Below are positions 1 to 64,000 of a DNA stretch of 64,000 nt, one piece after another. The notes beneath the pieces were generated by a model, which saw only the letters and a list, made by a program, of their open reading frames with translations, was not told the DNA's origin and made no database searches. This DNA is from Pseudomonadota bacterium (GTDB lineage: Bacteria > Pseudomonadota > Alphaproteobacteria > Rickettsiales > RGZB01). The stretch covers positions 24 through 64,023 of the forward strand of contig RGZB01000004.1 of NCBI GenBank assembly GCA_010031735.1, read 5' to 3'. The stretch's first letter is position 1. Each line of letters begins with the position of its first letter. A program made the position numbers and the translations under genes.

Positions 1-187
1 TTTCAAAGCTGAAAGGATTCTTTGACTTATCCTGAATGATCTTTACGGCATTCTCACGGATCTTGGTCGTATCCGCCGCCGCTTTCTGACCGCTGGTGGG
101 CTGTGCTTGCGCTTCCTGCGGCGGAGTCACGGCTTCCGTACCCATGAGGATAGCGCCGGCTAACATTAGTTTCTGGACAAAATTCAT
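1..187 (-). CDS. hypothetical exported protein (N-terminal part; continues past the window edge)
   Basis: The reverse strand reads ATG at 187-185, then MNFVQKLMLAGAILMGTEAVTPPQEAQAQ..., a signal-peptide-like start. A GGGGA ribosome-binding site lies upstream. The frame stays open to position 1. Confidence 0.45.
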   Translation of the reverse strand, partial: MNFVQKLMLAGAILMGTEAVTPPQEAQAQPTSGQKAAADTTKIRENAVKIIQDKSKNPFSFE

Positions 188-275
188 CGTAGTTCCCCTA
201 CACGTTTTCAGCGTAAGGTAAATTTATTAACGAATTGTGAAACTCCAGCGTCACTAAAGGTCAAAAAACGACAAA

Positions 276-291
276 TTAACGATTTATTAAC
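276..291. promoter_or_regulatory. perfect CtrA-type box, TTAA-N7-TTAAC
   Basis: TTAA(276-279) cgattta TTAAC(287-291), in the divergent intergenic region between the leftward gene and fliC. An extra TTAAC half-site lies at 227-231. Confidence 0.4.
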
Positions 292-369
292 CTTTACCAT
301 GATAGGTTGGTCATTCGCCCCAAGTGGTTTGGGGAGATTTTTGGGCTATTTGGTATCCGGATGTACGAT

Positions 370-377
370 GCCGATAA
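370..377 (+). promoter_or_regulatory. possible sigma-28 (FliA) -10 element, GCCGATAA
   Basis: An exact 8/8 match to the FliA -10 consensus about 85 nt upstream of the flagellin ATG. No convincing TAAA -35 at the expected spacing, so this is tentative. Confidence 0.3.
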
Positions 378-461
378 CTCAATTGATTACCTCGCTGTAG
401 TCTGGTAGATTATAGCTTCGGCATGTAGCCGATTTTGTTCAATCCATGTAGGAGACTTACT

Positions 462-2858
462 ATGACTTCGATTAACAACAACGTGGCTGCGCTTGGTGCG
501 CAGTCAAATCTTCGCGCAGCAAACTCCAAACTCGGTCGTTCTATTGACGCTCTCTCGAGCGGCAACCGAATCATCCGTGCTTCGGACGACGTTGCAGGCC
601 TCTCTATCGGTTCTATTCTTCGTACCAACGTGAATACGCTGAAGACGGCCCTTGCGAACGCTGGTCAGGCAAACACGGTTCTGCAGATCGCAGACGGTGC
701 ACTTGCTCGTATCAGTGAAATTCTCACGCGTCAAAAAGCACTGGCTGCATCTGCAAACAGTGGTTCTCTGACGAACGTGGAACGCGGCTTCCTCAACCAA
801 GAGTTCCAATCAAACACGAACGAGATCAACCGTATCGTAAAAGATACCAAGTTCAACTCGCTCACCCTGCTTGATGGTTCTATCTTCGACCAGGTTGCTG
901 TTCAAACCAACACGGGTGATCCGCTGGGTCAAGGTGTAGGTAAAGGTACCGCTGCTTCTGGCACGATCACCTTCTCCACCGCTGCTCCGGTCAACCAGGA
1001 CTCCGTAACGGTTAATGGCGTTCAAATCTTCTTCGGTGCTTCTGGTTCTGGTGACACGGTTGCAATTGGTGCTTCTGTGAACGCCTCTGCAACTAACCTT
1101 GCTAACTTCATCAACAGCAGTAAGATCAATGCGCTCAAAGATGTTTCGGCGTCTGTGAACGCAGGTGTTGTGACCATTACCGCGAAGCAAACCGGCACGA
1201 TTGGTAACGCAATCACCATTTCAACAAACGCCACTACTCCGGCGAACCTTGTTGCTTCTGGTGCTACCTTAACCGGTGGTGTGGACGGTGACTTAGAAGC
1301 GAATGCAACCATCACTTCTTCAACGGTTCGTTTTGGTTCGTCTGACGTGGTGGGTGATTCCATCATTACGGCGCTCTCTACGACTGCTGTGGCAAAAGCT
1401 AGCCAGACGATCACGCTGTCTGGTCAAGCGACGGGTGCTACCTCTGCTACCATCAACGGCGTAGCCTTTACCTTCGGTACGGGTGCTGGTCTGGTGGGCG
1501 TAGGTACGTCTGCTGCAACTGCTGCAACCAACCTCGCACAAGCCATCAACGAATCGACGAACCCGCTTCTCGATAAAGTGATCGCGACTGTGAACGCAGG
1601 TGTTGTAACGGTAAGGTACACGGAAAACGGTACGGCTGGTAACGCAATTACCACGACGGCTGCCGGTGTGGCTACCGCAGGTGCTGCTACCTTAACCGGT
1701 GGTGCTGGCTCTGGTATCCAAGTCAACAACATCGTCAACAACAAAGACTTCATCGGTACGGTCGGTGGCTTTAAAGCTACCTATGTCGGTACTGATAAAG
1801 TCAACCTTGAAGTGACGATCGGTGATCAACGTTACACCGCGACGGTCGACGACACGACTCCGTCAGTAAATACGCAAGTGCGTCTTTACTCTGACAAGTC
1901 TGGCGCTGATGGTAGTGGTTTCTTTGACATCTATCTGGCTTCTGGCCAAGGTGAATCTGTTGCAGGCCAAGTCGATGCGGACACATTTGCTGCTCGTATC
2001 AACAAAGCATTCAGCACGGTCACGTTCTATCAACAACGCGATGCGTCTGAATCTTCGTATGTGGCTGCTGGTGCATTCTACACCGGTACAACGCAAACGG
2101 GCTCACTCTCCGGTTCTTCAGTAGACTATAAATTCAACAATTACACGAATTCTGCAATTGCTGATATTAAAGTCGAAGCTCCGACTGCTGGTTCAACGGA
2201 TGGTAAAATCTCCATCACGCTGGCTAACGGTGAAGTGTTCCAAACCGCTGCAGGCTTAGGTAGTGCTCTCAACGATGCGAGCAACACCACGCTGACCAGC
2301 ACAACCAACCCAAACAATACCATCATCTTCACGACCGGTACCATCAACTTATCTGGTTCTGGTCAAGCGATCCAATTCACGAACGACTCTCAAGCGAAAG
2401 TGTTTGAAGCCGCTCTGAAGGATGCTTTCGGTCTCGGTACGGGCCAAGGTGGTATTAACTTCCAAGTGGGTCTGCAAGCAACGAGCACCATTAAGGTCGC
2501 TATTCAGGGTGTTTCTACGAACAACCTGTATAAAGATTCTTCTGGTGTACTCCAATCGCTGGATATCTCTACCGCTGAAGGTGCACAAGCTGCATCCGCA
2601 GTGTTAGACCAAGCGATCTCGAAAGTGACGTCTGTACGTGCATCTGTGGGTGCATATCAGTCTCGTTTCGACTTCGCATCTGCGAACCTGGAAACCGGTA
2701 TTCAGAATACCGACGCTGCTCGCGCTAAGTTCCTTGATGCTGATATCTCGGAAGAGTCTACGAAGTTTGCACAATCTCAAGTGCTGCTCCAAGCCTCTAT
2801 CTCGGTACTGGCTCAAGCGAACCTGCTGCCGCAGAACTTACTCAAACTTATTGGTTAG
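462..2858 (+). CDS. fliC: flagellin, very large (798 aa) with an expanded central variable region
   Basis: Conserved flagellin N-terminus (MTSINNNVAALGAQSNL...LSSGNRIIRASDDVAGLSIG) and C-terminus (VGAYQSRFDFASANLETGIQNTDAARAKFLDADISEESTKFAQSQVLLQASISVLAQANLLPQNLLKLIG). AGGAG ribosome-binding site before the ATG at 462. Confidence 0.95.
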   Translation: MTSINNNVAALGAQSNLRAANSKLGRSIDALSSGNRIIRASDDVAGLSIGSILRTNVNTLKTALANAGQANTVLQIADGALARISEILTRQKALAASANSGSLTNVERGFLNQEFQSNTNEINRIVKDTKFNSLTLLDGSIFDQVAVQTNTGDPLGQGVGKGTAASGTITFSTAAPVNQDSVTVNGVQIFFGASGSGDTVAIGASVNASATNLANFINSSKINALKDVSASVNAGVVTITAKQTGTIGNAITISTNATTPANLVASGATLTGGVDGDLEANATITSSTVRFGSSDVVGDSIITALSTTAVAKASQTITLSGQATGATSATINGVAFTFGTGAGLVGVGTSAATAATNLAQAINESTNPLLDKVIATVNAGVVTVRYTENGTAGNAITTTAAGVATAGAATLTGGAGSGIQVNNIVNNKDFIGTVGGFKATYVGTDKVNLEVTIGDQRYTATVDDTTPSVNTQVRLYSDKSGADGSGFFDIYLASGQGESVAGQVDADTFAARINKAFSTVTFYQQRDASESSYVAAGAFYTGTTQTGSLSGSSVDYKFNNYTNSAIADIKVEAPTAGSTDGKISITLANGEVFQTAAGLGSALNDASNTTLTSTTNPNNTIIFTTGTINLSGSGQAIQFTNDSQAKVFEAALKDAFGLGTGQGGINFQVGLQATSTIKVAIQGVSTNNLYKDSSGVLQSLDISTAEGAQAASAVLDQAISKVTSVRASVGAYQSRFDFASANLETGIQNTDAARAKFLDADISEESTKFAQSQVLLQASISVLAQANLLPQNLLKLIG

Positions 2859-2873
2859 TTCTTACTAATGGTA

Positions 2874-2901
2874 GGAGGGGGAGGGTTTTCCCTCCCCCTT
2901 C
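2874..2901 (+). terminator. GC-rich hairpin after fliC (attenuator or terminator)
   Basis: ggagggggaggg-tttt-ccctccccc(t)tcc forms a stem of about 11 bp. The downstream T-tract is weak. Confidence 0.5.
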
Positions 2902-2937
2902 CATCCCGATAGGTGGATGAAAAGGAGGTAAATATTT

Positions 2938-3339
2938 ATGGATGGCATTGTTATCCCGAATAATAACCTGAACCAGACGAATAACACCATTGCAACTGCG
3001 GCGGTAAAGGCTGCGCAAACGCAACAAGGTGCACAGGGTACGACCCGCGTTCAAGTCGCTCCGGCACAATCGCCCAATAGTGCGACGATCAATGATAAAA
3101 GCAGAGAACAGGAAGGCGAGATCAATACGGTCGAACGCCGTATGCAGCTGATGAAGCGCCTGGCCAATCTCTACGCGGTGAGTGATTCCCGCTTTACTAT
3201 TTATAAAGACAAAGACGGCGTGTATCATACGCGTATCACGAACCTGCGTGACGGTACGGTGACGGTAGTTCCGGAACCAGACCTTTATGCACAACTCGGT
3301 TCGCACCACAATGGTTCGCTGCTGACGACCTCTGTATAA
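2938..3339 (+). CDS. flaG: FlaG family flagellar protein
   Basis: It sits between fliC and fliD. The C-terminal FTIYKDKDGVYHTRITNLRDGTVTVVPEPDL resembles the FlaG core. Strong AAAGGAGG ribosome-binding site. Confidence 0.75.
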   Translation: MDGIVIPNNNLNQTNNTIATAAVKAAQTQQGAQGTTRVQVAPAQSPNSATINDKSREQEGEINTVERRMQLMKRLANLYAVSDSRFTIYKDKDGVYHTRITNLRDGTVTVVPEPDLYAQLGSHHNGSLLTTSV

Positions 3340-3387
3340 CAGGGGTCGGGCGGCTTTTGAATGTAACTTAAACGAAAGGGCGATGGC

Positions 3388-5931
3388 ATGGCCATCAATC
3401 TTGGCAGTTTCGTAACGGTAAATGGTAAGTCGATCTCGACAGGGTCGCAATCCGGCCTTGATACGCAAGCGCTGATCAAGGAGCTTGTTTCCGTACGTGA
3501 AGACCAGATCAAGACCATCACCGATAAACAGACCAAAGTGAAAAGCCAGGTGACGGAATTCGGCACCTACAGCAACCTGCTGAACAAACTCAAGACATCG
3601 CTCAACCTGCTGCGTAACCCACCGGGTTTCGGCCAAGCCAGTAACAACGTATTCCAATACCGCACGACGCAGCTCTCGACGAGCAACGGCACGACGGCCA
3701 GCAACTATCTGAACGTGACCGCAACACCGGGGGCAAAACTCGCGAAATATACCGTTTCGATCGACAACGTGGCAGAAGCACGCCAGCTTCGCAGCAACAC
3801 GTCCTACAGCAGCGTCAGCTCTGACCTGACGACCGGCGGTGGTATCACGCCCGGTACATTTACCATTACCTCAAGCCTGTACGGCATCCATGACGAAGTG
3901 CTCTCGAGCGGCGATTATTCCGCCCAAGGTGCGGCGAGCGGTATCGTCAGCAGCCTCGGCAACTTCAACGTGGTGAGTAATGGCGATACGGGCCTGCAAG
4001 GTACCATCGCTGGGTTCAATGCGACCGTGAACGGCAATAACGTGGATTTAAGCGTCGTGGTGAACGGCAAGACCTACACCGCCTCCGTGGCCGCGAACAA
4101 CGGTGTGGGTAACGATTCTATCACCGCAGGGGGCATCACTTTCACCAATACGGCGACGGGCACCTCCTTCCGGGTGACGACCGGTAGCGATTATGTGATC
4201 GCGGGCAACCAAACCAATGCGGATGCTTTTGCCGCGGCACTGACCTCCGGCGTATCCGGCATCTCGGTGTACCAAAGCCGCGAAGTGGGTAACTTCTCGA
4301 AAGCGAATGCCGCGGGTTCGACGGTTTCCAAACTCGAGAGCAAGAATATCAGTTTCGTGAGCAACGGTTTCGATAACGCCACGCTCCGCCAGGGCTCCAT
4401 CGGTAAATTCACCGCGACGGCGGTTTCAGCCGCGGGTGCGAACGACGGTAAACTCGAAGTGACCATCAACGGGGAGACGTTCCGTGCCACGGGTCTTGGC
4501 AACGACGGTTCAGATACGGAAACCAGCAACATCACGCTCTCCAGCCTGAGCACGGGTAAAAAACTGAATATCAATCTGGCCGATGCCGGGATCACCCTCG
4601 ATTTCTCGACGCCGACCAAAGCCGCGACGATCTCGAGCGATCTCAATAAAACCTTCGGTACGTTCTCGGAAGATGTGACGATCAGCGCGGGTTCGACGCT
4701 TGCCAGTGTCGTGAGCGCCATCAACGCAAAATCCACGACCACCGGTGTTTCCGCAAACACCCTGCAGGTGGGTCCGAACGACTACCGCCTTTCACTCACG
4801 GCCGACAATACCGGCTTTGAAGGCGGCTTCGACCTGGTGAATGCAGCGACGGTGTTCGGCGTCAGCCCGTTTTCGACCGTGAAGACCGAGGAAGATTCCC
4901 AAATCACACTTGACGGCGTTGCCATCCATCGGGGCAGCAACACGATCAGCGATGCGCTCGACAACGTGACCTTCTCGCTCCTGCAAGAGACCGGGAACGG
5001 CGTGACGATCGCGAGTGAGATCAAAGAAGACAAATCCGCGGTGCAGAGCACGATCCTCGATTTCGCCGCCGCCTATAACGAGATCAAGATATTTCTTGCA
5101 AAACAATCCGAACGTGATGCGGATGGCAAATTCCTGGATACGGCGGTGCTCGGTGGTAATACGCTGGTGCGCACGACCGCGCAAAGTTTCGATACCGAAC
5201 TGAACAAACTGGTGGGTGGCCTGGGCACGAATGCCATTAACCGACTCTCCGAAATCGGTGCAGCCTTCTCTGATCTCGAGGCGGACGAGGCCAGCAAAAC
5301 ACCGGCGACGCATAACGTACTCCAATTCGACCAAACGAAACTGGCAAGCGTCGTCGATTCGAGTTTCGATAAGGTGCGTGCACTCTTCGAATTTACGCTC
5401 ACCACCTCGCAGAGCGACAAACTGGGCATTTCCAAAACCTCGAACTCACTCGGTGCGAACAATTTCACGCTCGATATCGATAAGAACCGCGCGGCCGGCG
5501 ACCAGGTGCGCGTGAAATATAATGACGGTACGAACGATGTGGTCGTGAATGCGACGCTCACGGGCACCGCTGGCAACTATAAGATCATCGGTAACTCTGG
5601 CACGGTGCTGGAAGGTATGGAATTCGTGTATGTCGGTACGGGTGTGGATTCGATCGACGTGAACGCAACGCAAGGTATCGGCGACCGCCTGTACAACCTG
5701 ACCGATGGTTTGGTCGCGGATAAGGGCCTGATCAGCACAGAGGTGACGAATCTCGATGATTCTGCGAACAACCTGCAAGATAACATCAACCGCGAGAACA
5801 CGCGTCTCGATGATTACCGTAACCGCCTGTATCTGCAATTCTCGAACTTTGAAGCGCAACTGTCGAAGATCAACTCGACACTGGCATTCTTAGACGCGCA
5901 AACGGCAGCACAGAATAACTACGGTAGATAA
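3388..5931 (+). CDS. fliD: flagellar filament cap protein FliD (hook-associated protein 2), enlarged to 847 aa
   Basis: FliD N-terminal heptads (SGLDTQALIKELVSVREDQIKTITDKQTKVKSQVTEFGTYSNLLNKL) and C-terminal coiled coil (NLQDNINRENTRLDDYRNRLYLQFSNFEAQLSKINSTLAFL). Confidence 0.9.
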   Translation: MAINLGSFVTVNGKSISTGSQSGLDTQALIKELVSVREDQIKTITDKQTKVKSQVTEFGTYSNLLNKLKTSLNLLRNPPGFGQASNNVFQYRTTQLSTSNGTTASNYLNVTATPGAKLAKYTVSIDNVAEARQLRSNTSYSSVSSDLTTGGGITPGTFTITSSLYGIHDEVLSSGDYSAQGAASGIVSSLGNFNVVSNGDTGLQGTIAGFNATVNGNNVDLSVVVNGKTYTASVAANNGVGNDSITAGGITFTNTATGTSFRVTTGSDYVIAGNQTNADAFAAALTSGVSGISVYQSREVGNFSKANAAGSTVSKLESKNISFVSNGFDNATLRQGSIGKFTATAVSAAGANDGKLEVTINGETFRATGLGNDGSDTETSNITLSSLSTGKKLNINLADAGITLDFSTPTKAATISSDLNKTFGTFSEDVTISAGSTLASVVSAINAKSTTTGVSANTLQVGPNDYRLSLTADNTGFEGGFDLVNAATVFGVSPFSTVKTEEDSQITLDGVAIHRGSNTISDALDNVTFSLLQETGNGVTIASEIKEDKSAVQSTILDFAAAYNEIKIFLAKQSERDADGKFLDTAVLGGNTLVRTTAQSFDTELNKLVGGLGTNAINRLSEIGAAFSDLEADEASKTPATHNVLQFDQTKLASVVDSSFDKVRALFEFTLTTSQSDKLGISKTSNSLGANNFTLDIDKNRAAGDQVRVKYNDGTNDVVVNATLTGTAGNYKIIGNSGTVLEGMEFVYVGTGVDSIDVNATQGIGDRLYNLTDGLVADKGLISTEVTNLDDSANNLQDNINRENTRLDDYRNRLYLQFSNFEAQLSKINSTLAFLDAQTAAQNNYGR

Positions 5932-5987
5932 TAACCGTTCCGCACGTAGCGGGATGGGGGATACATAGGTAACTGGAGGAGGACCAA

Positions 5988-6482
5988 ATGCCTAATAAAA
6001 GTGCGCAGCATGTAGCTTACGCCACGGCAGCCCAGAATGCGAGCAAGACCCGTCAGGTCGTCATGCTCTATGATGGGGTGATCAGTATGGTTCAACGGGC
6101 AGTCGAAGCCATCAAAGAAGGTCAGCTCGAAGAACGCTATATGCTGATCGATAAGGCCCGTAAGATCGTGTGTGGTCTCCAGACGGCACTCGATTTCGAT
6201 AATGCCCCGGATATCGCCAAACTCATGTACGATTATTATGAATCCATCGATATGCGCATGATCCATGTGCAGAGCACGAACCGTGCCGATGTACTGGCGC
6301 AGGTGGAAAAAGAACTGAAGATCATGCGGGATGCCTGGAAAACCATCGACGAAGCCGCCGAGAAAGAAGGCAAGAAACAAGATACGAAAGAGATGTATGC
6401 CACGGCCTATGAGGCGGTAACGGTGGCAACCGCCAGTTCTGCGGCAGAATCGAGCGCCGACAGCGTCTCTATCTCGGTCTAA
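5988..6482 (+). CDS. fliS: flagellar export chaperone FliS
   Basis: Motifs TRQVVMLYDGVISMVQRAVEAIKEG...KARKIVCGLQTALDF, position after fliD, and a GGAGGAGG ribosome-binding site. Confidence 0.9.
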   Translation: MPNKSAQHVAYATAAQNASKTRQVVMLYDGVISMVQRAVEAIKEGQLEERYMLIDKARKIVCGLQTALDFDNAPDIAKLMYDYYESIDMRMIHVQSTNRADVLAQVEKELKIMRDAWKTIDEAAEKEGKKQDTKEMYATAYEAVTVATASSAAESSADSVSISV

Positions 6483-6503
6483 ACCCATATAACAATAGAA
6501 ACG

Positions 6504-6533
6504 AGGGGGCGGGCGTATATTACGCCGCCCTCT
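6504..6533 (+). terminator. rho-independent-type hairpin after fliS
   Basis: Arms agggggc(g)gggcg and cgcccgccct pair with one bulge around a tatatta loop, followed by ttgtgcttt. Confidence 0.55.
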
Positions 6534-6539
6534 TGTGCT

Positions 6540-6555
6540 TTAAGGGATTGTTAAC
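6540..6555. promoter_or_regulatory. perfect CtrA-type box, TTAA-N7-TTAAC
   Basis: TTAA(6540-6543) gggattg TTAAC(6551-6555), about 43 nt upstream of the ATG at 6598. Confidence 0.4.
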
Positions 6556-6597
6556 ATTATTCTGTCATGCTGGAGATGGGATAATAAGAGGTTTTTT

Positions 6598-7717
6598 ATG
6601 GTAGCAATAGATCCAGGGTTTTTAGAGAAGATATTTGCTGATCCGGCGGATGATAATCACCGGCTGGCGGTCTGCGACTGGTTAACCGAAAATGGCGACC
6701 CGGCACGCGCAGAACTCATCCAACTACAATGTGACGGTGACCAATTACCGCCAGTATGATGGGCACGAACCCAACAGGAATTATCATGCTGCGCAGGGAA
6801 GGCCAGAGGAGAGAGTGCACGCAGCGGAGTTAATCGCGCAGCTCTCCCCCCACACCGTGCCGGCTGCTTTGCCGTCGATAGTAGCGGGCAAAGAAGCGAT
6901 CTATCTGGAAGTAACCGAGAGTAATATTCTGACACACGAAGTGGTGCTGGGTGATTTAACTTCCGAATATAGGCCAACCGCATTCATCGGGACGGCGGAA
7001 CATCCTGCTGTTGTAGAAGCGGTGGTCGTGGCGCCGAACTTAGATATCGATCTGCGTTTCGGTCGTTGCCGGAGCTGCATGCTTCAGACCGGCGCCAGAA
7101 ATACAGGTAGGCTATATATAGATAATAGCAGGATCGATTCCGTGATTATCGGCCCGGAACATAGTGGGTTCATCGAAGGTGGCTTTGCTTCGGATTTTGG
7201 CCGTGTGTTGATAGGCCATGGAAAAAATAATGGTCTAGTTCTAAATGGGACCGCAGGCGCGGTGGTCACCGGGCCGGGCTATCAGGACGTTCTTACGTTA
7301 TGCAGCTATACCCGCACGGCACTCCATTCGCATGACGCGACCGGTAGTTTGACACTTGGCCTCATGGAGTTTTCCCAACCGGACGCAGAGTTCGCCTTCT
7401 ACAACCACGAGACAGGCGAGACCCATCCCATCACTCTCCGGGGTACGTATTATGGCAAGGAGGGCGGAGAGCAGGTGTTGAAGATGGTATATAACGATAC
7501 TCTTGCCTTAGGTTCGTTACTTATCATGCAGGATGCACATGGAAGTGATGAGCGGAGTATTGCTGCAAGCGTACCGGAAAATATAATCAACAGAACGCGC
7601 GAGAAGGGCAGGAAAGATCGCACCGCGGCCGCGGTAACGTCTTTGGGCGAGGCTACGGGTGATCTCGGCGATCTCTCGAAGGAACGCGTGGAAAAAGGCC
7701 CGCCGCCACGCCCTTAG
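6598..7717 (+). CDS. TIGR02996-type N-terminal domain / repeat protein, paralogue 1, split over two frames (6598-6759 and 6692-7717)
   Basis: The frame starting at 6598 has an AAGAGG ribosome-binding site and encodes MVAIDPGFLEKIFADPADDNHRLAVCDWLTENGDPARAELIQLQ..., stopping at 6757-6759. The 341-codon body is open only in the +1 frame, and its ATG at 6692 has no ribosome-binding site. Confidence 0.6.
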
Positions 7718-7801
7718 CCTTAAAATATAGCCCCTTTTGTGCTTTAACGGATTTTAACCTTACCCCGTTATGTTGGAGATTAGGATAATAATAGGTTTTT
7801 T

Positions 7802-9044
7802 ATGGTAGCTATAGAACGGGGATTTCTAGAAGAAATATTTGCTGATCCGGCGGATGATAATCACCGGCTGGCGGTCTGCGACTGGTTAACCGAAAATGGC
7901 GACCCGGCACGCGCAGAACTCATCCAACTACAAGGAAGAAATACGCGACCGGGTCGCGTTCCTGGTGGGGACAAACCGTGATCGCTGGCTGACAGAAGCC
8001 GGGATACCGCCGCACCTTTGGTGCCATGTGTTCTTCGAACGCGGTATGCCGAGCCATTACATCACGGTAGAGAATTTTCGGATCCATGATCATAGCAATC
8101 CAGAAAGGGATGTGCGTGCACAAAACGCCCAGATCGCACCGGAGCGCCTGCGTGCGGCTGAATTGATCGCTGCCATGGAAGGATGTGTGGTGCCGGCAAG
8201 ACTTGAGCCACTGGGCTCGAAGCAACCCATTTATCTTGAAGTTCAACCGCCTTCTGCCGAAGAACGCGTGGTGCTTATTGGGAGCCTTAATGGAATCCTT
8301 GATCTTAAGAAATATACGTTCGAGGCTGTGGCGATATCACCTGAGCTTGGGAAAAGCCTACATCTTTTTCCTTTTTCGGCACGCGTGGTGAATATCGGAG
8401 GGAAAATAAACCATAGAGTACATATCGGTGCGTGTCAGGTTGATACCATGACCATCGGCAATGACAGTAGAGGGGATTTGACGATAAGTGGAGCTAGGAT
8501 TGGATCTTTGATCATCGGAGACGATAGAAAGCAGGATGTATTATTAAGATTCGGTCCAAGCATTATAGGCTGTCTTGTGATAGGGCGTGGCTTTCAAGGA
8601 GATATTGAAGCGGAAGGACGTTTTGACACATTGTTTCAAGGTCTTGATGCGGCTGGCAGTATCATCTATCAGGGGTACAATCCTGAGTACAACAAGGTAA
8701 ATTTTTACGACACCAACACGGGGGACGTCTACCCTGTGGGTGATGCACAGGATAAGTCAGCGTTTCGCGACCGGGTGCTGGCACTGGCAGAGCAAGGAGA
8801 TCTTCCCTCGCTGAAAGAATTGAGGGTTTATCGATTTGACCCAGATGTCGAAGGGCATTCTTTATTGTGTGAAGTAACGCCGGAGGAGCTTCGTTATGTA
8901 CGCGAACGTGGCGTAGAAACACGCGCTGCTGAAGCGCTGGCCGATGACCCGCTCGACGAAGCCGTGACCGAAGCCGGCAGGAAGGGGGGCCCGAAAGCAG
9001 TGGCGGATGAAATCGAGGATACAAGACTTCCCGATCGCGAATAA
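7802..9044 (+). CDS. TIGR02996-type N-terminal domain / repeat protein, paralogue 2, split over two frames (7802-7981 and 7896-9044)
   Basis: Same layout as paralogue 1. The N-domain frame ends at TGA 7979-7981. The body in the +1 frame continues ...KEEIRDRVAFLVGTNRDRWLTEAGIPPHLWCHVFFERGMPSHYITV..., followed by xIGxxxxxLxI-type repeats. Confidence 0.6.
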
Positions 9045-9145
9045 CGGATTCTGGCGAACCGATAACCTACCTACAACACACCTCTTGAGAAATCACATCG
9101 TTTAGGCTATATCTGCCGTCCCCATTACTATAAAAACAACGGTTT

Positions 9146-10384
9146 ATGGCACTTATTGTTCAAAAATTCGGCGGTACGTCGGTCGCGAACACGGACAACA
9201 TCAAAAACGTTGCCCGTCGCGTGAAATCCGAGGTGGAGAAGGGCAACCAGGTTGTCGTGGTGGTCTCCGCCATGTCGGGCACGACCGACCAGCTCATCAA
9301 ATGGGTGAATGCCGTATCGAGCCTGAACACCAAAGAAGAAGAAGCAGAGCACGATGTGGTCGTCTCCTCCGGTGAACAGGTGACGAGCGGCCTTTTGGCA
9401 CTCGCACTGCGCGCGATCGACGTGCCGGCCATCTCCATGCAGGCGTGGCAGCTGCCGTTCTACAGTGACGATATGTTCCGTAAAGCCCGCATCGAGGATA
9501 TCGAGACGGGGGCGCTCACCGATGCGCTGAATAAGGGACTCGTGGTAGTGGTGCCGGGCTTCCAGGGCATTACGCGGAGTAAACGCGTGACGACCTTAGG
9601 CCGTGGCGGTTCTGATACCTCCGGTGTGGCACTCGCTGCAGCCTTGAAAGCCGAACGTTGTGATATCTATACTGACGTGGAGGGGGTATACACCTCCGAT
9701 CCACGCGTGGTGACGAAGGCGCGCAAACTCCGCAAGATCGCGTACGAAGAAATGATGGAGATGGCATCCTTAGGCGCGAAAGTGCTGCAGCTGCGCTCTG
9801 TCGAAATGGCAATGAAACACAAGGTTCGGGTGCAGGTGCTCTCGAGCTTCTCCGATAAACCGGGAACCTTACTCGTAGATGAAGAGGAAGTTATGGAACG
9901 ACGACTCATTACTGGCGTAACCTACAGCCGCGGCGAAGCGCAAGTGACCGTGACGGGTATTCCGGATAAGCCGGGTATCGCTGCCGAGATCTTCGGCCCG
10001 CTCGCGGATGCGGAGATCAACGTCGATATGATCGTGCAGAACATCTCGGAAGCCAGCGGCAACGAGAAATTCACCGACATGACGTTCACCGTCGGTAAGA
10101 CCGATCTCGATAAAGCGCTCTCTTCGCTGAAAGCGCTCAAGGACAAATTGAAATACCGTGAACTCATCACGAACGACCAGGTGGCGAAAGTCTCCGTCGT
10201 GGGTGTCGGGATGCGTTCACACGCTGGTTTGGCGCAAAAGATGTTCAAGACGCTGGCGGAAAAAGGCATCAACATCCATGTGATCTCCACGTCGGAAATC
10301 AAGATCTCGGTGTTGATTTCGGAAGAGTATCTGGAACTCGCACTCCGTGCGCTGCATACGGCATACGGCCTCGACGAGAAATAG
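9146..10384 (+). CDS. lysC: aspartate kinase
   Basis: MALIVQKFGGTSVANTDNIKNVARRV...VVVVSAMSGTTDQLI, with C-terminal ACT-type regions. Confidence 0.95.
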   Translation: MALIVQKFGGTSVANTDNIKNVARRVKSEVEKGNQVVVVVSAMSGTTDQLIKWVNAVSSLNTKEEEAEHDVVVSSGEQVTSGLLALALRAIDVPAISMQAWQLPFYSDDMFRKARIEDIETGALTDALNKGLVVVVPGFQGITRSKRVTTLGRGGSDTSGVALAAALKAERCDIYTDVEGVYTSDPRVVTKARKLRKIAYEEMMEMASLGAKVLQLRSVEMAMKHKVRVQVLSSFSDKPGTLLVDEEEVMERRLITGVTYSRGEAQVTVTGIPDKPGIAAEIFGPLADAEINVDMIVQNISEASGNEKFTDMTFTVGKTDLDKALSSLKALKDKLKYRELITNDQVAKVSVVGVGMRSHAGLAQKMFKTLAEKGINIHVISTSEIKISVLISEEYLELALRALHTAYGLDEK

Positions 10385-10385
10385 A

Positions 10386-11435
10386 TTACCGATTGCTGCG
10401 CGACGGCGATTCCGGTGTGTTGAAGAGCGATAAGCCGCTCTCGCGGATACGTTTCTCCGCATTCTTTAAGATACCCGATACCGAAGCACGACCCGTGAGC
10501 CCGAAATGGGTGGCGGTTTCTTCCTGTGTTTTCTCGATGCCATCGTTGATACCATACAGATGGTCGAGCACTTCGCGCTGACGCTGGGTCAGCACCTCGC
10601 GTGCACGGGCGTAGGTTTCTAAGAAATGCTCGCGGTCGGTGAACTGGGATACCACATCCGGTCCGAGGCTTTCATCTGCGATACGGTTCACCCACGCTTG
10701 GTTTGTGCGAAGGCGCGTATCCTGCACGGCGAGCAAATTAGCCTCAGTGCGCACCGGACTCGACGTGGTGTTGATGATGAGCTGCAGTGTGGCCGTATCG
10801 TAATTGTAGCCCTGGTTGAAGGCGGCCATCAACAACGATGGCACGACACCCGCACGGCCGTCGGTTAAGGTGTGCGTGTCTGCATCGCGCCCGTAGGAGG
10901 GCACATCGCGATCCAGCAAGAGGTCGATCACTTCGCGGCGCGTGTGATTATCGGCGAATGCATGCCTGCCGGTGTTCGCAATCGTCGTGTTATAGGCATG
11001 CTCTACGACCGGACGCGCCGTTTCTTTGAGCAGTGTTTTAAAGAGTTTGAACGTTTCGGTGCTCGGCGGTGCCTCTTTATCGCCTATGCGGTACATGAGG
11101 TTCTCGAGTGCCAGGGTTGTCGGGTTCTTCATGTTGCCGCCAGCGCCGCTGACCTGTGCCACGGTCTCATGGGCGATATAGAGTTCGCGGGCCGCTAAAA
11201 CGGCATATCCTACCATCTCCTTCTTGCTCAGCCGGCATTCCGGATGGGTCTCGCGGAATTCGGCGAAAGGATCGGGGCGCGTGCCGAAAACCATGGTGTA
11301 ATAGATATCCCAGGCAGCGGGAGGCAGGTCGGAGTCATTCACCCGTTGCAGCAATGCGTTCGCGATCGGCACCGGCAACGTATCGAGCGTATACCGATGG
11401 AAATCATTGTTGTGCTTGGTTCGCGTAATAGACAT
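10386..11435 (-). CDS. uncharacterised protein with a sigma-70 region-4-like C-terminal HTH (family member A)
   Basis: C-terminus LTQRQREVLDHLYGINDGIEKTQEETATHFGLTGRASVSGILKNAEKRIR. The N-terminal domain is not recognisable and is paralogous to the next gene (motif AARELY...SGAGGNMKNP). Confidence 0.6.
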   Translation of the reverse strand: MSITRTKHNNDFHRYTLDTLPVPIANALLQRVNDSDLPPAAWDIYYTMVFGTRPDPFAEFRETHPECRLSKKEMVGYAVLAARELYIAHETVAQVSGAGGNMKNPTTLALENLMYRIGDKEAPPSTETFKLFKTLLKETARPVVEHAYNTTIANTGRHAFADNHTRREVIDLLLDRDVPSYGRDADTHTLTDGRAGVVPSLLMAAFNQGYNYDTATLQLIINTTSSPVRTEANLLAVQDTRLRTNQAWVNRIADESLGPDVVSQFTDREHFLETYARAREVLTQRQREVLDHLYGINDGIEKTQEETATHFGLTGRASVSGILKNAEKRIRESGLSLFNTPESPSRSNR

Positions 11436-11457
11436 ACATCAAGGGTTGCTTGTGGGC

Positions 11458-12420
11458 TCATCGGTTCTTTTCACCGCGATCGCGGTCGAGTTCTTGATTC
11501 ATATAATGGTGCAATTGGCTAAGGCCCTGATCAATCCATTTACTCACGGTCTCACGACTCTTGCCTATCCGCTCGGCTATCTCCGATTTGGTCTCGGTAG
11601 GGTTCTCATCAAGGCCGTAATAGCGCACAATGGCGGCGCGGTATTCTTCTGGTAACAAGCCCAACAGATGGTCACCCTTTTCGTGCAATATGGAGACGAG
11701 ATAGTCGTGATAAACTTCGGAGCGGGGTTCTGCGATGGATGCGTTCTGTTTTCTGGTGAGCGAGGTGGTGGCGCTTTCGGTGCCTATAGCCAGATGGCCG
11801 CGCTCGCCCAAGATAAGGCGTAGACCCGGGATAAGGTAATCCGGGTCGTAGTTCTTATGATGCCACTCCTTATCGATCACATGGCGCATGAGGAAGGGAA
11901 AGGCGCCAACTGAAGCATCATCCGGACGCTCGAGCAGAGATTCCACAATCGTACGTTTGGAGCCGCCCCTTAAGTCCTCCGCGAGTGCATCTTTCTCCGC
12001 GAATTGGTCATACAGTTCGGAGATGATACCGCGTGCCGTGGCGCGTAAAATGTCGCTATAGCGTGCGACACTGTCGCTGGTCAGTTCTTTCTCGCGTAAT
12101 TTCTCGATCAAGACCTGGATGGTCCGGCTGTAAGGGGAAGACATATGGCCGCCTGTGCCGCCTGCTAATACTACATTCTTACCGGCGAACAAGCGTTCAG
12201 CTGCAAGACAGGCCCGCTCGGTCAAGGCATCGGCATCCATATCACCCAGAAAATCCGGATATTCTTTGGCGATACGGTTTAAACTTTCTACGGGATTGAG
12301 ATTGAAATCAAATACCACGGCGCGGAGTAAATCGCGATCTGCCTGTGTTACGACACCGCCATCGGGGCGGTTATTCCATGCGCGCCAAAAACCGGCTGGT
12401 TGGATGCTATGGTCGTTCAT
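11458..12420 (-). CDS. uncharacterised protein with a sigma-70 region-4-like C-terminal HTH (family member B)
   Basis: C-terminus LPEEYRAAIVRYYGLDENPTETKSEIAERIGKSRETVSKWIDQGLSQL. Shares AAERLF...AGGTGGHMSSP with member A. Confidence 0.6.
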   Translation of the reverse strand: MNDHSIQPAGFWRAWNNRPDGGVVTQADRDLLRAVVFDFNLNPVESLNRIAKEYPDFLGDMDADALTERACLAAERLFAGKNVVLAGGTGGHMSSPYSRTIQVLIEKLREKELTSDSVARYSDILRATARGIISELYDQFAEKDALAEDLRGGSKRTIVESLLERPDDASVGAFPFLMRHVIDKEWHHKNYDPDYLIPGLRLILGERGHLAIGTESATTSLTRKQNASIAEPRSEVYHDYLVSILHEKGDHLLGLLPEEYRAAIVRYYGLDENPTETKSEIAERIGKSRETVSKWIDQGLSQLHHYMNQELDRDRGEKNR

Positions 12421-12502
12421 GGTTGCAACTCCCCTGGGTTTAGTGTAGTTCCCTCTGACCGTTTCCCTATGATTATAGGGTACTTATGTTAATAAATTGT
12501 AA

Positions 12503-13561
12503 ATGAGTTTGAACCGCATGTCGCAGGCACACCTAAGCACCCTCTGGAAAAAAGGTACGGATTTCCTAGGCTCCAAGCACGCTATACTGGGCGGGGCGAT
12601 GAGCTGGGTGTCGGAGCGTAACCTGGTGGCTGCCATCTCCAATGCCGGGGGTTTCGGTGTGATTGCGGCCTCGAGCATGCCTCCGCACCTCTTAGAGGCC
12701 GAGATCGAAGCGACGAAAAAGCTCACTAAACACCAATTTGGTGTAAATTTGATCACCATGCATCCGCAACTCGAAGAACTGGCCGATGTCTGTATCCGCC
12801 AGAAGGTCAGCCACGTGGTGCTGGCTGGCGGGTTGCCGAAGGCGAGCATCATCGCGAAACTGAAGGAAGGGGGCGCTAAGGTGGTGGGTTTTGCCCCTGC
12901 GGTGTCGCTCGCGAAGAAACTCGTGAAAGACGGTGTCGATGCGCTCGTGATCGAGGGGCATGAAGCGGGCGGCCATATCGGCCCGGTGTCTACCTCCGTA
13001 TTGGCACAGGAAATCCTGCCTTTCGCTGCAGAGAATATGCCGCATGTGCCGGTGTTCGTTGCCGGGGGTATCGGCCGCGGGGAGGCGATCGCGGCCTATC
13101 TCGAGATGGGCGCAGCAGGCGTGCAGCTCGGCACGCGTTTTGTGTGTGCGCATGAATCCATCGCCCATGCGAATTTCAAACGCTCTTTCATCAAGGCCAG
13201 TGCGCGTGATGCGGAACCTTCGGTACAGATCGACCCGGAATTCCCGGTGATACCGGTACGCGCGATCGCGAACAAAGCCAGCAAAGAATTTGCCGCCGTT
13301 CAGGTAGAGGTGATCAACCAGTTCCGCAAAGGGGAGCTGCAAAAGCTCGAGGCGCAACTTAAGATCGAGCATTATTGGGCTGGTGCGCTCCGTAGGGCTG
13401 TCATCGACGGCGATGTGGAAACCGGCTCGCTCATGGCAGGACAAAGTGTGGGTATGGTGACCAAAGAACAAAGCACGCAGGAAATCATCGACGAGCTGGT
13501 CGCACAAGCGGAGCACTTCCTTGCCCACAGGGCAGCGAAGCCGCAGGCCAAACGCGCCTGA
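12503..13561 (+). CDS. nitronate monooxygenase / FabK-like NAD(P)H-dependent flavin oxidoreductase
   Basis: LGGAMSWVSERNLVAAISNAGGFGVI...VDALVIEGHEAGGHIGPVST...FVAGGIGRGEAIAAYLEMGAAGVQLGTRF. The exact start codon is uncertain. Confidence 0.8.
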   Translation: MSLNRMSQAHLSTLWKKGTDFLGSKHAILGGAMSWVSERNLVAAISNAGGFGVIAASSMPPHLLEAEIEATKKLTKHQFGVNLITMHPQLEELADVCIRQKVSHVVLAGGLPKASIIAKLKEGGAKVVGFAPAVSLAKKLVKDGVDALVIEGHEAGGHIGPVSTSVLAQEILPFAAENMPHVPVFVAGGIGRGEAIAAYLEMGAAGVQLGTRFVCAHESIAHANFKRSFIKASARDAEPSVQIDPEFPVIPVRAIANKASKEFAAVQVEVINQFRKGELQKLEAQLKIEHYWAGALRRAVIDGDVETGSLMAGQSVGMVTKEQSTQEIIDELVAQAEHFLAHRAAKPQAKRA

Positions 13562-13766
13562 CCCCGAATATCATAACCCGCCCCTCTCCTCCATCACCCG
13601 CAAAGACACGGCGCTAGAAGCCAAAGGGGTCGCTTCTTTCGCAATGGGAGGAGGAGACCCGGTGTATTCACCGCGAAAATCCGCCCAATACGGTCGCTCT
13701 AGGGCAAAGGGAGCCTGATTTTCCTTGCCTAAGTGCAGCCTAAGGGTTAGAACATCCCATTCTTGT

Positions 13767-13843
<77 letters not shown>

Positions 13844-13864
13844 TTTCTCTTGAAAAAAATCGAT

Positions 13865-14965
13865 CTACGGATGCAGTTTGCGGTACTGCAGTATGTCCTG
13901 TGCCGCCAAGGATTCAATCCAGTCGACGAGGCCGAGAGGTTTGGCGAACATCACCGCGCCCACAATCACGCACACGAGCACGCTGAATATCAGTACCAAT
14001 ATCTTGCTCGCTTTATGTTCGGGCGGCAGCGTGACCTTGGCGAAAGGAACCACATCGGTGTAAAGCCGCGCACTCATGATGAGGAAGAGGGGACGCACCA
14101 AGACGGCCGTTAGGCCGACGGCCAGCATGATCGGCACCACCATGAAGAAATAGAAATTGTAGACGCGGTTGGCACCTTCCGCATGCGGCATCATCTGGAA
14201 ATAATAGAAGGACCCGATATAGGCCGTGATACCGATCACCCAACACACCAAGCTGTAACCCATGCGTATCCCGATCGCGCGGGCAGGTTGCGTTTTCAAA
14301 AGTATCACGGAATCTTTCGCGGCATCGAGGAAGCCTTTTCCCGTGACCAATGCGGGAAGTACACCCATCGTGCCGATTTTCCAGGCATAATAGAGTAGCT
14401 CATCGAAGGCGGTGCGCCGCCCGTGCTTCTTCGGTAGGCGGTCCAGGATGGCGCCCACCGTGATCCATGCATCGATAGTGGTGAATATCCAAAGCCTACC
14501 CAGATTACGATGGGCCATACCGAGGCAGCGGCCAATCGTGGACTCCTGTGCAGATAAGCGCAGATAATGCGAAGCGACCATCGCGGCACTGAAAAGGGAG
14601 ATGGGATAGCTCACCATGGCGACGATCAGGAAACTCCAGCACAGCAACACGAGGTTCATCAGTTTGAAGCCACCCTCATGATCGTGGTCGCTCGCTCGTT
14701 GTATTTCTTGCCAGACACTGTCGGGGATCCAATCGAGCATCTGTACCCAGAGCAAGTAGCCGATGAAGATCGCGACCCACTGCAGGAAGGCGAAGAAGAG
14801 TATCTCTTTCTCCTCTGCGATGAGGGCTAAGGAATACTGCATCTGACTAGAAAAGGTGCCGAGATGCTGCTTCGAGAAGATGCGGGGTTTTTCGCCCTGA
14901 CTCAGCAGTAGCTTTGCTTCCTGCTGTGCGTTTTTTAGAACGGCCTGCTCCTGATCGAAAAACAT
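13865..14965 (-). CDS. hypothetical multi-pass membrane protein
   Basis: A 366-aa ORF with several long hydrophobic segments. It lies downstream of, and on the same strand as, the cybB-like gene. Confidence 0.6.
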   Translation of the reverse strand: MFFDQEQAVLKNAQQEAKLLLSQGEKPRIFSKQHLGTFSSQMQYSLALIAEEKEILFFAFLQWVAIFIGYLLWVQMLDWIPDSVWQEIQRASDHDHEGGFKLMNLVLLCWSFLIVAMVSYPISLFSAAMVASHYLRLSAQESTIGRCLGMAHRNLGRLWIFTTIDAWITVGAILDRLPKKHGRRTAFDELLYYAWKIGTMGVLPALVTGKGFLDAAKDSVILLKTQPARAIGIRMGYSLVCWVIGITAYIGSFYYFQMMPHAEGANRVYNFYFFMVVPIMLAVGLTAVLVRPLFLIMSARLYTDVVPFAKVTLPPEHKASKILVLIFSVLVCVIVGAVMFAKPLGLVDWIESLAAQDILQYRKLHP

Positions 14966-14973
14966 CCTACCTC

Positions 14974-15567
14974 CTACAGCTGGCTTAAGTGACGCTCCTC
15001 GCGATAGATCTTCACCGCGTTCTGGTACCTGTCGGATTTGCGCAGCTTCTTCAGCTCTTTGCTTGTGATCTGCTTTTTCTGGCGGAGCGTGAATGCGTCG
15101 CCGCTAAAGCCGCCGCGTGCACCGCAGAATTTATGGCAATTGCCTTCCGGATCGGAGAACTTGATCTTGCTGCCATCGAGTTTGATGGTGAGCAGGCATG
15201 CATCGAGAGTGGTATCGCGGTCCTGGTACACGAAGCCGCCGACCTTCTTATATTCCACGATGCCGTTCACGTTACATTCGTGGCCATTGTAGAATTCGGT
15301 GTGGAGGTTGATGTAGGCGGTGGTATCGGTCACTTTTACAAATTCCATCGTGTCTTCGGATTTGTATTCACTGCCATCCACCAATGCGTTATTGAAATGC
15401 TTGCTATACGAGCCTTCAAGTTTATTCATCAGCTTGTTCGCTTCGCTTGCATCCCCTTCTTTATCGTAGGGTGCATCGTTAAAATCAGCGGCCATAACAG
15501 TGATTGCAGCCAGTATGATAATGACAGTGTATAGTTTGAAATCCCTTAAAATATGCTTGCGTTCCAT
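14974..15567 (-). CDS. hypothetical exported or membrane-anchored protein with conserved cysteines
   Basis: Start placed at MERKHILRDFKLYTVIIILAAITVMA, with a GAGGA ribosome-binding site. There is one N-terminal hydrophobic segment. No family recognised. Confidence 0.55.
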   Translation of the reverse strand: MERKHILRDFKLYTVIIILAAITVMAADFNDAPYDKEGDASEANKLMNKLEGSYSKHFNNALVDGSEYKSEDTMEFVKVTDTTAYINLHTEFYNGHECNVNGIVEYKKVGGFVYQDRDTTLDACLLTIKLDGSKIKFSDPEGNCHKFCGARGGFSGDAFTLRQKKQITSKELKKLRKSDRYQNAVKIYREERHLSQL

Positions 15568-15593
15568 TCGTGGTCCTCGGTCCTTTATCAAAT

Positions 15594-16154
15594 CTATTTA
15601 TTGAAATGGGGTAACATACGCCGCAAGGTTGCATCTTTGCGGATGAAATGGTGCCAGAGCGCGGCGCCTGCATGAAGCGAGATCAACGCGATCAAGGCAT
15701 AACCAATCCATGTGTGAACTGCCTTGGAGTAATCCTTATACTCAGGATCGACATCACCGAGAGGCGGCAGTGTAAAGAGGCCGTAGAATTCTACGGAGCG
15801 TCCGGCAACGGTGCTCATCCACCAACCGGAAAGCGGCATTAAAATCATGAGGGCATATAAAGTCAGATGTGCGCCGTGGGCACCGTATTTCACCAGGGTA
15901 GAAAAATCGGCAGGCATGGCAGGCGCCGGTTTCACCAACCGCCACAGGATGCGCACCGCGACGAGCATGAGAATCAATATACCGGTGGATTTATGCAGAC
16001 CGTAGGCGAAACCGCGCCACGCTTGTGGGACTTCCCCAAGCAATAATCCGAAGGCGAGCATGGCGATCATCAAGATGGCCATCAGCCAGTGAAGCAATTT
16101 ACTGAACGCGTGGTATTGCTCCAGCGTGAGAGTAGAAGTGGTAGGTTGTTTCAT
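15594..16154 (-). CDS. cybB: cytochrome b561 family protein
   Basis: FSKLLHWLMAILMI...GLHKSTGILILMLVAVRILWR...AHLTLYALMILMPLSGW...HTWIGYALIALISLHAGAALWHHF, with four TM helices carrying conserved His. Start placed at MKQPTTS, with a GAGAGG ribosome-binding site. Confidence 0.8.
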   Translation of the reverse strand: MKQPTTSTLTLEQYHAFSKLLHWLMAILMIAMLAFGLLLGEVPQAWRGFAYGLHKSTGILILMLVAVRILWRLVKPAPAMPADFSTLVKYGAHGAHLTLYALMILMPLSGWWMSTVAGRSVEFYGLFTLPPLGDVDPEYKDYSKAVHTWIGYALIALISLHAGAALWHHFIRKDATLRRMLPHFNK

Positions 16155-16242
16155 ACGAGACCTCTCATCCAATTCTATGATTGCTAATCTTCGTCCAAAG
16201 ACAATAATGTCTGATGAACGTCTATCGAACATAAAACGGTAA

Positions 16243-18102
16243 ATGAATTTGTCGCGCTTAAAAAACTTTGGAACATATGAATGGCTTGCAATTGTGACAT
16301 GCGTTGCAATTGCGCTTCACTTACTGCTGAGCCATAGTCCGGAACCGTTCTTGTGGTACGCGGATTATCCGCTCTGGCTCACGATTCTAGTGGGTGGGAT
16401 GCCGCTTCTCTTCGGCATACTCCGAAAATTATGGAAACGTGATTTCGGTGCCGACTTCTTAGCCGCGATCGCACTGGTGACTGCGGTAGTGCTCGAAGAA
16501 TACCTTGCGGCCTCGCTGATCATATTGATGTTATCGGGCGGGCAGGCACTGGAAGTCTACGCGATGCGGAAAGCATCTTCGGTGCTGGCGGCGCTCTCCG
16601 AACGCATGCCTGCGATCGCCCACCGGAAAAAAGGCGATGCGGTAGAAGAGATCGCACTCTCGGATGTGAAGGTCGGCGATCTGATCATGGTCTATCCGCA
16701 TGAAGCAAGCCCGGTCGACGGCGTGGTGGTCGAAGGCCATAGCACGATGGATGAATCTTACCTCACCGGGGAGCCGTATAAGATTTCGAAGGCACCGGGT
16801 GCCAGTGTGCTCTCGGGTGCGGTGAACGGTGATACGATGCTCGTGATTGCTGCAGAGAAGCTCGCGGCTGATTCGCGTTACGCGGCGATCATGAAGGTGA
16901 TGCAGGATGCCGAACAGAAACGCCCAAAACTCCGCAGGCTCGCCGACCAGATCGGCAGTGTGTTCGCTCCGCTCGCACTCGCATTTGCGGGCGTTACATG
17001 GATCATCACCGGCGATGAAGTGCGCTTCCTTTCCGTCCTGGTGGTGGCAACACCCTGCCCGTTACTCATCGCGATCCCGGTGGCGATCATCAGCGCGATC
17101 TCGATTGCCGCACGGCACGGTATCATCATCAAAGACCCTTCCGTGCTTGAACGGTTGCCGACGTGTACAACGGCGATTTTCGACAAAACCGGAACCCTTA
17201 CCTACGGTCAGCCGGAATACACACAGATGCATCTTGCCACCGGATTCACTGAAGAAGAAGTGCTGAAGGCGGTCGCGAGTTTAGAGCGTTATTCCAAACA
17301 TCCGCTCGCAGGCGCCATCGTCAAGGCAGCAGAGAAACGTCAACTGACCCTGCCGCCTGTAGAGCAGGTATCCGAGCGACCGGGCGAGGGCCTGCATGGG
17401 CGTGTGCAGGGGCGCAAGATCCATGTGACGCACCGTAAATATATCCAGCGCAAAGCCGAACACCTGGTAAAGGAATTGCCGCCCGTCGCTGCCGGGCTTG
17501 AATGCATCGTCCTGATCGACGATGCGTTTGCCGCCAGTATGCAATTCCGTGACAAACCGCGCGAAGATGGCAAGCCCTTCATCAAACACCTCTCACCGGC
17601 GCATCAGTTCGACCGTGTGATCCTGCTCTCCGGTGACCGCGCAAACGAAGTGGAGTATCTGGCGAAGATCATGGGCATCAAGGAAACGTATTCGGCCCAA
17701 TCGCCGGAGCAGAAGCTGGAGATCGTGCGCGGTGAATCTGCCAAAGCGCCCACGCTTTTCATGGGTGATGGTATCAACGATGCGCCGGCGCTCACCGCGG
17801 CGACCGTGGGGCTTGCTTTCGGACAGAACCATGCAGTGACCGGAGAATCCGCAGGCGCGGTGATCATGGATAACACCCTCGAGAAAGTGGATGAGCTGAT
17901 CCACTTGAGCAGTAGCCTGCGGAATATCGCGCTTCAGAGCGCGGTGGGCGGTATGGTGTTAAGTTTCATCGGGATGGGACTTGCAGCGACAGGTTATCTC
18001 TCGCCGGTCGTGGGTGCACTCGCACAAGAAGCGATCGATATGATCGCCATCCTCAATGCACTCCGGCTTACGTGGCAAGCGCGTATAGATACCGATATGT
18101 AA
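16243..18102 (+). CDS. heavy-metal-type (P1B) P-type ATPase
   Basis: DKTGTLT, GDGINDAP, TGEP, TM4 motif VATPCPLLIA and C-terminal ILNALRL. No N-terminal HMA domain. Confidence 0.9.
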   Translation: MNLSRLKNFGTYEWLAIVTCVAIALHLLLSHSPEPFLWYADYPLWLTILVGGMPLLFGILRKLWKRDFGADFLAAIALVTAVVLEEYLAASLIILMLSGGQALEVYAMRKASSVLAALSERMPAIAHRKKGDAVEEIALSDVKVGDLIMVYPHEASPVDGVVVEGHSTMDESYLTGEPYKISKAPGASVLSGAVNGDTMLVIAAEKLAADSRYAAIMKVMQDAEQKRPKLRRLADQIGSVFAPLALAFAGVTWIITGDEVRFLSVLVVATPCPLLIAIPVAIISAISIAARHGIIIKDPSVLERLPTCTTAIFDKTGTLTYGQPEYTQMHLATGFTEEEVLKAVASLERYSKHPLAGAIVKAAEKRQLTLPPVEQVSERPGEGLHGRVQGRKIHVTHRKYIQRKAEHLVKELPPVAAGLECIVLIDDAFAASMQFRDKPREDGKPFIKHLSPAHQFDRVILLSGDRANEVEYLAKIMGIKETYSAQSPEQKLEIVRGESAKAPTLFMGDGINDAPALTAATVGLAFGQNHAVTGESAGAVIMDNTLEKVDELIHLSSSLRNIALQSAVGGMVLSFIGMGLAATGYLSPVVGALAQEAIDMIAILNALRLTWQARIDTDM

Positions 18103-18111
18103 GCAATAAAA

Positions 18112-18141
18112 AACGGCGGGGGAAACATTCCGCCCGCCGTT
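18112..18141. terminator. bidirectional rho-independent terminator
   Basis: aacggcggg / cccgccgtt form a 9-bp stem, with an A-run upstream and a T/C-rich tract downstream. It lies between the convergent ATPase and OmpA-family genes. Confidence 0.6.
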
Positions 18142-18160
18142 CTCTCTTCAACGTATTTCG

Positions 18161-18763
18161 TTACTGCATCATCTCGAGTTCGATCTCGACGCGACGGTCT
18201 TGGCGCAGGCAATCGATTTTCGCTTGGCGTTTCAGGTTGGCAGCACAATGGGTGATAGAACCGCTTTCACCAAGCCCGCGTACTTCCACCACGCCGATGT
18301 TCTTGAAGCCGCGAGCGACGAGATAACCCTTTACGGATTCTGCACGACGGTTTGAGAGCGCGCGATTATATTCGTCCTTGCCCATTTCATCGGCATAACC
18401 GACGATATTGCCGCGCACGACCTCTTTCGCCGAGCCTACTTTCACGAGGAGGTCATCGATCTTGTTCATCGCTTCGGTGTTCAGCTCAGATTTATTAAAA
18501 TCGAAGAGCACGGTGCGTTCTGCTTTGGTGATCGCAGCGATCTTTTCCTGCACCGGTTGCGGTTGGGGTGCCGCCGCTTTTTTATCGCACATATCGTTTG
18601 CTTCGGTCCATTTCGTGAGCACGCAATCACCGCGCGCATCACGCACCGGGTTGTTGCGTTTGTCTACGACAGCATCGCGCTGGCCGTTTGCGTGTGCAGA
18701 TGCACTGGATACAGCAAGGATGAAAGCGGCAGCACAGACGATTCTCTTTACAGAAATCAGCAT
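18161..18763 (-). CDS. OmpA-family protein
   Basis: Signal peptide MLISVKRIVCAAAFILAVSSASAHA. C-terminal OmpA-like domain: FDFNKSELNTEA...GYADEMGKDEYNRALSNRRAESVKGYL...DRRVEIE. Confidence 0.85.
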   Translation of the reverse strand: MLISVKRIVCAAAFILAVSSASAHANGQRDAVVDKRNNPVRDARGDCVLTKWTEANDMCDKKAAAPQPQPVQEKIAAITKAERTVLFDFNKSELNTEAMNKIDDLLVKVGSAKEVVRGNIVGYADEMGKDEYNRALSNRRAESVKGYLVARGFKNIGVVEVRGLGESGSITHCAANLKRQAKIDCLRQDRRVEIELEMMQ

Positions 18764-18905
18764 AGTAGACCTCTTGATTGGAATTATTTCTTTATCGGAT
18801 TCCTGCCCTTATAGCCTAAATTCCGCTTGCCTGTCAAACCGTTACAATCGGACGCTTTGAAGGTGATTTTACAGCAAAAAAGTGCTATAATTCAGAAAGG
18901 TAATT

Positions 18906-19511
18906 ATGATGCACCTTGACACGTTAAAGAGCGGATTCGTACCGCCAGAGAGCAAGTTGGTGCCGTGGAATCAGTGGAATCCGGGGCTGACGAACGACGA
19001 GCTCACGCTCGGCCAGGTGAAAGAAACACTACCGGGCGCGAACCCCGACGACATCGGTTTCATGGTGAAGTTGCTTGAGAATCCGGCATCGCCGTTAGCA
19101 CTTACCGGTGCTGTGAGCTTGGAGCGTCATGACTGCATCCATATCATCTTGGGCCGGGGGCTTCTCAATCAAGACGAAGCGTTCGTGATCGGTTTCACGA
19201 TGGGTTCTGCGGGCGATGATCTCTCGAAACTCGAGGAATTCATCTTCAAGAAAGTCGCGCGCCATCTTTATCCGACGAATTACCGTATGACGCGTAAATC
19301 GCTTAAGGCATACCAGCTGGGTTTAGAGGCAGCCCGCGAAATGGGAACATATAAAATCTATAACTTCCCGTTCGAGAATTATTACCACATGCAGCTCTCG
19401 GAGCTACGCAAGATGCTGAAGGTGAATGCGGCGCGGTTGAAACAAATCTACCGTGAAGAGCAGGCGATGCTCCCCGATACGAAGGCAAGCAAGCGCCTCC
19501 CGATTATATAA
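18906..19511 (+). CDS. hypothetical protein with a Coq4-like HDxxH-x11-E motif
   Basis: HDCIHIILGRGLLNQDE matches the Coq4-family zinc-ligand spacing. Nothing else is recognisable. Confidence 0.45.
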   Translation: MMHLDTLKSGFVPPESKLVPWNQWNPGLTNDELTLGQVKETLPGANPDDIGFMVKLLENPASPLALTGAVSLERHDCIHIILGRGLLNQDEAFVIGFTMGSAGDDLSKLEEFIFKKVARHLYPTNYRMTRKSLKAYQLGLEAAREMGTYKIYNFPFENYYHMQLSELRKMLKVNAARLKQIYREEQAMLPDTKASKRLPII

Positions 19512-19513
19512 TC

Positions 19514-20119
19514 TTAGTGTTTTCCGATCAGATTGAAGAATTCACGGCGCGTTTTTGCGTCTTTGCGGAAGAGGCCGGTCATATGGCTGGTGCTCATCGT
19601 GACATCGTCTTTCTTGACACCGCGTGTGGTCATGCACTGGTGCGAGGCTTCCACCACCACACCGACGCCGCGTGGCTTTAAGGCGTTATCGATCGCTTCG
19701 GCGATCTCGGAGGTGAATTTCTCCTGGATCTGGAGACGCTTTGCGAATACTTCCACCACGCGCGCGAGTTTACTGATACCGACCACGCGTTTCGAAGGGA
19801 GATAGCCGATATGTACTTTGCCGATGATCGGCACCATGTGATGTTCGCAATAGGAGGAGAAACTGATATTGGAGAGCACGATCATTTCGTCGTATTGATC
19901 GATCTCGCCGAAGGTACGTGTGAGTAATTCTTCTGCGTCCTGTTCGTAACCGTTGAAAAACTCCTGGTAAGAACGCGCCACACGGTTCGGCGTGTCGATC
20001 AGGCCTTCGCGGTCCGGATTGTCACCGGCCCAGAGGATGAGTGTGCGCACGGCCGCTTCGGCTTCTTTCATCGTAGGACGTTTGATCGAAGCGTTCTGCT
20101 TCTTCGAAGATATTGCCAT
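19514..20119 (-). CDS. folE: GTP cyclohydrolase I
   Basis: [22 protein letters not shown]...[13 protein letters not shown]...[12 protein letters not shown]. Confidence 0.95.
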
Positions 20120-20128
20120 AACAGCTAC

Positions 20129-21247
20129 CTATTTGGTTTTTTGATTAACGATGAATACTTCGACGCGGCGATTCTGCGGTGCGATAGGGGTTTTGACGCT
20201 ACCCGCACCGAGACCTTGCGCGGTGACCGCATCTTCATCGATACCGCGGTCGACAAGTGCCTTTTTCACGGATGCCGCACGTTTATCCGCCATCGACTGG
20301 ATGAAATCCTTGTTGCCGGATTGATCGGCGTAACCATTCAGCACCACCTCAAAATCCTTATCATCCCGGAGATCCGTCACGATCTTGTTCACCACGACCA
20401 TGCCGTCGCGGCCGAGCGTGGTTTTGCCGGCATCGAAATACACAACGTAAGAAGCACCGGTCTCGCTGCGCACCGCTTTCTTGTGCGGTGCTGCAGGCCC
20501 TTCGTTCGCATCGCCTTCGTCTTTATTCTTGGCGAGCGGATTGAGGCTCGTGATCGGTGTTTCGATGGTGATGCCACGTTTGGCGGGTTTTGCCGTGGCT
20601 TTGGCAGGTGCGGCATCTTCGGCAGCGACATCTTCTGCCACCACGTTCTCTTCCTGTGTCACTTCTTCCATCGCTTCGGGTGCGATGGTGGCGCCGTCGG
20701 TCGCTTCGTTCAGGATATTCAATTGTTCATAGAAACGGTCGCGGCACGCAGCGATGTCCGCCATCTGCCAATTCTCTTCCTGCTGTTCGACCCAGCAATC
20801 GAACGATTCCATGGCCGCTGCGAGCGCTGCGGGCTGGTCACGTTTCATATCGTCGGTGACGAATTTCATCAGGTCCGCACGTGCCTTCACAAGCGGGGGC
20901 AGCATGGTTTCGGGGATATCCCAATCCTTGAGCTCCTCCGGCGCGATCTCGCGGCCTTCTAAGACAGCGATGGCTTTACGGGCGAAATGGTCGGCACTGA
21001 TCCAGTCATACTGTTTGGCTTCGGATTCGGAGAAGGCCATGTATTCCTTGACGATGGCCAGCTGATACGGTGTCCCTTTGATTTCCATCATATGGAGCGA
21101 TTCCAGGCCAAAACGCAAGCAACCCGAGAGGGACGGGGTCAGCACAAGCAGGCACAGGACGACCGTGAGCACGCGCGTAATCTTGCGGATACGGGCATAG
21201 AAACCGTCTTTTGGGAACCCGCTATTTGGAACGCCTGATACTGTCAT
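20129..21247 (-). CDS. OmpA-family lipoprotein with a long acidic linker
   Basis: Lipobox LSGC after a hydrophobic segment. C-terminal OmpA-like domain: VYFDAGKTTLGRDG...GYADQSGNKDFIQSMADKRAASVKKAL...NRRVEVFI. Start placed at the ATG for MTVSG; the track start is a TTG. Confidence 0.8.
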   Translation of the reverse strand: MTVSGVPNSGFPKDGFYARIRKITRVLTVVLCLLVLTPSLSGCLRFGLESLHMMEIKGTPYQLAIVKEYMAFSESEAKQYDWISADHFARKAIAVLEGREIAPEELKDWDIPETMLPPLVKARADLMKFVTDDMKRDQPAALAAAMESFDCWVEQQEENWQMADIAACRDRFYEQLNILNEATDGATIAPEAMEEVTQEENVVAEDVAAEDAAPAKATAKPAKRGITIETPITSLNPLAKNKDEGDANEGPAAPHKKAVRSETGASYVVYFDAGKTTLGRDGMVVVNKIVTDLRDDKDFEVVLNGYADQSGNKDFIQSMADKRAASVKKALVDRGIDEDAVTAQGLGAGSVKTPIAPQNRRVEVFIVNQKTK

Positions 21248-21317
21248 TTTCCTGTCGCGCAAAGGGTAATTACGAGGTAAGCTATAGGCTTATATACTGT
21301 TTTGCAAGGAAGAGTTT

Positions 21318-22181
21318 ATGCAGCCGGATTTTAAGGAAGTGGACCGCGCCGTGAACGTGGCGCTGGCCGAAGATGTAGGCCGTGGGGACATCACTTCGAG
21401 GCTGGTGATCCCAGCAACGGCACGGGGCGCTTTTGCCTTCGTCGCACGGGAGGAGGCAGTGATCTGCGGCCTGCCGGTCGTAATGCACCTGTTTTCCAAG
21501 GTCGCGCCACCCGCACGGGGAGGCGAAGCCTTTCAGGCGAGTCTAAGTGCAAATGAAGGCGTGAAGGTGAAAGCGGGCACCAAACTCTTGACCATCCGGG
21601 GTGAAGTGCAGAACATTCTGGCGGCCGAGCGCGTAGCGCTCAATTTCCTTCAGCATCTTTCCGGTATCGCAACCAAGGCGAACCAGTTCGTCGAGGCGGT
21701 GAAGGGCACGAAAACGGTGATCCTGGATACACGCAAGACCACCCCGGGCCTGCGCGAGCTTGAGAAATATGCCGCGCGCGTGGGCGGAGCGAGGAACCAC
21801 CGCATGCGTCTCGATGACGGTGTGCTCATCAAAGACAACCATATCGCGATCTGCGGCAGTGTGACGGCGGCGATCGAGACCGCGCGTAAAGCCACGCCGG
21901 TGATGACGCGTATCGAAGTGGAATGCGATACACCGGAGCAAGCGAAAGAGGCGATGAAGGCGGGCGCGGACATGCTGCTTCTCGATAACATGAAGCCGGA
22001 GACGATCGCGGGCATCGTGAAGGAGAACCAGAAATACCATATCCCACTTGAGGCTTCGGGCGGCATCAACTTGAAGAACGTTCGAGCGTATGCCGAAGCG
22101 GGCGTCGATTTCATTTCGGTCGGTGCGATCACGCACTCTGCACCGTGGGTCGATATCGGCCTCGATGAAGTGAAAGAGTAG
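21318..22181 (+). CDS. nadC: nicotinate-nucleotide pyrophosphorylase (carboxylating)
   Basis: ERVALNFLQHLSGIAT...ILDTRKTTPGLR.LEKYAARVGGARNHRMRLDD.VLIKDNH. Confidence 0.9.
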   Translation: MQPDFKEVDRAVNVALAEDVGRGDITSRLVIPATARGAFAFVAREEAVICGLPVVMHLFSKVAPPARGGEAFQASLSANEGVKVKAGTKLLTIRGEVQNILAAERVALNFLQHLSGIATKANQFVEAVKGTKTVILDTRKTTPGLRELEKYAARVGGARNHRMRLDDGVLIKDNHIAICGSVTAAIETARKATPVMTRIEVECDTPEQAKEAMKAGADMLLLDNMKPETIAGIVKENQKYHIPLEASGGINLKNVRAYAEAGVDFISVGAITHSAPWVDIGLDEVKE

Positions 22182-22182
22182 T

Positions 22183-23541
22183 ATGTTCACACGCACCCGC
22201 ATATGGTTGGTTTTGCTTCTCATGCTGGTGTGTGTGCCGATCCTGCTGCATGCGCAGAAAGAAGCGCCGATCTCCATCATCCGGGATGACGAGATCGAGC
22301 GGTCGCTGCGCGTATTTGCGACCTCGATCTTCAAAGCATCGGGACTGGCCGCGGATAATGTCGAGATCGTCATCATCAACGACCCGACGCTGAACGCCTT
22401 CGTTTCCGGTGGCCAGCGCATCTATCTGCATACGGGACTCATCGTCGAAAGCGATGACCCGCTCTTGGTAACCGGTGTCATGGCGCACGAAGCCGGCCAC
22501 ATCGCAGGCGGGCACCTGATCCGTAAACGCGACGAAGCCGAAGCGCTCGGGATCGAATCGGCGATCAGCTATGTGCTGGGGGCGGCATCGATCGCGGTCG
22601 GTGCACCGGCAGCGGGTCAAGCCATCATCAGCGGGGGTACGCAGGTGGCGCAGCGCGGCTTCCTCAAATATTCCCGTATCTATGAAGAATCGGCCGATCA
22701 ATCCGGCCTGCAGGCACTCGAGAAAGCGGGTTTATCCGCACGGGGCCTAGCGAAGCTTCTTGATAAACTCAATAACGAGCAGGCGCTCCTGCATGGCAAT
22801 ATCGACCCTTACGCACAAACCCACCCACCCTCGGTCGAGCGCTTGCAACACGTGAAGAATTTCATCCAGACCTCGAAGGTGGGGGATGCACCGGCACCGC
22901 AAGCCTGGCAGGACCAGCAACGCCGCAATGTGGCGAAGCTGAAAGGCTTCATCGATCCGCCCGAGCGTACTTTGAAGAACTATCCGGAGAGCGACACCTC
23001 GGTCGCGGCACGTTATGCCCGCGCGATCGCCTATTACCGCCAGCCGGATATGAAACGCGCGCTGTCCGAGATCGACCTCCTCATCAAAGACTATCCGAAC
23101 GATCCCTATTTCCTAGAGCTTAAAGGACAGATGTTGTTCGAGCATAGCAAGGTCGAGGAATCGATCCCGTATTACAGACGGGCGGTGCAGCTGCAACCGG
23201 ATTCGGCGCTGATTCGTCTCGGCCTTGGCATCGCAGAGATCGCGACCGAGAAGAAAACCTATCTCGAAGAAGCGGTGATGCATCTGGAGCGCGTGGTCTT
23301 GAAAGAACCGAAGAATGCGATGGCGTGGAGACAGCTTGGTATCGCTTACGGCCGCCGGAACGAACTCGGCATGTCTTATATGGCACTCGCGGAAGAAGCG
23401 ACCTTGCTCGGCAAGAAAGAGGATGCCAAACGTTTCAGCAAAAAGGCCGAAGAATTACTCCCGGAAAACTCTCCCGGCGCCATCAAAATCCGCGACCTGA
23501 AAGCCGCGTTGGATAAGAAGAAAGACGATGGTCTTTTCTAG
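22183..23541 (+). CDS. M48-family metallopeptidase with C-terminal TPR repeats (BepA-like)
   Basis: Signal sequence, HEAGHIAGGH zinc motif, and TPR-like helices toward the C-terminus. Confidence 0.85.
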   Translation: MFTRTRIWLVLLLMLVCVPILLHAQKEAPISIIRDDEIERSLRVFATSIFKASGLAADNVEIVIINDPTLNAFVSGGQRIYLHTGLIVESDDPLLVTGVMAHEAGHIAGGHLIRKRDEAEALGIESAISYVLGAASIAVGAPAAGQAIISGGTQVAQRGFLKYSRIYEESADQSGLQALEKAGLSARGLAKLLDKLNNEQALLHGNIDPYAQTHPPSVERLQHVKNFIQTSKVGDAPAPQAWQDQQRRNVAKLKGFIDPPERTLKNYPESDTSVAARYARAIAYYRQPDMKRALSEIDLLIKDYPNDPYFLELKGQMLFEHSKVEESIPYYRRAVQLQPDSALIRLGLGIAEIATEKKTYLEEAVMHLERVVLKEPKNAMAWRQLGIAYGRRNELGMSYMALAEEATLLGKKEDAKRFSKKAEELLPENSPGAIKIRDLKAALDKKKDDGLF

Positions 23542-23597
23542 GAAGAACCTGGATAAATAAGGGTATTCACAGCATTTGAAGGTTTTTTATCACAAAT

Positions 23598-23613
23598 GTT
23601 AAAGAACCGTTAA
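23598..23613. promoter_or_regulatory. perfect CtrA-type box on the reverse strand
   Basis: The top strand reads GTTAA agaaccg TTAA, which is TTAA-N7-TTAAC on the reverse strand. It lies about 85 nt upstream of the DsbA-family gene. Confidence 0.35.
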
Positions 23614-23697
23614 GGACGCCTATAAACCCCTTGCATTTAGCCTCTTCTGGGGCCATTAATACTACATCAATTAATCCCACTATGAGGAGTGATGACT

Positions 23698-24453
23698 ATG
23701 GGTTCTGGTTCCCGTTTATTAGTATTTGTGGTGTTTGTCCTGGTGGTCGTTGCCACCTCTTCCGTTACGGCTACGCTGATGAAAACCAGCGGCGTTTCGG
23801 ATGAAGTCCTCGGCAAAAAAATCGCCGATTTCGTTGTGAAAAATCCGGAAGTGATCGCAAGGTCTCTGCAGCGTGCGCAAGCTCAGCAACAAGAGCAAGA
23901 AGCACAAGATGCGCAGAAGAACATCGGCGATTCCCGTAAAGAACTCGAGAACGATTCGGGCACGCCGTTCATGGGCAATCCGAAAGGCGATGTCGTGGTC
24001 GTGAAATTCAACGACTACAACTGCGGCTTCTGCAAACGCGTAGCGCCGGAAATCGAAAAAGCGATCGCTGCTGACAAAAACCTGAAAGTCGTGATCAAAG
24101 AATTCCCGATCCTCGGTGAATCTTCTGAGAAAGCGGCACGTGCTGCACAAGCGGTATTCTTCTTCGCGCCGGAAAAGTATGCTGAGTTCCACCATGCGCT
24201 GATGAATGCAAACATCCGCGATGAGAACTCGATCTATACCGAAGCGAAAAAACTCGGTATCGATGCCGACAGGCTCAAAAAAGAAATGAACAGCGAGAAA
24301 GTCGTTGCTCAGATCCAGAAGCATCAGGCTCTCGGTCAGAAAATCGGTGTACGCGGTACTCCGACCTTCGTGATCAATGGCGAACTGCAGCGTAAACAAA
24401 CGAGTGCAGATACCATTAAGGAAGAAGCGGCTAAATTCCGTTCGGCGCACTAA
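23698..24453 (+). CDS. DsbA-family thiol:disulfide oxidoreductase
   Basis: N-terminal membrane anchor, CGFC active site and VRGTPTFVING. Start chosen for GAGGAG spacing. Confidence 0.85.
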   Translation: MGSGSRLLVFVVFVLVVVATSSVTATLMKTSGVSDEVLGKKIADFVVKNPEVIARSLQRAQAQQQEQEAQDAQKNIGDSRKELENDSGTPFMGNPKGDVVVVKFNDYNCGFCKRVAPEIEKAIAADKNLKVVIKEFPILGESSEKAARAAQAVFFFAPEKYAEFHHALMNANIRDENSIYTEAKKLGIDADRLKKEMNSEKVVAQIQKHQALGQKIGVRGTPTFVINGELQRKQTSADTIKEEAAKFRSAH

Positions 24454-24481
24454 TCGCCCGAGCGAACTTGCACAAGAAAAA

Positions 24482-24508
24482 CCCCGCCTTCACCGGCGGG
24501 GTTTTTTA
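24482..24508. terminator. bidirectional rho-independent terminator
   Basis: ccccgcc-ttcacc-ggcgggg followed by tttttt, with an A-run on the other side. It lies between the convergent DsbA-family and queD genes. Confidence 0.75.
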
Positions 24509-24524
24509 TTTGTAAGCACTACGG

Positions 24525-24935
24525 TTATTGTGCGGTGACCCAACTGGTTGCCGTGTCATATACACGGACGGACTGGCAGACGGCACCCTTCGGCAAGAAC
24601 GAAGGAACAACCACGTCTTTAAGATAAAGCGCAAGCGCTTCCGCCGTCGGTTCACCTTTTGTGTAAAAGATCTTCTGACCGGTGATTTTGCTGATGGCAC
24701 GACCCAGCGTGTCGGCCTTATTCAGTATCACGTTATGCTCCCAGTTCTGATCGCACCAGGCTTGCAGTTTTTCCTTGAGCTCGTAGAAATCGATCACCTT
24801 ATCACCCGCTTTCTTGTTCGCGGTGACGGTCGCCTCGACCGAAATGCGATAGCCATGCAATTGCCCGCAGATGCCTTTGTCGTGCATCAGGCGTTTGGCT
24901 ACATTACAATCGATTCGGACGGTACAGGATAACAT
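24525..24935 (-). CDS. queD: 6-carboxytetrahydropterin synthase / PTPS family
   Basis: MLSCTVRIDCNVAKRLMHDKGICGQLHGYRISVEATV...WEHNVILN. The ORF-track N-terminal extension was trimmed to the ATG at 24935. Confidence 0.8.
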   Translation of the reverse strand: MLSCTVRIDCNVAKRLMHDKGICGQLHGYRISVEATVTANKKAGDKVIDFYELKEKLQAWCDQNWEHNVILNKADTLGRAISKITGQKIFYTKGEPTAEALALYLKDVVVPSFLPKGAVCQSVRVYDTATSWVTAQ

Positions 24936-25009
24936 CTCGGGGATGATGATGGCTCTTATCCCCCTTGTCAATAATTGACTGCGGGGATATTGCCCGTATA
25001 CTGCTCGGC

Positions 25010-25288
25010 ATGGCACACGCAATCGCAAACCTGATATTCAATATCCTCAGCCTCTATGAACTGGTGGTGTTCATCTACATCCTCTTCGGCTGGCTGCTCT
25101 ATTTCGGCATCCTGAACCAGAACCAGCCGGTAGTGCGTAAAATAAACGAGGTGGTGTCGCGTCTGGTGGAGCCGGTCCTGCGGTACTTCCGCCGTATCAT
25201 CCCGCCGATCAGCGGTATCGACCTTTCCCCGATCGCCCTCTTCCTGGTGATCTATTTCTTTAAGGACTTACTGCGCACCGTAGGCTGA
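25010..25288 (+). CDS. YggT-family membrane protein
   Basis: LYELVVFIYILFGWL...EPVLRYFRRIIPPISGIDLSPIALFLVIYF. Confidence 0.75.
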   Translation: MAHAIANLIFNILSLYELVVFIYILFGWLLYFGILNQNQPVVRKINEVVSRLVEPVLRYFRRIIPPISGIDLSPIALFLVIYFFKDLLRTVG

Positions 25289-25590
25289 TGATCCCGTTCT
25301 ACCGTATCATTCCCGGAGGCGTGGTCGTGAAAGTGAAGGCACAACCCGGCGGCGCGATGAATCGCATCGAAGGTGTGGTGGAAGGTGCTCCTGGCGAGGC
25401 CTATCTTAAAGTGAAGGTGACGTGCGTCGCAGAAAAAGGCAAAGCCAATAACGCGATTATGGAGTTGCTTTCTAAAGAATGGGACGTAGCGGTGAGCGAC
25501 ATCACGCTTCTTTCTGGTAGCACGGCAAAACTGAAGCAGTTCGAAATACGTGCGCTCTCAGAAAGCGAATTGTTAGGATTAGTTCGCTAA
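25288..25590 (+). CDS. DUF167 (YggU) family protein
   Basis: VKVKAQPGGAMNRIEGV...LKVKVTCVAEKGKANNAIMELLSKEW. Follows yggT, as in many bacteria. Confidence 0.75.
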   Translation: MIPFYRIIPGGVVVKVKAQPGGAMNRIEGVVEGAPGEAYLKVKVTCVAEKGKANNAIMELLSKEWDVAVSDITLLSGSTAKLKQFEIRALSESELLGLVR

Positions 25591-26658
25591 GCGGTACGTC
25601 GTGACCGTATCCTCGCCGAGCCTGCGGGTGGAAGCGAGATGGAAGCGTTTCGTCTGGCGCATATGCTCTGCAGCGATGGAGCCAATCGCGGATAAGCCAT
25701 CCCCGCCGATGGTGATCCCGGCCTGGAAATGCACGATACTATCGACCAATCCTTCTTTCAGGAGCGCCGCGGCAAGGGTAGAGCCGCCTTCCACCAATAA
25801 TCGTGTGATGCCCCTTTCCGCAAGCAAGGCGAGGGCGTGTGTGAGATCGACATGCCCGGCTTTCGATTGCGTGTGCAGCAGGGTGATGGCGCTGCTAGGC
25901 AATTTCTGTGTCGTCGACAGGAGCCAGACCGGTGTTTCCTTTGCGGTGCGCGCGAGCGCCGAATCCTTTGGCAGGCGTCCCTTGCTATCTGCGACAACAC
26001 GCACCGGAGAGCGATGCTCCATGCCCGGCAGGCGGCAGGTGAGGGTAGGATTGTCGGCAAGCACGGTGCCGATACCCACCATGATGGCATCGTGATTGGC
26101 GCGCAGCTGGTGTGCGTAGGCGCGTGAGGTCTCGCCGGTGATCCATTTACTCTCGCCCGTACGGGTGGCGATCTTGCCATCGAGAGAGGTCGCGAATTTC
26201 AGGGTGACGAAGGGGCGCAGTTTCTCGATCGTCGAGAAGAAACCTTCGTTGAGGGTGTGGGCTTCTTTCTCAAGAATGCCGGTAGTGACGGCGATACCGG
26301 CTTTTTTCAGCAGGGAAATGGATTTCCCCTGCATGCGCGGGTCGGTGTCTTTTACGGCGATGACGACGCGTGCGACACCGGCGTTGATGAGTGCTTGTGT
26401 GCAAGGGGGGGTCTTGCCTTGATGACAGCAAGGCTCGAGCGTTACATAGGCGGTGGCGCCCTTTGCGTCTTTGCCCGCTATCTTCAGTGCCTGCGTTTCT
26501 GCATGGGGCCTGCCGGTATCGGCGGTTGCCGCACGTCCTACGATCACACCGTCCTTCACGATCAGGCAGCCGACGGAGGGGTTTGGCGCTGTCATGCCCA
26601 GTTGACGTTTCGCCAATGTCAGCGCCATACGCATATACTGCAGGTCGGTAAGCGCCAT
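25579..26658 (-). CDS. ribD: bifunctional riboflavin biosynthesis deaminase/reductase
   Basis: NPSVGCLIV...HAETQAL...TLEPCCHQGKTPPC, plus a C-terminal reductase domain. Confidence 0.9.
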   Translation of the reverse strand: MALTDLQYMRMALTLAKRQLGMTAPNPSVGCLIVKDGVIVGRAATADTGRPHAETQALKIAGKDAKGATAYVTLEPCCHQGKTPPCTQALINAGVARVVIAVKDTDPRMQGKSISLLKKAGIAVTTGILEKEAHTLNEGFFSTIEKLRPFVTLKFATSLDGKIATRTGESKWITGETSRAYAHQLRANHDAIMVGIGTVLADNPTLTCRLPGMEHRSPVRVVADSKGRLPKDSALARTAKETPVWLLSTTQKLPSSAITLLHTQSKAGHVDLTHALALLAERGITRLLVEGGSTLAAALLKEGLVDSIVHFQAGITIGGDGLSAIGSIAAEHMRQTKRFHLASTRRLGEDTVTTYRLAN

Positions 26659-26677
26659 GGAACCTCTTTAGGCGATG

Positions 26678-27127
26678 CTATTTCGCCATCTGGTCTACGA
26701 ATTTGCCGAAATCATCGAGTTCACTGAAGTCTTTATACACCGATGCGTAACGCACATAGGCCACGGGATCGAGACCCTTCAGCGCTTTCATCACCGCCTC
26801 GCCGATGCGCGGCGTATCGAGTTCGGATTCGCCGGTCTTCTCGAGTTCGCGCACGATGTTATTGACGGCGATATCCACTTGCTCCGGTGTCACCGGGCGT
26901 TTACGTACCGCCACGTTGATGGAGCGGGTGAGTTTATCGCGGTCAAAAAGACGGCGTTCGCCGTTCTTCTTGATCACAATGAGTTCGCGGATCTGCACAC
27001 GTTCGAACGTCGTGAAGCGCGATTCGCAGCTGGTGCAGAAACGGCGACGGCGGATCGCAGCGCCATCTTCCGACGGCCTTGAATCCTTCACCTGCGTATC
27101 TTCAAACCCACAAAATGGACAATGCAT
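26678..27127 (-). CDS. nrdR: transcriptional repressor NrdR
   Basis: [45 protein letters not shown], plus an ATP-cone domain. Confidence 0.95.
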
Positions 27128-27145
27128 CAGATGCTCCTCTGGTGA

Positions 27146-28501
27146 TTAGGTGCGCGAATAGATCGGGAACTTGTCGCACAGTGTGCGTACTTTCGCGTGC
27201 ACTTCTTTTTCGATTGCGCCGTTGTTTTCCGGATTCTTCGCCAGACCATCCAGCACATCGCCGATCAGCTCGCCGACGTGTTCGAACTCTTTCACGCCGA
27301 AACCGCGCGTGGTGCCTGCCGGGGTGCCAAGGCGCACGCCCGAGGTGACCATCGGGCGTGCCGGATCGAACGGGATGGCGTTCTTGTTGCAGGTGAGGCC
27401 CGCACGTTCCAGGCTTTCCTCGGTTTGCTTACCCGTCAGCTTTTTCGGGCGGAGATCGACGAGCACGATGTGGTTATCGGTGCCGCCGGAAACGATATCC
27501 GCACCACGTTTTTTCAAGACTGCAGCCAGTGCGCGCGCATTGTCGATCACCTGTTGGCCGTATTTTTTGAATTCCGGTTGCAGCGCTTCGGCGAAGCACA
27601 CTGCTTTACCTGCAATCACATGCACCAGCGGACCACCCTGGATACCCGGGAAGATCGAGGAGTTGATCGCTTGTGACAGCGTGACGTCTTTGCCGGATTC
27701 GGTTTTGCGCACCACGAGGTTGCCGTTACGCGCCAGGATCATACCGCCGCGCGGACCGCGGAGCGTTTTGTGTGTGGTGGTGGTGGTGATATCGGCGATA
27801 CCGACCGGGCTCGGATAAGAGCCGGCAGCGACCAGACCCGCCACATGCGCCATATCGACCATGAGGAGCGCGCCGACGCTATCCGCGATCGTGCGGAAGC
27901 GCTGCCAGTCCACCACGCGCGGATAGGCGGAGAAGCCAGCGATGATGAGTTTCGGTTTATGTTCTTTCGCGAGTCTCTCGACCTGATCGTAATCGATCAG
28001 CGCATCGGATTCCTTCACGCCGTATTGTACTGCCTTGAACCATTTACCGGATTGGTTCGGCGCGGCACCGTGGGTTAAGTGTCCGCCTGCTGCAAGCGAC
28101 TGGCCAAGGATGGTATCGCCAGGTTTCAGAAGCGCGTTGAACACGCCTTGGTTCGCTTGTGAACCGGAGTTCGGTTGCACGTTCACGTAATCGGCACCGA
28201 AGAGTTTCTTCGCACGGTCGATCGCGAGTTGTTCGACGACATCGGCGTATTCACAGCCGCCGTAGTAACGTTTGCCCGGGTAGCCTTCGGCATATTTGTT
28301 GGTGAAGACGGAACCTTGTGCGGAAATGACCGCCTGGCTCGCGATATTCTCGGATGCGATCAGTTCGATCTGATGTTGCTGGCGGGCGAGTTCGCCTTCC
28401 ATCGCCTTTAAGAGTTCCTTATCGGTTTCATGATAGGACGCCGTGAAGAAGGAAGATGCTTTATTCGAATTACCCATGGTAGAAACTTTCGCCGAAGACA
28501 T
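27146..28501 (-). CDS. glyA: serine hydroxymethyltransferase
   Basis: [10 protein letters not shown]...[17 protein letters not shown]...[14 protein letters not shown]. Confidence 0.95.
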
Positions 28502-28682
28502 TCAATAACCCTTTCTAAATCAATCGCCTAACCACAACATATAGATTAGGGCACGCACACTACTACTAGAATTTGGTGCGTTATTCAAGCATTTTCAGGA
28601 TGTTAACGGTTTTGTTAAACAGGTGGCGTTGTGTGTGTGGGCGTTTAACCATTCCTCAATCTATTCACAGTAGAATAAAAGC

Positions 28683-30263
28683 ATGCAAATCAGACCGTTC
28701 GTACAACCATTCTATGGCCCCCGCATTCTCTATCCGGAGACGGCGATGGCGTTTGCCGGCTCGAGTATAGGGTTGCATGTGAAGGATTACTTCGCGATCG
28801 ACGAAGCGGAATTCAGCCGCTCGCTCTTGGTGCTGAACCACGATGAAATACATCCGGAAGGTTTTCGTGCGGCCGTGAACCACACCCTTCGCCACCGTGT
28901 GCCGCTGATGAATGATTATTTCACGCATTATGTCGACAATGCTGTCGACCTTGCTTTGCTGAAGGCCATCTTCTCCGATCCGGAGCTGCGTGATGATGTC
29001 GCGGAGTTCAAGGGGCTGGGCGATGATGCTTTCAATATCGGTTTTGGCAATCTCGCGCGGAGGCTCGGGAATACCGGACTTCGTTATGAACAGATGTTGA
29101 AAGATATTACCGAACAGGTGGGTGAGGAGGGAGTGCGCTCGGTGCTTGAGATGCCTTCCGTGACCCAGGACGGGATAACACTCGCAGATGACTTGTTGCT
29201 GATCGCACGCGAAAATCTGAAGAGAGAATTCTCCTCGATCTTCGGCGACGTACCCATGCGCATGGACCGGCCGCACAACCCCAATCTTTCGATGGCGGCA
29301 CAGCGCATGTATCTGACGTATGAAGAATGCGGCCCGATGACGACGCGCGAACTGGCCGATGATAGTGTGCGGCTGATTAGCGAGCCATTAGAGAATATCC
29401 AGCAGCTCCGAGTGCTGTGGGAGAACTCTATCTATATGGGTTTAGCGGTATGGGCCGGAAAATCTGCGGATGCTCCGCTCGAAGAAGTGCTTAAGGACAA
29501 GCGCTTCGAACGCCAGCGCCGTATCACGACGCAGCAAGATGTTCGGTTACTCGATCAATTCCGTACAGCATATCGCAACACAGAAAGTGAAATACCGCCG
29601 GAGCAATTTGCGCTCGCGATGCTGTACGGCGCGCACATCCATGTCGACGACCGTTTCCTGCAATACCTGAATCGCGACATCTGGGCACCGCGCGCCCATT
29701 TCAATATGGCGTTCGATGTGATGACGTTTGGCGTGAACCAAGTGCTGCGTCCGGATTTCGCGGACAGTGTCCGGCATGAACATGATCACTTTGCGTTGAA
29801 AAAGGTTGGCCAGACTGATGCCCACGCAGTGAGGATGGCGCTCTTCGGCGATGGTAATGGGCAAGAGTATCAACGCTGGATCGAGCAAGTACGCCTGCAC
29901 GGCAAGCGTGAATATGGTGGATACCCCGTCCACGCACTCCCGATCGAGGCGATGGCGGAAATAGGGGCGGCGGCATTCCATGCGCGCAGGACAATCGTAC
30001 GAGAGAATCCCGCTATTACTATAGATGGTCTTGAAGAAGAACTGGATAAACGTATGGCGGGCGTCGGACCGCTATGGGAAGCGCGCAAAGCGATCGATGA
30101 TGAGATCAAGGCGACCGTGGTTGCGATGTATAGCAAACGCTTCGGCCCGGAAGAAGGCAGGAAGCTTGCCACTGTGCTCGGCACGAGCGACACTACCATG
30201 AAGAGTTGGCTCGATCACGTGCGCAGTAAGAACGACGGACCGTCCAAACTCCCGGGTAAATAA
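28683..30263 (+). CDS. uncharacterised 526-aa protein with the same C-terminal HTH as the 10386-12420 pair (family member C)
   Basis: C-terminus KATVVAMYSKRFGPEEGRKLATVLGTSDTTMKSWLDHVRSK aligns with member B (AAIVRYYGLDE...IAERIGKSRETVSKWIDQGL). The true start may be the ATG at 28746, which has a GGAG ribosome-binding site. Confidence 0.55.
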   Translation: MQIRPFVQPFYGPRILYPETAMAFAGSSIGLHVKDYFAIDEAEFSRSLLVLNHDEIHPEGFRAAVNHTLRHRVPLMNDYFTHYVDNAVDLALLKAIFSDPELRDDVAEFKGLGDDAFNIGFGNLARRLGNTGLRYEQMLKDITEQVGEEGVRSVLEMPSVTQDGITLADDLLLIARENLKREFSSIFGDVPMRMDRPHNPNLSMAAQRMYLTYEECGPMTTRELADDSVRLISEPLENIQQLRVLWENSIYMGLAVWAGKSADAPLEEVLKDKRFERQRRITTQQDVRLLDQFRTAYRNTESEIPPEQFALAMLYGAHIHVDDRFLQYLNRDIWAPRAHFNMAFDVMTFGVNQVLRPDFADSVRHEHDHFALKKVGQTDAHAVRMALFGDGNGQEYQRWIEQVRLHGKREYGGYPVHALPIEAMAEIGAAAFHARRTIVRENPAITIDGLEEELDKRMAGVGPLWEARKAIDDEIKATVVAMYSKRFGPEEGRKLATVLGTSDTTMKSWLDHVRSKNDGPSKLPGK

Positions 30264-30265
30264 CC

Positions 30266-30697
30266 TTACGACATCTTCTCAACGCGGCGGGCATGCCTGC
30301 CGCCTTCAAAATCCGTCGTGAAGAACGCGCGCAGTATTTTCTTCGCTTGTGCATCGCTTACCACACGTGCGCCGAGTGCAAGCACATTGGCATCGTTATG
30401 CTGGCGCGAAAGGACGGCGACCTCTTCATTATGGCAGAGGGCGGCGCGGATATGTTTATGGCGGTTCGCCGCGATACTGATACCGATGCCAGAGCCGCAA
30501 ATCAGCACGCCGCGGGCGGCTTTGCCGTTCTTGAGCGCTTCAGCAAGGGCATTGGCGAAATCCGGATAATCGACGGAAGTAGGGCCGGTCGTGCCGAGAT
30601 CGAGTGGGGTGAGGCCAAGGAGCTTCAGTTCGCCTTTTAAGGCTTCCTTCAGTTCAACGCCGGCATGGTCAGAGGCAATCGCCACAGTCTCAGACAT
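30266..30697 (-). CDS. rpiB: ribose 5-phosphate isomerase B
   Basis: IASDHAGVELK...GVLICGSGIGISIAANR...RAALCHN...SRQHNDANVLALG. Confidence 0.9.
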   Translation of the reverse strand: MSETVAIASDHAGVELKEALKGELKLLGLTPLDLGTTGPTSVDYPDFANALAEALKNGKAARGVLICGSGIGISIAANRHKHIRAALCHNEEVAVLSRQHNDANVLALGARVVSDAQAKKILRAFFTTDFEGGRHARRVEKMS

Positions 30698-30768
30698 AAG
30701 TATCCTTGGATAGGTTTACGGCGCGATTCTAACGCGATTGCGATTGGCTGCAAGGAAATTAGCGAGTT

Positions 30769-31572
30769 CTAGCCTTTGTATTCCGGCAACTGCCATTTTA
30801 CACGGTACTGCACGAGATCGTCGAACGTGCGGCTTAGGAATTTCTGCACGAAGATGGAGTTAAATGCACCGTTACCTGCGACACCATTCCCATCCCAGCT
30901 GTTCTCTTTTTCATCGGCATCGGTGATACCTTTATCCAGACGGTCGACACCTTTGGCTTTCCATGCGCCGTGACCGTTGGTGCCATAGCTCATGACTAGG
31001 AATGCGCCTTCGGTGGTGACCACCGTGCCGCCTGCACCATGGATCTCGATCTCACCCTGAGTATCATCGGCATACCCGCCGATACCTGGGCCACCACGCC
31101 AGGTAAGGTTTTCATCGACCACATAACTGATGCGGCGTCCCCAACCATCCATCGCTAAGCCCGGAGAAATGAGCAGCGTGCGCACCGGCACCAAACCCGC
31201 CACAACATTCGTCGCCGGATCTTTATAGTTGGCGCGGTGGCAATTACCTTGGTTCGCCTGCGTACCTTCACCGGAACCGCCCACACCCGGGACACGCTCG
31301 ACACCGAAATCCGGGTCGTTGTTATTGAGCGAGGCATCGGCAGGGCAGGGTAGGTAACCGAATTTGACCACGAATGTCTCGATCGCACTGATGATGAATT
31401 CAATGCGTTCCTGTGTGGTCTGGATCTTTTGTTGCTCGACGCGGCTTGCACCCACGGCAAGTGCCGAACCCGCGATCAGTGCAATGATGGTGAGCACCAC
31501 GGTAAGCTCCATGATACTGAAGCCGTGCTGCGACTTGGTTTTGCGGTGGCGTGCGGGGAGGATATTTTTCAT
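30769..31572 (-). CDS. prepilin-type N-terminal cleavage/methylation domain protein (type IV pilin / pseudopilin-like)
   Basis: KSQHG/FSIMELTVVLTIIALIAGSALAV, the G-F-x-x-x-E class III signal. The ORF-track N-terminal extension was trimmed. Confidence 0.75.
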   Translation of the reverse strand: MKNILPARHRKTKSQHGFSIMELTVVLTIIALIAGSALAVGASRVEQQKIQTTQERIEFIISAIETFVVKFGYLPCPADASLNNNDPDFGVERVPGVGGSGEGTQANQGNCHRANYKDPATNVVAGLVPVRTLLISPGLAMDGWGRRISYVVDENLTWRGGPGIGGYADDTQGEIEIHGAGGTVVTTEGAFLVMSYGTNGHGAWKAKGVDRLDKGITDADEKENSWDGNGVAGNGAFNSIFVQKFLSRTFDDLVQYRVKWQLPEYKG

Positions 31573-31753
31573 ATTAGCGCCTGTTGTAGGCAAGCTGTGT
31601 ACGAGAGCCTGCCAGTTATGGATTTTCACTCTAACATCTTAGCAGGAAAAAGTTAATACTTGGTAAATTTTGCTTGAATTTCATAGCCTTATCGTTTTTT
31701 GCGGTAATTTATTCTGCTTAAAAAACAATAGGATAACAGTGGGCGTAAAGCTT

Positions 31754-32491
31754 CTATGCCGATTCGAAGATATCTTTGAAGGGGATAAAGGTGCGGTCCA
31801 TGCGAGGCGAACCTTGCATGATCGTGAACGGAATGCTGATCGAGACGCGTGGGCCATGGTGGTTGCGCACCTTATGGAACACCGCCGGCGGCATGTAGAA
31901 CATATCACCCGGTTTTAAGACAAACTCCGCTTCTTCTTTCAGGTATTGTGCTTCGTCTGCTTCTTCCACGGCAACCGCGTGGTCATCCAGCGGCCCTACG
32001 ATCGTGAATATCTTCCAGGTCGTGCTGCCGATTACCTGCAGGTAGATTTTATGCTGCGGGCGGTCGCGATGGGCATTATAGCCAGTGCCGCCGCCTTTCG
32101 GTGAGACGTACAGGTGCACATCGGCACGCGCATGCTGGATGTGGTTCTCGAGCGAATCGATCAGTGCGGCTACGGGTCGATTGATCTGCGATTGGTTGCG
32201 CATGAGAAAGCTATGTCCGCCTTCGAGCAGTGCCTTCATCTCGCGTTTTTTTAGCGAGGTATTCGACCACGGTATCTTCTCATCCAGCAATATGCCGCGT
32301 TTGCCGCCGCCGATGATCTCGGTGCCGATATTGAAGTTACAACCGTCATTCAGGCGTTTTTCGATATCCTCGAGCGTGATGAGATGTTTGAACTTCTGTG
32401 TATTGCCCTCAATGACGAAATACTCGCCCGCCTTGGTGCGTCTGGCGAATTCGTCCAAGGAAAGCGGAGCAATGAGGTCGGTGAAGTGCAT
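31754..32491 (-). CDS. cupin / JmjC-like putative 2-oxoglutarate-Fe(II) oxygenase
   Basis: YNAHRDRPQH (HxD) and a downstream FHKVRN histidine within beta-strand-rich sequence. General resemblance to Cupin_4/ROX-type proteins. Confidence 0.6.
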   Translation of the reverse strand: MHFTDLIAPLSLDEFARRTKAGEYFVIEGNTQKFKHLITLEDIEKRLNDGCNFNIGTEIIGGGKRGILLDEKIPWSNTSLKKREMKALLEGGHSFLMRNQSQINRPVAALIDSLENHIQHARADVHLYVSPKGGGTGYNAHRDRPQHKIYLQVIGSTTWKIFTIVGPLDDHAVAVEEADEAQYLKEEAEFVLKPGDMFYMPPAVFHKVRNHHGPRVSISIPFTIMQGSPRMDRTFIPFKDIFESA

Positions 32492-32512
32492 GGGGAGAGT
32501 ATAGCCTAACGA

Positions 32513-33673
32513 TCAGAAATCACCATGCTGTTGTACAGGCTTGTCGTCGGCGTAGTGTTTGATGAGGTTGATCAGGAAATCCATGCCATCCACACGCGTG
32601 TTGCGGGTGGTGGTCTTGATACGTTCGATAAAGGTCTCGGCGAATTTCTTGGGGTCGGCCTCGGCGGTGATGTTCTCCTGCTGCATTTGCTGGAGCACGA
32701 AGATCAGCACACGGACGGCTACCGCGAAACGCTCGGACACTTTACTTGCCTTCAAGAGAGCCGGAACACCGAGCTCACCTTGGTCGGAGATCAGCATCTT
32801 GACGTTCTGGATCGAGATCTTCGCACTACGGGCCAAGCTCGCGTAGAAAATCTGCAGGCTACCCATGCATAGTCCAGAAAGCGGGGTGAGCGAACCATCT
32901 TTCTGCATACCACGTACGATACGGCCCATTTCGGCGTCGTGGAAATGTACGCCCATCATCTTCATGCTCACCACTTCACGGGCGCGGGCGAAGAAAGTAT
33001 TGATGTTCGCGAAGTTGGTATTGTACTTCTTCGCCATCTCATCCTGGATCTTTTGTGAGACCTTCTGGATAATGTAATCAGACACCGTCGCGGAGATGGA
33101 ACCGTTCGTTACCATCGCCTCCACGACCTCGTGGTTATCTTTGAAGTAATCGACCGCTTTGGTGAACGTGCCTTCCGCGATGGTGGCTTTGTCGTTCATC
33201 ATCAGCGCGGTGACGACATCGGCATTCTTGGTTTCGACCAGGGCATCGGTTACCGATGCGCCGATACCTTCGCGGCCAGCGATCGCTTTCTGTTTCTCAA
33301 TGCTTTCCGTGGTTTTGATGATCTCGACCAGGTCTTCGTCGGTCAATACGTCGGAAAGCTCGATCATCGGCAGCGATACATCGCTGTTCTCGTCCATCGC
33401 GAGCGATTTGGCGATATCGTTCGAGAGTTCGCCCGATTCCGACAGATTCTGCGAGAGTACCTTACGCACCTCGACCGCCGCATCCTTTACCAGCATGCGG
33501 AATATCTGCTCTACGATCTCGATCTGTTTCTCGGTGAAGTTTTTCCCGGTCTTTCCGGAGAACTGGAGTGTGAGTTTCTCGGCGACACGCGCACGCTCGC
33601 CCGCCGAGTTATCACTCGAGAGCCGCGCTAAGTCTTCGCGTGTTATGGGACTCGCATCCGACGCCATTACCAT
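32513..33673 (-). CDS. DUF2336-like HEAT-repeat protein
   Basis: ERARVAEKL...DAAVEVRKVLSQNLSESGELSNDIAKSLAMD...LTDEDLVEII is typical of the alphaproteobacterial DUF2336 family. This is recognised from memory. Confidence 0.65.
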   Translation of the reverse strand: MVMASDASPITREDLARLSSDNSAGERARVAEKLTLQFSGKTGKNFTEKQIEIVEQIFRMLVKDAAVEVRKVLSQNLSESGELSNDIAKSLAMDENSDVSLPMIELSDVLTDEDLVEIIKTTESIEKQKAIAGREGIGASVTDALVETKNADVVTALMMNDKATIAEGTFTKAVDYFKDNHEVVEAMVTNGSISATVSDYIIQKVSQKIQDEMAKKYNTNFANINTFFARAREVVSMKMMGVHFHDAEMGRIVRGMQKDGSLTPLSGLCMGSLQIFYASLARSAKISIQNVKMLISDQGELGVPALLKASKVSERFAVAVRVLIFVLQQMQQENITAEADPKKFAETFIERIKTTTRNTRVDGMDFLINLIKHYADDKPVQQHGDF

Positions 33674-33939
33674 TATTCAACTCACCCTTTTTATTTGCGG
33701 CAGACTAACTACTGACGTAGGGGTAGAAAATCTACCTTGCATAAGTACCACTATACCCATGGAAGCTATTTTACCGTAGCACAAATTAAATAAAGGTTAA
33801 AAACGTTAAACTCTATCGGTTCAATGTGGCACGACTGCCGCAGCTTTAAACAGTATTTTTACGGTATTTCTGCTAGTAAAATTAGCTAAAATTTTAATCA
33901 GTTTGGCACCGATTTTTATAACCGGCGATTTATCACAAC

Positions 33940-34269
33940 TTACAGTCGAGCCGGATGCTCTTTGGCCAGCTTGACGATGTGCTTCAATAAACCAGGAAAA
34001 CGTTCGTTCACCTCTTCGATACGGGCGATGTTGCGATTCTCGACCCCGAGCTTCGTCGTGCGGATCAAACCTGCCTCTCGCAGGATACGGAAGTGATGGG
34101 AGAGGGTCGATTTCGCAATGTTCTTGAGGGGTGAGGCTTCCGTGCAGGACATGCAACTCTTCTTGTCGATCAGGCTTACGAATATCTTCAGGCGGATCGG
34201 GTCGGATAGTGCCCCGAGGACGCCGGAGAGCGTGATATCGTCTATGGATGGGTGCATAAACTGTTTCAT
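33940..34269 (-). CDS. ArsR/SmtB-family transcriptional regulator
   Basis: LGALSDPIRLKIFVSL...IAKSTLSHHFRILREAGLIRT. Confidence 0.85.
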   Translation of the reverse strand: MKQFMHPSIDDITLSGVLGALSDPIRLKIFVSLIDKKSCMSCTEASPLKNIAKSTLSHHFRILREAGLIRTTKLGVENRNIARIEEVNERFPGLLKHIVKLAKEHPARL

Positions 34270-34290
34270 AGAAATACTCTAACATAACGC

Positions 34291-34322
34291 TTGACTAACT
34301 TCAATAGTTCCATATTATTGAA
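34291..34322 (+). promoter_or_regulatory. sigma-70-like promoter with an overlapping inverted-repeat operator
   Basis: TTGACT (34291-34296), a 16-nt spacer, then TATTAT (34313-34318). Inverted repeat TTCAATA (34300-34306) / TATTGAA (34316-34322) lies between the divergent arsR-family and SDR genes. Confidence 0.45.
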
Positions 34323-34362
34323 CTAACGAACAAACATCAACAACACGATAGGGAGAATGGTT

Positions 34363-35091
34363 ATGTCACAAAAGCTTCAGGGTAAAGTAGCACTCGTCAC
34401 CGGCGGCTCGCGCGGTATCGGTGCAGCCACCGCCCTTAAACTCGCAAAAGAAGGTGCAGATGTCACGCTTACTTACGCAAATTCCAAAGACAAAGCAGAG
34501 AAGGTCGCAGAATCGATCCGTAAACTCGGCCGTAAGGTGAGTATCGTGCATGCCGATGCAGGTAAACCTGAAAATATGAAGGCGCTGGTCGACGGCGTGG
34601 TCAAGGAATTCGGCAAACTCGACATACTGGTGAACAATGCCGGTGTATTCCAGGCCGCGGGTCCGGTCGGTGAGATCGATACCCAGGAATTCGAACATCA
34701 GATGGATGTGAACGTCCGCTCAGTGGTGGCAGCAACGCAGGCCGCGGTGAAGCATATGAAGAGCGGTGGCCGCATCATCAATATCAGCAGCGTGCTTGGC
34801 GAACGTGCGATCTTCCCGGGGGTCAGTGCCTACACGATGACGAAATTCGCCGTTGCGGGCCTCACCCGCGGTTGGGCGATTGATCTCGCTTCTAAAAATA
34901 TCACGGTGAATGCGATTGCACCTGGTCCGATCGCAACCGACATGGCGCCGGATGGTGCGGAGCAAGTCACCGCACTCAAGCGCAAGGGCACTCCCGAAGA
35001 GGTGGCGAATGTGATTGCTTTTATCGCAAGCGATGAATCGAGTTATGTCACGGGTGCATTCATACCGGTGGATGGTGGTGCAAACGCTTAG
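34363..35091 (+). CDS. short-chain dehydrogenase/reductase (FabG-like)
   Basis: VTGGSRGIGAA, NNAG and SAYTMTKFA (YxxxK). Confidence 0.9.
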   Translation: MSQKLQGKVALVTGGSRGIGAATALKLAKEGADVTLTYANSKDKAEKVAESIRKLGRKVSIVHADAGKPENMKALVDGVVKEFGKLDILVNNAGVFQAAGPVGEIDTQEFEHQMDVNVRSVVAATQAAVKHMKSGGRIINISSVLGERAIFPGVSAYTMTKFAVAGLTRGWAIDLASKNITVNAIAPGPIATDMAPDGAEQVTALKRKGTPEEVANVIAFIASDESSYVTGAFIPVDGGANA

Positions 35092-35113
35092 TACAAAAAA
35101 TTGTCCTTAAGAA

Positions 35114-35147
35114 AAGCGGCGAGGGAGGCCTTGCCGCTTTTTATTTT
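35114..35147. terminator. rho-independent terminator
   Basis: aagcggc...gccgctt forms a 7-bp stem, followed by ttttattttt. Confidence 0.7.
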
Positions 35148-35638
35148 TGCTGCTTGCGCATCGGCCAAAAATACGTCGCGACACCGTATATAAAAAGGAC
35201 AACCCCGATAACCAGGCCTTTTATGAAATGGGCTTCGGAATCCTGTCGAACCGGCCGGTTGATCTTTGGTTCTTCCTTTACATATTCTACGTCGATGACA
35301 TCACCGGCCTTCAGTTTTTCGGAGATGAATCCATAGTGCGAATTCTGTTTATAGATCTTTCCGTCCACGACGAAAGAATAACCATAGGCCTTGATCGGTT
35401 CTTGCCTGATCGCAGGGTATAGAACCAGATGTTGGAATAACGGCGTGCTGTCGATAAAGACGGTGGCTTTTGCCTTAGACGTATTGGATTCGAAGAGTCG
35501 GTACATGAGAATATCGTTGGTGAAAAATGCGGAAGTGACAATACCCGCCAGAACGAAAAATAACCCTATGCATTCTTTGCGAGTATACAGCGCACGCTTC
35601 TGTTTGCTTGGTTTTGCTTGCGGACGGCGTTTCTTCAT
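35141..35638 (-). CDS. hypothetical membrane protein (TM, beta-rich region, TM; DUF3592-like layout)
   Basis: Start placed at MKKRRPQAK. Two hydrophobic helices flank a soluble segment. Confidence 0.5.
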   Translation of the reverse strand: MKKRRPQAKPSKQKRALYTRKECIGLFFVLAGIVTSAFFTNDILMYRLFESNTSKAKATVFIDSTPLFQHLVLYPAIRQEPIKAYGYSFVVDGKIYKQNSHYGFISEKLKAGDVIDVEYVKEEPKINRPVRQDSEAHFIKGLVIGVVLFIYGVATYFWPMRKQQK

Positions 35639-35799
35639 ACGATAGTGAATGATCCCTGCTCTCCCTAGGCTGCCTATCACTATAGATGAACTACTGTATC
35701 CTAAAAAGATATGTCTTTTTACGGCCACACGCGCACGCGATGTCGGGGTTTAACCCTTATAAAAATTGACTGAAGAAAAATAACAGCTAAAGTTTCGCT

Positions 35800-36612
35800 A
35801 TGGCATTTAGCAATTTCATAGGTATTGTTCTCGGGTTTCTGGTTATTTTCCTAACCATTACCATGCACTCCGCCAATGGCAGTGCATTCTTAAGCACCGA
35901 AGGTGCGATGCTGGTGATGGGCGGTACGTTCGCGTATGCGCTGATGAGTTTCCCCGGCAGGCTGGTGTTACAAGCGATGAAAGCGATCGTCCACATGGTC
36001 ACGAAACCGGTGCACGGCCCTGAAACACTCAAAGACGATATCCAGCGTTTTGTCTCGTGGGGTTATTTCATCCACAGCAAGGGCATGAAGGAATTCGAGC
36101 GTAAAGTCGCAGAAAAACTGATGGATCCTGAGCTCCGTTACGGTGCGGATCTGCTGGTATCCGGCTATAATGCCGAGGATGTCCGCAGGCTGATGGAAAC
36201 CGCCGCCGAAACGGCTTTTGAACGTAATACCCGTCCGACCGCAGTGCTGCAAAACATGGCAGGCAGTGCGCCGGCCTTCGGCATGGTGGGAACGCTCGTC
36301 GGTATGGTGGTGATGCTCGCGAATTTCGAGTCGGATATGTCAAAAGTAGGCTCCGGCATGGCGATCGCCATGATCGCGACCTTCTACGGATTGGTGATGG
36401 CGCGCCTGGTGTTCATGCCGGCGGCGAACAATCTGAACATCAAACAGGAGCAGGTACGCTTCCGCAATTATCTGCTGGCGGAAGGATTCGCACTCCTGGC
36501 AGAAAAGCGCACGGCGAGTTTCGTGCAAGATGCACTCGATAGTTATATGGACCCCGTCCACCATCAGGATCTGACGCATCTGCGCCAGCGCAAAAATGAG
36601 CCAGTCCTCTAA
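35800..36612 (+). CDS. motA: flagellar motor stator protein MotA/PomA family
   Basis: AGSAPAFGMVGTLVGMV...GMAIAMIATFYGLVMARLVFMPAANNL. Overlaps the motB start. Confidence 0.85.
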   Translation: MAFSNFIGIVLGFLVIFLTITMHSANGSAFLSTEGAMLVMGGTFAYALMSFPGRLVLQAMKAIVHMVTKPVHGPETLKDDIQRFVSWGYFIHSKGMKEFERKVAEKLMDPELRYGADLLVSGYNAEDVRRLMETAAETAFERNTRPTAVLQNMAGSAPAFGMVGTLVGMVVMLANFESDMSKVGSGMAIAMIATFYGLVMARLVFMPAANNLNIKQEQVRFRNYLLAEGFALLAEKRTASFVQDALDSYMDPVHHQDLTHLRQRKNEPVL

Positions 36613-37312
36613 ACGCCGCAAGAAGCATCAGGAGGTCGAAGAAGGCTGGCTTTTGACGTATGCCGACATGATCACGCTGCTCTTATGTGTTTTCCTGATC
36701 ATGCTTTCTGTTTCCCAGCCTGAACTCAAGAAATTAAAAGAGGTCGAGAAACAACTGCGCCAGCAATTCGGTACGCAAGATGAAATCAAGCTTATCACGA
36801 ATACCGATAACAATCCTCCGGCCGAAAAAGCCTCTCCCTTCTTTAGCATCATGGAACACTTTACCGGTGTCATGAAAGAGAATGTGATGTTGTCGCAGGA
36901 TGTCTTCACGCGCGAAACCAAGAACGGCGGCGAGATCGTGATCCGTAGCGCGCCGATGTTCAAGCCGGGCGAAGCCAAACTTACCGCAGAAGGGGAATGG
37001 ACGGTCGACCAGCTCGCCTCTACCCTCTCGGCCTTCGGCTACGCCAAATATGTGATTTCCGTGGAGGGCCATACGGATAATATCCCTATCACGAGCGCGA
37101 TGTTCCCATCGAACTGGTATCTCTCGGCTGCGCGCGCTGCCGCAGTGGTGGAGCGCTTGATCGTGCAAGGTATCGATGCAACGAAACTGCGTGCGGTGGG
37201 TTATGGCGATACACGTCCGGAAGTGCCGAACCAGGATCTGGATGGCCACCCGATCGAAGAGAACCAGGCCATCAACCGCCGCGTGACGATCCGCATCGAG
37301 AACGCGAACTAA
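36596..37312 (+). CDS. motB: flagellar motor protein MotB (OmpA-like C-terminal domain)
   Basis: EEGWLLTYADMITLLLCVFLIM...VEGHTDNIPI...NWYLSAARAAAVVERL...NRRVTIRI. Confidence 0.85.
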   Translation: MSQSSKRRKKHQEVEEGWLLTYADMITLLLCVFLIMLSVSQPELKKLKEVEKQLRQQFGTQDEIKLITNTDNNPPAEKASPFFSIMEHFTGVMKENVMLSQDVFTRETKNGGEIVIRSAPMFKPGEAKLTAEGEWTVDQLASTLSAFGYAKYVISVEGHTDNIPITSAMFPSNWYLSAARAAAVVERLIVQGIDATKLRAVGYGDTRPEVPNQDLDGHPIEENQAINRRVTIRIENAN

Positions 37313-38376
37313 GCGGCCGTATTCCCGGCAAGTACGACGTGCGATTTTGGGAATGCGTCCGTCTGCTCTTTCTGGAAATAACGCAGCATCTTCTCACGCA
37401 CCTCACAGCGCAAGGTGAACAGATCGGAAGAATTGCGTGCACTTAACGCAATCCTGAGCTCGATCGAATTCTCCTTACAATCCGTCACCAGCAGATCGCA
37501 ACGTTTCCCATCCCACACGGGCGAGGCTTTCGTGATCTTCGTTACTTCGGCACGCACGGCATCGATATCCACCATCGGGTCGAGGTAGAAGAATACCGTG
37601 CCCATGAGGTCGGCTTCGTGGTAGGTCCAGTTCTCGAAGTGGTTCTGACTAAAATATTGCAGCGGTACGATCAAGCGGCGCATATCCCATGCGCGAATGA
37701 CGACATAGCTTGATGTGATCTCTTCGATAACGCCAGACTGGCCACTGACCACCACTTCATCGCCGAGCAATATTTGTTGCGAGAGTGCAAGCTGAACCCC
37801 GGAAATCAGGTTCGAGAGGGTTTCCTTAGCTGCCACACCGATGATGATACCTGCCACACCCGCAGAGGCGAAAAGGCTCATGCCGAACTCGCGGAGCGAC
37901 GGGATCATCAGTGCCATGCCGATCAGGGTAAGTGCACTAATGACGAAGATCGCGACCCGCATGAGGACGACGATCTGCGTATTGAAACGACGGGCATCGA
38001 CACTGTCACGTGCCTGTTTGGCCGGAGAATTGAGCGCCAGCCATTTCCCGAGCCCTTTCGTGAAGCTGATGAAGAGCCAGCCGAGCACCAATACGCTAAA
38101 AGGTTTCAGCGCGACATGCAGATGGGCAGTGGCCTTCGCCGGGATATGGGTAAGGGGGAAAGCGGCATAGAGTGCAATCAATATCAAGAGCCACAGCAGC
38201 GGGCGGCGTATATGTACGATGACATCGGTGATCAAGCTCGAATGGAACAGGCGCTGCGAACGGAACAAGCGTACGATAAGTGCCTGTGCCACCTTGGCGA
38301 GCACCAATGCCAGTATCAATATGCCTGCCGTTTGCAGGAGATGGATTAAAGGAGTGTTTTCTAAGAACTGTTCCAT
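37309..38376 (-). CDS. mechanosensitive ion channel (MscS family)
   Basis: N-terminal TM helices, then AGIIIGVAAKETLSNLISGVQLALSQ.ILLGD.V...G.IEEITSSYVVIR. Confidence 0.85.
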   Translation of the reverse strand: MEQFLENTPLIHLLQTAGILILALVLAKVAQALIVRLFRSQRLFHSSLITDVIVHIRRPLLWLLILIALYAAFPLTHIPAKATAHLHVALKPFSVLVLGWLFISFTKGLGKWLALNSPAKQARDSVDARRFNTQIVVLMRVAIFVISALTLIGMALMIPSLREFGMSLFASAGVAGIIIGVAAKETLSNLISGVQLALSQQILLGDEVVVSGQSGVIEEITSSYVVIRAWDMRRLIVPLQYFSQNHFENWTYHEADLMGTVFFYLDPMVDIDAVRAEVTKITKASPVWDGKRCDLLVTDCKENSIELRIALSARNSSDLFTLRCEVREKMLRYFQKEQTDAFPKSHVVLAGNTAA

Positions 38377-38424
38377 GGCAACCCTTACTAACGTACCTCG
38401 GTTAAACGGGCAATAAGCTAGTTT

Positions 38425-39102
38425 CTAATCCGCGGTATGGGATTCTTTCTGCGCTTTGGCCAGATCCTTCCGGAATGCTGCATTCTGCAGCAGGCCCCCG
38501 ACGATCAAATCCGCCAGTTGCTTGCCGCCTTTGATATCGTGCGGGTAATGCATGCCCACTAGCACGCGGTGCTGCGCAATCGTCTCGGCACGGTCGATGA
38601 ACTGCTGGCGCTCTTTCGGGAACACCATGCCAAGCACATAGGCAAAACAATAGCTCGCCGAGGTATGGCCGCTCGGATACGCATTATTCGAATGGGCATC
38701 GATTAATGCTTTCACGCGGCTATCGGAGAGGTAGGGCCTTTTGGTGCTCCAGAAGGTTTTGGCCTGATTGGTGACCACACGCGACGTATCGGATACTCGG
38801 TCCAGTAATACAAAGAGTGCTGGATTCGATGCACGTGTGATTTCAGGATGCAAGGTCTCAAGCATCCTTTCGGGATGCACATCACGCTCACTGGCGGCAG
38901 CATTAATCTCCTCTTTGGAAGCATGTTTCTGTAGAGCGATGATGGTCTCTATCTCTTCGTTCCACGCAGCACTTTTGGGTGCAAGTGGCGGGGTGAGCAA
39001 TGTCGGCGGGACCGTTTCCGCAGGGAAATAGGGCTTAGCATGCACGGCCTGCGAGGTGCCGAAGCAAATGATTATGAAACAAAGAAGGCGGACTAAAAGC
39101 AT
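38425..39102 (-). CDS. PAP2-family (class A acid phosphatase-like) periplasmic phosphatase
   Basis: Signal peptide MLLVRLLCFIIICFGTSQAVHA and motifs KRPY...PSGH...HYPHD. The track's upstream extension (to 39162) runs across the tRNA remnant and was trimmed. Confidence 0.8.
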   Translation of the reverse strand: MLLVRLLCFIIICFGTSQAVHAKPYFPAETVPPTLLTPPLAPKSAAWNEEIETIIALQKHASKEEINAAASERDVHPERMLETLHPEITRASNPALFVLLDRVSDTSRVVTNQAKTFWSTKRPYLSDSRVKALIDAHSNNAYPSGHTSASYCFAYVLGMVFPKERQQFIDRAETIAQHRVLVGMHYPHDIKGGKQLADLIVGGLLQNAAFRKDLAKAQKESHTAD

Positions 39103-39121
39103 CGTATGGCCTCTTTTAGAA

Positions 39122-39142
39122 AAATGGTGCCGGAAGAGGACT
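39122..39142. repeat. attL: displaced copy of the tRNA-Leu 3' end
   Basis: A 21-nt copy of 46596-46617 with one C missing. Confidence 0.75.
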
Positions 39143-39199
39143 ATAAACATTCTTTTATCCATCTAATATATAACGATAAATAGATAACAAGATTTGGTT

Positions 39200-39225
39200 T
39201 ATACCCCCATTTGTACCCCCAATTG
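39200..39225. repeat. island-arm repeat tatacccccatttgtacccccaattg (2 x TACCCCCA), copy 1
   Basis: 25 of 26 nt identical to 46464-46489, in the same orientation. Confidence 0.7.
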
Positions 39226-39254
39226 ATTCTCGTAACCGAACCATGGAGCTACTT

Positions 39255-39473
39255 ATGAATGGCGTAACGAAGTGCATACTACTTTCTTCTTTTATAATTA
39301 CAAGCGCTTGCGCCAGCTCACCCCACACGAAGCAATCGATGCCGATGAAGCATGTGCGCTGCAACGGCGTAGAGGAGTGGGTTACTAACCAGGAACTTTA
39401 CGATATGGTTGTAAACACTGGCAGCAATGCAGGTGGCAAAGGCTGTGAAATTATCCGCAAAGAGGAGGAATAG
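39255..39473 (+). CDS. small putative lipoprotein (island cargo)
   Basis: MNGVTKCILLSSFIITSAC..., a signal with a Cys after the hydrophobic core. A GGAG ribosome-binding site precedes this ATG. Confidence 0.4.
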   Translation: MNGVTKCILLSSFIITSACASSPHTKQSMPMKHVRCNGVEEWVTNQELYDMVVNTGSNAGGKGCEIIRKEEE

Positions 39474-39475
39474 TC

Positions 39476-39787
39476 ATGAGTGGTTATCTCAACAAAGATA
39501 CGTCTAAAGCAGTGTTCGAACAATTCAAAGAGGATGCAAAATATCTTGAAGGAAGTTTTGTAAGCCCAGCAGCATTCACTCGGATAGATCTTGAAGATGC
39601 AAAAGGACTTTGTCAGCTTGTGGTCGAACGCTTGGATATGTATGCCGATTTATGTGCATTCACAATGGTTGGTGATAAACAATTCCGCGTGATTGCAGAA
39701 GATGTGCTGTTGGCTACTCTTAACCTTGCGCGAGAATTAGAAAACCATTTGGCAAGGCTAGAGCATAAGTTGAAGAGCATCAGCTAA
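39476..39787 (+). CDS. hypothetical helical protein (island cargo)
   Basis: GAGGAGG ribosome-binding site. 103 aa, starting 3 nt after the preceding stop. Confidence 0.5.
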   Translation: MSGYLNKDTSKAVFEQFKEDAKYLEGSFVSPAAFTRIDLEDAKGLCQLVVERLDMYADLCAFTMVGDKQFRVIAEDVLLATLNLARELENHLARLEHKLKSIS

Positions 39788-40051
39788 CCACTTACGTAAT
39801 GAAGGCCAAAGGGCTTAACAGCGCGGACAAAAGTACTACGGAGGCTATCGCGCTGCGTGTTGTACAGACGATGCGGTCACACGCGAAGCGGAAGAAGATA
39901 GACGGGAGCCAGTGGCGGAAGAACGTATGCTTGTGGCGTCAAAATGGGACATAAAAAATAAATAAAGGCAGCCTCTTGTCAGGCTCTTTATACGGCATAT
40001 ATACTACAATGTTCGCAATCGGTGAGTTGCGTAAATTTGGAGTACCGCCTC

Positions 40052-41026
40052 ATGTCAGATAGTAAAAAACCATCTGTGCCGACCGCCTTAAAATCAAGCA
40101 AAATCAATAAATTGAATCATGTAAACATCAATTTGCCGACCACCCCCCGTCAGATCGAACTAGATCTCCATGTCGAAAAACAGGTGAATCGTGACGGCGT
40201 TGATATGGGCGTACTTTCAGATGGAACTGCTTTCCTTTCTGGCCGCGGCCTTGCTCGTCTGTGTGGGGTATCTAACTCTATTATGTCTGAAATCATGGCT
40301 GACTGGAATACAGAAAAGCCTCGCATTAAGCGCATCAAAGAAATTTTAGGTGGCGATCATCAGGCATTAGATAGTCCGATTGTAGGGGAAGTGGAGTTTG
40401 ATGGTGCAGTTGGGTATGCATGGCCTGAAGATGTCTGCCTAGCAGTACTGGAATACTATGCAATCGATGCGCAACAAGGTAGCTCAGAGCATGCAAGGAA
40501 GAACTTCCGTCTGCTTGCTGGTAAAGGTTTGCACGACCTCATCTACAAAGAGGTGGGCTATGATCCCAATTACAACGTTCCAGAAAAATGGCGCATCTTC
40601 CACGACAGAATGTCGCTTGTTTATAATTCCGTTCCGGTCGGGTACTTCGGCATATTTAAAGAGATCGCGGACATGATAGTCCATCTCGGGCAGAACGGTG
40701 TGCATATCGACTCTTCTTTCGTTCCTGACATTAGTGTTGGTATCGCATGGGGTAAGCACTGGGCGGATGCGAAGCTTGATGAGAAGTTCGGCACAAGGAT
40801 TAAGTTTGAACATAACTATCCTGAATATTTTGCACAGGCAAAATCGAATCCACAAGAGCCGTGGTGTTATCCCGAGGCCGCCTTAGGAGAGTTCCGTCGC
40901 TGGTTACGTGAAGACTACATCGGTGATGGTAAATTCGCTAAGTACCTCGAGGGTGCAGTAAAGAAAAAGGCTATCCCTTTATCGTTCGCACAACTTGCGA
41001 TAGCTGCTTATCAGGAAGCTGTTTAA
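40052..41026 (+). CDS. hypothetical phage-type protein with an N-terminal HTH-like segment (island cargo)
   Basis: GVLSDGTAFLSGRGLARLCGVSNSIMSEIMADW, followed by a roughly 230-aa unrecognised domain. GGAG ribosome-binding site before the ATG at 40052. Confidence 0.55.
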   Translation: MSDSKKPSVPTALKSSKINKLNHVNINLPTTPRQIELDLHVEKQVNRDGVDMGVLSDGTAFLSGRGLARLCGVSNSIMSEIMADWNTEKPRIKRIKEILGGDHQALDSPIVGEVEFDGAVGYAWPEDVCLAVLEYYAIDAQQGSSEHARKNFRLLAGKGLHDLIYKEVGYDPNYNVPEKWRIFHDRMSLVYNSVPVGYFGIFKEIADMIVHLGQNGVHIDSSFVPDISVGIAWGKHWADAKLDEKFGTRIKFEHNYPEYFAQAKSNPQEPWCYPEAALGEFRRWLREDYIGDGKFAKYLEGAVKKKAIPLSFAQLAIAAYQEAV

Positions 41027-41377
41027 CGCTGCCAGTAACCTTTCCACTGGCGCGACGCCGGACTCTCCATCGTGGCGCTTGTCGCCATCAGATAAAGCTC
41101 TCCGTTGCTGATACGGCGGTTGTCCTCGAAAAGAGGCCTTTCTACATCTTCTGCCGCATACAACGTGTAGAGCAGCATGATCCTTCAGCCCATAATTCTT
41201 TTGACAAACGTGGTTCGATTCACGACATACAGAATCGAACGGAGCTATACGCATACGTTTGAATGGTTTTTATATGGTTTAATTATTGTTTCTCAAAAAC
41301 TTACAAAATAGTTGCGATAGTTTGCATGGATTTTCGGGCATTCGTTTTAGGATACGAGCATAACAGAAAGGAAAAGT

Positions 41378-41593
41378 ATGATTACCGAGAACTTCAACCT
41401 AAACCGCGCAGCGTATACAGTCGCTGAACTGGAGGCCATTCTTCCTTTCCGCCGCACAAGGATTTACGGCCTCGTAAAGGAGGGTAAACTACGACCCACA
41501 CGATGCGGTCGTCGCACAATGTTCCTGGCAAGCGATGTGCAAGCATTCCTTGTTTCGTTGCGTGATGATCAAACCTCAGGTGGGGTGCAGTAG
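41378..41593 (+). CDS. AlpA/excisionase-family HTH DNA-binding protein
   Basis: YTVAELEAILPFRRTRIYGLVKEGKLRPTRCGRRTMFLASDVQAFL. Confidence 0.8.
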   Translation: MITENFNLNRAAYTVAELEAILPFRRTRIYGLVKEGKLRPTRCGRRTMFLASDVQAFLVSLRDDQTSGGVQ

Positions 41594-42544
41594 ATGCAGC
41601 CTTCGTTTGACCAAGGATTGCAGCATCTCAAGAACAGTCTTCTAAACGGCCTTGATCAATTGGTTAATGTGTTGTTTCCAGCGCGTACGATACTGAAATC
41701 AGTGCATGAGTATCGCATCGGAACCCACGGAAGTATTTCGATACGATGTGATGATGGAGCATATTTTAACCATGAGACAGGCGAGGGCGGTGATATATTA
41801 ACATTGATTCAGCACGCCCTAAAAACCGACTTTAAAGGTGCGTTAGCATTTGCGAAGGGGTTTGTTGGTAGTGCGCCTAAGCCTGTGCCTAACCTTCAGA
41901 AGCGACTGAATGAGCGCGCGGAACGGCAACGTGATAAAGCTATTTTGATGCTAAAGCGTTCGGTTTCGATCAAGGATACACTGGCACAGCGATACATAGA
42001 GGAGCATCGCAGAATTGAGGCGGAGTATGTTCCTGCATCACTGCACTTTCTGCCACACGCTTATAACCACACCGCCGATGGGTTTTTCCCTGCGATGATT
42101 GCACCTATCAACAGTGTTGATGCTGAGGTGATTGCAGCGCATGTCACATTTCTTGATCCCAAGACAGGCAACAAACTTAAAGGAGATGGCATCAAATCGC
42201 GCCTTATATTTGGCTCTTGCAGAGGTGGCGCAATAAGGCTTTCAGGGGCAACAGACAGGCTTGCATTGTGCGAAGGTATCGAAGATGGCTTAACCATATT
42301 GAGTACTACCGACTGGCCAGTTTGGGTAACGGGAGGCACGTCGAATCTACGCTCAGTAGAACTGCCTGATTCGATAAGAGAAGTACTTATTGGTGCAGAT
42401 AATGATCAGGCAGGGCTTGAGGCCACACAACATCTTGCTAAACGTTTAACTAAAGAAGGCCGCATGGTGCGCATCGCTACACCACCATCAGGATACAAAG
42501 ACTTTAATGCAATGCTTTGCGGGGAGAAACACCATGTCGCATGA
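41594..42544 (+). CDS. toprim-domain primase-like protein
   Basis: LALCEGIEDGLTI...VLIGADNDQAGLEATQHLAKRL, giving toprim E and DxD. The N-terminal region resembles P4 alpha-type primases. Confidence 0.75.
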   Translation: MQPSFDQGLQHLKNSLLNGLDQLVNVLFPARTILKSVHEYRIGTHGSISIRCDDGAYFNHETGEGGDILTLIQHALKTDFKGALAFAKGFVGSAPKPVPNLQKRLNERAERQRDKAILMLKRSVSIKDTLAQRYIEEHRRIEAEYVPASLHFLPHAYNHTADGFFPAMIAPINSVDAEVIAAHVTFLDPKTGNKLKGDGIKSRLIFGSCRGGAIRLSGATDRLALCEGIEDGLTILSTTDWPVWVTGGTSNLRSVELPDSIREVLIGADNDQAGLEATQHLAKRLTKEGRMVRIATPPSGYKDFNAMLCGEKHHVA

Positions 42545-43997
42545 AGATATAAAGGCGGTGATTGATACCGCGCCAGTGGTGAGTGTGAAGGAAGATATAA
42601 CCACAACGATCACTCGCCTCTCTATGCTACCTCCACTGGAATATGAAAGGGTGCGTGATTCGGAGGCAGAGCGTTTGGGTGTTCGGGTGGCGGCACTTGA
42701 TAAGGAGGTGTTAGCCAATCGCAAGTCCTTACAGCAGGATGATGATGCGATGATGTTCTCAGTGGTTCCGGTATGGCCGGAGCCTGTCGATCTTGAGATA
42801 TTGCTCGATGAAGTGGCTACAACCGTACAGCGCTTTATTATCTGCGAAAAAGAAACTGCGATTGCAACGGCGCTATGGTGCGCGTTCACATGGGTGATTG
42901 ATGATGTACAGGTAGCGCCACTGGCGGTGATTACTGCTCCTGAGAAGCGATGCGGCAAAAGCCAACTGCTTAACCTTATAGGCAAACTAGTACCAAAACC
43001 TCTGGTGGCTTCCAATATCTCACCCTCAGCAACCTTTCGAGTAATAGAGGCATATAGGCCAACCCTACTCATCGATGAGGCAGATACGTTCTTCAAAGAT
43101 AATGAAGAACTGCGTGGTGTGATTAATAGCGGACATACACGGCAATCGGCGTATGTGATTCGTTCGGTAGGCGATGATCATGAACCGAAGCAGTTTTCCA
43201 CATGGGGTGCTAAGGCCATATCCGGTATTGGCACGCTCGCTGACACCATCATGGATAGGGCGATTATACTAACGCTCAGAAGGAAGCTGCCCCATGAAGC
43301 CGTAAAGAGACTGCGTCATGCGGAGGCGGGTACGTTTGAGGTTTTAGCATCCAAGCTCGCACGATTCGCACAGGATTATGGTGATACCGTAGCGCGTTCC
43401 CGTCCACCATTGCCCGAAGCGCTGAATGACCGTGCCCAGGATAATTGGGAGCCTTTGCTTGCGATTGCTGATTGTGCGGGTGGTAAATGGCCTGAGCTTG
43501 CCAGAAACACTGCGCTTACATTATCCAGTGCCGAGCATGAAAGCCCATCTCTCTCCGCTGAGCTACTGAGTGATATTAAAAAGGTGTTTGAATATAAGCT
43601 AACGGATCGCATCTCCACCACCGAGCTTATAACCGCACTCTGCAAAGACGAAGAAAAGCCATGGGCAACCTATAACCGTGGCAAGCAGCTTTCATCCCGT
43701 CAGCTGAGCAAACAACTCTCCGAATATGGCATTGCCAGCAAATCAATGCGAATAGAAGGAGTGGTCTCCAGAGGCTTTGAATTACAACAGTTTAGCGATG
43801 CGTTTGCGCGCTACTTAACCTCTACCCCCCTCGAATCCGCTACATTGTTACAATCCAGCTTTTCCGAGCCTTACACTGTAGCAGATAATGTGCAGTGTAA
43901 CATTTACAAAAACGAATCCTCTACTCTAGAGGCCGCAGAAATCCTCAATTGTAACAATGTAGCAGATAAATCAGGGGTAGTAGAGGTAAGGATATGA
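42534..43997 (+). CDS. DUF3631-type P-loop ATPase (replication/helicase-like)
   Basis: Walker A APEKRCGKS, Walker B LLIDEAD, then ELRGVINSGH. GGGGAGA ribosome-binding site. Confidence 0.7.
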   Translation: MSHEDIKAVIDTAPVVSVKEDITTTITRLSMLPPLEYERVRDSEAERLGVRVAALDKEVLANRKSLQQDDDAMMFSVVPVWPEPVDLEILLDEVATTVQRFIICEKETAIATALWCAFTWVIDDVQVAPLAVITAPEKRCGKSQLLNLIGKLVPKPLVASNISPSATFRVIEAYRPTLLIDEADTFFKDNEELRGVINSGHTRQSAYVIRSVGDDHEPKQFSTWGAKAISGIGTLADTIMDRAIILTLRRKLPHEAVKRLRHAEAGTFEVLASKLARFAQDYGDTVARSRPPLPEALNDRAQDNWEPLLAIADCAGGKWPELARNTALTLSSAEHESPSLSAELLSDIKKVFEYKLTDRISTTELITALCKDEEKPWATYNRGKQLSSRQLSKQLSEYGIASKSMRIEGVVSRGFELQQFSDAFARYLTSTPLESATLLQSSFSEPYTVADNVQCNIYKNESSTLEAAEILNCNNVADKSGVVEVRI

Positions 43998-44341
43998 AGG
44001 CAGAAGCGTTACTAAATTACGTCAGCAGTCGTGACGTATCGGTATCGGTGAAGGACGGTTCACTGGTGGTGAAGGGGCATAACCACGACGTGGCCGAGGT
44101 TACTTCTTTGCTGCGCCAACATAAGGGTGAGCTGATCGCGCTCCTATCGAGCAAACCAAACGGTAACGATCTAAAACATTTCTACGAGGAGCGAGCGTCG
44201 ATTTACCAATTCGATTCAAACTTCATCAAAGAAGAAGCAGAGCGATGGGCATTTCAGGATGCGCTTACAAGCTATGTACGGGAGCACCACCCAACGATCT
44301 ATGCACAGGTCGAGAAACTCACGTCAGACGTAATACACTAA
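43994..44341 (+). CDS. hypothetical protein
   Basis: Start overlaps the upstream stop (ATGA). No family recognised. Confidence 0.5.
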   Translation: MKAEALLNYVSSRDVSVSVKDGSLVVKGHNHDVAEVTSLLRQHKGELIALLSSKPNGNDLKHFYEERASIYQFDSNFIKEEAERWAFQDALTSYVREHHPTIYAQVEKLTSDVIH

Positions 44342-44354
44342 CATAAGGCTTAGT

Positions 44355-44804
44355 ATGCAATCGGATATAACTGAAAATACAGATCAAAAACACAAGCCTT
44401 GGCAGTTTAAACCCGGCCAATCTGGCAACCCTTCCGGTAAACCAAAAGGTTCAAGGCACAAAACCACCATGGCGGTACAGGCCCTGCTCGAAGGTGAAGC
44501 CGAGGCGATAAGCCGCAAGGCGATAGAACTTGCGCTTATGGGCGATTTGACCGCCATACGTTTGGTGTTGGAGCGTGTTCTACCACCCCGTAAGGATGCG
44601 CCTGTCTTACTAGATATTACTAAGCCTACATCGCTGCAAGAAGTCACCCAAACAATTGCGGATGTAGTGGATGCAGTTGCAGGTGGTGAAATCACGCCGG
44701 GCGAGGGTCAGGCAGTGGTGAACATCATCGATAACCTACGAAAAGCCATCGAAACAACAGAACTTGAACAACGAATCACTAAACTAGAGGAGCAAGTGAA
44801 ATGA
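44355..44804 (+). CDS. DUF5681-like protein
   Basis: PWQFKPGQSGNPSGKPKGSR, the motif typical of DUF5681 phage/island proteins. Confidence 0.55.
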   Translation: MQSDITENTDQKHKPWQFKPGQSGNPSGKPKGSRHKTTMAVQALLEGEAEAISRKAIELALMGDLTAIRLVLERVLPPRKDAPVLLDITKPTSLQEVTQTIADVVDAVAGGEITPGEGQAVVNIIDNLRKAIETTELEQRITKLEEQVK

Positions 44805-44989
44805 ACAACCTAACAAGACGTATTAAAGAACTGGAAAACAAAGCAGGCGGCGATCATCTGGCCGTATTGTTTAAAAAAGATAATGACGATATAGAGGTTC
44901 TTAAAGCCCAATACTTGGAAGAACGCCCCGAATTACATGGCAAGCGCATCCAATGGGTGTTCGCATGTTGGGAAGAGCGGGGGGTTTAA
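44801..44989 (+). CDS. hypothetical small protein
   Basis: Start overlaps the upstream stop (ATGA). 62 aa. Confidence 0.4.
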   Translation: MNNLTRRIKELENKAGGDHLAVLFKKDNDDIEVLKAQYLEERPELHGKRIQWVFACWEERGV

Positions 44990-45005
44990 ATGTGCGGCGC
45001 AGTTG

Positions 45006-45251
45006 TTATTTTGCTAAACGCTGTTTTTCTTGCCAAGCCTTTACCTCTTTAGCTTTCCATCGTTTACCGCCCGTTGCCAATAGAACAGGCGCAGGGAATG
45101 TAGGCTTTGTGATTATAGAGTTTTGTACGGTCTTTTTCTTCAGTGACACATAGTCTGCAATATCTTGTGCAGTCCATAGTTCTTTGCTGCTGCTATGAAT
45201 CACGCGTAGATAATGCACTATCTTTTCCAGCATCAGTTCTTGTTGTCGCAT
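45006..45251 (-). CDS. small HTH protein downstream of int (excisionase/regulator-like)
   Basis: WTAQDIADYVSLKKKTVQNSIITKPTFPAPV...GGKRWKAKEVKAW. AAGGAG ribosome-binding site. Same operon as int. Confidence 0.5.
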   Translation of the reverse strand: MRQQELMLEKIVHYLRVIHSSSKELWTAQDIADYVSLKKKTVQNSIITKPTFPAPVLLATGGKRWKAKEVKAWQEKQRLAK

Positions 45252-45253
45252 AG

Positions 45254-46441
45254 TTAACTCCTTTTAGACTCTGGGTTCTCACAAAAATCCGCCCAATGCT
45301 GCATCATCGCCCGGCGTTCAGATAAGTATTCAGCACGGTTATAGGCGGCACGCACTTTATTTCGTTCGGCATGAGCAAGCTGACGCTCGATTACATCTGG
45401 CTTGAACCCCATTTCATTCAAAGCGGTTGAAGCAAGCGCACGGAAGCCATGACCCACCATCTTGCCCTTATATCCCATGCGCTTCAGCACCACATTCACC
45501 GTGTTCTCGCTCATGATAGGATTCTTCTGGCGATTTTGAGAGGGAAAGAGATAGGGGCTGTAACCCGTGAGTTGCTGCAGCTCTTTAAGTAACGCGATGG
45601 TTTGCTTAGCCAAGGGTACAATATGCCTCTCACGCATTTTGGTATTCTCAGCGGGTATCCGCCATTCTTTTGCCTTCCAGTCGATATGCTCCCACATCGC
45701 ACGACGCATCTCACCCTGACGAACAAAGGTGAGTAGCAGTAGTTTAATCGCAATCTTGTTTTGCTCGGTGGTTTCTACCTTCTGTAGTTTCTTAAGTAGA
45801 TCGGGTATTGCCTGGGCCGTGAGCGCAGGGTAGTTCGATGCCTTGTGAGAGTCGAGAGCACCTTGCAGGTCAGCGGCAGGATTATACTCTGCAAACCCAC
45901 TGGCTATCGCATAACGAAATACGGCCACACAGTTCTGTAAGATGCGGTGGGATAATTCGGTTGCTCCGCGGTTTTCTACTTTGCGGATGGCATCCAACAC
46001 TTCGGCAGGCTTAATTTCTTTGATCGGTCGTTTGCCTATCTCAGGGAAGATATTATGTTCAAGCCGACGCAGTATCTTTGCACCATGTATGGGTGTCCAT
46101 TTGGCTATATTCTTTTGGTGCCATTTTCTGGCGAGTGCTTCGAAGGTATTTTCTGCCCCTAGGATAGCCTGACGCTTTTCTTCTTTCTTAACGTGACTAG
46201 GGTCGTCGCCTTTTTCCAGTAGCTTCTTCGCATCCGAGCACCTATCACGCGCAACTTTTAAACTTACCTCTGGATAGATGCCAAGTGCCAGCAGCTTTTC
46301 CTTGCCAAGTACGCGGTATTTCATCCGCCAGTACTTCGACCCGTTAGGATGCACAAGCAAGAACATACCTTCACCATCGGACAGCTTGTAGGGCTTATCT
46401 TTTGTTTTGGCGGTCTTGATCTTGATTTCGGTTAGTGGCAT
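45254..46441 (-). CDS. int: tyrosine recombinase, P4-type integrase
   Basis: MPLTEIKIKTAKTKDKPYKLSDGEGMFLLVHPNGSKYWRMKYR (the DUF4102-type N-terminus), and a catalytic region HGFRALAST...LAHAERNKVRAAY. Start trimmed to MPLTE. Confidence 0.9.
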   Translation of the reverse strand: MPLTEIKIKTAKTKDKPYKLSDGEGMFLLVHPNGSKYWRMKYRVLGKEKLLALGIYPEVSLKVARDRCSDAKKLLEKGDDPSHVKKEEKRQAILGAENTFEALARKWHQKNIAKWTPIHGAKILRRLEHNIFPEIGKRPIKEIKPAEVLDAIRKVENRGATELSHRILQNCVAVFRYAIASGFAEYNPAADLQGALDSHKASNYPALTAQAIPDLLKKLQKVETTEQNKIAIKLLLLTFVRQGEMRRAMWEHIDWKAKEWRIPAENTKMRERHIVPLAKQTIALLKELQQLTGYSPYLFPSQNRQKNPIMSENTVNVVLKRMGYKGKMVGHGFRALASTALNEMGFKPDVIERQLAHAERNKVRAAYNRAEYLSERRAMMQHWADFCENPESKRS

Positions 46442-46463
46442 GGCTGGGGGTATATCCCGGTTA

Positions 46464-46489
46464 TATACCCCCATTTATACCCCCAATTG
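46464..46489. repeat. island-arm repeat tatacccccatttatacccccaattg, copy 2
   Basis: Matches 39200-39225. Lies immediately upstream of int. Confidence 0.7.
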
Positions 46490-46598
46490 TTTAGGCTGTA
46501 AACGAACAAAAGTGAACAGGGATGAACAAATCATCCTTGTTTTATAAGTGTTTTAAGCTATATTGGTGAACCTACACGAACGTAGGCGAATCAAGAAA

Positions 46599-46683
46599 TG
46601 GTGCCCGGAAGAGGACTCGAACCTCCAAGTCTCGCGACACTAGTACCTGAAACTAGCGCGTCTACCAATTCCGCCATCCGGGC
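46599..46683 (-). tRNA. tRNA-Leu (anticodon CAG)
   Basis: The reverse complement reads gcccggatggcggaattggtagacgcgctagtttcaggtactagtgtcgcgagacttggaggttcgagtcctcttccgggcacca. It has a long variable arm and an encoded CCA. Confidence 0.9.
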
Positions 46684-46862
46684 ACATGGTAGGGCCTTTA
46701 AAAACCGGCCTTTAGAGGGCGCTTACTATCCCCACTTGCCCCCTGATTGTCAAGTCCTATGGCGGGCTTGGCCTTAGGGGTGCATAAAGAAGGTTTTCCG
46801 CCCAAACATCAAATTCTTGTTGGAATTACCCCCGCGCTTGCCTAATATCCTTCCTCGAACCT

Positions 46863-47816
46863 ATGGCAAAGAAAACAACCACCAACGACGTACTCGATAA
46901 AAACAACCCGCTCTCCGCTCTCAGGGCCGAGATCGACGGGATTGACGACAAATTGCTTGCCTTGCTCGTGGAGCGCGCAAAAGTCGTGGAGAAAGTCGGT
47001 AAGGTCAAAGCCTCGATGGCGCCGGCTGAGGGCAAACGCAGTATCATCCGCCCGGGCCGGGAAGCGCGTATGGTCCGCCGTATGGTCAAGGAAAGCGATG
47101 GTAAGCTGCCGCCGACCGTGGTCGCGCATCTCTGGCGTACGATCATCTCGAGTGCGATCAACATCGAAGAACACGCCAACATCTCGGCAGTCGCCACCCA
47201 TGAGAACAGCGAGTGCTATTGGATGGCGCGCGAATATTTCGGTGCCTTCACCCCGACCACCAAACGTTCGAGCACCATGGAAGTGGTGCGCGACATCGTC
47301 GAAGAGCGCGCCACCGTCGGCGTGCTGCCGGTGTGGGACGAGGAATCCCCCAAACCGTGGTGGACCCGGTTGGTCGATACCGAAAACCCGCCCTATGTAT
47401 TTGCGAAACTACCGTTCATCAAACTCGCACCTTCCAAAAAATCCCCGATGTTCAGCATCGGCTACGTGCAGCCGGAAGCCACCGATGATGACCACAGTCT
47501 TTACGTGTTGCTGCTCGAGGAAACCATCACCTTCGATTCCGCCAAACCCCATGTCGAGGAAATCCTAAAAGTGCCTTTTACCGTGATTGAACATTATCGC
47601 CAGGTGGGATCGCCGAACATGCGCTATTATCTACTCGATTTCGAAGATTACATCGATCCGAAGGATGCGCGCCTTGCGGCCTGCACGGACAGGCTCAATA
47701 AAAAATATGCAAAGAATGCAAATGCCAGACTGCAATTCCTCGGTGCATATGCATCGCCGATCGTGATCGGTACGGAAGCAGGTGAAGAAGAGGCGCCAAA
47801 TGTCAAAGCCCAATAA
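46863..47816 (+). CDS. chorismate mutase family protein with a prephenate-dehydratase-like C-terminal region
   Basis: LSALRAEIDGIDDKLLALLVERAKVVEKVGKVK...IIRPGREARMVRRM (CM type 2). Lies upstream of hisC. Confidence 0.7.
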   Translation: MAKKTTTNDVLDKNNPLSALRAEIDGIDDKLLALLVERAKVVEKVGKVKASMAPAEGKRSIIRPGREARMVRRMVKESDGKLPPTVVAHLWRTIISSAINIEEHANISAVATHENSECYWMAREYFGAFTPTTKRSSTMEVVRDIVEERATVGVLPVWDEESPKPWWTRLVDTENPPYVFAKLPFIKLAPSKKSPMFSIGYVQPEATDDDHSLYVLLLEETITFDSAKPHVEEILKVPFTVIEHYRQVGSPNMRYYLLDFEDYIDPKDARLAACTDRLNKKYAKNANARLQFLGAYASPIVIGTEAGEEEAPNVKAQ

Positions 47817-48915
47817 AGCCGGCCCCAGATTACGCATCGCCCTTTCTACGCTCGAGAAGATCGAGCCGTATAAACCCGGCGTTTCACGTATCGAAGGGGT
47901 AGCAAACCCGATGAAGCTTTCCTCGAACGAGAATCCGTTCGGGCCATCGCCGAAAGCAATCAAAGCGGTCGAGAAATCGACACTCAAGATGCACCGCTAT
48001 CCGGAAGGTTCATCGAAGGTGCTGCGCGATGCGCTCGCGGAGAAACATGGCATCGATGCCGAACGCATCGTATGCGGTGCGGGTTCGGATAACATCCTGG
48101 AGCTGCTATGCCAGGCATATGCCGGGGTCGGGGATGAAGTGCTGTATTCCGAGCACGGTTTCCTGATCTACCCGATCGCTGCACTGCGCGTGGGGGCAAC
48201 CCCGGTCAAGGCGCCGGAGAAGAACCTGACGACGGATGTGAGTGCGCTCCTTAAAGCCGTGACGGATAAAACCAAGATCGTATTCATCGCCAATCCGAAC
48301 AATCCGACCGGGAGCTATCTGACGCGCGGTGAAGTGAAGATGCTGCGCGATAAATTGCCGCCGCACATTCTGCTCGTAATCGATTGTGCGTACGCGGAAT
48401 ACGTCACCGAGAAAGATTACACGACCGGCTTGGAGCTCGTGGCAGAGACCGAGAATACAGCAGTGACCTTCACCTTCTCGAAGATTTATGGGCTTGCCTC
48501 GCTTCGCGTGGGTTGGGGCTATCTCCCGACCGCGGTGGTGGATTATGTCAACCGCATCCGCAGCCCGTTCAACGTGTCCGAGCAAGGGCAGGTGGCGGCC
48601 GTGGCGGCACTGAAAGACAACGAGTTCGTGAAGAAATCGCGCGAGCACAACACGAAATGGCGTGACTGGCTGACGCATGAGCTTTCCAAACTCGGCATCA
48701 AAGTGAACCCGAGCCAAGGTAACTTCATCCTGGCTGAATTCCCCTCCGATAAACGCCGCAATGCCGATTCGGCGAATAGCTTCCTGCAGAGCCGCGGTAT
48801 CATCGTACGTGCCGTGAAAGGCTACGGGCTGCCGGATCACCTGCGGATCTCGATTGGCTTAGAGGAAGAAGTGCGCGCGGTGCAAGAAGCCCTCGAAGAA
48901 TTCATGAAGCGTTAA
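47800..48915 (+). CDS. hisC: histidinol-phosphate aminotransferase
   Basis: KLSSNENPFGPSP...NPNNPTGSY...FSKIYGLASLRVGWG. Confidence 0.9.
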   Translation: MSKPNKAGPRLRIALSTLEKIEPYKPGVSRIEGVANPMKLSSNENPFGPSPKAIKAVEKSTLKMHRYPEGSSKVLRDALAEKHGIDAERIVCGAGSDNILELLCQAYAGVGDEVLYSEHGFLIYPIAALRVGATPVKAPEKNLTTDVSALLKAVTDKTKIVFIANPNNPTGSYLTRGEVKMLRDKLPPHILLVIDCAYAEYVTEKDYTTGLELVAETENTAVTFTFSKIYGLASLRVGWGYLPTAVVDYVNRIRSPFNVSEQGQVAAVAALKDNEFVKKSREHNTKWRDWLTHELSKLGIKVNPSQGNFILAEFPSDKRRNADSANSFLQSRGIIVRAVKGYGLPDHLRISIGLEEEVRAVQEALEEFMKR

Positions 48916-49021
48916 GTCCCGGCTTAAGGCAATACGCGATAATACGAGACATCGTAGCTCCGATGTGCTAATCAAAAAATGACCACATGCTTATAGAGGC
49001 ATCAAACCTGAGGGGGACGTC

Positions 49022-49705
49022 ATGGCTCATTACGTAATCACCGTTGCACAACAAAAAGGCGGCGCCGGCAAAACCACGGTCGCAGCTCATCTCGCGATTG
49101 CTTTCAGCCAGATGGGCAAGAAAGTCGCCGCGATCGACGTCGACCCGCAAGGGAGCCTGACCGCATGGCACACCATCCGCGAGAAACGTTTTGGCGAGGG
49201 CTTCACCGGTGTCAATTTCACCGCACTTTCCGGCTGGAAACTCGGGGCCGAGATCGACCGCCTGAAAAGTGACTACGATATCATCGTGATTGACTCTCCG
49301 CCGCATACGGAAACCGAAGCGAAGACCGCGATCCGTTCCGCTGACCTCGTGGTGATCCCGATGCAGCCATCGCCGACCGACCTGTGGGCGACCAAAAGCA
49401 CCATCGAACTGACGCGTAAAGACGGTATCGAAGCCTATATCCTGCTCAACCGTATGCCGCCATCGGGCAAGCTTGCCGCGGCGATCGCAAAAGACCTTCC
49501 GCACCGTCTGAAGACGGAGCTGCACAACCGTGTGGCGTATCAATCCTGCCTGCTCGAAGGCCGTGCGGTGACGGAAACCGCACCCTCCGGTGATGCGGCA
49601 AAAGAAATCCGTGCACTCGTGCAGGAAGTGGTGAAGCTCATGGAAAAATCCTCTGGTGAAAAACCCGAGACCAAAAGCACCAAAAGCAAATCCAAAGCTG
49701 GCTAG
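49022..49705 (+). CDS. ParA/MinD-family ATPase
   Basis: Deviant Walker A QQKGGAGKTT, and IIVIDSPP. Confidence 0.85.
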   Translation: MAHYVITVAQQKGGAGKTTVAAHLAIAFSQMGKKVAAIDVDPQGSLTAWHTIREKRFGEGFTGVNFTALSGWKLGAEIDRLKSDYDIIVIDSPPHTETEAKTAIRSADLVVIPMQPSPTDLWATKSTIELTRKDGIEAYILLNRMPPSGKLAAAIAKDLPHRLKTELHNRVAYQSCLLEGRAVTETAPSGDAAKEIRALVQEVVKLMEKSSGEKPETKSTKSKSKAG

Positions 49706-49718
49706 AAGGTCGCGCTAG

Positions 49719-50801
49719 ATGGCAGACGACGATCAGCAGACAGAGAAGACAGAAGAACCTAGTCAACGACGGATAAAAGAAGCCGTCGAACGAGGTCAGG
49801 TTGTTTTTTCACGGGAAGTCACCAACTTCCTAATCTTCGTTGTCTTTGCACTCCTGATTTCCTGGATGTCGCCCTACATCATGCATACGACGGCGGACCG
49901 GATGGTGCGCTACATCGAATCCCCAGACGATATCCGCATCGACGAACGCACGTTCGGCACGCTGTGTATGCGTCTTATGGGCGATCTGTTCATGATCGTG
50001 ATGCCGCCGGCGATATTGGTGATCGTGGTGGTGGTCGGCTCCGCACTGCTGCAGCATGGGTTCAACATCTCGTGGGAACCGGTCATGCCGAAACTCGAGA
50101 AGATCTCCCTCATGAAGGGTATCAAGCGCCTTTTCTCGATGCGTTCAGTGGTGGAACTGATCAAAGGTATCATCAAGATATCGGTGATCGGTATTGTTTC
50201 GTACATGGTGGTGATGCCGCAACTCGTACGGATGGACCAGATGACCTCGTACGATATGCAGGCGATCCTGATGTTCCTTGGCACCATGTCGTTCCGCGTG
50301 GTGCTCGGTGCCTGTATCGTGATGGGCTTCATCGCGGCACTCGATTATCTCTACCAGCGCTATGAATACCTGAAGTCGCTCCGCATGACACGCCAGGAAC
50401 TCAAGGAAGAATTCAAACAGACGGAAGGTGACCCGACCGTGAAAGCACGTCTCAGGCAGATCCGTATGGAGCGTGCCCGTAAGCGCATGATGACGGCCGT
50501 GCCGAAAGCCGACGTGGTGATCACGAACCCGACGCACTTCGCGATCGCGCTCAAATATGACCAGGGCACGATGGTGGCACCCGTGGTGGTGGCGAAAGGT
50601 CAGGATCTGATTGCGCTGCAGATCCGTAAGATCGCCGAAGAACACAAGGTACCGGTGGTGGAGAACAAACCGCTCGCCCGTGCGCTGTTCGATGCGGTGG
50701 AGCTGGATAAGGAAATCCCGATCGAGTTCTACCAGGCCGTAGCAGAGGTGATCGGTTACGTCTACCGCCTGAAGGGTAAGCAGGCCGGCAAAGCGGCTTG
50801 A
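49719..50801 (+). CDS. flhB: flagellar type III export protein FlhB
   Basis: QQTEKTEEPSQRRIKEAVERGQV...MTRQELKEEFKQTEGDP, and the NPTH autocleavage site (VITNPTHFAIAL). Confidence 0.95.
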   Translation: MADDDQQTEKTEEPSQRRIKEAVERGQVVFSREVTNFLIFVVFALLISWMSPYIMHTTADRMVRYIESPDDIRIDERTFGTLCMRLMGDLFMIVMPPAILVIVVVVGSALLQHGFNISWEPVMPKLEKISLMKGIKRLFSMRSVVELIKGIIKISVIGIVSYMVVMPQLVRMDQMTSYDMQAILMFLGTMSFRVVLGACIVMGFIAALDYLYQRYEYLKSLRMTRQELKEEFKQTEGDPTVKARLRQIRMERARKRMMTAVPKADVVITNPTHFAIALKYDQGTMVAPVVVAKGQDLIALQIRKIAEEHKVPVVENKPLARALFDAVELDKEIPIEFYQAVAEVIGYVYRLKGKQAGKAA

Positions 50802-50855
50802 AGAATTTCCCCGCTAACCCTTGAATTTTTAGTCGATTTCTCCTACATATAAGGC

Positions 50856-53435
50856 ATGTTCAACCGCCTCTCTGACTTCAAGGATTTCCTGCGTCAGGAA
50901 AATGACGATTTCGTCGTTCGCAAGATCGGCCCGTCACAACCCGTGCTGGGCGGTGTTTTCGGCGTGTGCTTCCTTGTGCTTCTGGCGGCGGGCTATAACG
51001 TCCGCGAACTCGGGGAAACCAACCTTATCGCGCTCATCACGGCGGTATTTCTCGGGCTTACCATCTATATGGTGCTCCAGATCGGCCGTGTAAACGAACA
51101 AGTGCTCGCAAGTGATTTTGAGAATGCGCTCTTCGCCGGCAGTGCAGCAGCCGGTACGGAATTCTGCGTCGTCGTGAAAGACGGCGGCGAAATCGTGTAT
51201 ATCAGCCCGGGCTTCAAGAAGTTCTTCAAACAGGATAAGGGCGTCATGAGCAATACGATCGACTGGCTTCTCCTGTCGATCAATGTGCCGGAACAAGAAC
51301 GCACGAACCTGACGATGGCGTTCAAACAAAAAACATTGGGTCAAGGCTATTTCGAACACACGGATGCCTTTGGTCTGGTACGTAAAACGCAGGTGACGAT
51401 CGAACCACTGCCGCGCCCGAAAGGGTACGCGATCTTGAAAGCCCTGAAACCGTATGTCGCGGTGCCGGAAACGGTCAAAGGGGATGTGGCGACCAATACG
51501 CTGCCTTCCAACTTCTTCACGCTGATGGATGCACTGCCGATCGGTGCCTATATCCTGACGCCGCAGAACACGCTTTCGTACGCGAACCCGATTCTGGCAG
51601 AGACGCTCGGCTATAGCGTGGCAGAAATCACCAACGGCAAATTCGATTGGGCGCAGATGGTATTCGGCAGTGAATCCATGGGTGCACCGCCGACTTCCTG
51701 GCAGGGCGAAACGGCACTGCGCGGCAAAGACAAAAAACCGATCAAGGCATTCGTGAGCCAACTCTTGATCGACGATGGCAAACCCGGCGAGCAGGGGCTG
51801 CGCATCGGGTTTGCGCGCGTGATCAAATCGTCGGTGGGCGTTCCGACCGGTGGCGGCGCACCTTCGAGCGAATTCATGGAAAAATCGCCCATCGCACTCG
51901 GCATCATCGACGGCGAAGGCAAAGTGATTTACAGCAACCCGGCACTCCGCAAGATCGCGGCGAAAACAGATGATGAGAAGGCGGGTTGGTATTTTGTGCA
52001 ATCCGTGCACCCGGAGAAGAAGACCGATATCAACCAATGGCTGAAGGAAGGTAAGAACCCCAAAACCTTCCAGAAGAAGAACACGCCGCTCGATATCGTG
52101 CTGCAAGCAAAACAAGGGGCCGTTACGGCCTCTCTCTATTTGACGCCACTCCATAACGATACGATGGAAGAGCCGAAATTCCTGATCTCGCTCATCGATA
52201 CCACGGAATTCAAGAATCTCGAGCAGCGTATGGTACACTCGCAGAAGATGCAAGCCGTGGGTCAGCTCGCGGGTGGCATCGCACACGACTTCAACAACCT
52301 GCTCACCGCTATCATGGGCTTCTGCGATCTGCTGTTGATCCGTCACCCGGCGGGCGATCCGTCGTTTGCGGATATCATGCAGGTGAAACAGAACTCCAAC
52401 CGTGCGGCGAACCTGGTGCGCCAGCTGCTCGCATTCTCGCGCAAGCAGACGTTACAGCCAGAAGTGATCGACGTGACGGATGCACTCGCTGAACTGACGA
52501 ACCTGATCCGCCGCCTGATCGGCGAGAACATCGAACTGAAATTCACGCATGGTCGCGACCTCTATCCCGTGAAGGTTGATCAGGGCCAGCTCGAACAGGT
52601 CGTGATCAACCTGGCGGTGAATGCGCGTGATGCGATGAAGGAAAAGGGTGGCGTACTTGCCATTAAAACACAGAACGTCGTGATCGATAACGACCATCCG
52701 GTTGCCAAAGACCTCGTGCCACCGGCAGAGGATGAAGTCATCACCGAAGGTGAATATGTGCTGATCGAAGTGATCGATACCGGCCATGGCATCCCGCCCA
52801 ATATCGTGACCAAGATCTTCGAACCGTTCTTCTCGACGAAGGAAGTGGGTAGCGGCACGGGGCTTGGTCTTGCAACTGTATACGGTATCGTGAAGCAGAC
52901 CGGTGGTTACATCTATGTCACGAGTGCGGTAGGTAAGGGTACGAAGTTCAGTATCTACCTCAAGCGTGCGCAGGATGTGGAAGCGGCTGCAGCAAAAGAA
53001 GCGAAGAAGGCCGAAAGCGAGAAGGATACGGCAGGCTCTGACCTTACCGGGGCTGGCACCATCCTGCTCGTAGAGGATGAAGATCCGGTCCGGGTGTTCA
53101 GTGCGCGTGCGCTGCGCAACAAAGGATACCATGTGCTCGAGGCGGATTGCGGTGAAGCCGCTCTTCGCGTGATGGAGGAAAAAGGCATGAGCATCGAACT
53201 CATCATCACCGACGTGGTGATGCCGGGTATCAATGGCCCGACGATGGTGGAAGAAGTGATGCGTAAATTCAAGGACATCAATGTGATCTTCATCTCAGGC
53301 TACGCAGAAGATGCGTTCGTGAAAACCTACGGTTCAGAGCGTAAATTCAACTTCCTGCCGAAGCCTTACACACTGAAGCAACTGGCGACCAAGGTGAAGG
53401 ACGTGATGGACGCACGCAAGGAAAACAAAGCGTAA
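50856..53435 (+). CDS. cckA: hybrid sensor histidine kinase / response regulator, CckA-like
   Basis: Two N-terminal TM segments, PAS-like regions, H-box GGIAHDFNNLLTAIMG, HATPase (DTGHGIP...GTGLGLA) and a C-terminal receiver (LLVEDEDPVR...DVVMPG). Confidence 0.7.
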   Translation: MFNRLSDFKDFLRQENDDFVVRKIGPSQPVLGGVFGVCFLVLLAAGYNVRELGETNLIALITAVFLGLTIYMVLQIGRVNEQVLASDFENALFAGSAAAGTEFCVVVKDGGEIVYISPGFKKFFKQDKGVMSNTIDWLLLSINVPEQERTNLTMAFKQKTLGQGYFEHTDAFGLVRKTQVTIEPLPRPKGYAILKALKPYVAVPETVKGDVATNTLPSNFFTLMDALPIGAYILTPQNTLSYANPILAETLGYSVAEITNGKFDWAQMVFGSESMGAPPTSWQGETALRGKDKKPIKAFVSQLLIDDGKPGEQGLRIGFARVIKSSVGVPTGGGAPSSEFMEKSPIALGIIDGEGKVIYSNPALRKIAAKTDDEKAGWYFVQSVHPEKKTDINQWLKEGKNPKTFQKKNTPLDIVLQAKQGAVTASLYLTPLHNDTMEEPKFLISLIDTTEFKNLEQRMVHSQKMQAVGQLAGGIAHDFNNLLTAIMGFCDLLLIRHPAGDPSFADIMQVKQNSNRAANLVRQLLAFSRKQTLQPEVIDVTDALAELTNLIRRLIGENIELKFTHGRDLYPVKVDQGQLEQVVINLAVNARDAMKEKGGVLAIKTQNVVIDNDHPVAKDLVPPAEDEVITEGEYVLIEVIDTGHGIPPNIVTKIFEPFFSTKEVGSGTGLGLATVYGIVKQTGGYIYVTSAVGKGTKFSIYLKRAQDVEAAAAKEAKKAESEKDTAGSDLTGAGTILLVEDEDPVRVFSARALRNKGYHVLEADCGEAALRVMEEKGMSIELIITDVVMPGINGPTMVEEVMRKFKDINVIFISGYAEDAFVKTYGSERKFNFLPKPYTLKQLATKVKDVMDARKENKA

Positions 53436-53437
53436 TA

Positions 53438-55441
53438 TTATTCCGCTTTGTCGCCGCCGAACTTCAGTTCGATCTCTTCGAGCAATTTGATCTGGTCGCG
53501 TATTTTCGCCGCTTCTTCGAAATTCAGATTCTCTGCTGCCTTGAGCATATCCTTATGTAGCGTCTCAATCTTCTTACGGAGTTTATCCGGCGCAAGCAGG
53601 TGACCTTCGTTATCGAGTGCATCCTTGTTGGTGACGATCTCCTCCTGCTTCATACTTTCCATGATGGCTTTCTTGACGCTCGCAGGAGTGATGCCATGCT
53701 TCTTATTGTATTCCATCTGGATGGTGCGGCGGCGGTTGGTTTCTTCAAGCGCTTCGGTCAAAGCCTTCGTCATGTTATCAGCGTATAATATGACACGGCC
53801 ATCGACGTTGCGTGCCGCGCGTCCGATGGTTTGTATAAGCGATGTGCGTGAACGGAGGAAGCCCTCTTTATCGGCATCGAGGATTGCGACCAACATACAT
53901 TCGGGGATATCAAGGCCCTCACGCAGCAGGTTGATGCCGATCAGCACATCGAACTCACCTTTGCGTAAGTTGCGGATGATCTCCACGCGTTCCAGGGTAT
54001 CGATATCCGAGTGCAGGTACGTGACCTTTACGCCGGCTTCCTGCATGTAATCGGTGAGGTCCTCCGCCATGCGTTTGGTAAGTGTGGTGATGAGTACGCG
54101 ACCACCCTTCTTCGCGATCGCTTTGGATTCGGCGATCACATCCTCCACCTGGCTTTCGACCGGACGGATGATACATTCGGGGTCGATCAGACCCGTGGGG
54201 CGGATGACCTGCTGAACGAATGCACCTTGTGTGCGCTCCATTTCCCACGGCCCGGGTGTAGCAGAAACAAATATGCTCTGGCCGCGCATGGCATCCCACT
54301 CGGAGAATTTGAGCGGGCGGTTATCGAGTGCCGAGGGCAGTCGGAAGCCGTATTCGACCAGTGTGGTTTTGCGTGCGCGGTCGCCATTATACATACCATT
54401 GATCTGTGGGATGGTGACGTGGCTTTCATCGACGAATACGAGTGCATCCTTCGGCAGATACTCGAACAGTGTCGGCGGCGGTTCGCCCGCTTTCTTGCCG
54501 GAAAGGTAGCGCGAATAGTTTTCGATGCCTTTGCACACACCCGTCTCGACCAACATCTCGAGATCGAACTGTGTGCGTTGTTCGATCCTTTGCATCTCGA
54601 GCAGTTTGTTCTGCTCTTTTAACTGCGCAAGACGTTCTTTCAGTTCGGCCTTGATGTGGCCGATCGCTTGCAGCATGGTCGGACGCGGGGTGACATAGTG
54701 GCTGTTGGCGAACAGCGTAATGGCATCGAGCGTGCCCATGCGCTCGCCGGTCAACGGATCGAATTCATAGATGTTATCGACCGCGTCGCCGAAGAGTTCC
54801 ACGCGCCAGGCCCGATCCTCCATATGCGAGGGGAAGATATCGATGTTATCACCGCGCAGGCGGAATGTGCCGCGGTGGAAATCGATATCATTACGCTCGT
54901 ATTGCAGGTCGATCAGCTGCTTGGTGAAATCGCCCATCACCACGATATCGCCTTTGGCCAAAGTGATGACCATCTGCATATAAAGTTCCGGCGAACCCAA
55001 ACCATAAATACACGAAACGGAGGCTACCACAATGGTATCGCGCCTAAGCAGCAGCGAGCGCGTGGCGGAGTGGCGCATCAGATCAATCTGCTCGTTGATG
55101 GCGGAATCCTTCTCGATGAAAGTATCGGTTTTCGGGATATAGGCCTCGGGCTGATAGTAATCATAGTATGAGACGAAATACTCGACCGCGTTTTCGGGGA
55201 AGAATTCCTTCATCTCGGCGTAGAGCTGAGCGGCGAGTGTTTTATTGTGAGCAAGCACTAAGGCAGGACGCTGCGTCTGCTCGATCACATGTGCCATGGT
55301 GAAGGTCTTGCCCGAACCCGTCACCCCTAGGAGCACCTGGTCGCGCTCCCCCGCCTTCGCTCCTTCGACAAGTTGGCGAATCGCCTCGGGCTGGTCGCCG
55401 GAGGGCTGGTACGGTGCATGAATCTTGAATTTTGCGCTCAT
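53438..55441 (-). CDS. uvrB: excinuclease ABC subunit B
   Basis: [10 protein letters not shown]...[12 protein letters not shown]...DESHVT..., and the C-terminal UVR motif [11 protein letters not shown]. Confidence 0.97.
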
Positions 55442-55482
55442 TGTCGTATGATTTCTAAACGAAAGAACGTAAATTTACCAGT

Positions 55483-56076
55483 ATGTTTGAGCACCCACAA
55501 AACCCGTTTGAATTATTCGAAGCCTGGTATACAGAGGCAAAAAAGAGCCTGGGCGATGAAGATGGCTCGGCTATGTGTCTGGCAACCGCCGATAAAAAAG
55601 CGCGGCCGTCATGCCGTATGGTGTTACTGAAAGGCGTCGATGAACGTGGCTTCGTGTTCTATACCAACCAGCAGAGCCGTAAAGGCGAGGAACTGGAAGA
55701 GAACCCTTATGCAGCGCTGTGCTTCTACTGGATGGGTGCACGGAAACAAGTACGTATCGAGGGTGGCATCAAGCATACGACAAAGGCAGAAGCGGATGCT
55801 TACTTCAAATCCCGCCATCCCGTAAGCCGCCGGGGGGCATGGGCATCGGCACAGTCACGCCCGCTTGATCACCGCAAAAGTTTGATCAGTAAGGCCGAGG
55901 GTTTCAAAGAGATGTATCCGGATGATAATGCGATCCCGCGGCCGCCCTACTGGGTGGGGTATCGTTTGGTACCGGAAGCAATCGAGTTCTGGCAGGAGGG
56001 CGATAACCGCCTGCACCACCGTGTGCTCTACACCAAAACCAGCAAGGGCTGGAAATCGGGTCTGCTGTATCCTTAG
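55483..56076 (+). CDS. pdxH: pyridoxamine 5'-phosphate oxidase
   Basis: RMVLLKGVDERGFVFYTN..SRKG.ELEENP.AALCFYW....QVRIEG...IEFWQ....RLH.R. Confidence 0.9.
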   Translation: MFEHPQNPFELFEAWYTEAKKSLGDEDGSAMCLATADKKARPSCRMVLLKGVDERGFVFYTNQQSRKGEELEENPYAALCFYWMGARKQVRIEGGIKHTTKAEADAYFKSRHPVSRRGAWASAQSRPLDHRKSLISKAEGFKEMYPDDNAIPRPPYWVGYRLVPEAIEFWQEGDNRLHHRVLYTKTSKGWKSGLLYP

Positions 56077-56912
56077 ACGTTGAACAGCGTCGCTTGCACG
56101 AAATACGATGGGAATTGTTGCTGCAGTAATAGTGCCGCCGCCGCTGCGTGCGGCATGGTGTCGTAGATACCGAAGCACGTAGCGCCACTACCGGACATAC
56201 GCGTGAGTCTGCAATCTGCGGTGCCGGCGATGGCAGAGAGCATCTGGGCGATCTCTGGCATCAGGTGGGTGGCTGCAGGCTCCAAGTCGTTCTTGCAACT
56301 CCGGAGGAATTGAACCCAGTCCGCTACGGTATTGAAGGCTTTGATCGCGACCGAGGGCGAAAAAGGCAGTTGATGATGTGCAAATACGTCCTTGGTCGCG
56401 AGGGGTTTGCGCGGGTGGACCAGTACAATCGGAAAAATTGGAAGCGCAAGCGGTGTCAGTCGCTCACCGATGCCCTGCACGAAACAACTCTCGCGGCGGT
56501 AGCATACGGGCACATCGGCACCGAGCGCCAGTGCGAGTGCTTCCATCTCTTTCGCCGGAAGCTTGATGTTCCAGAGTTTAGCAAGCAGGTGGAGAGTAGT
56601 GGCAGCATCCGCTGAACCGCCACCCAAGCCTGCGCCCACGGGGATGGTTTTGGTGAGGGTAAGGGCTGCGCCTTTTTGGATCCCGGCTTTTTTCTGCAAC
56701 GCCTCCGCGGCACGGAGCACAAGATTATCGGTGCGGGGAAGTGCGGCATTCTCTATTTCGAGCGAAAGCGTATCGGCGGGTTCGGCAGCGATCTCATCCG
56801 AGAGCGCGAGGGGACCCATGATGCTTTCCAGGAGATGGTAACCATCCGGACGTTTGCCCGTGATGTGCAAAAACAGATTTAATTTTGCGGGTGCATGCAG
56901 CCGAAGCGTCAT
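56073..56912 (-). CDS. ispE: 4-diphosphocytidyl-2-C-methyl-D-erythritol kinase
   Basis: APAKLNLFLHITGKRPDGYH...KTIPVGAGLGGGSADAA. Confidence 0.9.
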   Translation of the reverse strand: MTLRLHAPAKLNLFLHITGKRPDGYHLLESIMGPLALSDEIAAEPADTLSLEIENAALPRTDNLVLRAAEALQKKAGIQKGAALTLTKTIPVGAGLGGGSADAATTLHLLAKLWNIKLPAKEMEALALALGADVPVCYRRESCFVQGIGERLTPLALPIFPIVLVHPRKPLATKDVFAHHQLPFSPSVAIKAFNTVADWVQFLRSCKNDLEPAATHLMPEIAQMLSAIAGTADCRLTRMSGSGATCFGIYDTMPHAAAAALLLQQQFPSYFVQATLFNV

Positions 56913-58747
56913 GGCGTTTGCTGCGTATCGTCGCTATCCGGTTTGGCATTGGCGGTGCGTTTTACCGGTCCGGTCGGCGCGAGAAAGGTCTCCGCCCCTT
57001 CCAAGCCATGTTCGATCTTCGCTTTGATGAGAGGGAGTTCTTCTTTCGGTGGATCGTAGCTTAACGCACGTTTCCACTGATAACGTGCTTCGGTGGTGCG
57101 GCCGAGTTTCCAATACACATCACCCAGATGATCATTGCTGGTGGGATCATGCGGTGCGATCAGATTCGCACGTTCGATGAATACGAGCGCATCGGTGTAT
57201 TTACCAAGTTTGTAGAGCGCCCAACCGTAACTATCGATGATGTGTGCGTCGTGTGGACGCGCGGTGATCGCCGTTTGCAGGTATTCACGCGCCTTGTCGA
57301 AATTAATGTCTTTGAGCAACCAGCTATAGGCCAGGTAATTGAGCACATCCGGATTATCCGGGCTCAGTTCCAGTGCTTTATTGAGATCCTTCTCGGCATT
57401 CTCCCACTGATCCATGCGTTCGTAGCAGATACCACGGGCATAATAGATCGCCCAGTAACGTTCCTGCGGTTTGGTGATACGTTTGATCGCATTGCTATAG
57501 ACCTCTTCCGCTTCCTCATAGGACTTCTTGTTCAGTAGGATATCACCGATGCTTAAGAGGGCCGCGAGGTCATTGGGTTTTTGTTCGGACATGGTGACCA
57601 GCATGCTGCGTGCGGCATCGTCATCGCCTTTATTGCTGAGTTCACGCGCGATGTTGATCTTCGCTTGCCACTCGAAAGCAGGAGGCGTTGTGACCGTACG
57701 GTAGACCTTGATGGCATCGTCATAGCGCTTTTCTTCGCGTAACGTATTCGCGACCAGCATCTTTGCATGCGGCAGTTCAGGATTCAGCATGAGGCCCATG
57801 CGCAGATACATCAGTGCATCATCGTACTTCTCAAGGCCGTAGAAGAAGCCGCCGAGCTCTACCAGTACTTCCGCTAAACCCTGCGTAGGATTGGCAATGA
57901 TGGGGGCGTTGTTCGGCATCAGGAACAGCTCTTCCGCCTTGCTATCCGGATTGATCTCGAGATAGACAGCGCGTGCGTGCGCCGCTTTCTCGGGCTTGCC
58001 GATACGGCTATAGAAATTCGAAGTGACCTCGGCCAGGCGGAAAGAAGGGGGTGCTTGCTCCAGCAGCTTGTCGAATACCGCTTCGGCCTCTTTCGTTTTG
58101 CCCGTGAGATCGTCGATCAAAGCCAGATGGTAGAAGACGAAGGGCAGCATCATCTCTTTTTGTTGTGCCTGCATACGCTCTACGGCCTTATCCGGTTCGC
58201 CGCTTGCGACATCGCCCCATGCAAGCAACATCGGAATCGCGACACGATTGATGATATTACCGCGCGCGGGTTCGTCTTTGCTCTCGTCCTGTTTGAGCAG
58301 GCGGTTCAGGATGGTTTTCATCTCCGGAATATTGCCGCGTTTAGCGGCATCCATCGCAAGATAGAGATGCGCAAGCGAGGGTTCCGGCATCAGCGCCGCG
58401 TAACGTCTCGAGAGTTGCATCGCTTTGGTATATTCACCGGAAGCGATCATCAACTGGTAGGAATGTTTCAGGAGTTCGGTATTGGTGGGATCCTGCCCGA
58501 GGGCAGAAGTGAGATAAGCCTCGGCTTTATCGGCATCATTCATCTGGTAAGCAAAACGGGCGGAGAGATAATCCCCTGCGATCGTCTCGCCACGCTCCTC
58601 GATCGCGAACGGATTATTCGGCCCACCCTGGAACCAGTCAATGATGATGGCTGCCACGGTTAAAAAAAGTAACTGCAAGATAAGCGACGCCATACGCATG
58701 GCGCGGCTCGGTTCAGATCGGTGGGTGCTGTAACGTGCTGTATTCAT
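56909..58747 (-). CDS. TPR-repeat protein
   Basis: N-terminal membrane anchor and many TPR-like helical pairs. Overlaps the ispE start. Confidence 0.75.
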   Translation of the reverse strand: MNTARYSTHRSEPSRAMRMASLILQLLFLTVAAIIIDWFQGGPNNPFAIEERGETIAGDYLSARFAYQMNDADKAEAYLTSALGQDPTNTELLKHSYQLMIASGEYTKAMQLSRRYAALMPEPSLAHLYLAMDAAKRGNIPEMKTILNRLLKQDESKDEPARGNIINRVAIPMLLAWGDVASGEPDKAVERMQAQQKEMMLPFVFYHLALIDDLTGKTKEAEAVFDKLLEQAPPSFRLAEVTSNFYSRIGKPEKAAHARAVYLEINPDSKAEELFLMPNNAPIIANPTQGLAEVLVELGGFFYGLEKYDDALMYLRMGLMLNPELPHAKMLVANTLREEKRYDDAIKVYRTVTTPPAFEWQAKINIARELSNKGDDDAARSMLVTMSEQKPNDLAALLSIGDILLNKKSYEEAEEVYSNAIKRITKPQERYWAIYYARGICYERMDQWENAEKDLNKALELSPDNPDVLNYLAYSWLLKDINFDKAREYLQTAITARPHDAHIIDSYGWALYKLGKYTDALVFIERANLIAPHDPTSNDHLGDVYWKLGRTTEARYQWKRALSYDPPKEELPLIKAKIEHGLEGAETFLAPTGPVKRTANAKPDSDDTQQTP

Positions 58748-58803
58748 CGGGGTTCCGCAGGAACTCTACACCAGACCGCAGGGCATAGTCAAAGGGGTAA
58801 CGA

Positions 58804-60189
58804 TTAATCCGAGAAGGGGTTTTTGGCCTTACGAAGGAGGAAGCGGAGCGGCACCCCGTCCAGCTCAAAATACGCGCGGAGCGACTGCTGGAGATAACGC
58901 ACGTAATCTTGCGGGAAATCCTTCTTTTGACTGACAAACAGCACAAAAGTAGGTGGTCGGCGCTTCGTCTGTGTCATATAGCGGAGCTTAAGGCGGCGGC
59001 CAGAGACCATTGGCGGGGTGTGGTAGTCGGTTGCCTCACGCAGCCAGAGGTTTAGTTTCGCGGTCGGGATACGGTTGTTCCAATGTTTATAGACCTCAAG
59101 GACGGCGTCCATCACCTTTTCGACGTTCTTGGCGCGTAGTGCCGAGAGTGTGATCATCGGCACCTTGCCGGCCTGGGGAAGCGATTCCTCGAGCTTCTCG
59201 CGTATTTCGTTCAGCTTCTGGCTCGGGTTTTCTACCAGATCCCATTTATTGACGGCGACCACGATGCCGCGGCCTTCCTGTGTGATTTTATCGCCAAGGG
59301 AAAGATCCTGGTGATCGAGCGGTTGGGTGGCATCCACCATGAGAACGACGACGTTACTGAACTGCAGGGCGCGCAGACCATCCTCGACCGACATTTTCTC
59401 GAGCGTTTCCTGCACTTTTGCCTTACGGCGGAAACCTGCGGTATCGGTGAGTAGCACCGGCGTGTTCTTGTAATTCCAACGGATATAGACCGCATCGCGC
59501 GTGGTGCCGGCGATCGGACTCGTGATCAAGCGCTCTTCACCGAGCAGGGCATTCAGGAACGTAGACTTACCGGCATTTGGGCGACCGATCACGGCGATAC
59601 GCACGGTCTGGTCTTTGGTTTTCTTCTCGACATCGACGTCGATCTCTGCCGGTGCTTCCACATCATCATCGGCGAGTTCTACTTCCGGAACGAAAGGCTG
59701 CAGTGCCTCGTACAGGTCCATCATGCCATCGTTGTGTTCCGCGGAGATGGCCACCGGGCTACCGAAGCCCATCGATTCCATCTCGAGCACGACATCATCC
59801 TGCGTTTTACCCTCACATTTATTGATGACCGGGAGCACGTTTACGCCGCGCTTATGGAGGAAGCGTGAGAAGGCCTCGTCTTCATGCGTTACACCTTCGC
59901 GGCCATCGATCACGAACAACACGACATCGGCGTTCTGCATGGCACGTTCGGTCTGGGTGCGCATTTTCTGCTGGATAGGGTCCGCGCCCTTTTTGGTTTC
60001 TACGCTCTCAAGACCCGCCGTATCGATCAGCATGAAACGGAGCGGGCCCAAGGAGGCCTGGCCTTCCCTGCGGTCGCGCGTGACACCCGGCGCATCGTGC
60101 ACGATGGCGATCGGTTTACCGGTCAGGCGGTTGAACAGTGTGGATTTGCCGACGTTCGGGCGGCCAATGATCACAACGACAGGGAGCAT
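58804..60189 (-). CDS. der: ribosome-associated GTPase Der (EngA)
   Basis: Two G domains (GRPNVGKSTLFN and GRPNAGKSTFLN) and a KH-like C-terminus. Confidence 0.95.
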   Translation of the reverse strand: MLPVVVIIGRPNVGKSTLFNRLTGKPIAIVHDAPGVTRDRREGQASLGPLRFMLIDTAGLESVETKKGADPIQQKMRTQTERAMQNADVVLFVIDGREGVTHEDEAFSRFLHKRGVNVLPVINKCEGKTQDDVVLEMESMGFGSPVAISAEHNDGMMDLYEALQPFVPEVELADDDVEAPAEIDVDVEKKTKDQTVRIAVIGRPNAGKSTFLNALLGEERLITSPIAGTTRDAVYIRWNYKNTPVLLTDTAGFRRKAKVQETLEKMSVEDGLRALQFSNVVVLMVDATQPLDHQDLSLGDKITQEGRGIVVAVNKWDLVENPSQKLNEIREKLEESLPQAGKVPMITLSALRAKNVEKVMDAVLEVYKHWNNRIPTAKLNLWLREATDYHTPPMVSGRRLKLRYMTQTKRRPPTFVLFVSQKKDFPQDYVRYLQQSLRAYFELDGVPLRFLLRKAKNPFSD

Positions 60190-60265
60190 GGTTCTTTCTT
60201 TAAAGAAGGGATTCTTTGGCGAGAAACTAGCCTATAAGGCTGCGGGATTCAATAAAAACCCGGGA

Positions 60266-61543
60266 TTAGATCGCCAGGTTGGTCTTCTTGCCGGCTGCGG
60301 GGCCTTTTTCCTTCGGCGCTGCTTTAACCGCGGAACTGGGCGTAATATCGCCACCCACATCCTTCTCAGAGATATCGTTTGCTAGCGTACCAAAAGCAGT
60401 ATCGATGCCGCCAAGGTCGAGATCTTTCCCGATTTTCTCTTTTTGCTCCAGCTCTTCTTCCATTTGCTGTTCACCGCCGATTTCATTCGCTTTTTTAGCA
60501 ATGCTTTTCTTGAATGTCGCAGGATCGGGTGCTTCGCCCTCGATCGCGGCTTCGATCGCACCACCGACTTTGGCATTCAATACTTTCTCATCGACGTCAA
60601 GGCCGGCATCCTTCGCTTCTTTATAGGCTTTACCGATCGGCTCTAGATTCTCGATCAGCTGTTTTTCTTTGGTCTCAAGCGTGATGGCCTCGCCGTTTTT
60701 ATTCATATCCGGATTGCCGGAGGTCAGTTTATCGGCATGGTCCTGGCGCATTTCATCGCGCGCGACTTTATACACATTTTCTGCAAAATCCCTGCCACAA
60801 GAAAGCGTGACGGCTGCGAGATCCTTGGCATCTTTCGCTGCTGCTTTCACCGGGTCTTCCAGATTTTCGAGTAATTCTTTATGTGCCGCGTTTTCGGGAT
60901 CGAAGTCACCGGATTCCTGCAGCTTGTCGTAGGTATCGAGATTGCGGTCGTGGTTCTTCATCGCATCGGAACCGCCGACTACGGCGATCGATGCACGTTT
61001 CACACCGACTTTCAACGCTTCGGTCATGTTACGTGGTTTTTCTACCATCACCGCTTCTTCTTGCGAGGCGCTTTCCGCTTCACCGCCGACTTCTGCACTT
61101 GGCATTTCCGGTTCAGGTTTTTTATCTTTTTCTTTGCCGTCTTTCTCCGGCGCTTCACCAAGCTTCTCACGGTTCTCTGAAAGGTCTACCTGCTTGCCCG
61201 CAAGTGCGGTCGCCATCGCATCGGCGAATTGATCCTTGAGTTTGTCCATGAAGGTCGGTTCGTTTGCGAACTCCTTCATATCTTCCATTTTCTTCATTTC
61301 TTCGAGCGAATCATTGAAGCCCTGTTTTACTTTCAATTGCTCGGGGCTGAGTTCCGTATCCGGTAAATTCAGCGTAGTGAGAATCTCTTCTTTGATTTCG
61401 TCTTTGCTGCGCTCTTGCTCAGGCTCTGGTGTGTTCAGACCAAGCCCGGTGCGGAGCATGCCGATAATAGGCTCCATTTCCGGATCACCTTGGAACATAC
61501 CCGAGAGTTCGGTTTCTAATACTGCACCCAGTGCTTCTGACAT
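60266..61543 (-). CDS. highly acidic, low-complexity hypothetical protein
   Basis: Start placed at MSEALGAV, with an AAGGA ribosome-binding site. E/D/K-rich throughout. No signal peptide and no recognisable domain. Confidence 0.55.
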   Translation of the reverse strand: MSEALGAVLETELSGMFQGDPEMEPIIGMLRTGLGLNTPEPEQERSKDEIKEEILTTLNLPDTELSPEQLKVKQGFNDSLEEMKKMEDMKEFANEPTFMDKLKDQFADAMATALAGKQVDLSENREKLGEAPEKDGKEKDKKPEPEMPSAEVGGEAESASQEEAVMVEKPRNMTEALKVGVKRASIAVVGGSDAMKNHDRNLDTYDKLQESGDFDPENAAHKELLENLEDPVKAAAKDAKDLAAVTLSCGRDFAENVYKVARDEMRQDHADKLTSGNPDMNKNGEAITLETKEKQLIENLEPIGKAYKEAKDAGLDVDEKVLNAKVGGAIEAAIEGEAPDPATFKKSIAKKANEIGGEQQMEEELEQKEKIGKDLDLGGIDTAFGTLANDISEKDVGGDITPSSAVKAAPKEKGPAAGKKTNLAI

Positions 61544-61638
61544 ACTAAAATCCTTATTTAACCAACCTTTAGTATACCACGCCAAAGATTACAATTTCGT
61601 TAAATCGAAGGAATAAAAAATTATTATTTATCAGTTGA

Positions 61639-63003
61639 TTAGTTAAATATGGAAAGCTTGCCGTCGTTACTCAGCAGGTAAAGAACGCCTCCGGCGACCA
61701 CCGGCGGGAGGTACGTATGGTCCGGAATCTCATAGGATTGCAGGAGCGAACCGTCATAAGGAGATAACGAAAGCATCTTGCCCTGCGAACCGACGATGAA
61801 GAGATTCTCGCCCGCCAGCACCGGTCCGTTCCAGATGATACGGTCTTTTTTGTCCTTTTCATCTTTATACGTATCGAGTGTCACCACCCATTTCACGCGG
61901 CCATCGGTGCGTTTGAGGCAGAGGACTTCGCTGTTGGTGGTGATGATGTAGAGGTACTCACCCGCGACCCATGGAGTAGAGAGTGAAGAGATGCGTTGCT
62001 GCCAGAGGCGCTTGCCGGTCGCAAGCTCCATCGCGACCAGTACGCCTTCGTGGCTGACGGTGTAGACCGTTTGGCCGGCGATGACGGGAGTCGCATCGAT
62101 ATCATTCAAGGTAAAGAGCGAACTCGAGCGGGCTGAGGTGGCAGATAATGTATCTGTCCAGAGCGGTTTGCCGGTGAGCGGTTGTATGCCGTAAATATCA
62201 CCGGAAGAGAACGGTGCCACCATCGCAGTTTCCGAAATGGCGGGGGAGGGGTGGCCGAGTACGCCGGTCAGTTCACGCACCGCGGGGATGTTCCACACGG
62301 TTTGGCCGTCTTTGACGTTCAGCGCGTAAGCCTCGTTGTCGATGGTAATGAAATAGAGTTGTTCACCGAATGCGACCGGGTTGGAACGCACCGGACTTCC
62401 GATCTCGCGCTGCCAAAGGACGGTACCGAGATTCCCATCGAGCGCGATCACGCGGCCATCGCCGGTGGTGACGAACAGTCCGCCGACCGCAAAGGTCAGG
62501 CCACCGCCCTGGAAGGGATCGGCGCTGGAGCCGAGTGGGACACCGACCAATTGCTGCGGCACATCGGTGCGCGGAATCGTGTAGGTCCATTTTGGTTCTT
62601 TGAGATTCTGTACATCGTACGCTTTCACTTCGCCTTCGCCACCGAGCAGGTAGATGGTATTGCCGGCTATCACAGGAAGTGCACTTAAGCGGTAATGTTC
62701 ACTGGCTTCGGAGACCGCATCGATAGTCTGTGCAAATTTGAGCGGTGTGTTTGCCGCAAGATGCGTTTGGTTGAACTCCCCATCGAAGAACCAATGGTCG
62801 TTACCCACCGCATCCGGAATCACGACTTTCGTATCCGTGAGCGTGGGATCGGCAGCGATGTCGCTCCGGGATTCCAGTACGGCTTTACGGATACCGGGAA
62901 GTGGTTCGTCGCTTTCAGCGCCACCCATCCATTCCGGCATCGAGCAGGCAGAGAGCAATAGAAGCGCAGTGCCGGCTGCTAGGATACGGCTTAAGTGATT
63001 CAT
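61639..63003 (-). CDS. bamB: outer-membrane protein assembly factor BamB (PQQ-like beta-propeller lipoprotein)
   Basis: Lipobox LLLSAC, repeated beta-propeller blades, and its position between yfgM-like and der. Confidence 0.85.
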   Translation of the reverse strand: MNHLSRILAAGTALLLLSACSMPEWMGGAESDEPLPGIRKAVLESRSDIAADPTLTDTKVVIPDAVGNDHWFFDGEFNQTHLAANTPLKFAQTIDAVSEASEHYRLSALPVIAGNTIYLLGGEGEVKAYDVQNLKEPKWTYTIPRTDVPQQLVGVPLGSSADPFQGGGLTFAVGGLFVTTGDGRVIALDGNLGTVLWQREIGSPVRSNPVAFGEQLYFITIDNEAYALNVKDGQTVWNIPAVRELTGVLGHPSPAISETAMVAPFSSGDIYGIQPLTGKPLWTDTLSATSARSSSLFTLNDIDATPVIAGQTVYTVSHEGVLVAMELATGKRLWQQRISSLSTPWVAGEYLYIITTNSEVLCLKRTDGRVKWVVTLDTYKDEKDKKDRIIWNGPVLAGENLFIVGSQGKMLSLSPYDGSLLQSYEIPDHTYLPPVVAGGVLYLLSNDGKLSIFN

Positions 63004-63683
63004 GGTTTTACGGGCTCGGTTTTCGAAGCAGTAGTACCTGCATTGGCGATGGCAAGCAAGGTGCCTGCACGTTCTTTGAGGGTCGGGGCGACGTCGCGCT
63101 CACCGGCGATCAGACTCAGGATTTCTGCGGCTTTCTTATTATCGTTCTTCGCAAGCGCGATATAGGATTGCAGCTCGAGTGCCTGCATGCGCCATGGGCT
63201 ACCTTTCTTCACGAGCGGGTTTGCCATCTTTTCGGACTCGTCGAATTTCCCTTGGTCGTAGAGCAGGAATGCACAGAGATAGGTACCCAGATCACGGATC
63301 TCAACACTGATACCGCCATCATCGGAGAGTTTTTTATAGGTTGCTATCGCATCATCAATTTTCTTGCGTTTGAGCTGCAAAGAAGCTTTTTGCAGCAACG
63401 CAAGCCCGCGGTAACTCGCCGTGCCATCATCCGACAGTTTGTCGAAGGCTTTCAGCGCCTCTTCCGTGTTATTTTCCCTGGAGAGCTGGATCATCGCGCT
63501 GTTGAACGCATGGCCGGATTTCTCCTGCTGGCCGCGCTGATAGTTCGACCACAGTTCGCCCGCCGCCACCATCAGGATGGAGAATATGAAGGTGCCAAGG
63601 ATCGCCCGCCAGTTTTGTTTTACAAACCGGATCGCTTTTTCTTGTCGGACTTCGCCGCGAATTTCTGAATATAAGTCAACCAC
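63000..63683 (-). CDS. YfgM-like TPR membrane protein
   Basis: N-terminal anchor (WRAILGTFIFSILMVAAG) followed by TPR-like helices. Lies upstream of bamB. Confidence 0.65.
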   Translation of the reverse strand: MVDLYSEIRGEVRQEKAIRFVKQNWRAILGTFIFSILMVAAGELWSNYQRGQQEKSGHAFNSAMIQLSRENNTEEALKAFDKLSDDGTASYRGLALLQKASLQLKRKKIDDAIATYKKLSDDGGISVEIRDLGTYLCAFLLYDQGKFDESEKMANPLVKKGSPWRMQALELQSYIALAKNDNKKAAEILSLIAGERDVAPTLKERAGTLLAIANAGTTASKTEPVKP

Positions 63684-63791
63684 GCTTAAAACCCCTTTTT
63701 GTGGAGGCCACCTGTCATTGCAGGCTTGCCTAGGTCAATAACGGGCGCTATCCTGCAACAGATTTCCACAAAATACAATAGGTGTATAGTA

Positions 63792-64000
63792 ATGCTGATA
63801 GCCCCCTCCAAAGCCAATGTGCCACTCCAGATCGCTGGCGACGTGAAACCGGAATATAACCGTATCCTGACACCGGAGGCGCTCGACTTCGTTGCGAATC
63901 TCGTGGAGCAATTCACCCCGACCGTGGAACAACTATTAAAACGCCGCATCGTTATCCAGAATGAACTGAAGAAGGGCCGCAAGCTTGGTTTCCTACCGGA
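63792..64000 (+). CDS. aceB: malate synthase A (N-terminal fragment; runs off the window)
   Basis: YNRILTPEALDFVANLVEQFTPTVEQLLKRRIVIQNELKKGRKLGFLP resembles the AceB N-terminus (..ILT.EA..FL.EL...F.....LL..R...Q......PDFL). Confidence 0.7.
   Translation, partial: MLIAPSKANVPLQIAGDVKPEYNRILTPEALDFVANLVEQFTPTVEQLLKRRIVIQNELKKGRKLGFLP

Follow-up and report, generated by a model that had tools for sequence, protein, structure and literature searches.

Two tandem TIGR02996-domain genes of an uncultured Rickettsiales bacterium share a frame break that is probably a disruption linked to gene conversion

Two neighbouring genes in the genome of an uncultured Rickettsiales bacterium encode their N-terminal domain in one reading frame and their long body in the +1 frame. 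This raises the question whether the two parts of each gene are joined by recoding, are expressed separately, or were torn apart by mutation or by an error in the sequence. In our view the frame disruption is probably real, derived and not programmed, and was spread or created by gene conversion of the 5' ends. The locus was analysed within a stretch of 64,000 nucleotides, called the window in the following.

Two reading frames in two tandem genes

All ORF coordinates that had been given in a first, sequence-only reading of the locus hold against the sequence and the ORF list. The genes and junctions are as follows:

5988-6482, + strand: fliS (164 aa), upstream flank; an ORF, with a FliS homologue immediately 5' of aspartokinase in the Rickettsiales MAG L005
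6598-6759, + strand: short ORF 1 (53 aa), TIGR02996 N-domain only (NCBIfam TIGR02996, 56.0 bits, E 2.5e-15)
6692-7717, + strand: body ORF 1 (341 codons) in the +1 frame; homology to the family body from about 6731, linker missing
6727-6736, + strand: frame break of copy 1 (caa tgtg acg), where QLQC of frame 0 meets VTVTNYR of the +1 frame
7802-7981, + strand: short ORF 2 (59 aa), TIGR02996 N-domain only (NCBIfam TIGR02996, 52.7 bits, E 2.7e-14)
7896-9044, + strand: body ORF 2 (382 codons) in the +1 frame; linker with W..FFERGMP..ITV motif and beta-rich body
7931-7940, + strand: frame break of copy 2 (caa g gaa gaa)
9146-10384, + strand: aspartokinase (ask), downstream flank; Pfam AA_kinase and ACT domains on the identical protein

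The assignment of the N-terminal domain to TIGR02996, made from the letters alone, proved right, as both short ORFs score above the curated NCBIfam cut-off of 29.05 bits. Their frame ends at stops in 6757-6759 (53 codons from ATG 6598) and 7979-7981 (59 codons from ATG 7802), and direct reading finds a TAA of the +1 frame at 6683-6685 and 7887-7889. No stop interrupts the 328 codons counted in body 1, compared with 21 and 15 in the remaining two frames, and none the 370 codons of body 2 (19 and 27 in the remaining frames). Neither body carries secondary decay in the form of extra stops or frameshifts. The absence of stops means that the break occurred recently, or that translation of the bodies from an internal start, or selection on them, continues. 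The deletion of a single base anywhere in 6727-6736 or 7931-7940 results in single ORFs of 372 and 413 aa.

An intact orthologue in the same slot

An exhaustive HMMER search of 1.84 billion representative proteins delivered one true homologue (P0003, E 8e-49). It is encoded by one in-frame ORF of 393 aa with a TIGR02996 domain of 36.9 bits, located on the Logan contigs SRR19238511_214697 and SRR19238510_698809, and the gene is identical in the two independent run assemblies (L002 and L003). Its slot lies between the 3' end of fliS, which in L002 is likewise found upstream of the intact gene, and aspartokinase, matching the locus in the window. Architecture and position thus agree, whereas the orthologous locus holds one in-frame gene and the window two frame-split genes. 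Relative to L002 both copies are disrupted. The sequence-only reading had suggested aligning orthologues to see whether the frame change is conserved; it is absent from the only orthologue, P0003.

With tblastn, residues 1-44 of P0003 align to 7802-7933 in frame 0 and residues 53-370 to 7923-8945 in the +1 frame (joint E 1e-50). Because the alignment spans both frames, the frame split in copy 2 is not a chance pattern. Past the junction copy 2 is collinear with the orthologue, with a spacing of 90 nt in both, and P0003 and distant members confirm the view that its +1 frame reads on in the manner usual for the family. Between the codon for Q44 and NRDRW, copy 2 has 40 nt compared with 78 nt in the orthologue, a net difference of -38 (2 mod 3). 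In copy 1, the distance from the Q44 codon to TVTNYR is just 4 nt, whereas the intact orthologue has 168 nt here (a net difference of -164, again 2 mod 3). Copy 1 lacks the entire linker of about 55 aa, including the W..FF.RG.P motif that is present in copy 2 and P0003. The string caatgtg at its break is common to L002.

P0003 is 35-38% identical to copy 2 and 28-30% to copy 1, whereas 159 of 170 residues are identical between the neighbouring aspartokinases (93.5% at the protein level). Hence, either the gene is evolving much more rapidly than those beside it, or the paralogues that survived are not the same in the two lineages.

TIGR02996 (NCBIfam 'rpt_mate_G_obs') is known mainly from Gemmata and other planctomycetes. 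Both window copies share its N-terminal domain of roughly 45 aa, well above the cut-off, and copy 2 also shares the linker with the aromatic-x-RG motif, but in the other frame. The window genes differ from these proteins by their Rickettsiales host, by a beta-rich C-terminal body without relatives in Pfam, NCBIfam or the PDB, and by the frame change between domain and body. Scans of JGI metagenomes and IMG/VR recovered only distant relatives of the N-domain, L004/L020 and L021, which are single ORFs with N-domain, linker and an aromatic-x-RGF..VTL motif. In these and in P0003 the TIGR02996 domain is contiguous with the body in one ORF; in the window copies it is not. Word-indexed searches that covered 5.8 billion proteins gave no match other than the query itself, whether started with the repaired copy 2, with P0003 or with the body of copy 1. 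A scan of the GTDB genomes with the family alignment gave no relative, and the nearest GTDB genomes, found by a scan with aspartokinase, lack the gene. Sequence searches of Pfam, NCBIfam and the PDB with the body gave no match either. The AlphaFold2 model of P0003 has a pLDDT of 58 with the N-terminal module unresolved, and Foldseek detected no significant match to this low-confidence model in the PDB, the best being weak beta-helix folds with E of at least 0.5. A literature search found no papers on TIGR02996.

Shared 5' modules and the origin of the break

The two genes are preceded by homologous modules, which contain the following features:

6527-6729, + strand: 5' module of copy 1 (upstream region, ribosome-binding site, N-domain to Q44), homologous to 7731-7933
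6631-6729, + strand: 99-nt tract, identical to 7835-7933, with its 3' edge exactly at the frame break; read as a recent gene-conversion tract
7731-7933, + strand: 5' module of copy 2, homologous to 6527-6729

The modules align over 204 columns with 22 differences, all of which fall within the first 105 columns (79% identical; 21% differences). At the overall rate of the module, a run of 99 nt without a difference has a chance of 1e-5. At the protein level the bodies share about 30% identity, and in the 90 nt directly past the tract identity drops to 25.6%, which is random. The tract is thus far more similar than the rest and ends at an abrupt boundary, which argues for recent gene conversion between paralogues that are otherwise only about 30% identical. 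The older part of the N-domain has seven codon differences between the copies, four synonymous and three non-synonymous, and the frame of the N-domain was accordingly under selection.

The following order and mechanism of events, as well as the present expression status, we infer from these observations. Two old tandem paralogues of a lineage-restricted gene, composed of TIGR02996 N-domain, linker and beta-rich body, would each have started as one continuous ORF. Gene conversion would have homogenised the 5' module, i.e. upstream region and N-domain, between the copies, and the latest event would have affected the final 99 nt. Where homology between the copies ends, at the tract's 3' edge, each copy would have suffered an out-of-frame loss of 38 nt or 164 nt net. 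In copy 1 this loss would comprise the whole linker and may have been mediated by the TGTG microhomology. Equivalently, a single base could have been inserted among the final bases of the tract and then passed on to both genes. Translation from ATG 6598 or 7802 would yield only N-domain peptides of 53 and 59 aa. The bodies, severed from the N-domain, would be untranslated recent pseudogenes or would yield a low-level product from an internal start, e.g. ATG 6692/7896. Gene conversion with pseudogenisation was among the explanations considered in the sequence-only reading, and it gains support from the 99-nt tract, from the intact orthologue in the same slot and from the losses of 38 and 164 nt.

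Some observations speak against this explanation. A break of the same phase at the same place in both copies needs a one-in-three coincidence of two junction events, unless a single insertion hit the tract within about 6 nt of its end. The undecayed bodies fit an ongoing function as well as a very recent break, and the in-frame state is represented by one orthologue at 35-38% identity. A comparable situation was reportedly described by Ogata and colleagues in 2001, who are said to have found split genes and young pseudogenes in Rickettsiales genomes such as that of Rickettsia conorii. There, too, an otherwise intact ORF is cut by a frameshift and the fragments are still open; at our locus, in contrast, the lesion is common to two tandem paralogues whose 5' ends were homogenised by conversion.

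Alternative readings of the double frame change

Next in order, and unlikely in our judgement, is that the break is real and mutational but that both parts remain functional: the peptides of 53 and 59 aa would be made from the strong 5' start and the bodies independently of them, with the internal ATG 6692/7896 or a codon further on, e.g. GTG 6815, as their start. Bodies made from an internal start would be MATRHAQNSSNY-led. Such an arrangement is consistent with the fully open bodies; however, these are equally expected just after a very recent break. The internal ATG lies inside the perfectly conserved tract. It had been described as lacking a ribosome-binding site, and the Shine-Dalgarno pairing is indeed weak (-2.7 kcal/mol), but this has no discriminating value: aspartokinase, with -2.9, is hardly better, and several real genes of the window are equally weak. 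GTG 6815 is preceded by a strong SD-like GAGGAG (-9.3). However, as this hexamer encodes conserved EER residues, it need not be a ribosome-binding site. Moreover, N-domain, linker and RGF motif form one contiguous module in every intact relative, and the break in copy 2 cuts through this module. Direct reading also shows that in neither copy are the two ORFs coupled by an overlap of stop and start codon.

A sequencing or assembly error is less probable still. It would require one surplus base in or next to the shared tract, reproduced in both copies, e.g. through a long-read error tied to the sequence context or through polishing that ran across the repeat; the true genes would then encode 372 and 413 aa. 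Removal of a single base near the junction does restore both ORFs, and the upstream sequence context is identical in the two copies. An independent assembly of the locus was not found either: in exact-protein look-ups none of the four ORFs of the locus, the gene-caller versions P0001 and P0002, and FliS is on record, and an ENA contig that is identical to the window breaks off 25 nt after copy 2. ERZ28578498 (SAMN10254633) includes a contig whose aspartokinase is 100% identical. On the other hand, the junction (caactacaa followed by g or t) is not a homopolymer. The rest of the 64 kb consists of densely packed long intact ORFs among which no further split gene was seen, so that few indel errors are to be expected in this assembly. 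The bases right after the tract differ between the copies, and reads over each junction are therefore unique. An error would also leave the missing 12 and about 55 residues unexplained, though these could represent natural in-frame variation.

We consider it very improbable that, in the two genes, N-domain and body are fused through programmed +1 ribosomal frameshifting or other recoding. Hardly to be expected, too, is its specific form, an efficient +1 recoding at a non-canonical site (..CAA-CUA-CAA|N..) that is kept identical by selection and yields full-length proteins from both genes; if true, a Rickettsiales lineage would possess a bacterial +1 frameshift signal of a new type. The idea draws on the intact bodies, on the frame relation and position, which are alike in both copies, and on a perfect 7-bp hairpin (7943-7959) that begins 9 nt past the junction of copy 2. 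No comparable hairpin was found downstream of the junction in copy 1, and the folds downstream of the two junctions do not stand out from shuffled sequences (z -1.19 and -0.80; 20/200 and 41/200 shuffles as stable). Direct reading of 6718-6745 and 7922-7950 revealed no P-site codon at or near the junction that re-pairs in the +1 frame (CUA-C, CAA-G/U, GGA-A, UGU-G), as had been noticed from the sequence alone for classical slippery motifs. The site has no in-frame stop (those of frame 0 come 9 and 15 codons later) and no rare codon common to both copies, and no SD-like stimulator (no GGAGG) is located upstream. Downstream of the junction the copies have no sequence in common, and Rfam gave no match. 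The orthologue, in two assemblies, is in frame and has extra sequence at the junction point.

In prfB-type +1 frameshifting, the shift takes place at CUU UGA C with an upstream SD-like element. The needed direction is the same at our locus, but its site is without slippery codon, stop or hungry codon, SD-like stimulator and conservation in the orthologue. Recoding, which the sequence-only reading had also put forward, alongside a uORF-like split architecture and a replicated consensus error, was consequently not borne out, given the in-frame orthologue, the lack of a slippery or hungry-codon site, the non-significant folds and the absence of an Rfam match.

Several other candidates were rejected. 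Transcriptional slippage would call for a homopolymer of some 7 or more A or T, located at the frame change or upstream of it; here the longest run between ATG and junction measures 5 (ttttt, 6619-6623, copy 1 only) and the longest common to both copies 4 (aaaa, 6689-6692 and 7893-7896). By direct reading, translational bypassing fails on downstream CAA landing codons that lie in the wrong frame, and termination-reinitiation on ATG or GTG codons overlapping the frame-0 stops, which open the +2 frame and not the frame of the body. Strain alleles misassembled in tandem do not apply, since what comes after the stop of body 1 is not the aspartokinase leader but a separate, diverged version of the upstream module.

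With a conversion-linked disruption as the preferred explanation, the two genes are to be annotated as disrupted and not as recoded, and the locus is mainly a clean negative for a double frameshift that resembles recoding. Beyond this, genes with a TIGR02996 domain reach further than the planctomycetes, namely to freshwater Rickettsiales and to predicted phage contigs. The gene in the slot between fliS and ask evolves extremely fast, being about 35% identical between organisms in which the neighbouring aspartokinase is 93% identical. This would fit an accessory gene that is related to host interaction or to the surface, with selection on it either diversifying or relaxed.

Two tandem genes in two frames

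A sequence-only reading of this DNA had described both tandem genes as laid out in two frames, and ORF coordinates and stops were read accordingly; as an observation, the double frame split is real. It involves four ORFs:

6598-6759, short ORF of copy 1 (53 codons; ATG 6598, preceded by AAGAGG; stop 6757-6759)
6692-7717, body ORF of copy 1 (341 aa), +1 frame
7802-7981, short ORF of copy 2 (59 codons; ATG 7802; stop 7979-7981)
7896-9044, body ORF of copy 2 (382 aa), +1 frame

The short ORFs match TIGR02996, as had been recognized, with 56.0 bits (E 2.5e-15) and 52.7 bits (E 2.7e-14) against the NCBIfam cut-off of 29.05 bits; Pfam had no model for either peptide. The TAA described upstream of each body ATG was located by direct reading at 6683-6685 and 7887-7889, where it closes the +1 frame. 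In a tblastn search of the window, P0003, an intact 393-aa homologue, matched 7802-7933 in frame 0, the frame of the N-domain (residues 1-44), and 7923-8945 in frame +1 (residues 53-370). With one protein aligning across both frames of copy 2, the split is no accident of ORF listing. Removal of any one base within 6727-6736 creates a single 372-aa ORF in copy 1, and within 7931-7940 a single 413-aa ORF in copy 2.

Relatives and genomic setting

The gene family is tiny. Word-indexed searches of 5.8 billion proteins returned only own entries (the gene calls of the window, and P0003 for the P0003 query). When 1.84 billion representatives were searched exhaustively with a HMMER profile, both genes of the window came back and, as the one true homologue, P0003 (E 8e-49); the other matches were two unrelated repeat proteins. 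Logan contigs of two runs, L002 and L003 (SRR19238511_214697 and SRR19238510_698809), carry P0003 with identical sequence. At its locus the fliS 3′ end, one 393-aa gene and aspartokinase follow each other, so that it occupies the slot known from the window. On both contigs it is one continuous ORF, in which the TIGR02996 domain (36.9 bits; ..RAELIWLQC) is followed by the linker GFEDDHYANLTAEARAARIAELEACNRERWLREDGIPEDLRAHVFFARGVPSTYITLENFRI and the body; the frame change, for which a check in orthologues had been proposed, is not shared. Two distant members on the predicted phage contigs L004/L020 (214 aa) and L021 (266 aa) likewise keep N-domain, linker and an aromatic-x-RRGFV..VTL motif together in a single ORF. 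Since all these relatives are single-frame, the ancestral and normal state is one frame. The phage genes lie at 5971-6615 of L004, the same contig as L020 (IMGVR_UViG_3300005471_000019), and at 2905-3705 of L021 (IMGVR_UViG_3300021432_000008); by eye, the neighbours of the L004 gene resemble a methyltransferase and a phage protease.

P0003 is 35-38% identical to copy 2 and 28-30% to copy 1. The former range, for window 6598-9044 against L002 165-1346, stands beside an aspartokinase with 81.7% DNA identity and 159 of 170 identical residues (93.5%). Either the gene between fliS and aspartokinase evolves extremely fast, or each lineage kept different paralogues. The nearest GTDB genomes are uncultured Rickettsiales MAGs (aspartokinase 78% identical); in the closest, L005, fliS immediately precedes aspartokinase and no TIGR02996 gene separates the two, and thus the gene is a lineage-specific insertion. 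Its GC3 is below that of its neighbours, both in the window (0.43-0.57, adjacent housekeeping genes 0.70) and in L002 (0.50 and 0.58). A 49-nt stretch upstream of aspartokinase (~9073-9122) is 96% identical to L002, the coding sequence only 82%; a conserved promoter or leader may lie here, and Rfam gave no match for the stretch.

AlphaFold2 modelled P0003 with low overall confidence (mean pLDDT 58), and stacked beta strands are predicted for residues 190-370 (10-residue block means 66-92). Foldseek against PDB revealed no significant match with this model; the weak top matches (E >= 0.5) were beta-helix folds (CAP C-terminal domain, gamma-carbonic-anhydrase-like, pectinase, bactofilin). Sequence searches of PDB, Pfam and NCBIfam with the body returned nothing, and a search of the available literature library found no paper mentioning TIGR02996.

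Elsewhere in the window, flagellin (435-2858, 807 aa) and FliD (3388-5931, 847 aa) are unusually long, and within the former a 70-nt stretch is directly repeated (1149-1218 and 1584-1653, 76% identity). Two adjacent minus-strand ORFs of ~320-350 aa each (10386-11435 and 11458-12420), one weakly resembling sigma-70 region 4 (E 8e-6, below cut-off) and the other without family, may be paralogous lineage-specific regulators. For a 316-aa ORF at 41594-42544, the match to TraI, the conjugative relaxase/helicase, is confined to the C-terminal part (positions 1555-1864 of the 1960 in the profile; E 9e-27, far below cut-off), and the ORF is possibly a conjugative-element remnant; no family was assigned to the ORF that follows and overlaps it (42507-43997).

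Gene conversion and the junctions

The bodies of the two copies, ~30% identical, are old paralogues; 43 residues of copy 2, from KEEIRDR to RGMPSHY, are missing from copy 1. The 5′ modules (6527-6729 and 7731-7933) align over 204 columns, with all 22 differences in the first 105 and a perfect 99-nt run thereafter (6631-6729 = 7835-7933), whose probability is ~1e-5 at the overall difference rate of the module. Over the next 90 nt, identity is 25.6%, the random level. Such a pattern is that of gene conversion acting more than once between tandem paralogues, with the latest event confined to the last 99 nt. Where the conversion tract ends on its 3′ side, homology stops and the frame breaks as well. 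Seven codons in the older portion of the N-domain differ between the copies, four synonymously and three non-synonymously, and therefore frame 0 has been read as protein.

Spacing was counted from the codon of Q44 (caa), the last N-domain residue before the break, with L002 as intact reference.

Spacing between conserved landmarks at the junctions
Interval; L002; copy 2; copy 1
Q44 codon to NRxRW; 78 nt; 40 nt (net -38); landmark absent
NRxRW to T(L/V)ENFR; 90 nt; 90 nt; landmark absent
Q44 codon to T(L/V)ENFR / TVTNYR; 168 nt; 130 nt; 4 nt (net -164)

The net losses of 38 and 164 nt leave the same remainder, 2 mod 3, and this places both bodies in the +1 frame. Copy 1 retains 'caatgtg' where L002 has 'caatgtgg' (QLQC), and its +1 frame opens with 'gtg acg gtg' (VTV). 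Precisely this junction and phase would result if a deletion had joined two TGTG microhomologies, one at codon position 1 and the other at codon position 3. Two histories fit the data alike, both mutational and neither programmed. In one, events at the junctions would have taken place where the converted tract ends, for instance through repair of a break with the other copy as template and sealing by end-joining; the common phase would then be a one-in-three coincidence. Alternatively, two in-frame deletion variants would both have been shifted once a single inserted base, located among the final few bases of the tract, was copied across.

Standing of the explanations

At this locus the frame of two tandem paralogues was probably disrupted secondarily and without any programme, in connection with gene conversion of their 5′ modules. 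Among the options of the sequence-only reading, pseudogenisation spread by gene conversion explains the locus best, the perfect tract ending at the break. The bodies contain no stop in 328 and 370 codons (15-27 in other frames); a very recent break, in keeping with the perfect 99-nt tract, would account for this, as would continued use of the bodies.

A split but functional arrangement with independently translated bodies is unlikely. Both bodies are stop-free, and at the internal ATGs (6692, 7896), described earlier as lacking a ribosome-binding site, Shine-Dalgarno pairing is indeed weak (-2.7 kcal/mol), yet no weaker than in real genes of the window (aspartokinase -2.9, others -0.7 to -3.9). 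However, the break in copy 2 cuts a module contiguous in all intact relatives.

A sequencing or assembly error is quite improbable: the break site is not a homopolymer, the bases past the tract differ between the copies, so that each junction is covered by unique reads, and the ~60 other window genes are long and intact with no second split pair. The collections searched contained no independent assembly of the two-gene locus. Scaffold_21142 of ENA ERZ28578498, from an independent metagenome and 100% identical to the window (9069-10524), begins 25 nt after the copy 2 stop; that assembly may break at the tandem or variable locus.

Programmed recoding, a +1 shift fusing N-domain to body, can hardly be upheld, since it fails every defining feature testable here in codon, stimulator, structure, Rfam and orthologue tests. 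As already noted from the sequence, a classical slippery motif is missing: P-site re-pairing in +1 is impossible at or near the junction (CUA-C, CAA-G/U, GGA-A, UGU-G). The A site holds neither a stop nor a shared rare codon, the frame-0 stops following 9 and 15 codons further on, and no SD-like element lies upstream. Copy 2 does carry a perfect 7-bp hairpin (7943-7959) 9 nt past the junction, but local folds are no more stable than shuffles (z -1.19 and -0.80), no sequence past the junction is common to both copies, Rfam has no match in 6400-9300, and the only orthologue, P0003, is in frame. Transcriptional slippage is ruled out because the longest homopolymer between start codon and junction has 5 nt (ttttt 6619-6623, copy 1 only; 4 nt common to both copies). 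For bypassing, the downstream CAA landing codons are in the wrong frame, and termination-reinitiation does not lead into the body because the ATG and GTG overlapping the frame-0 stops lie, by direct reading, in the +2 frame.

The event is ordinary in kind, and the gene joins the TIGR02996 family as a new member restricted to its lineage.
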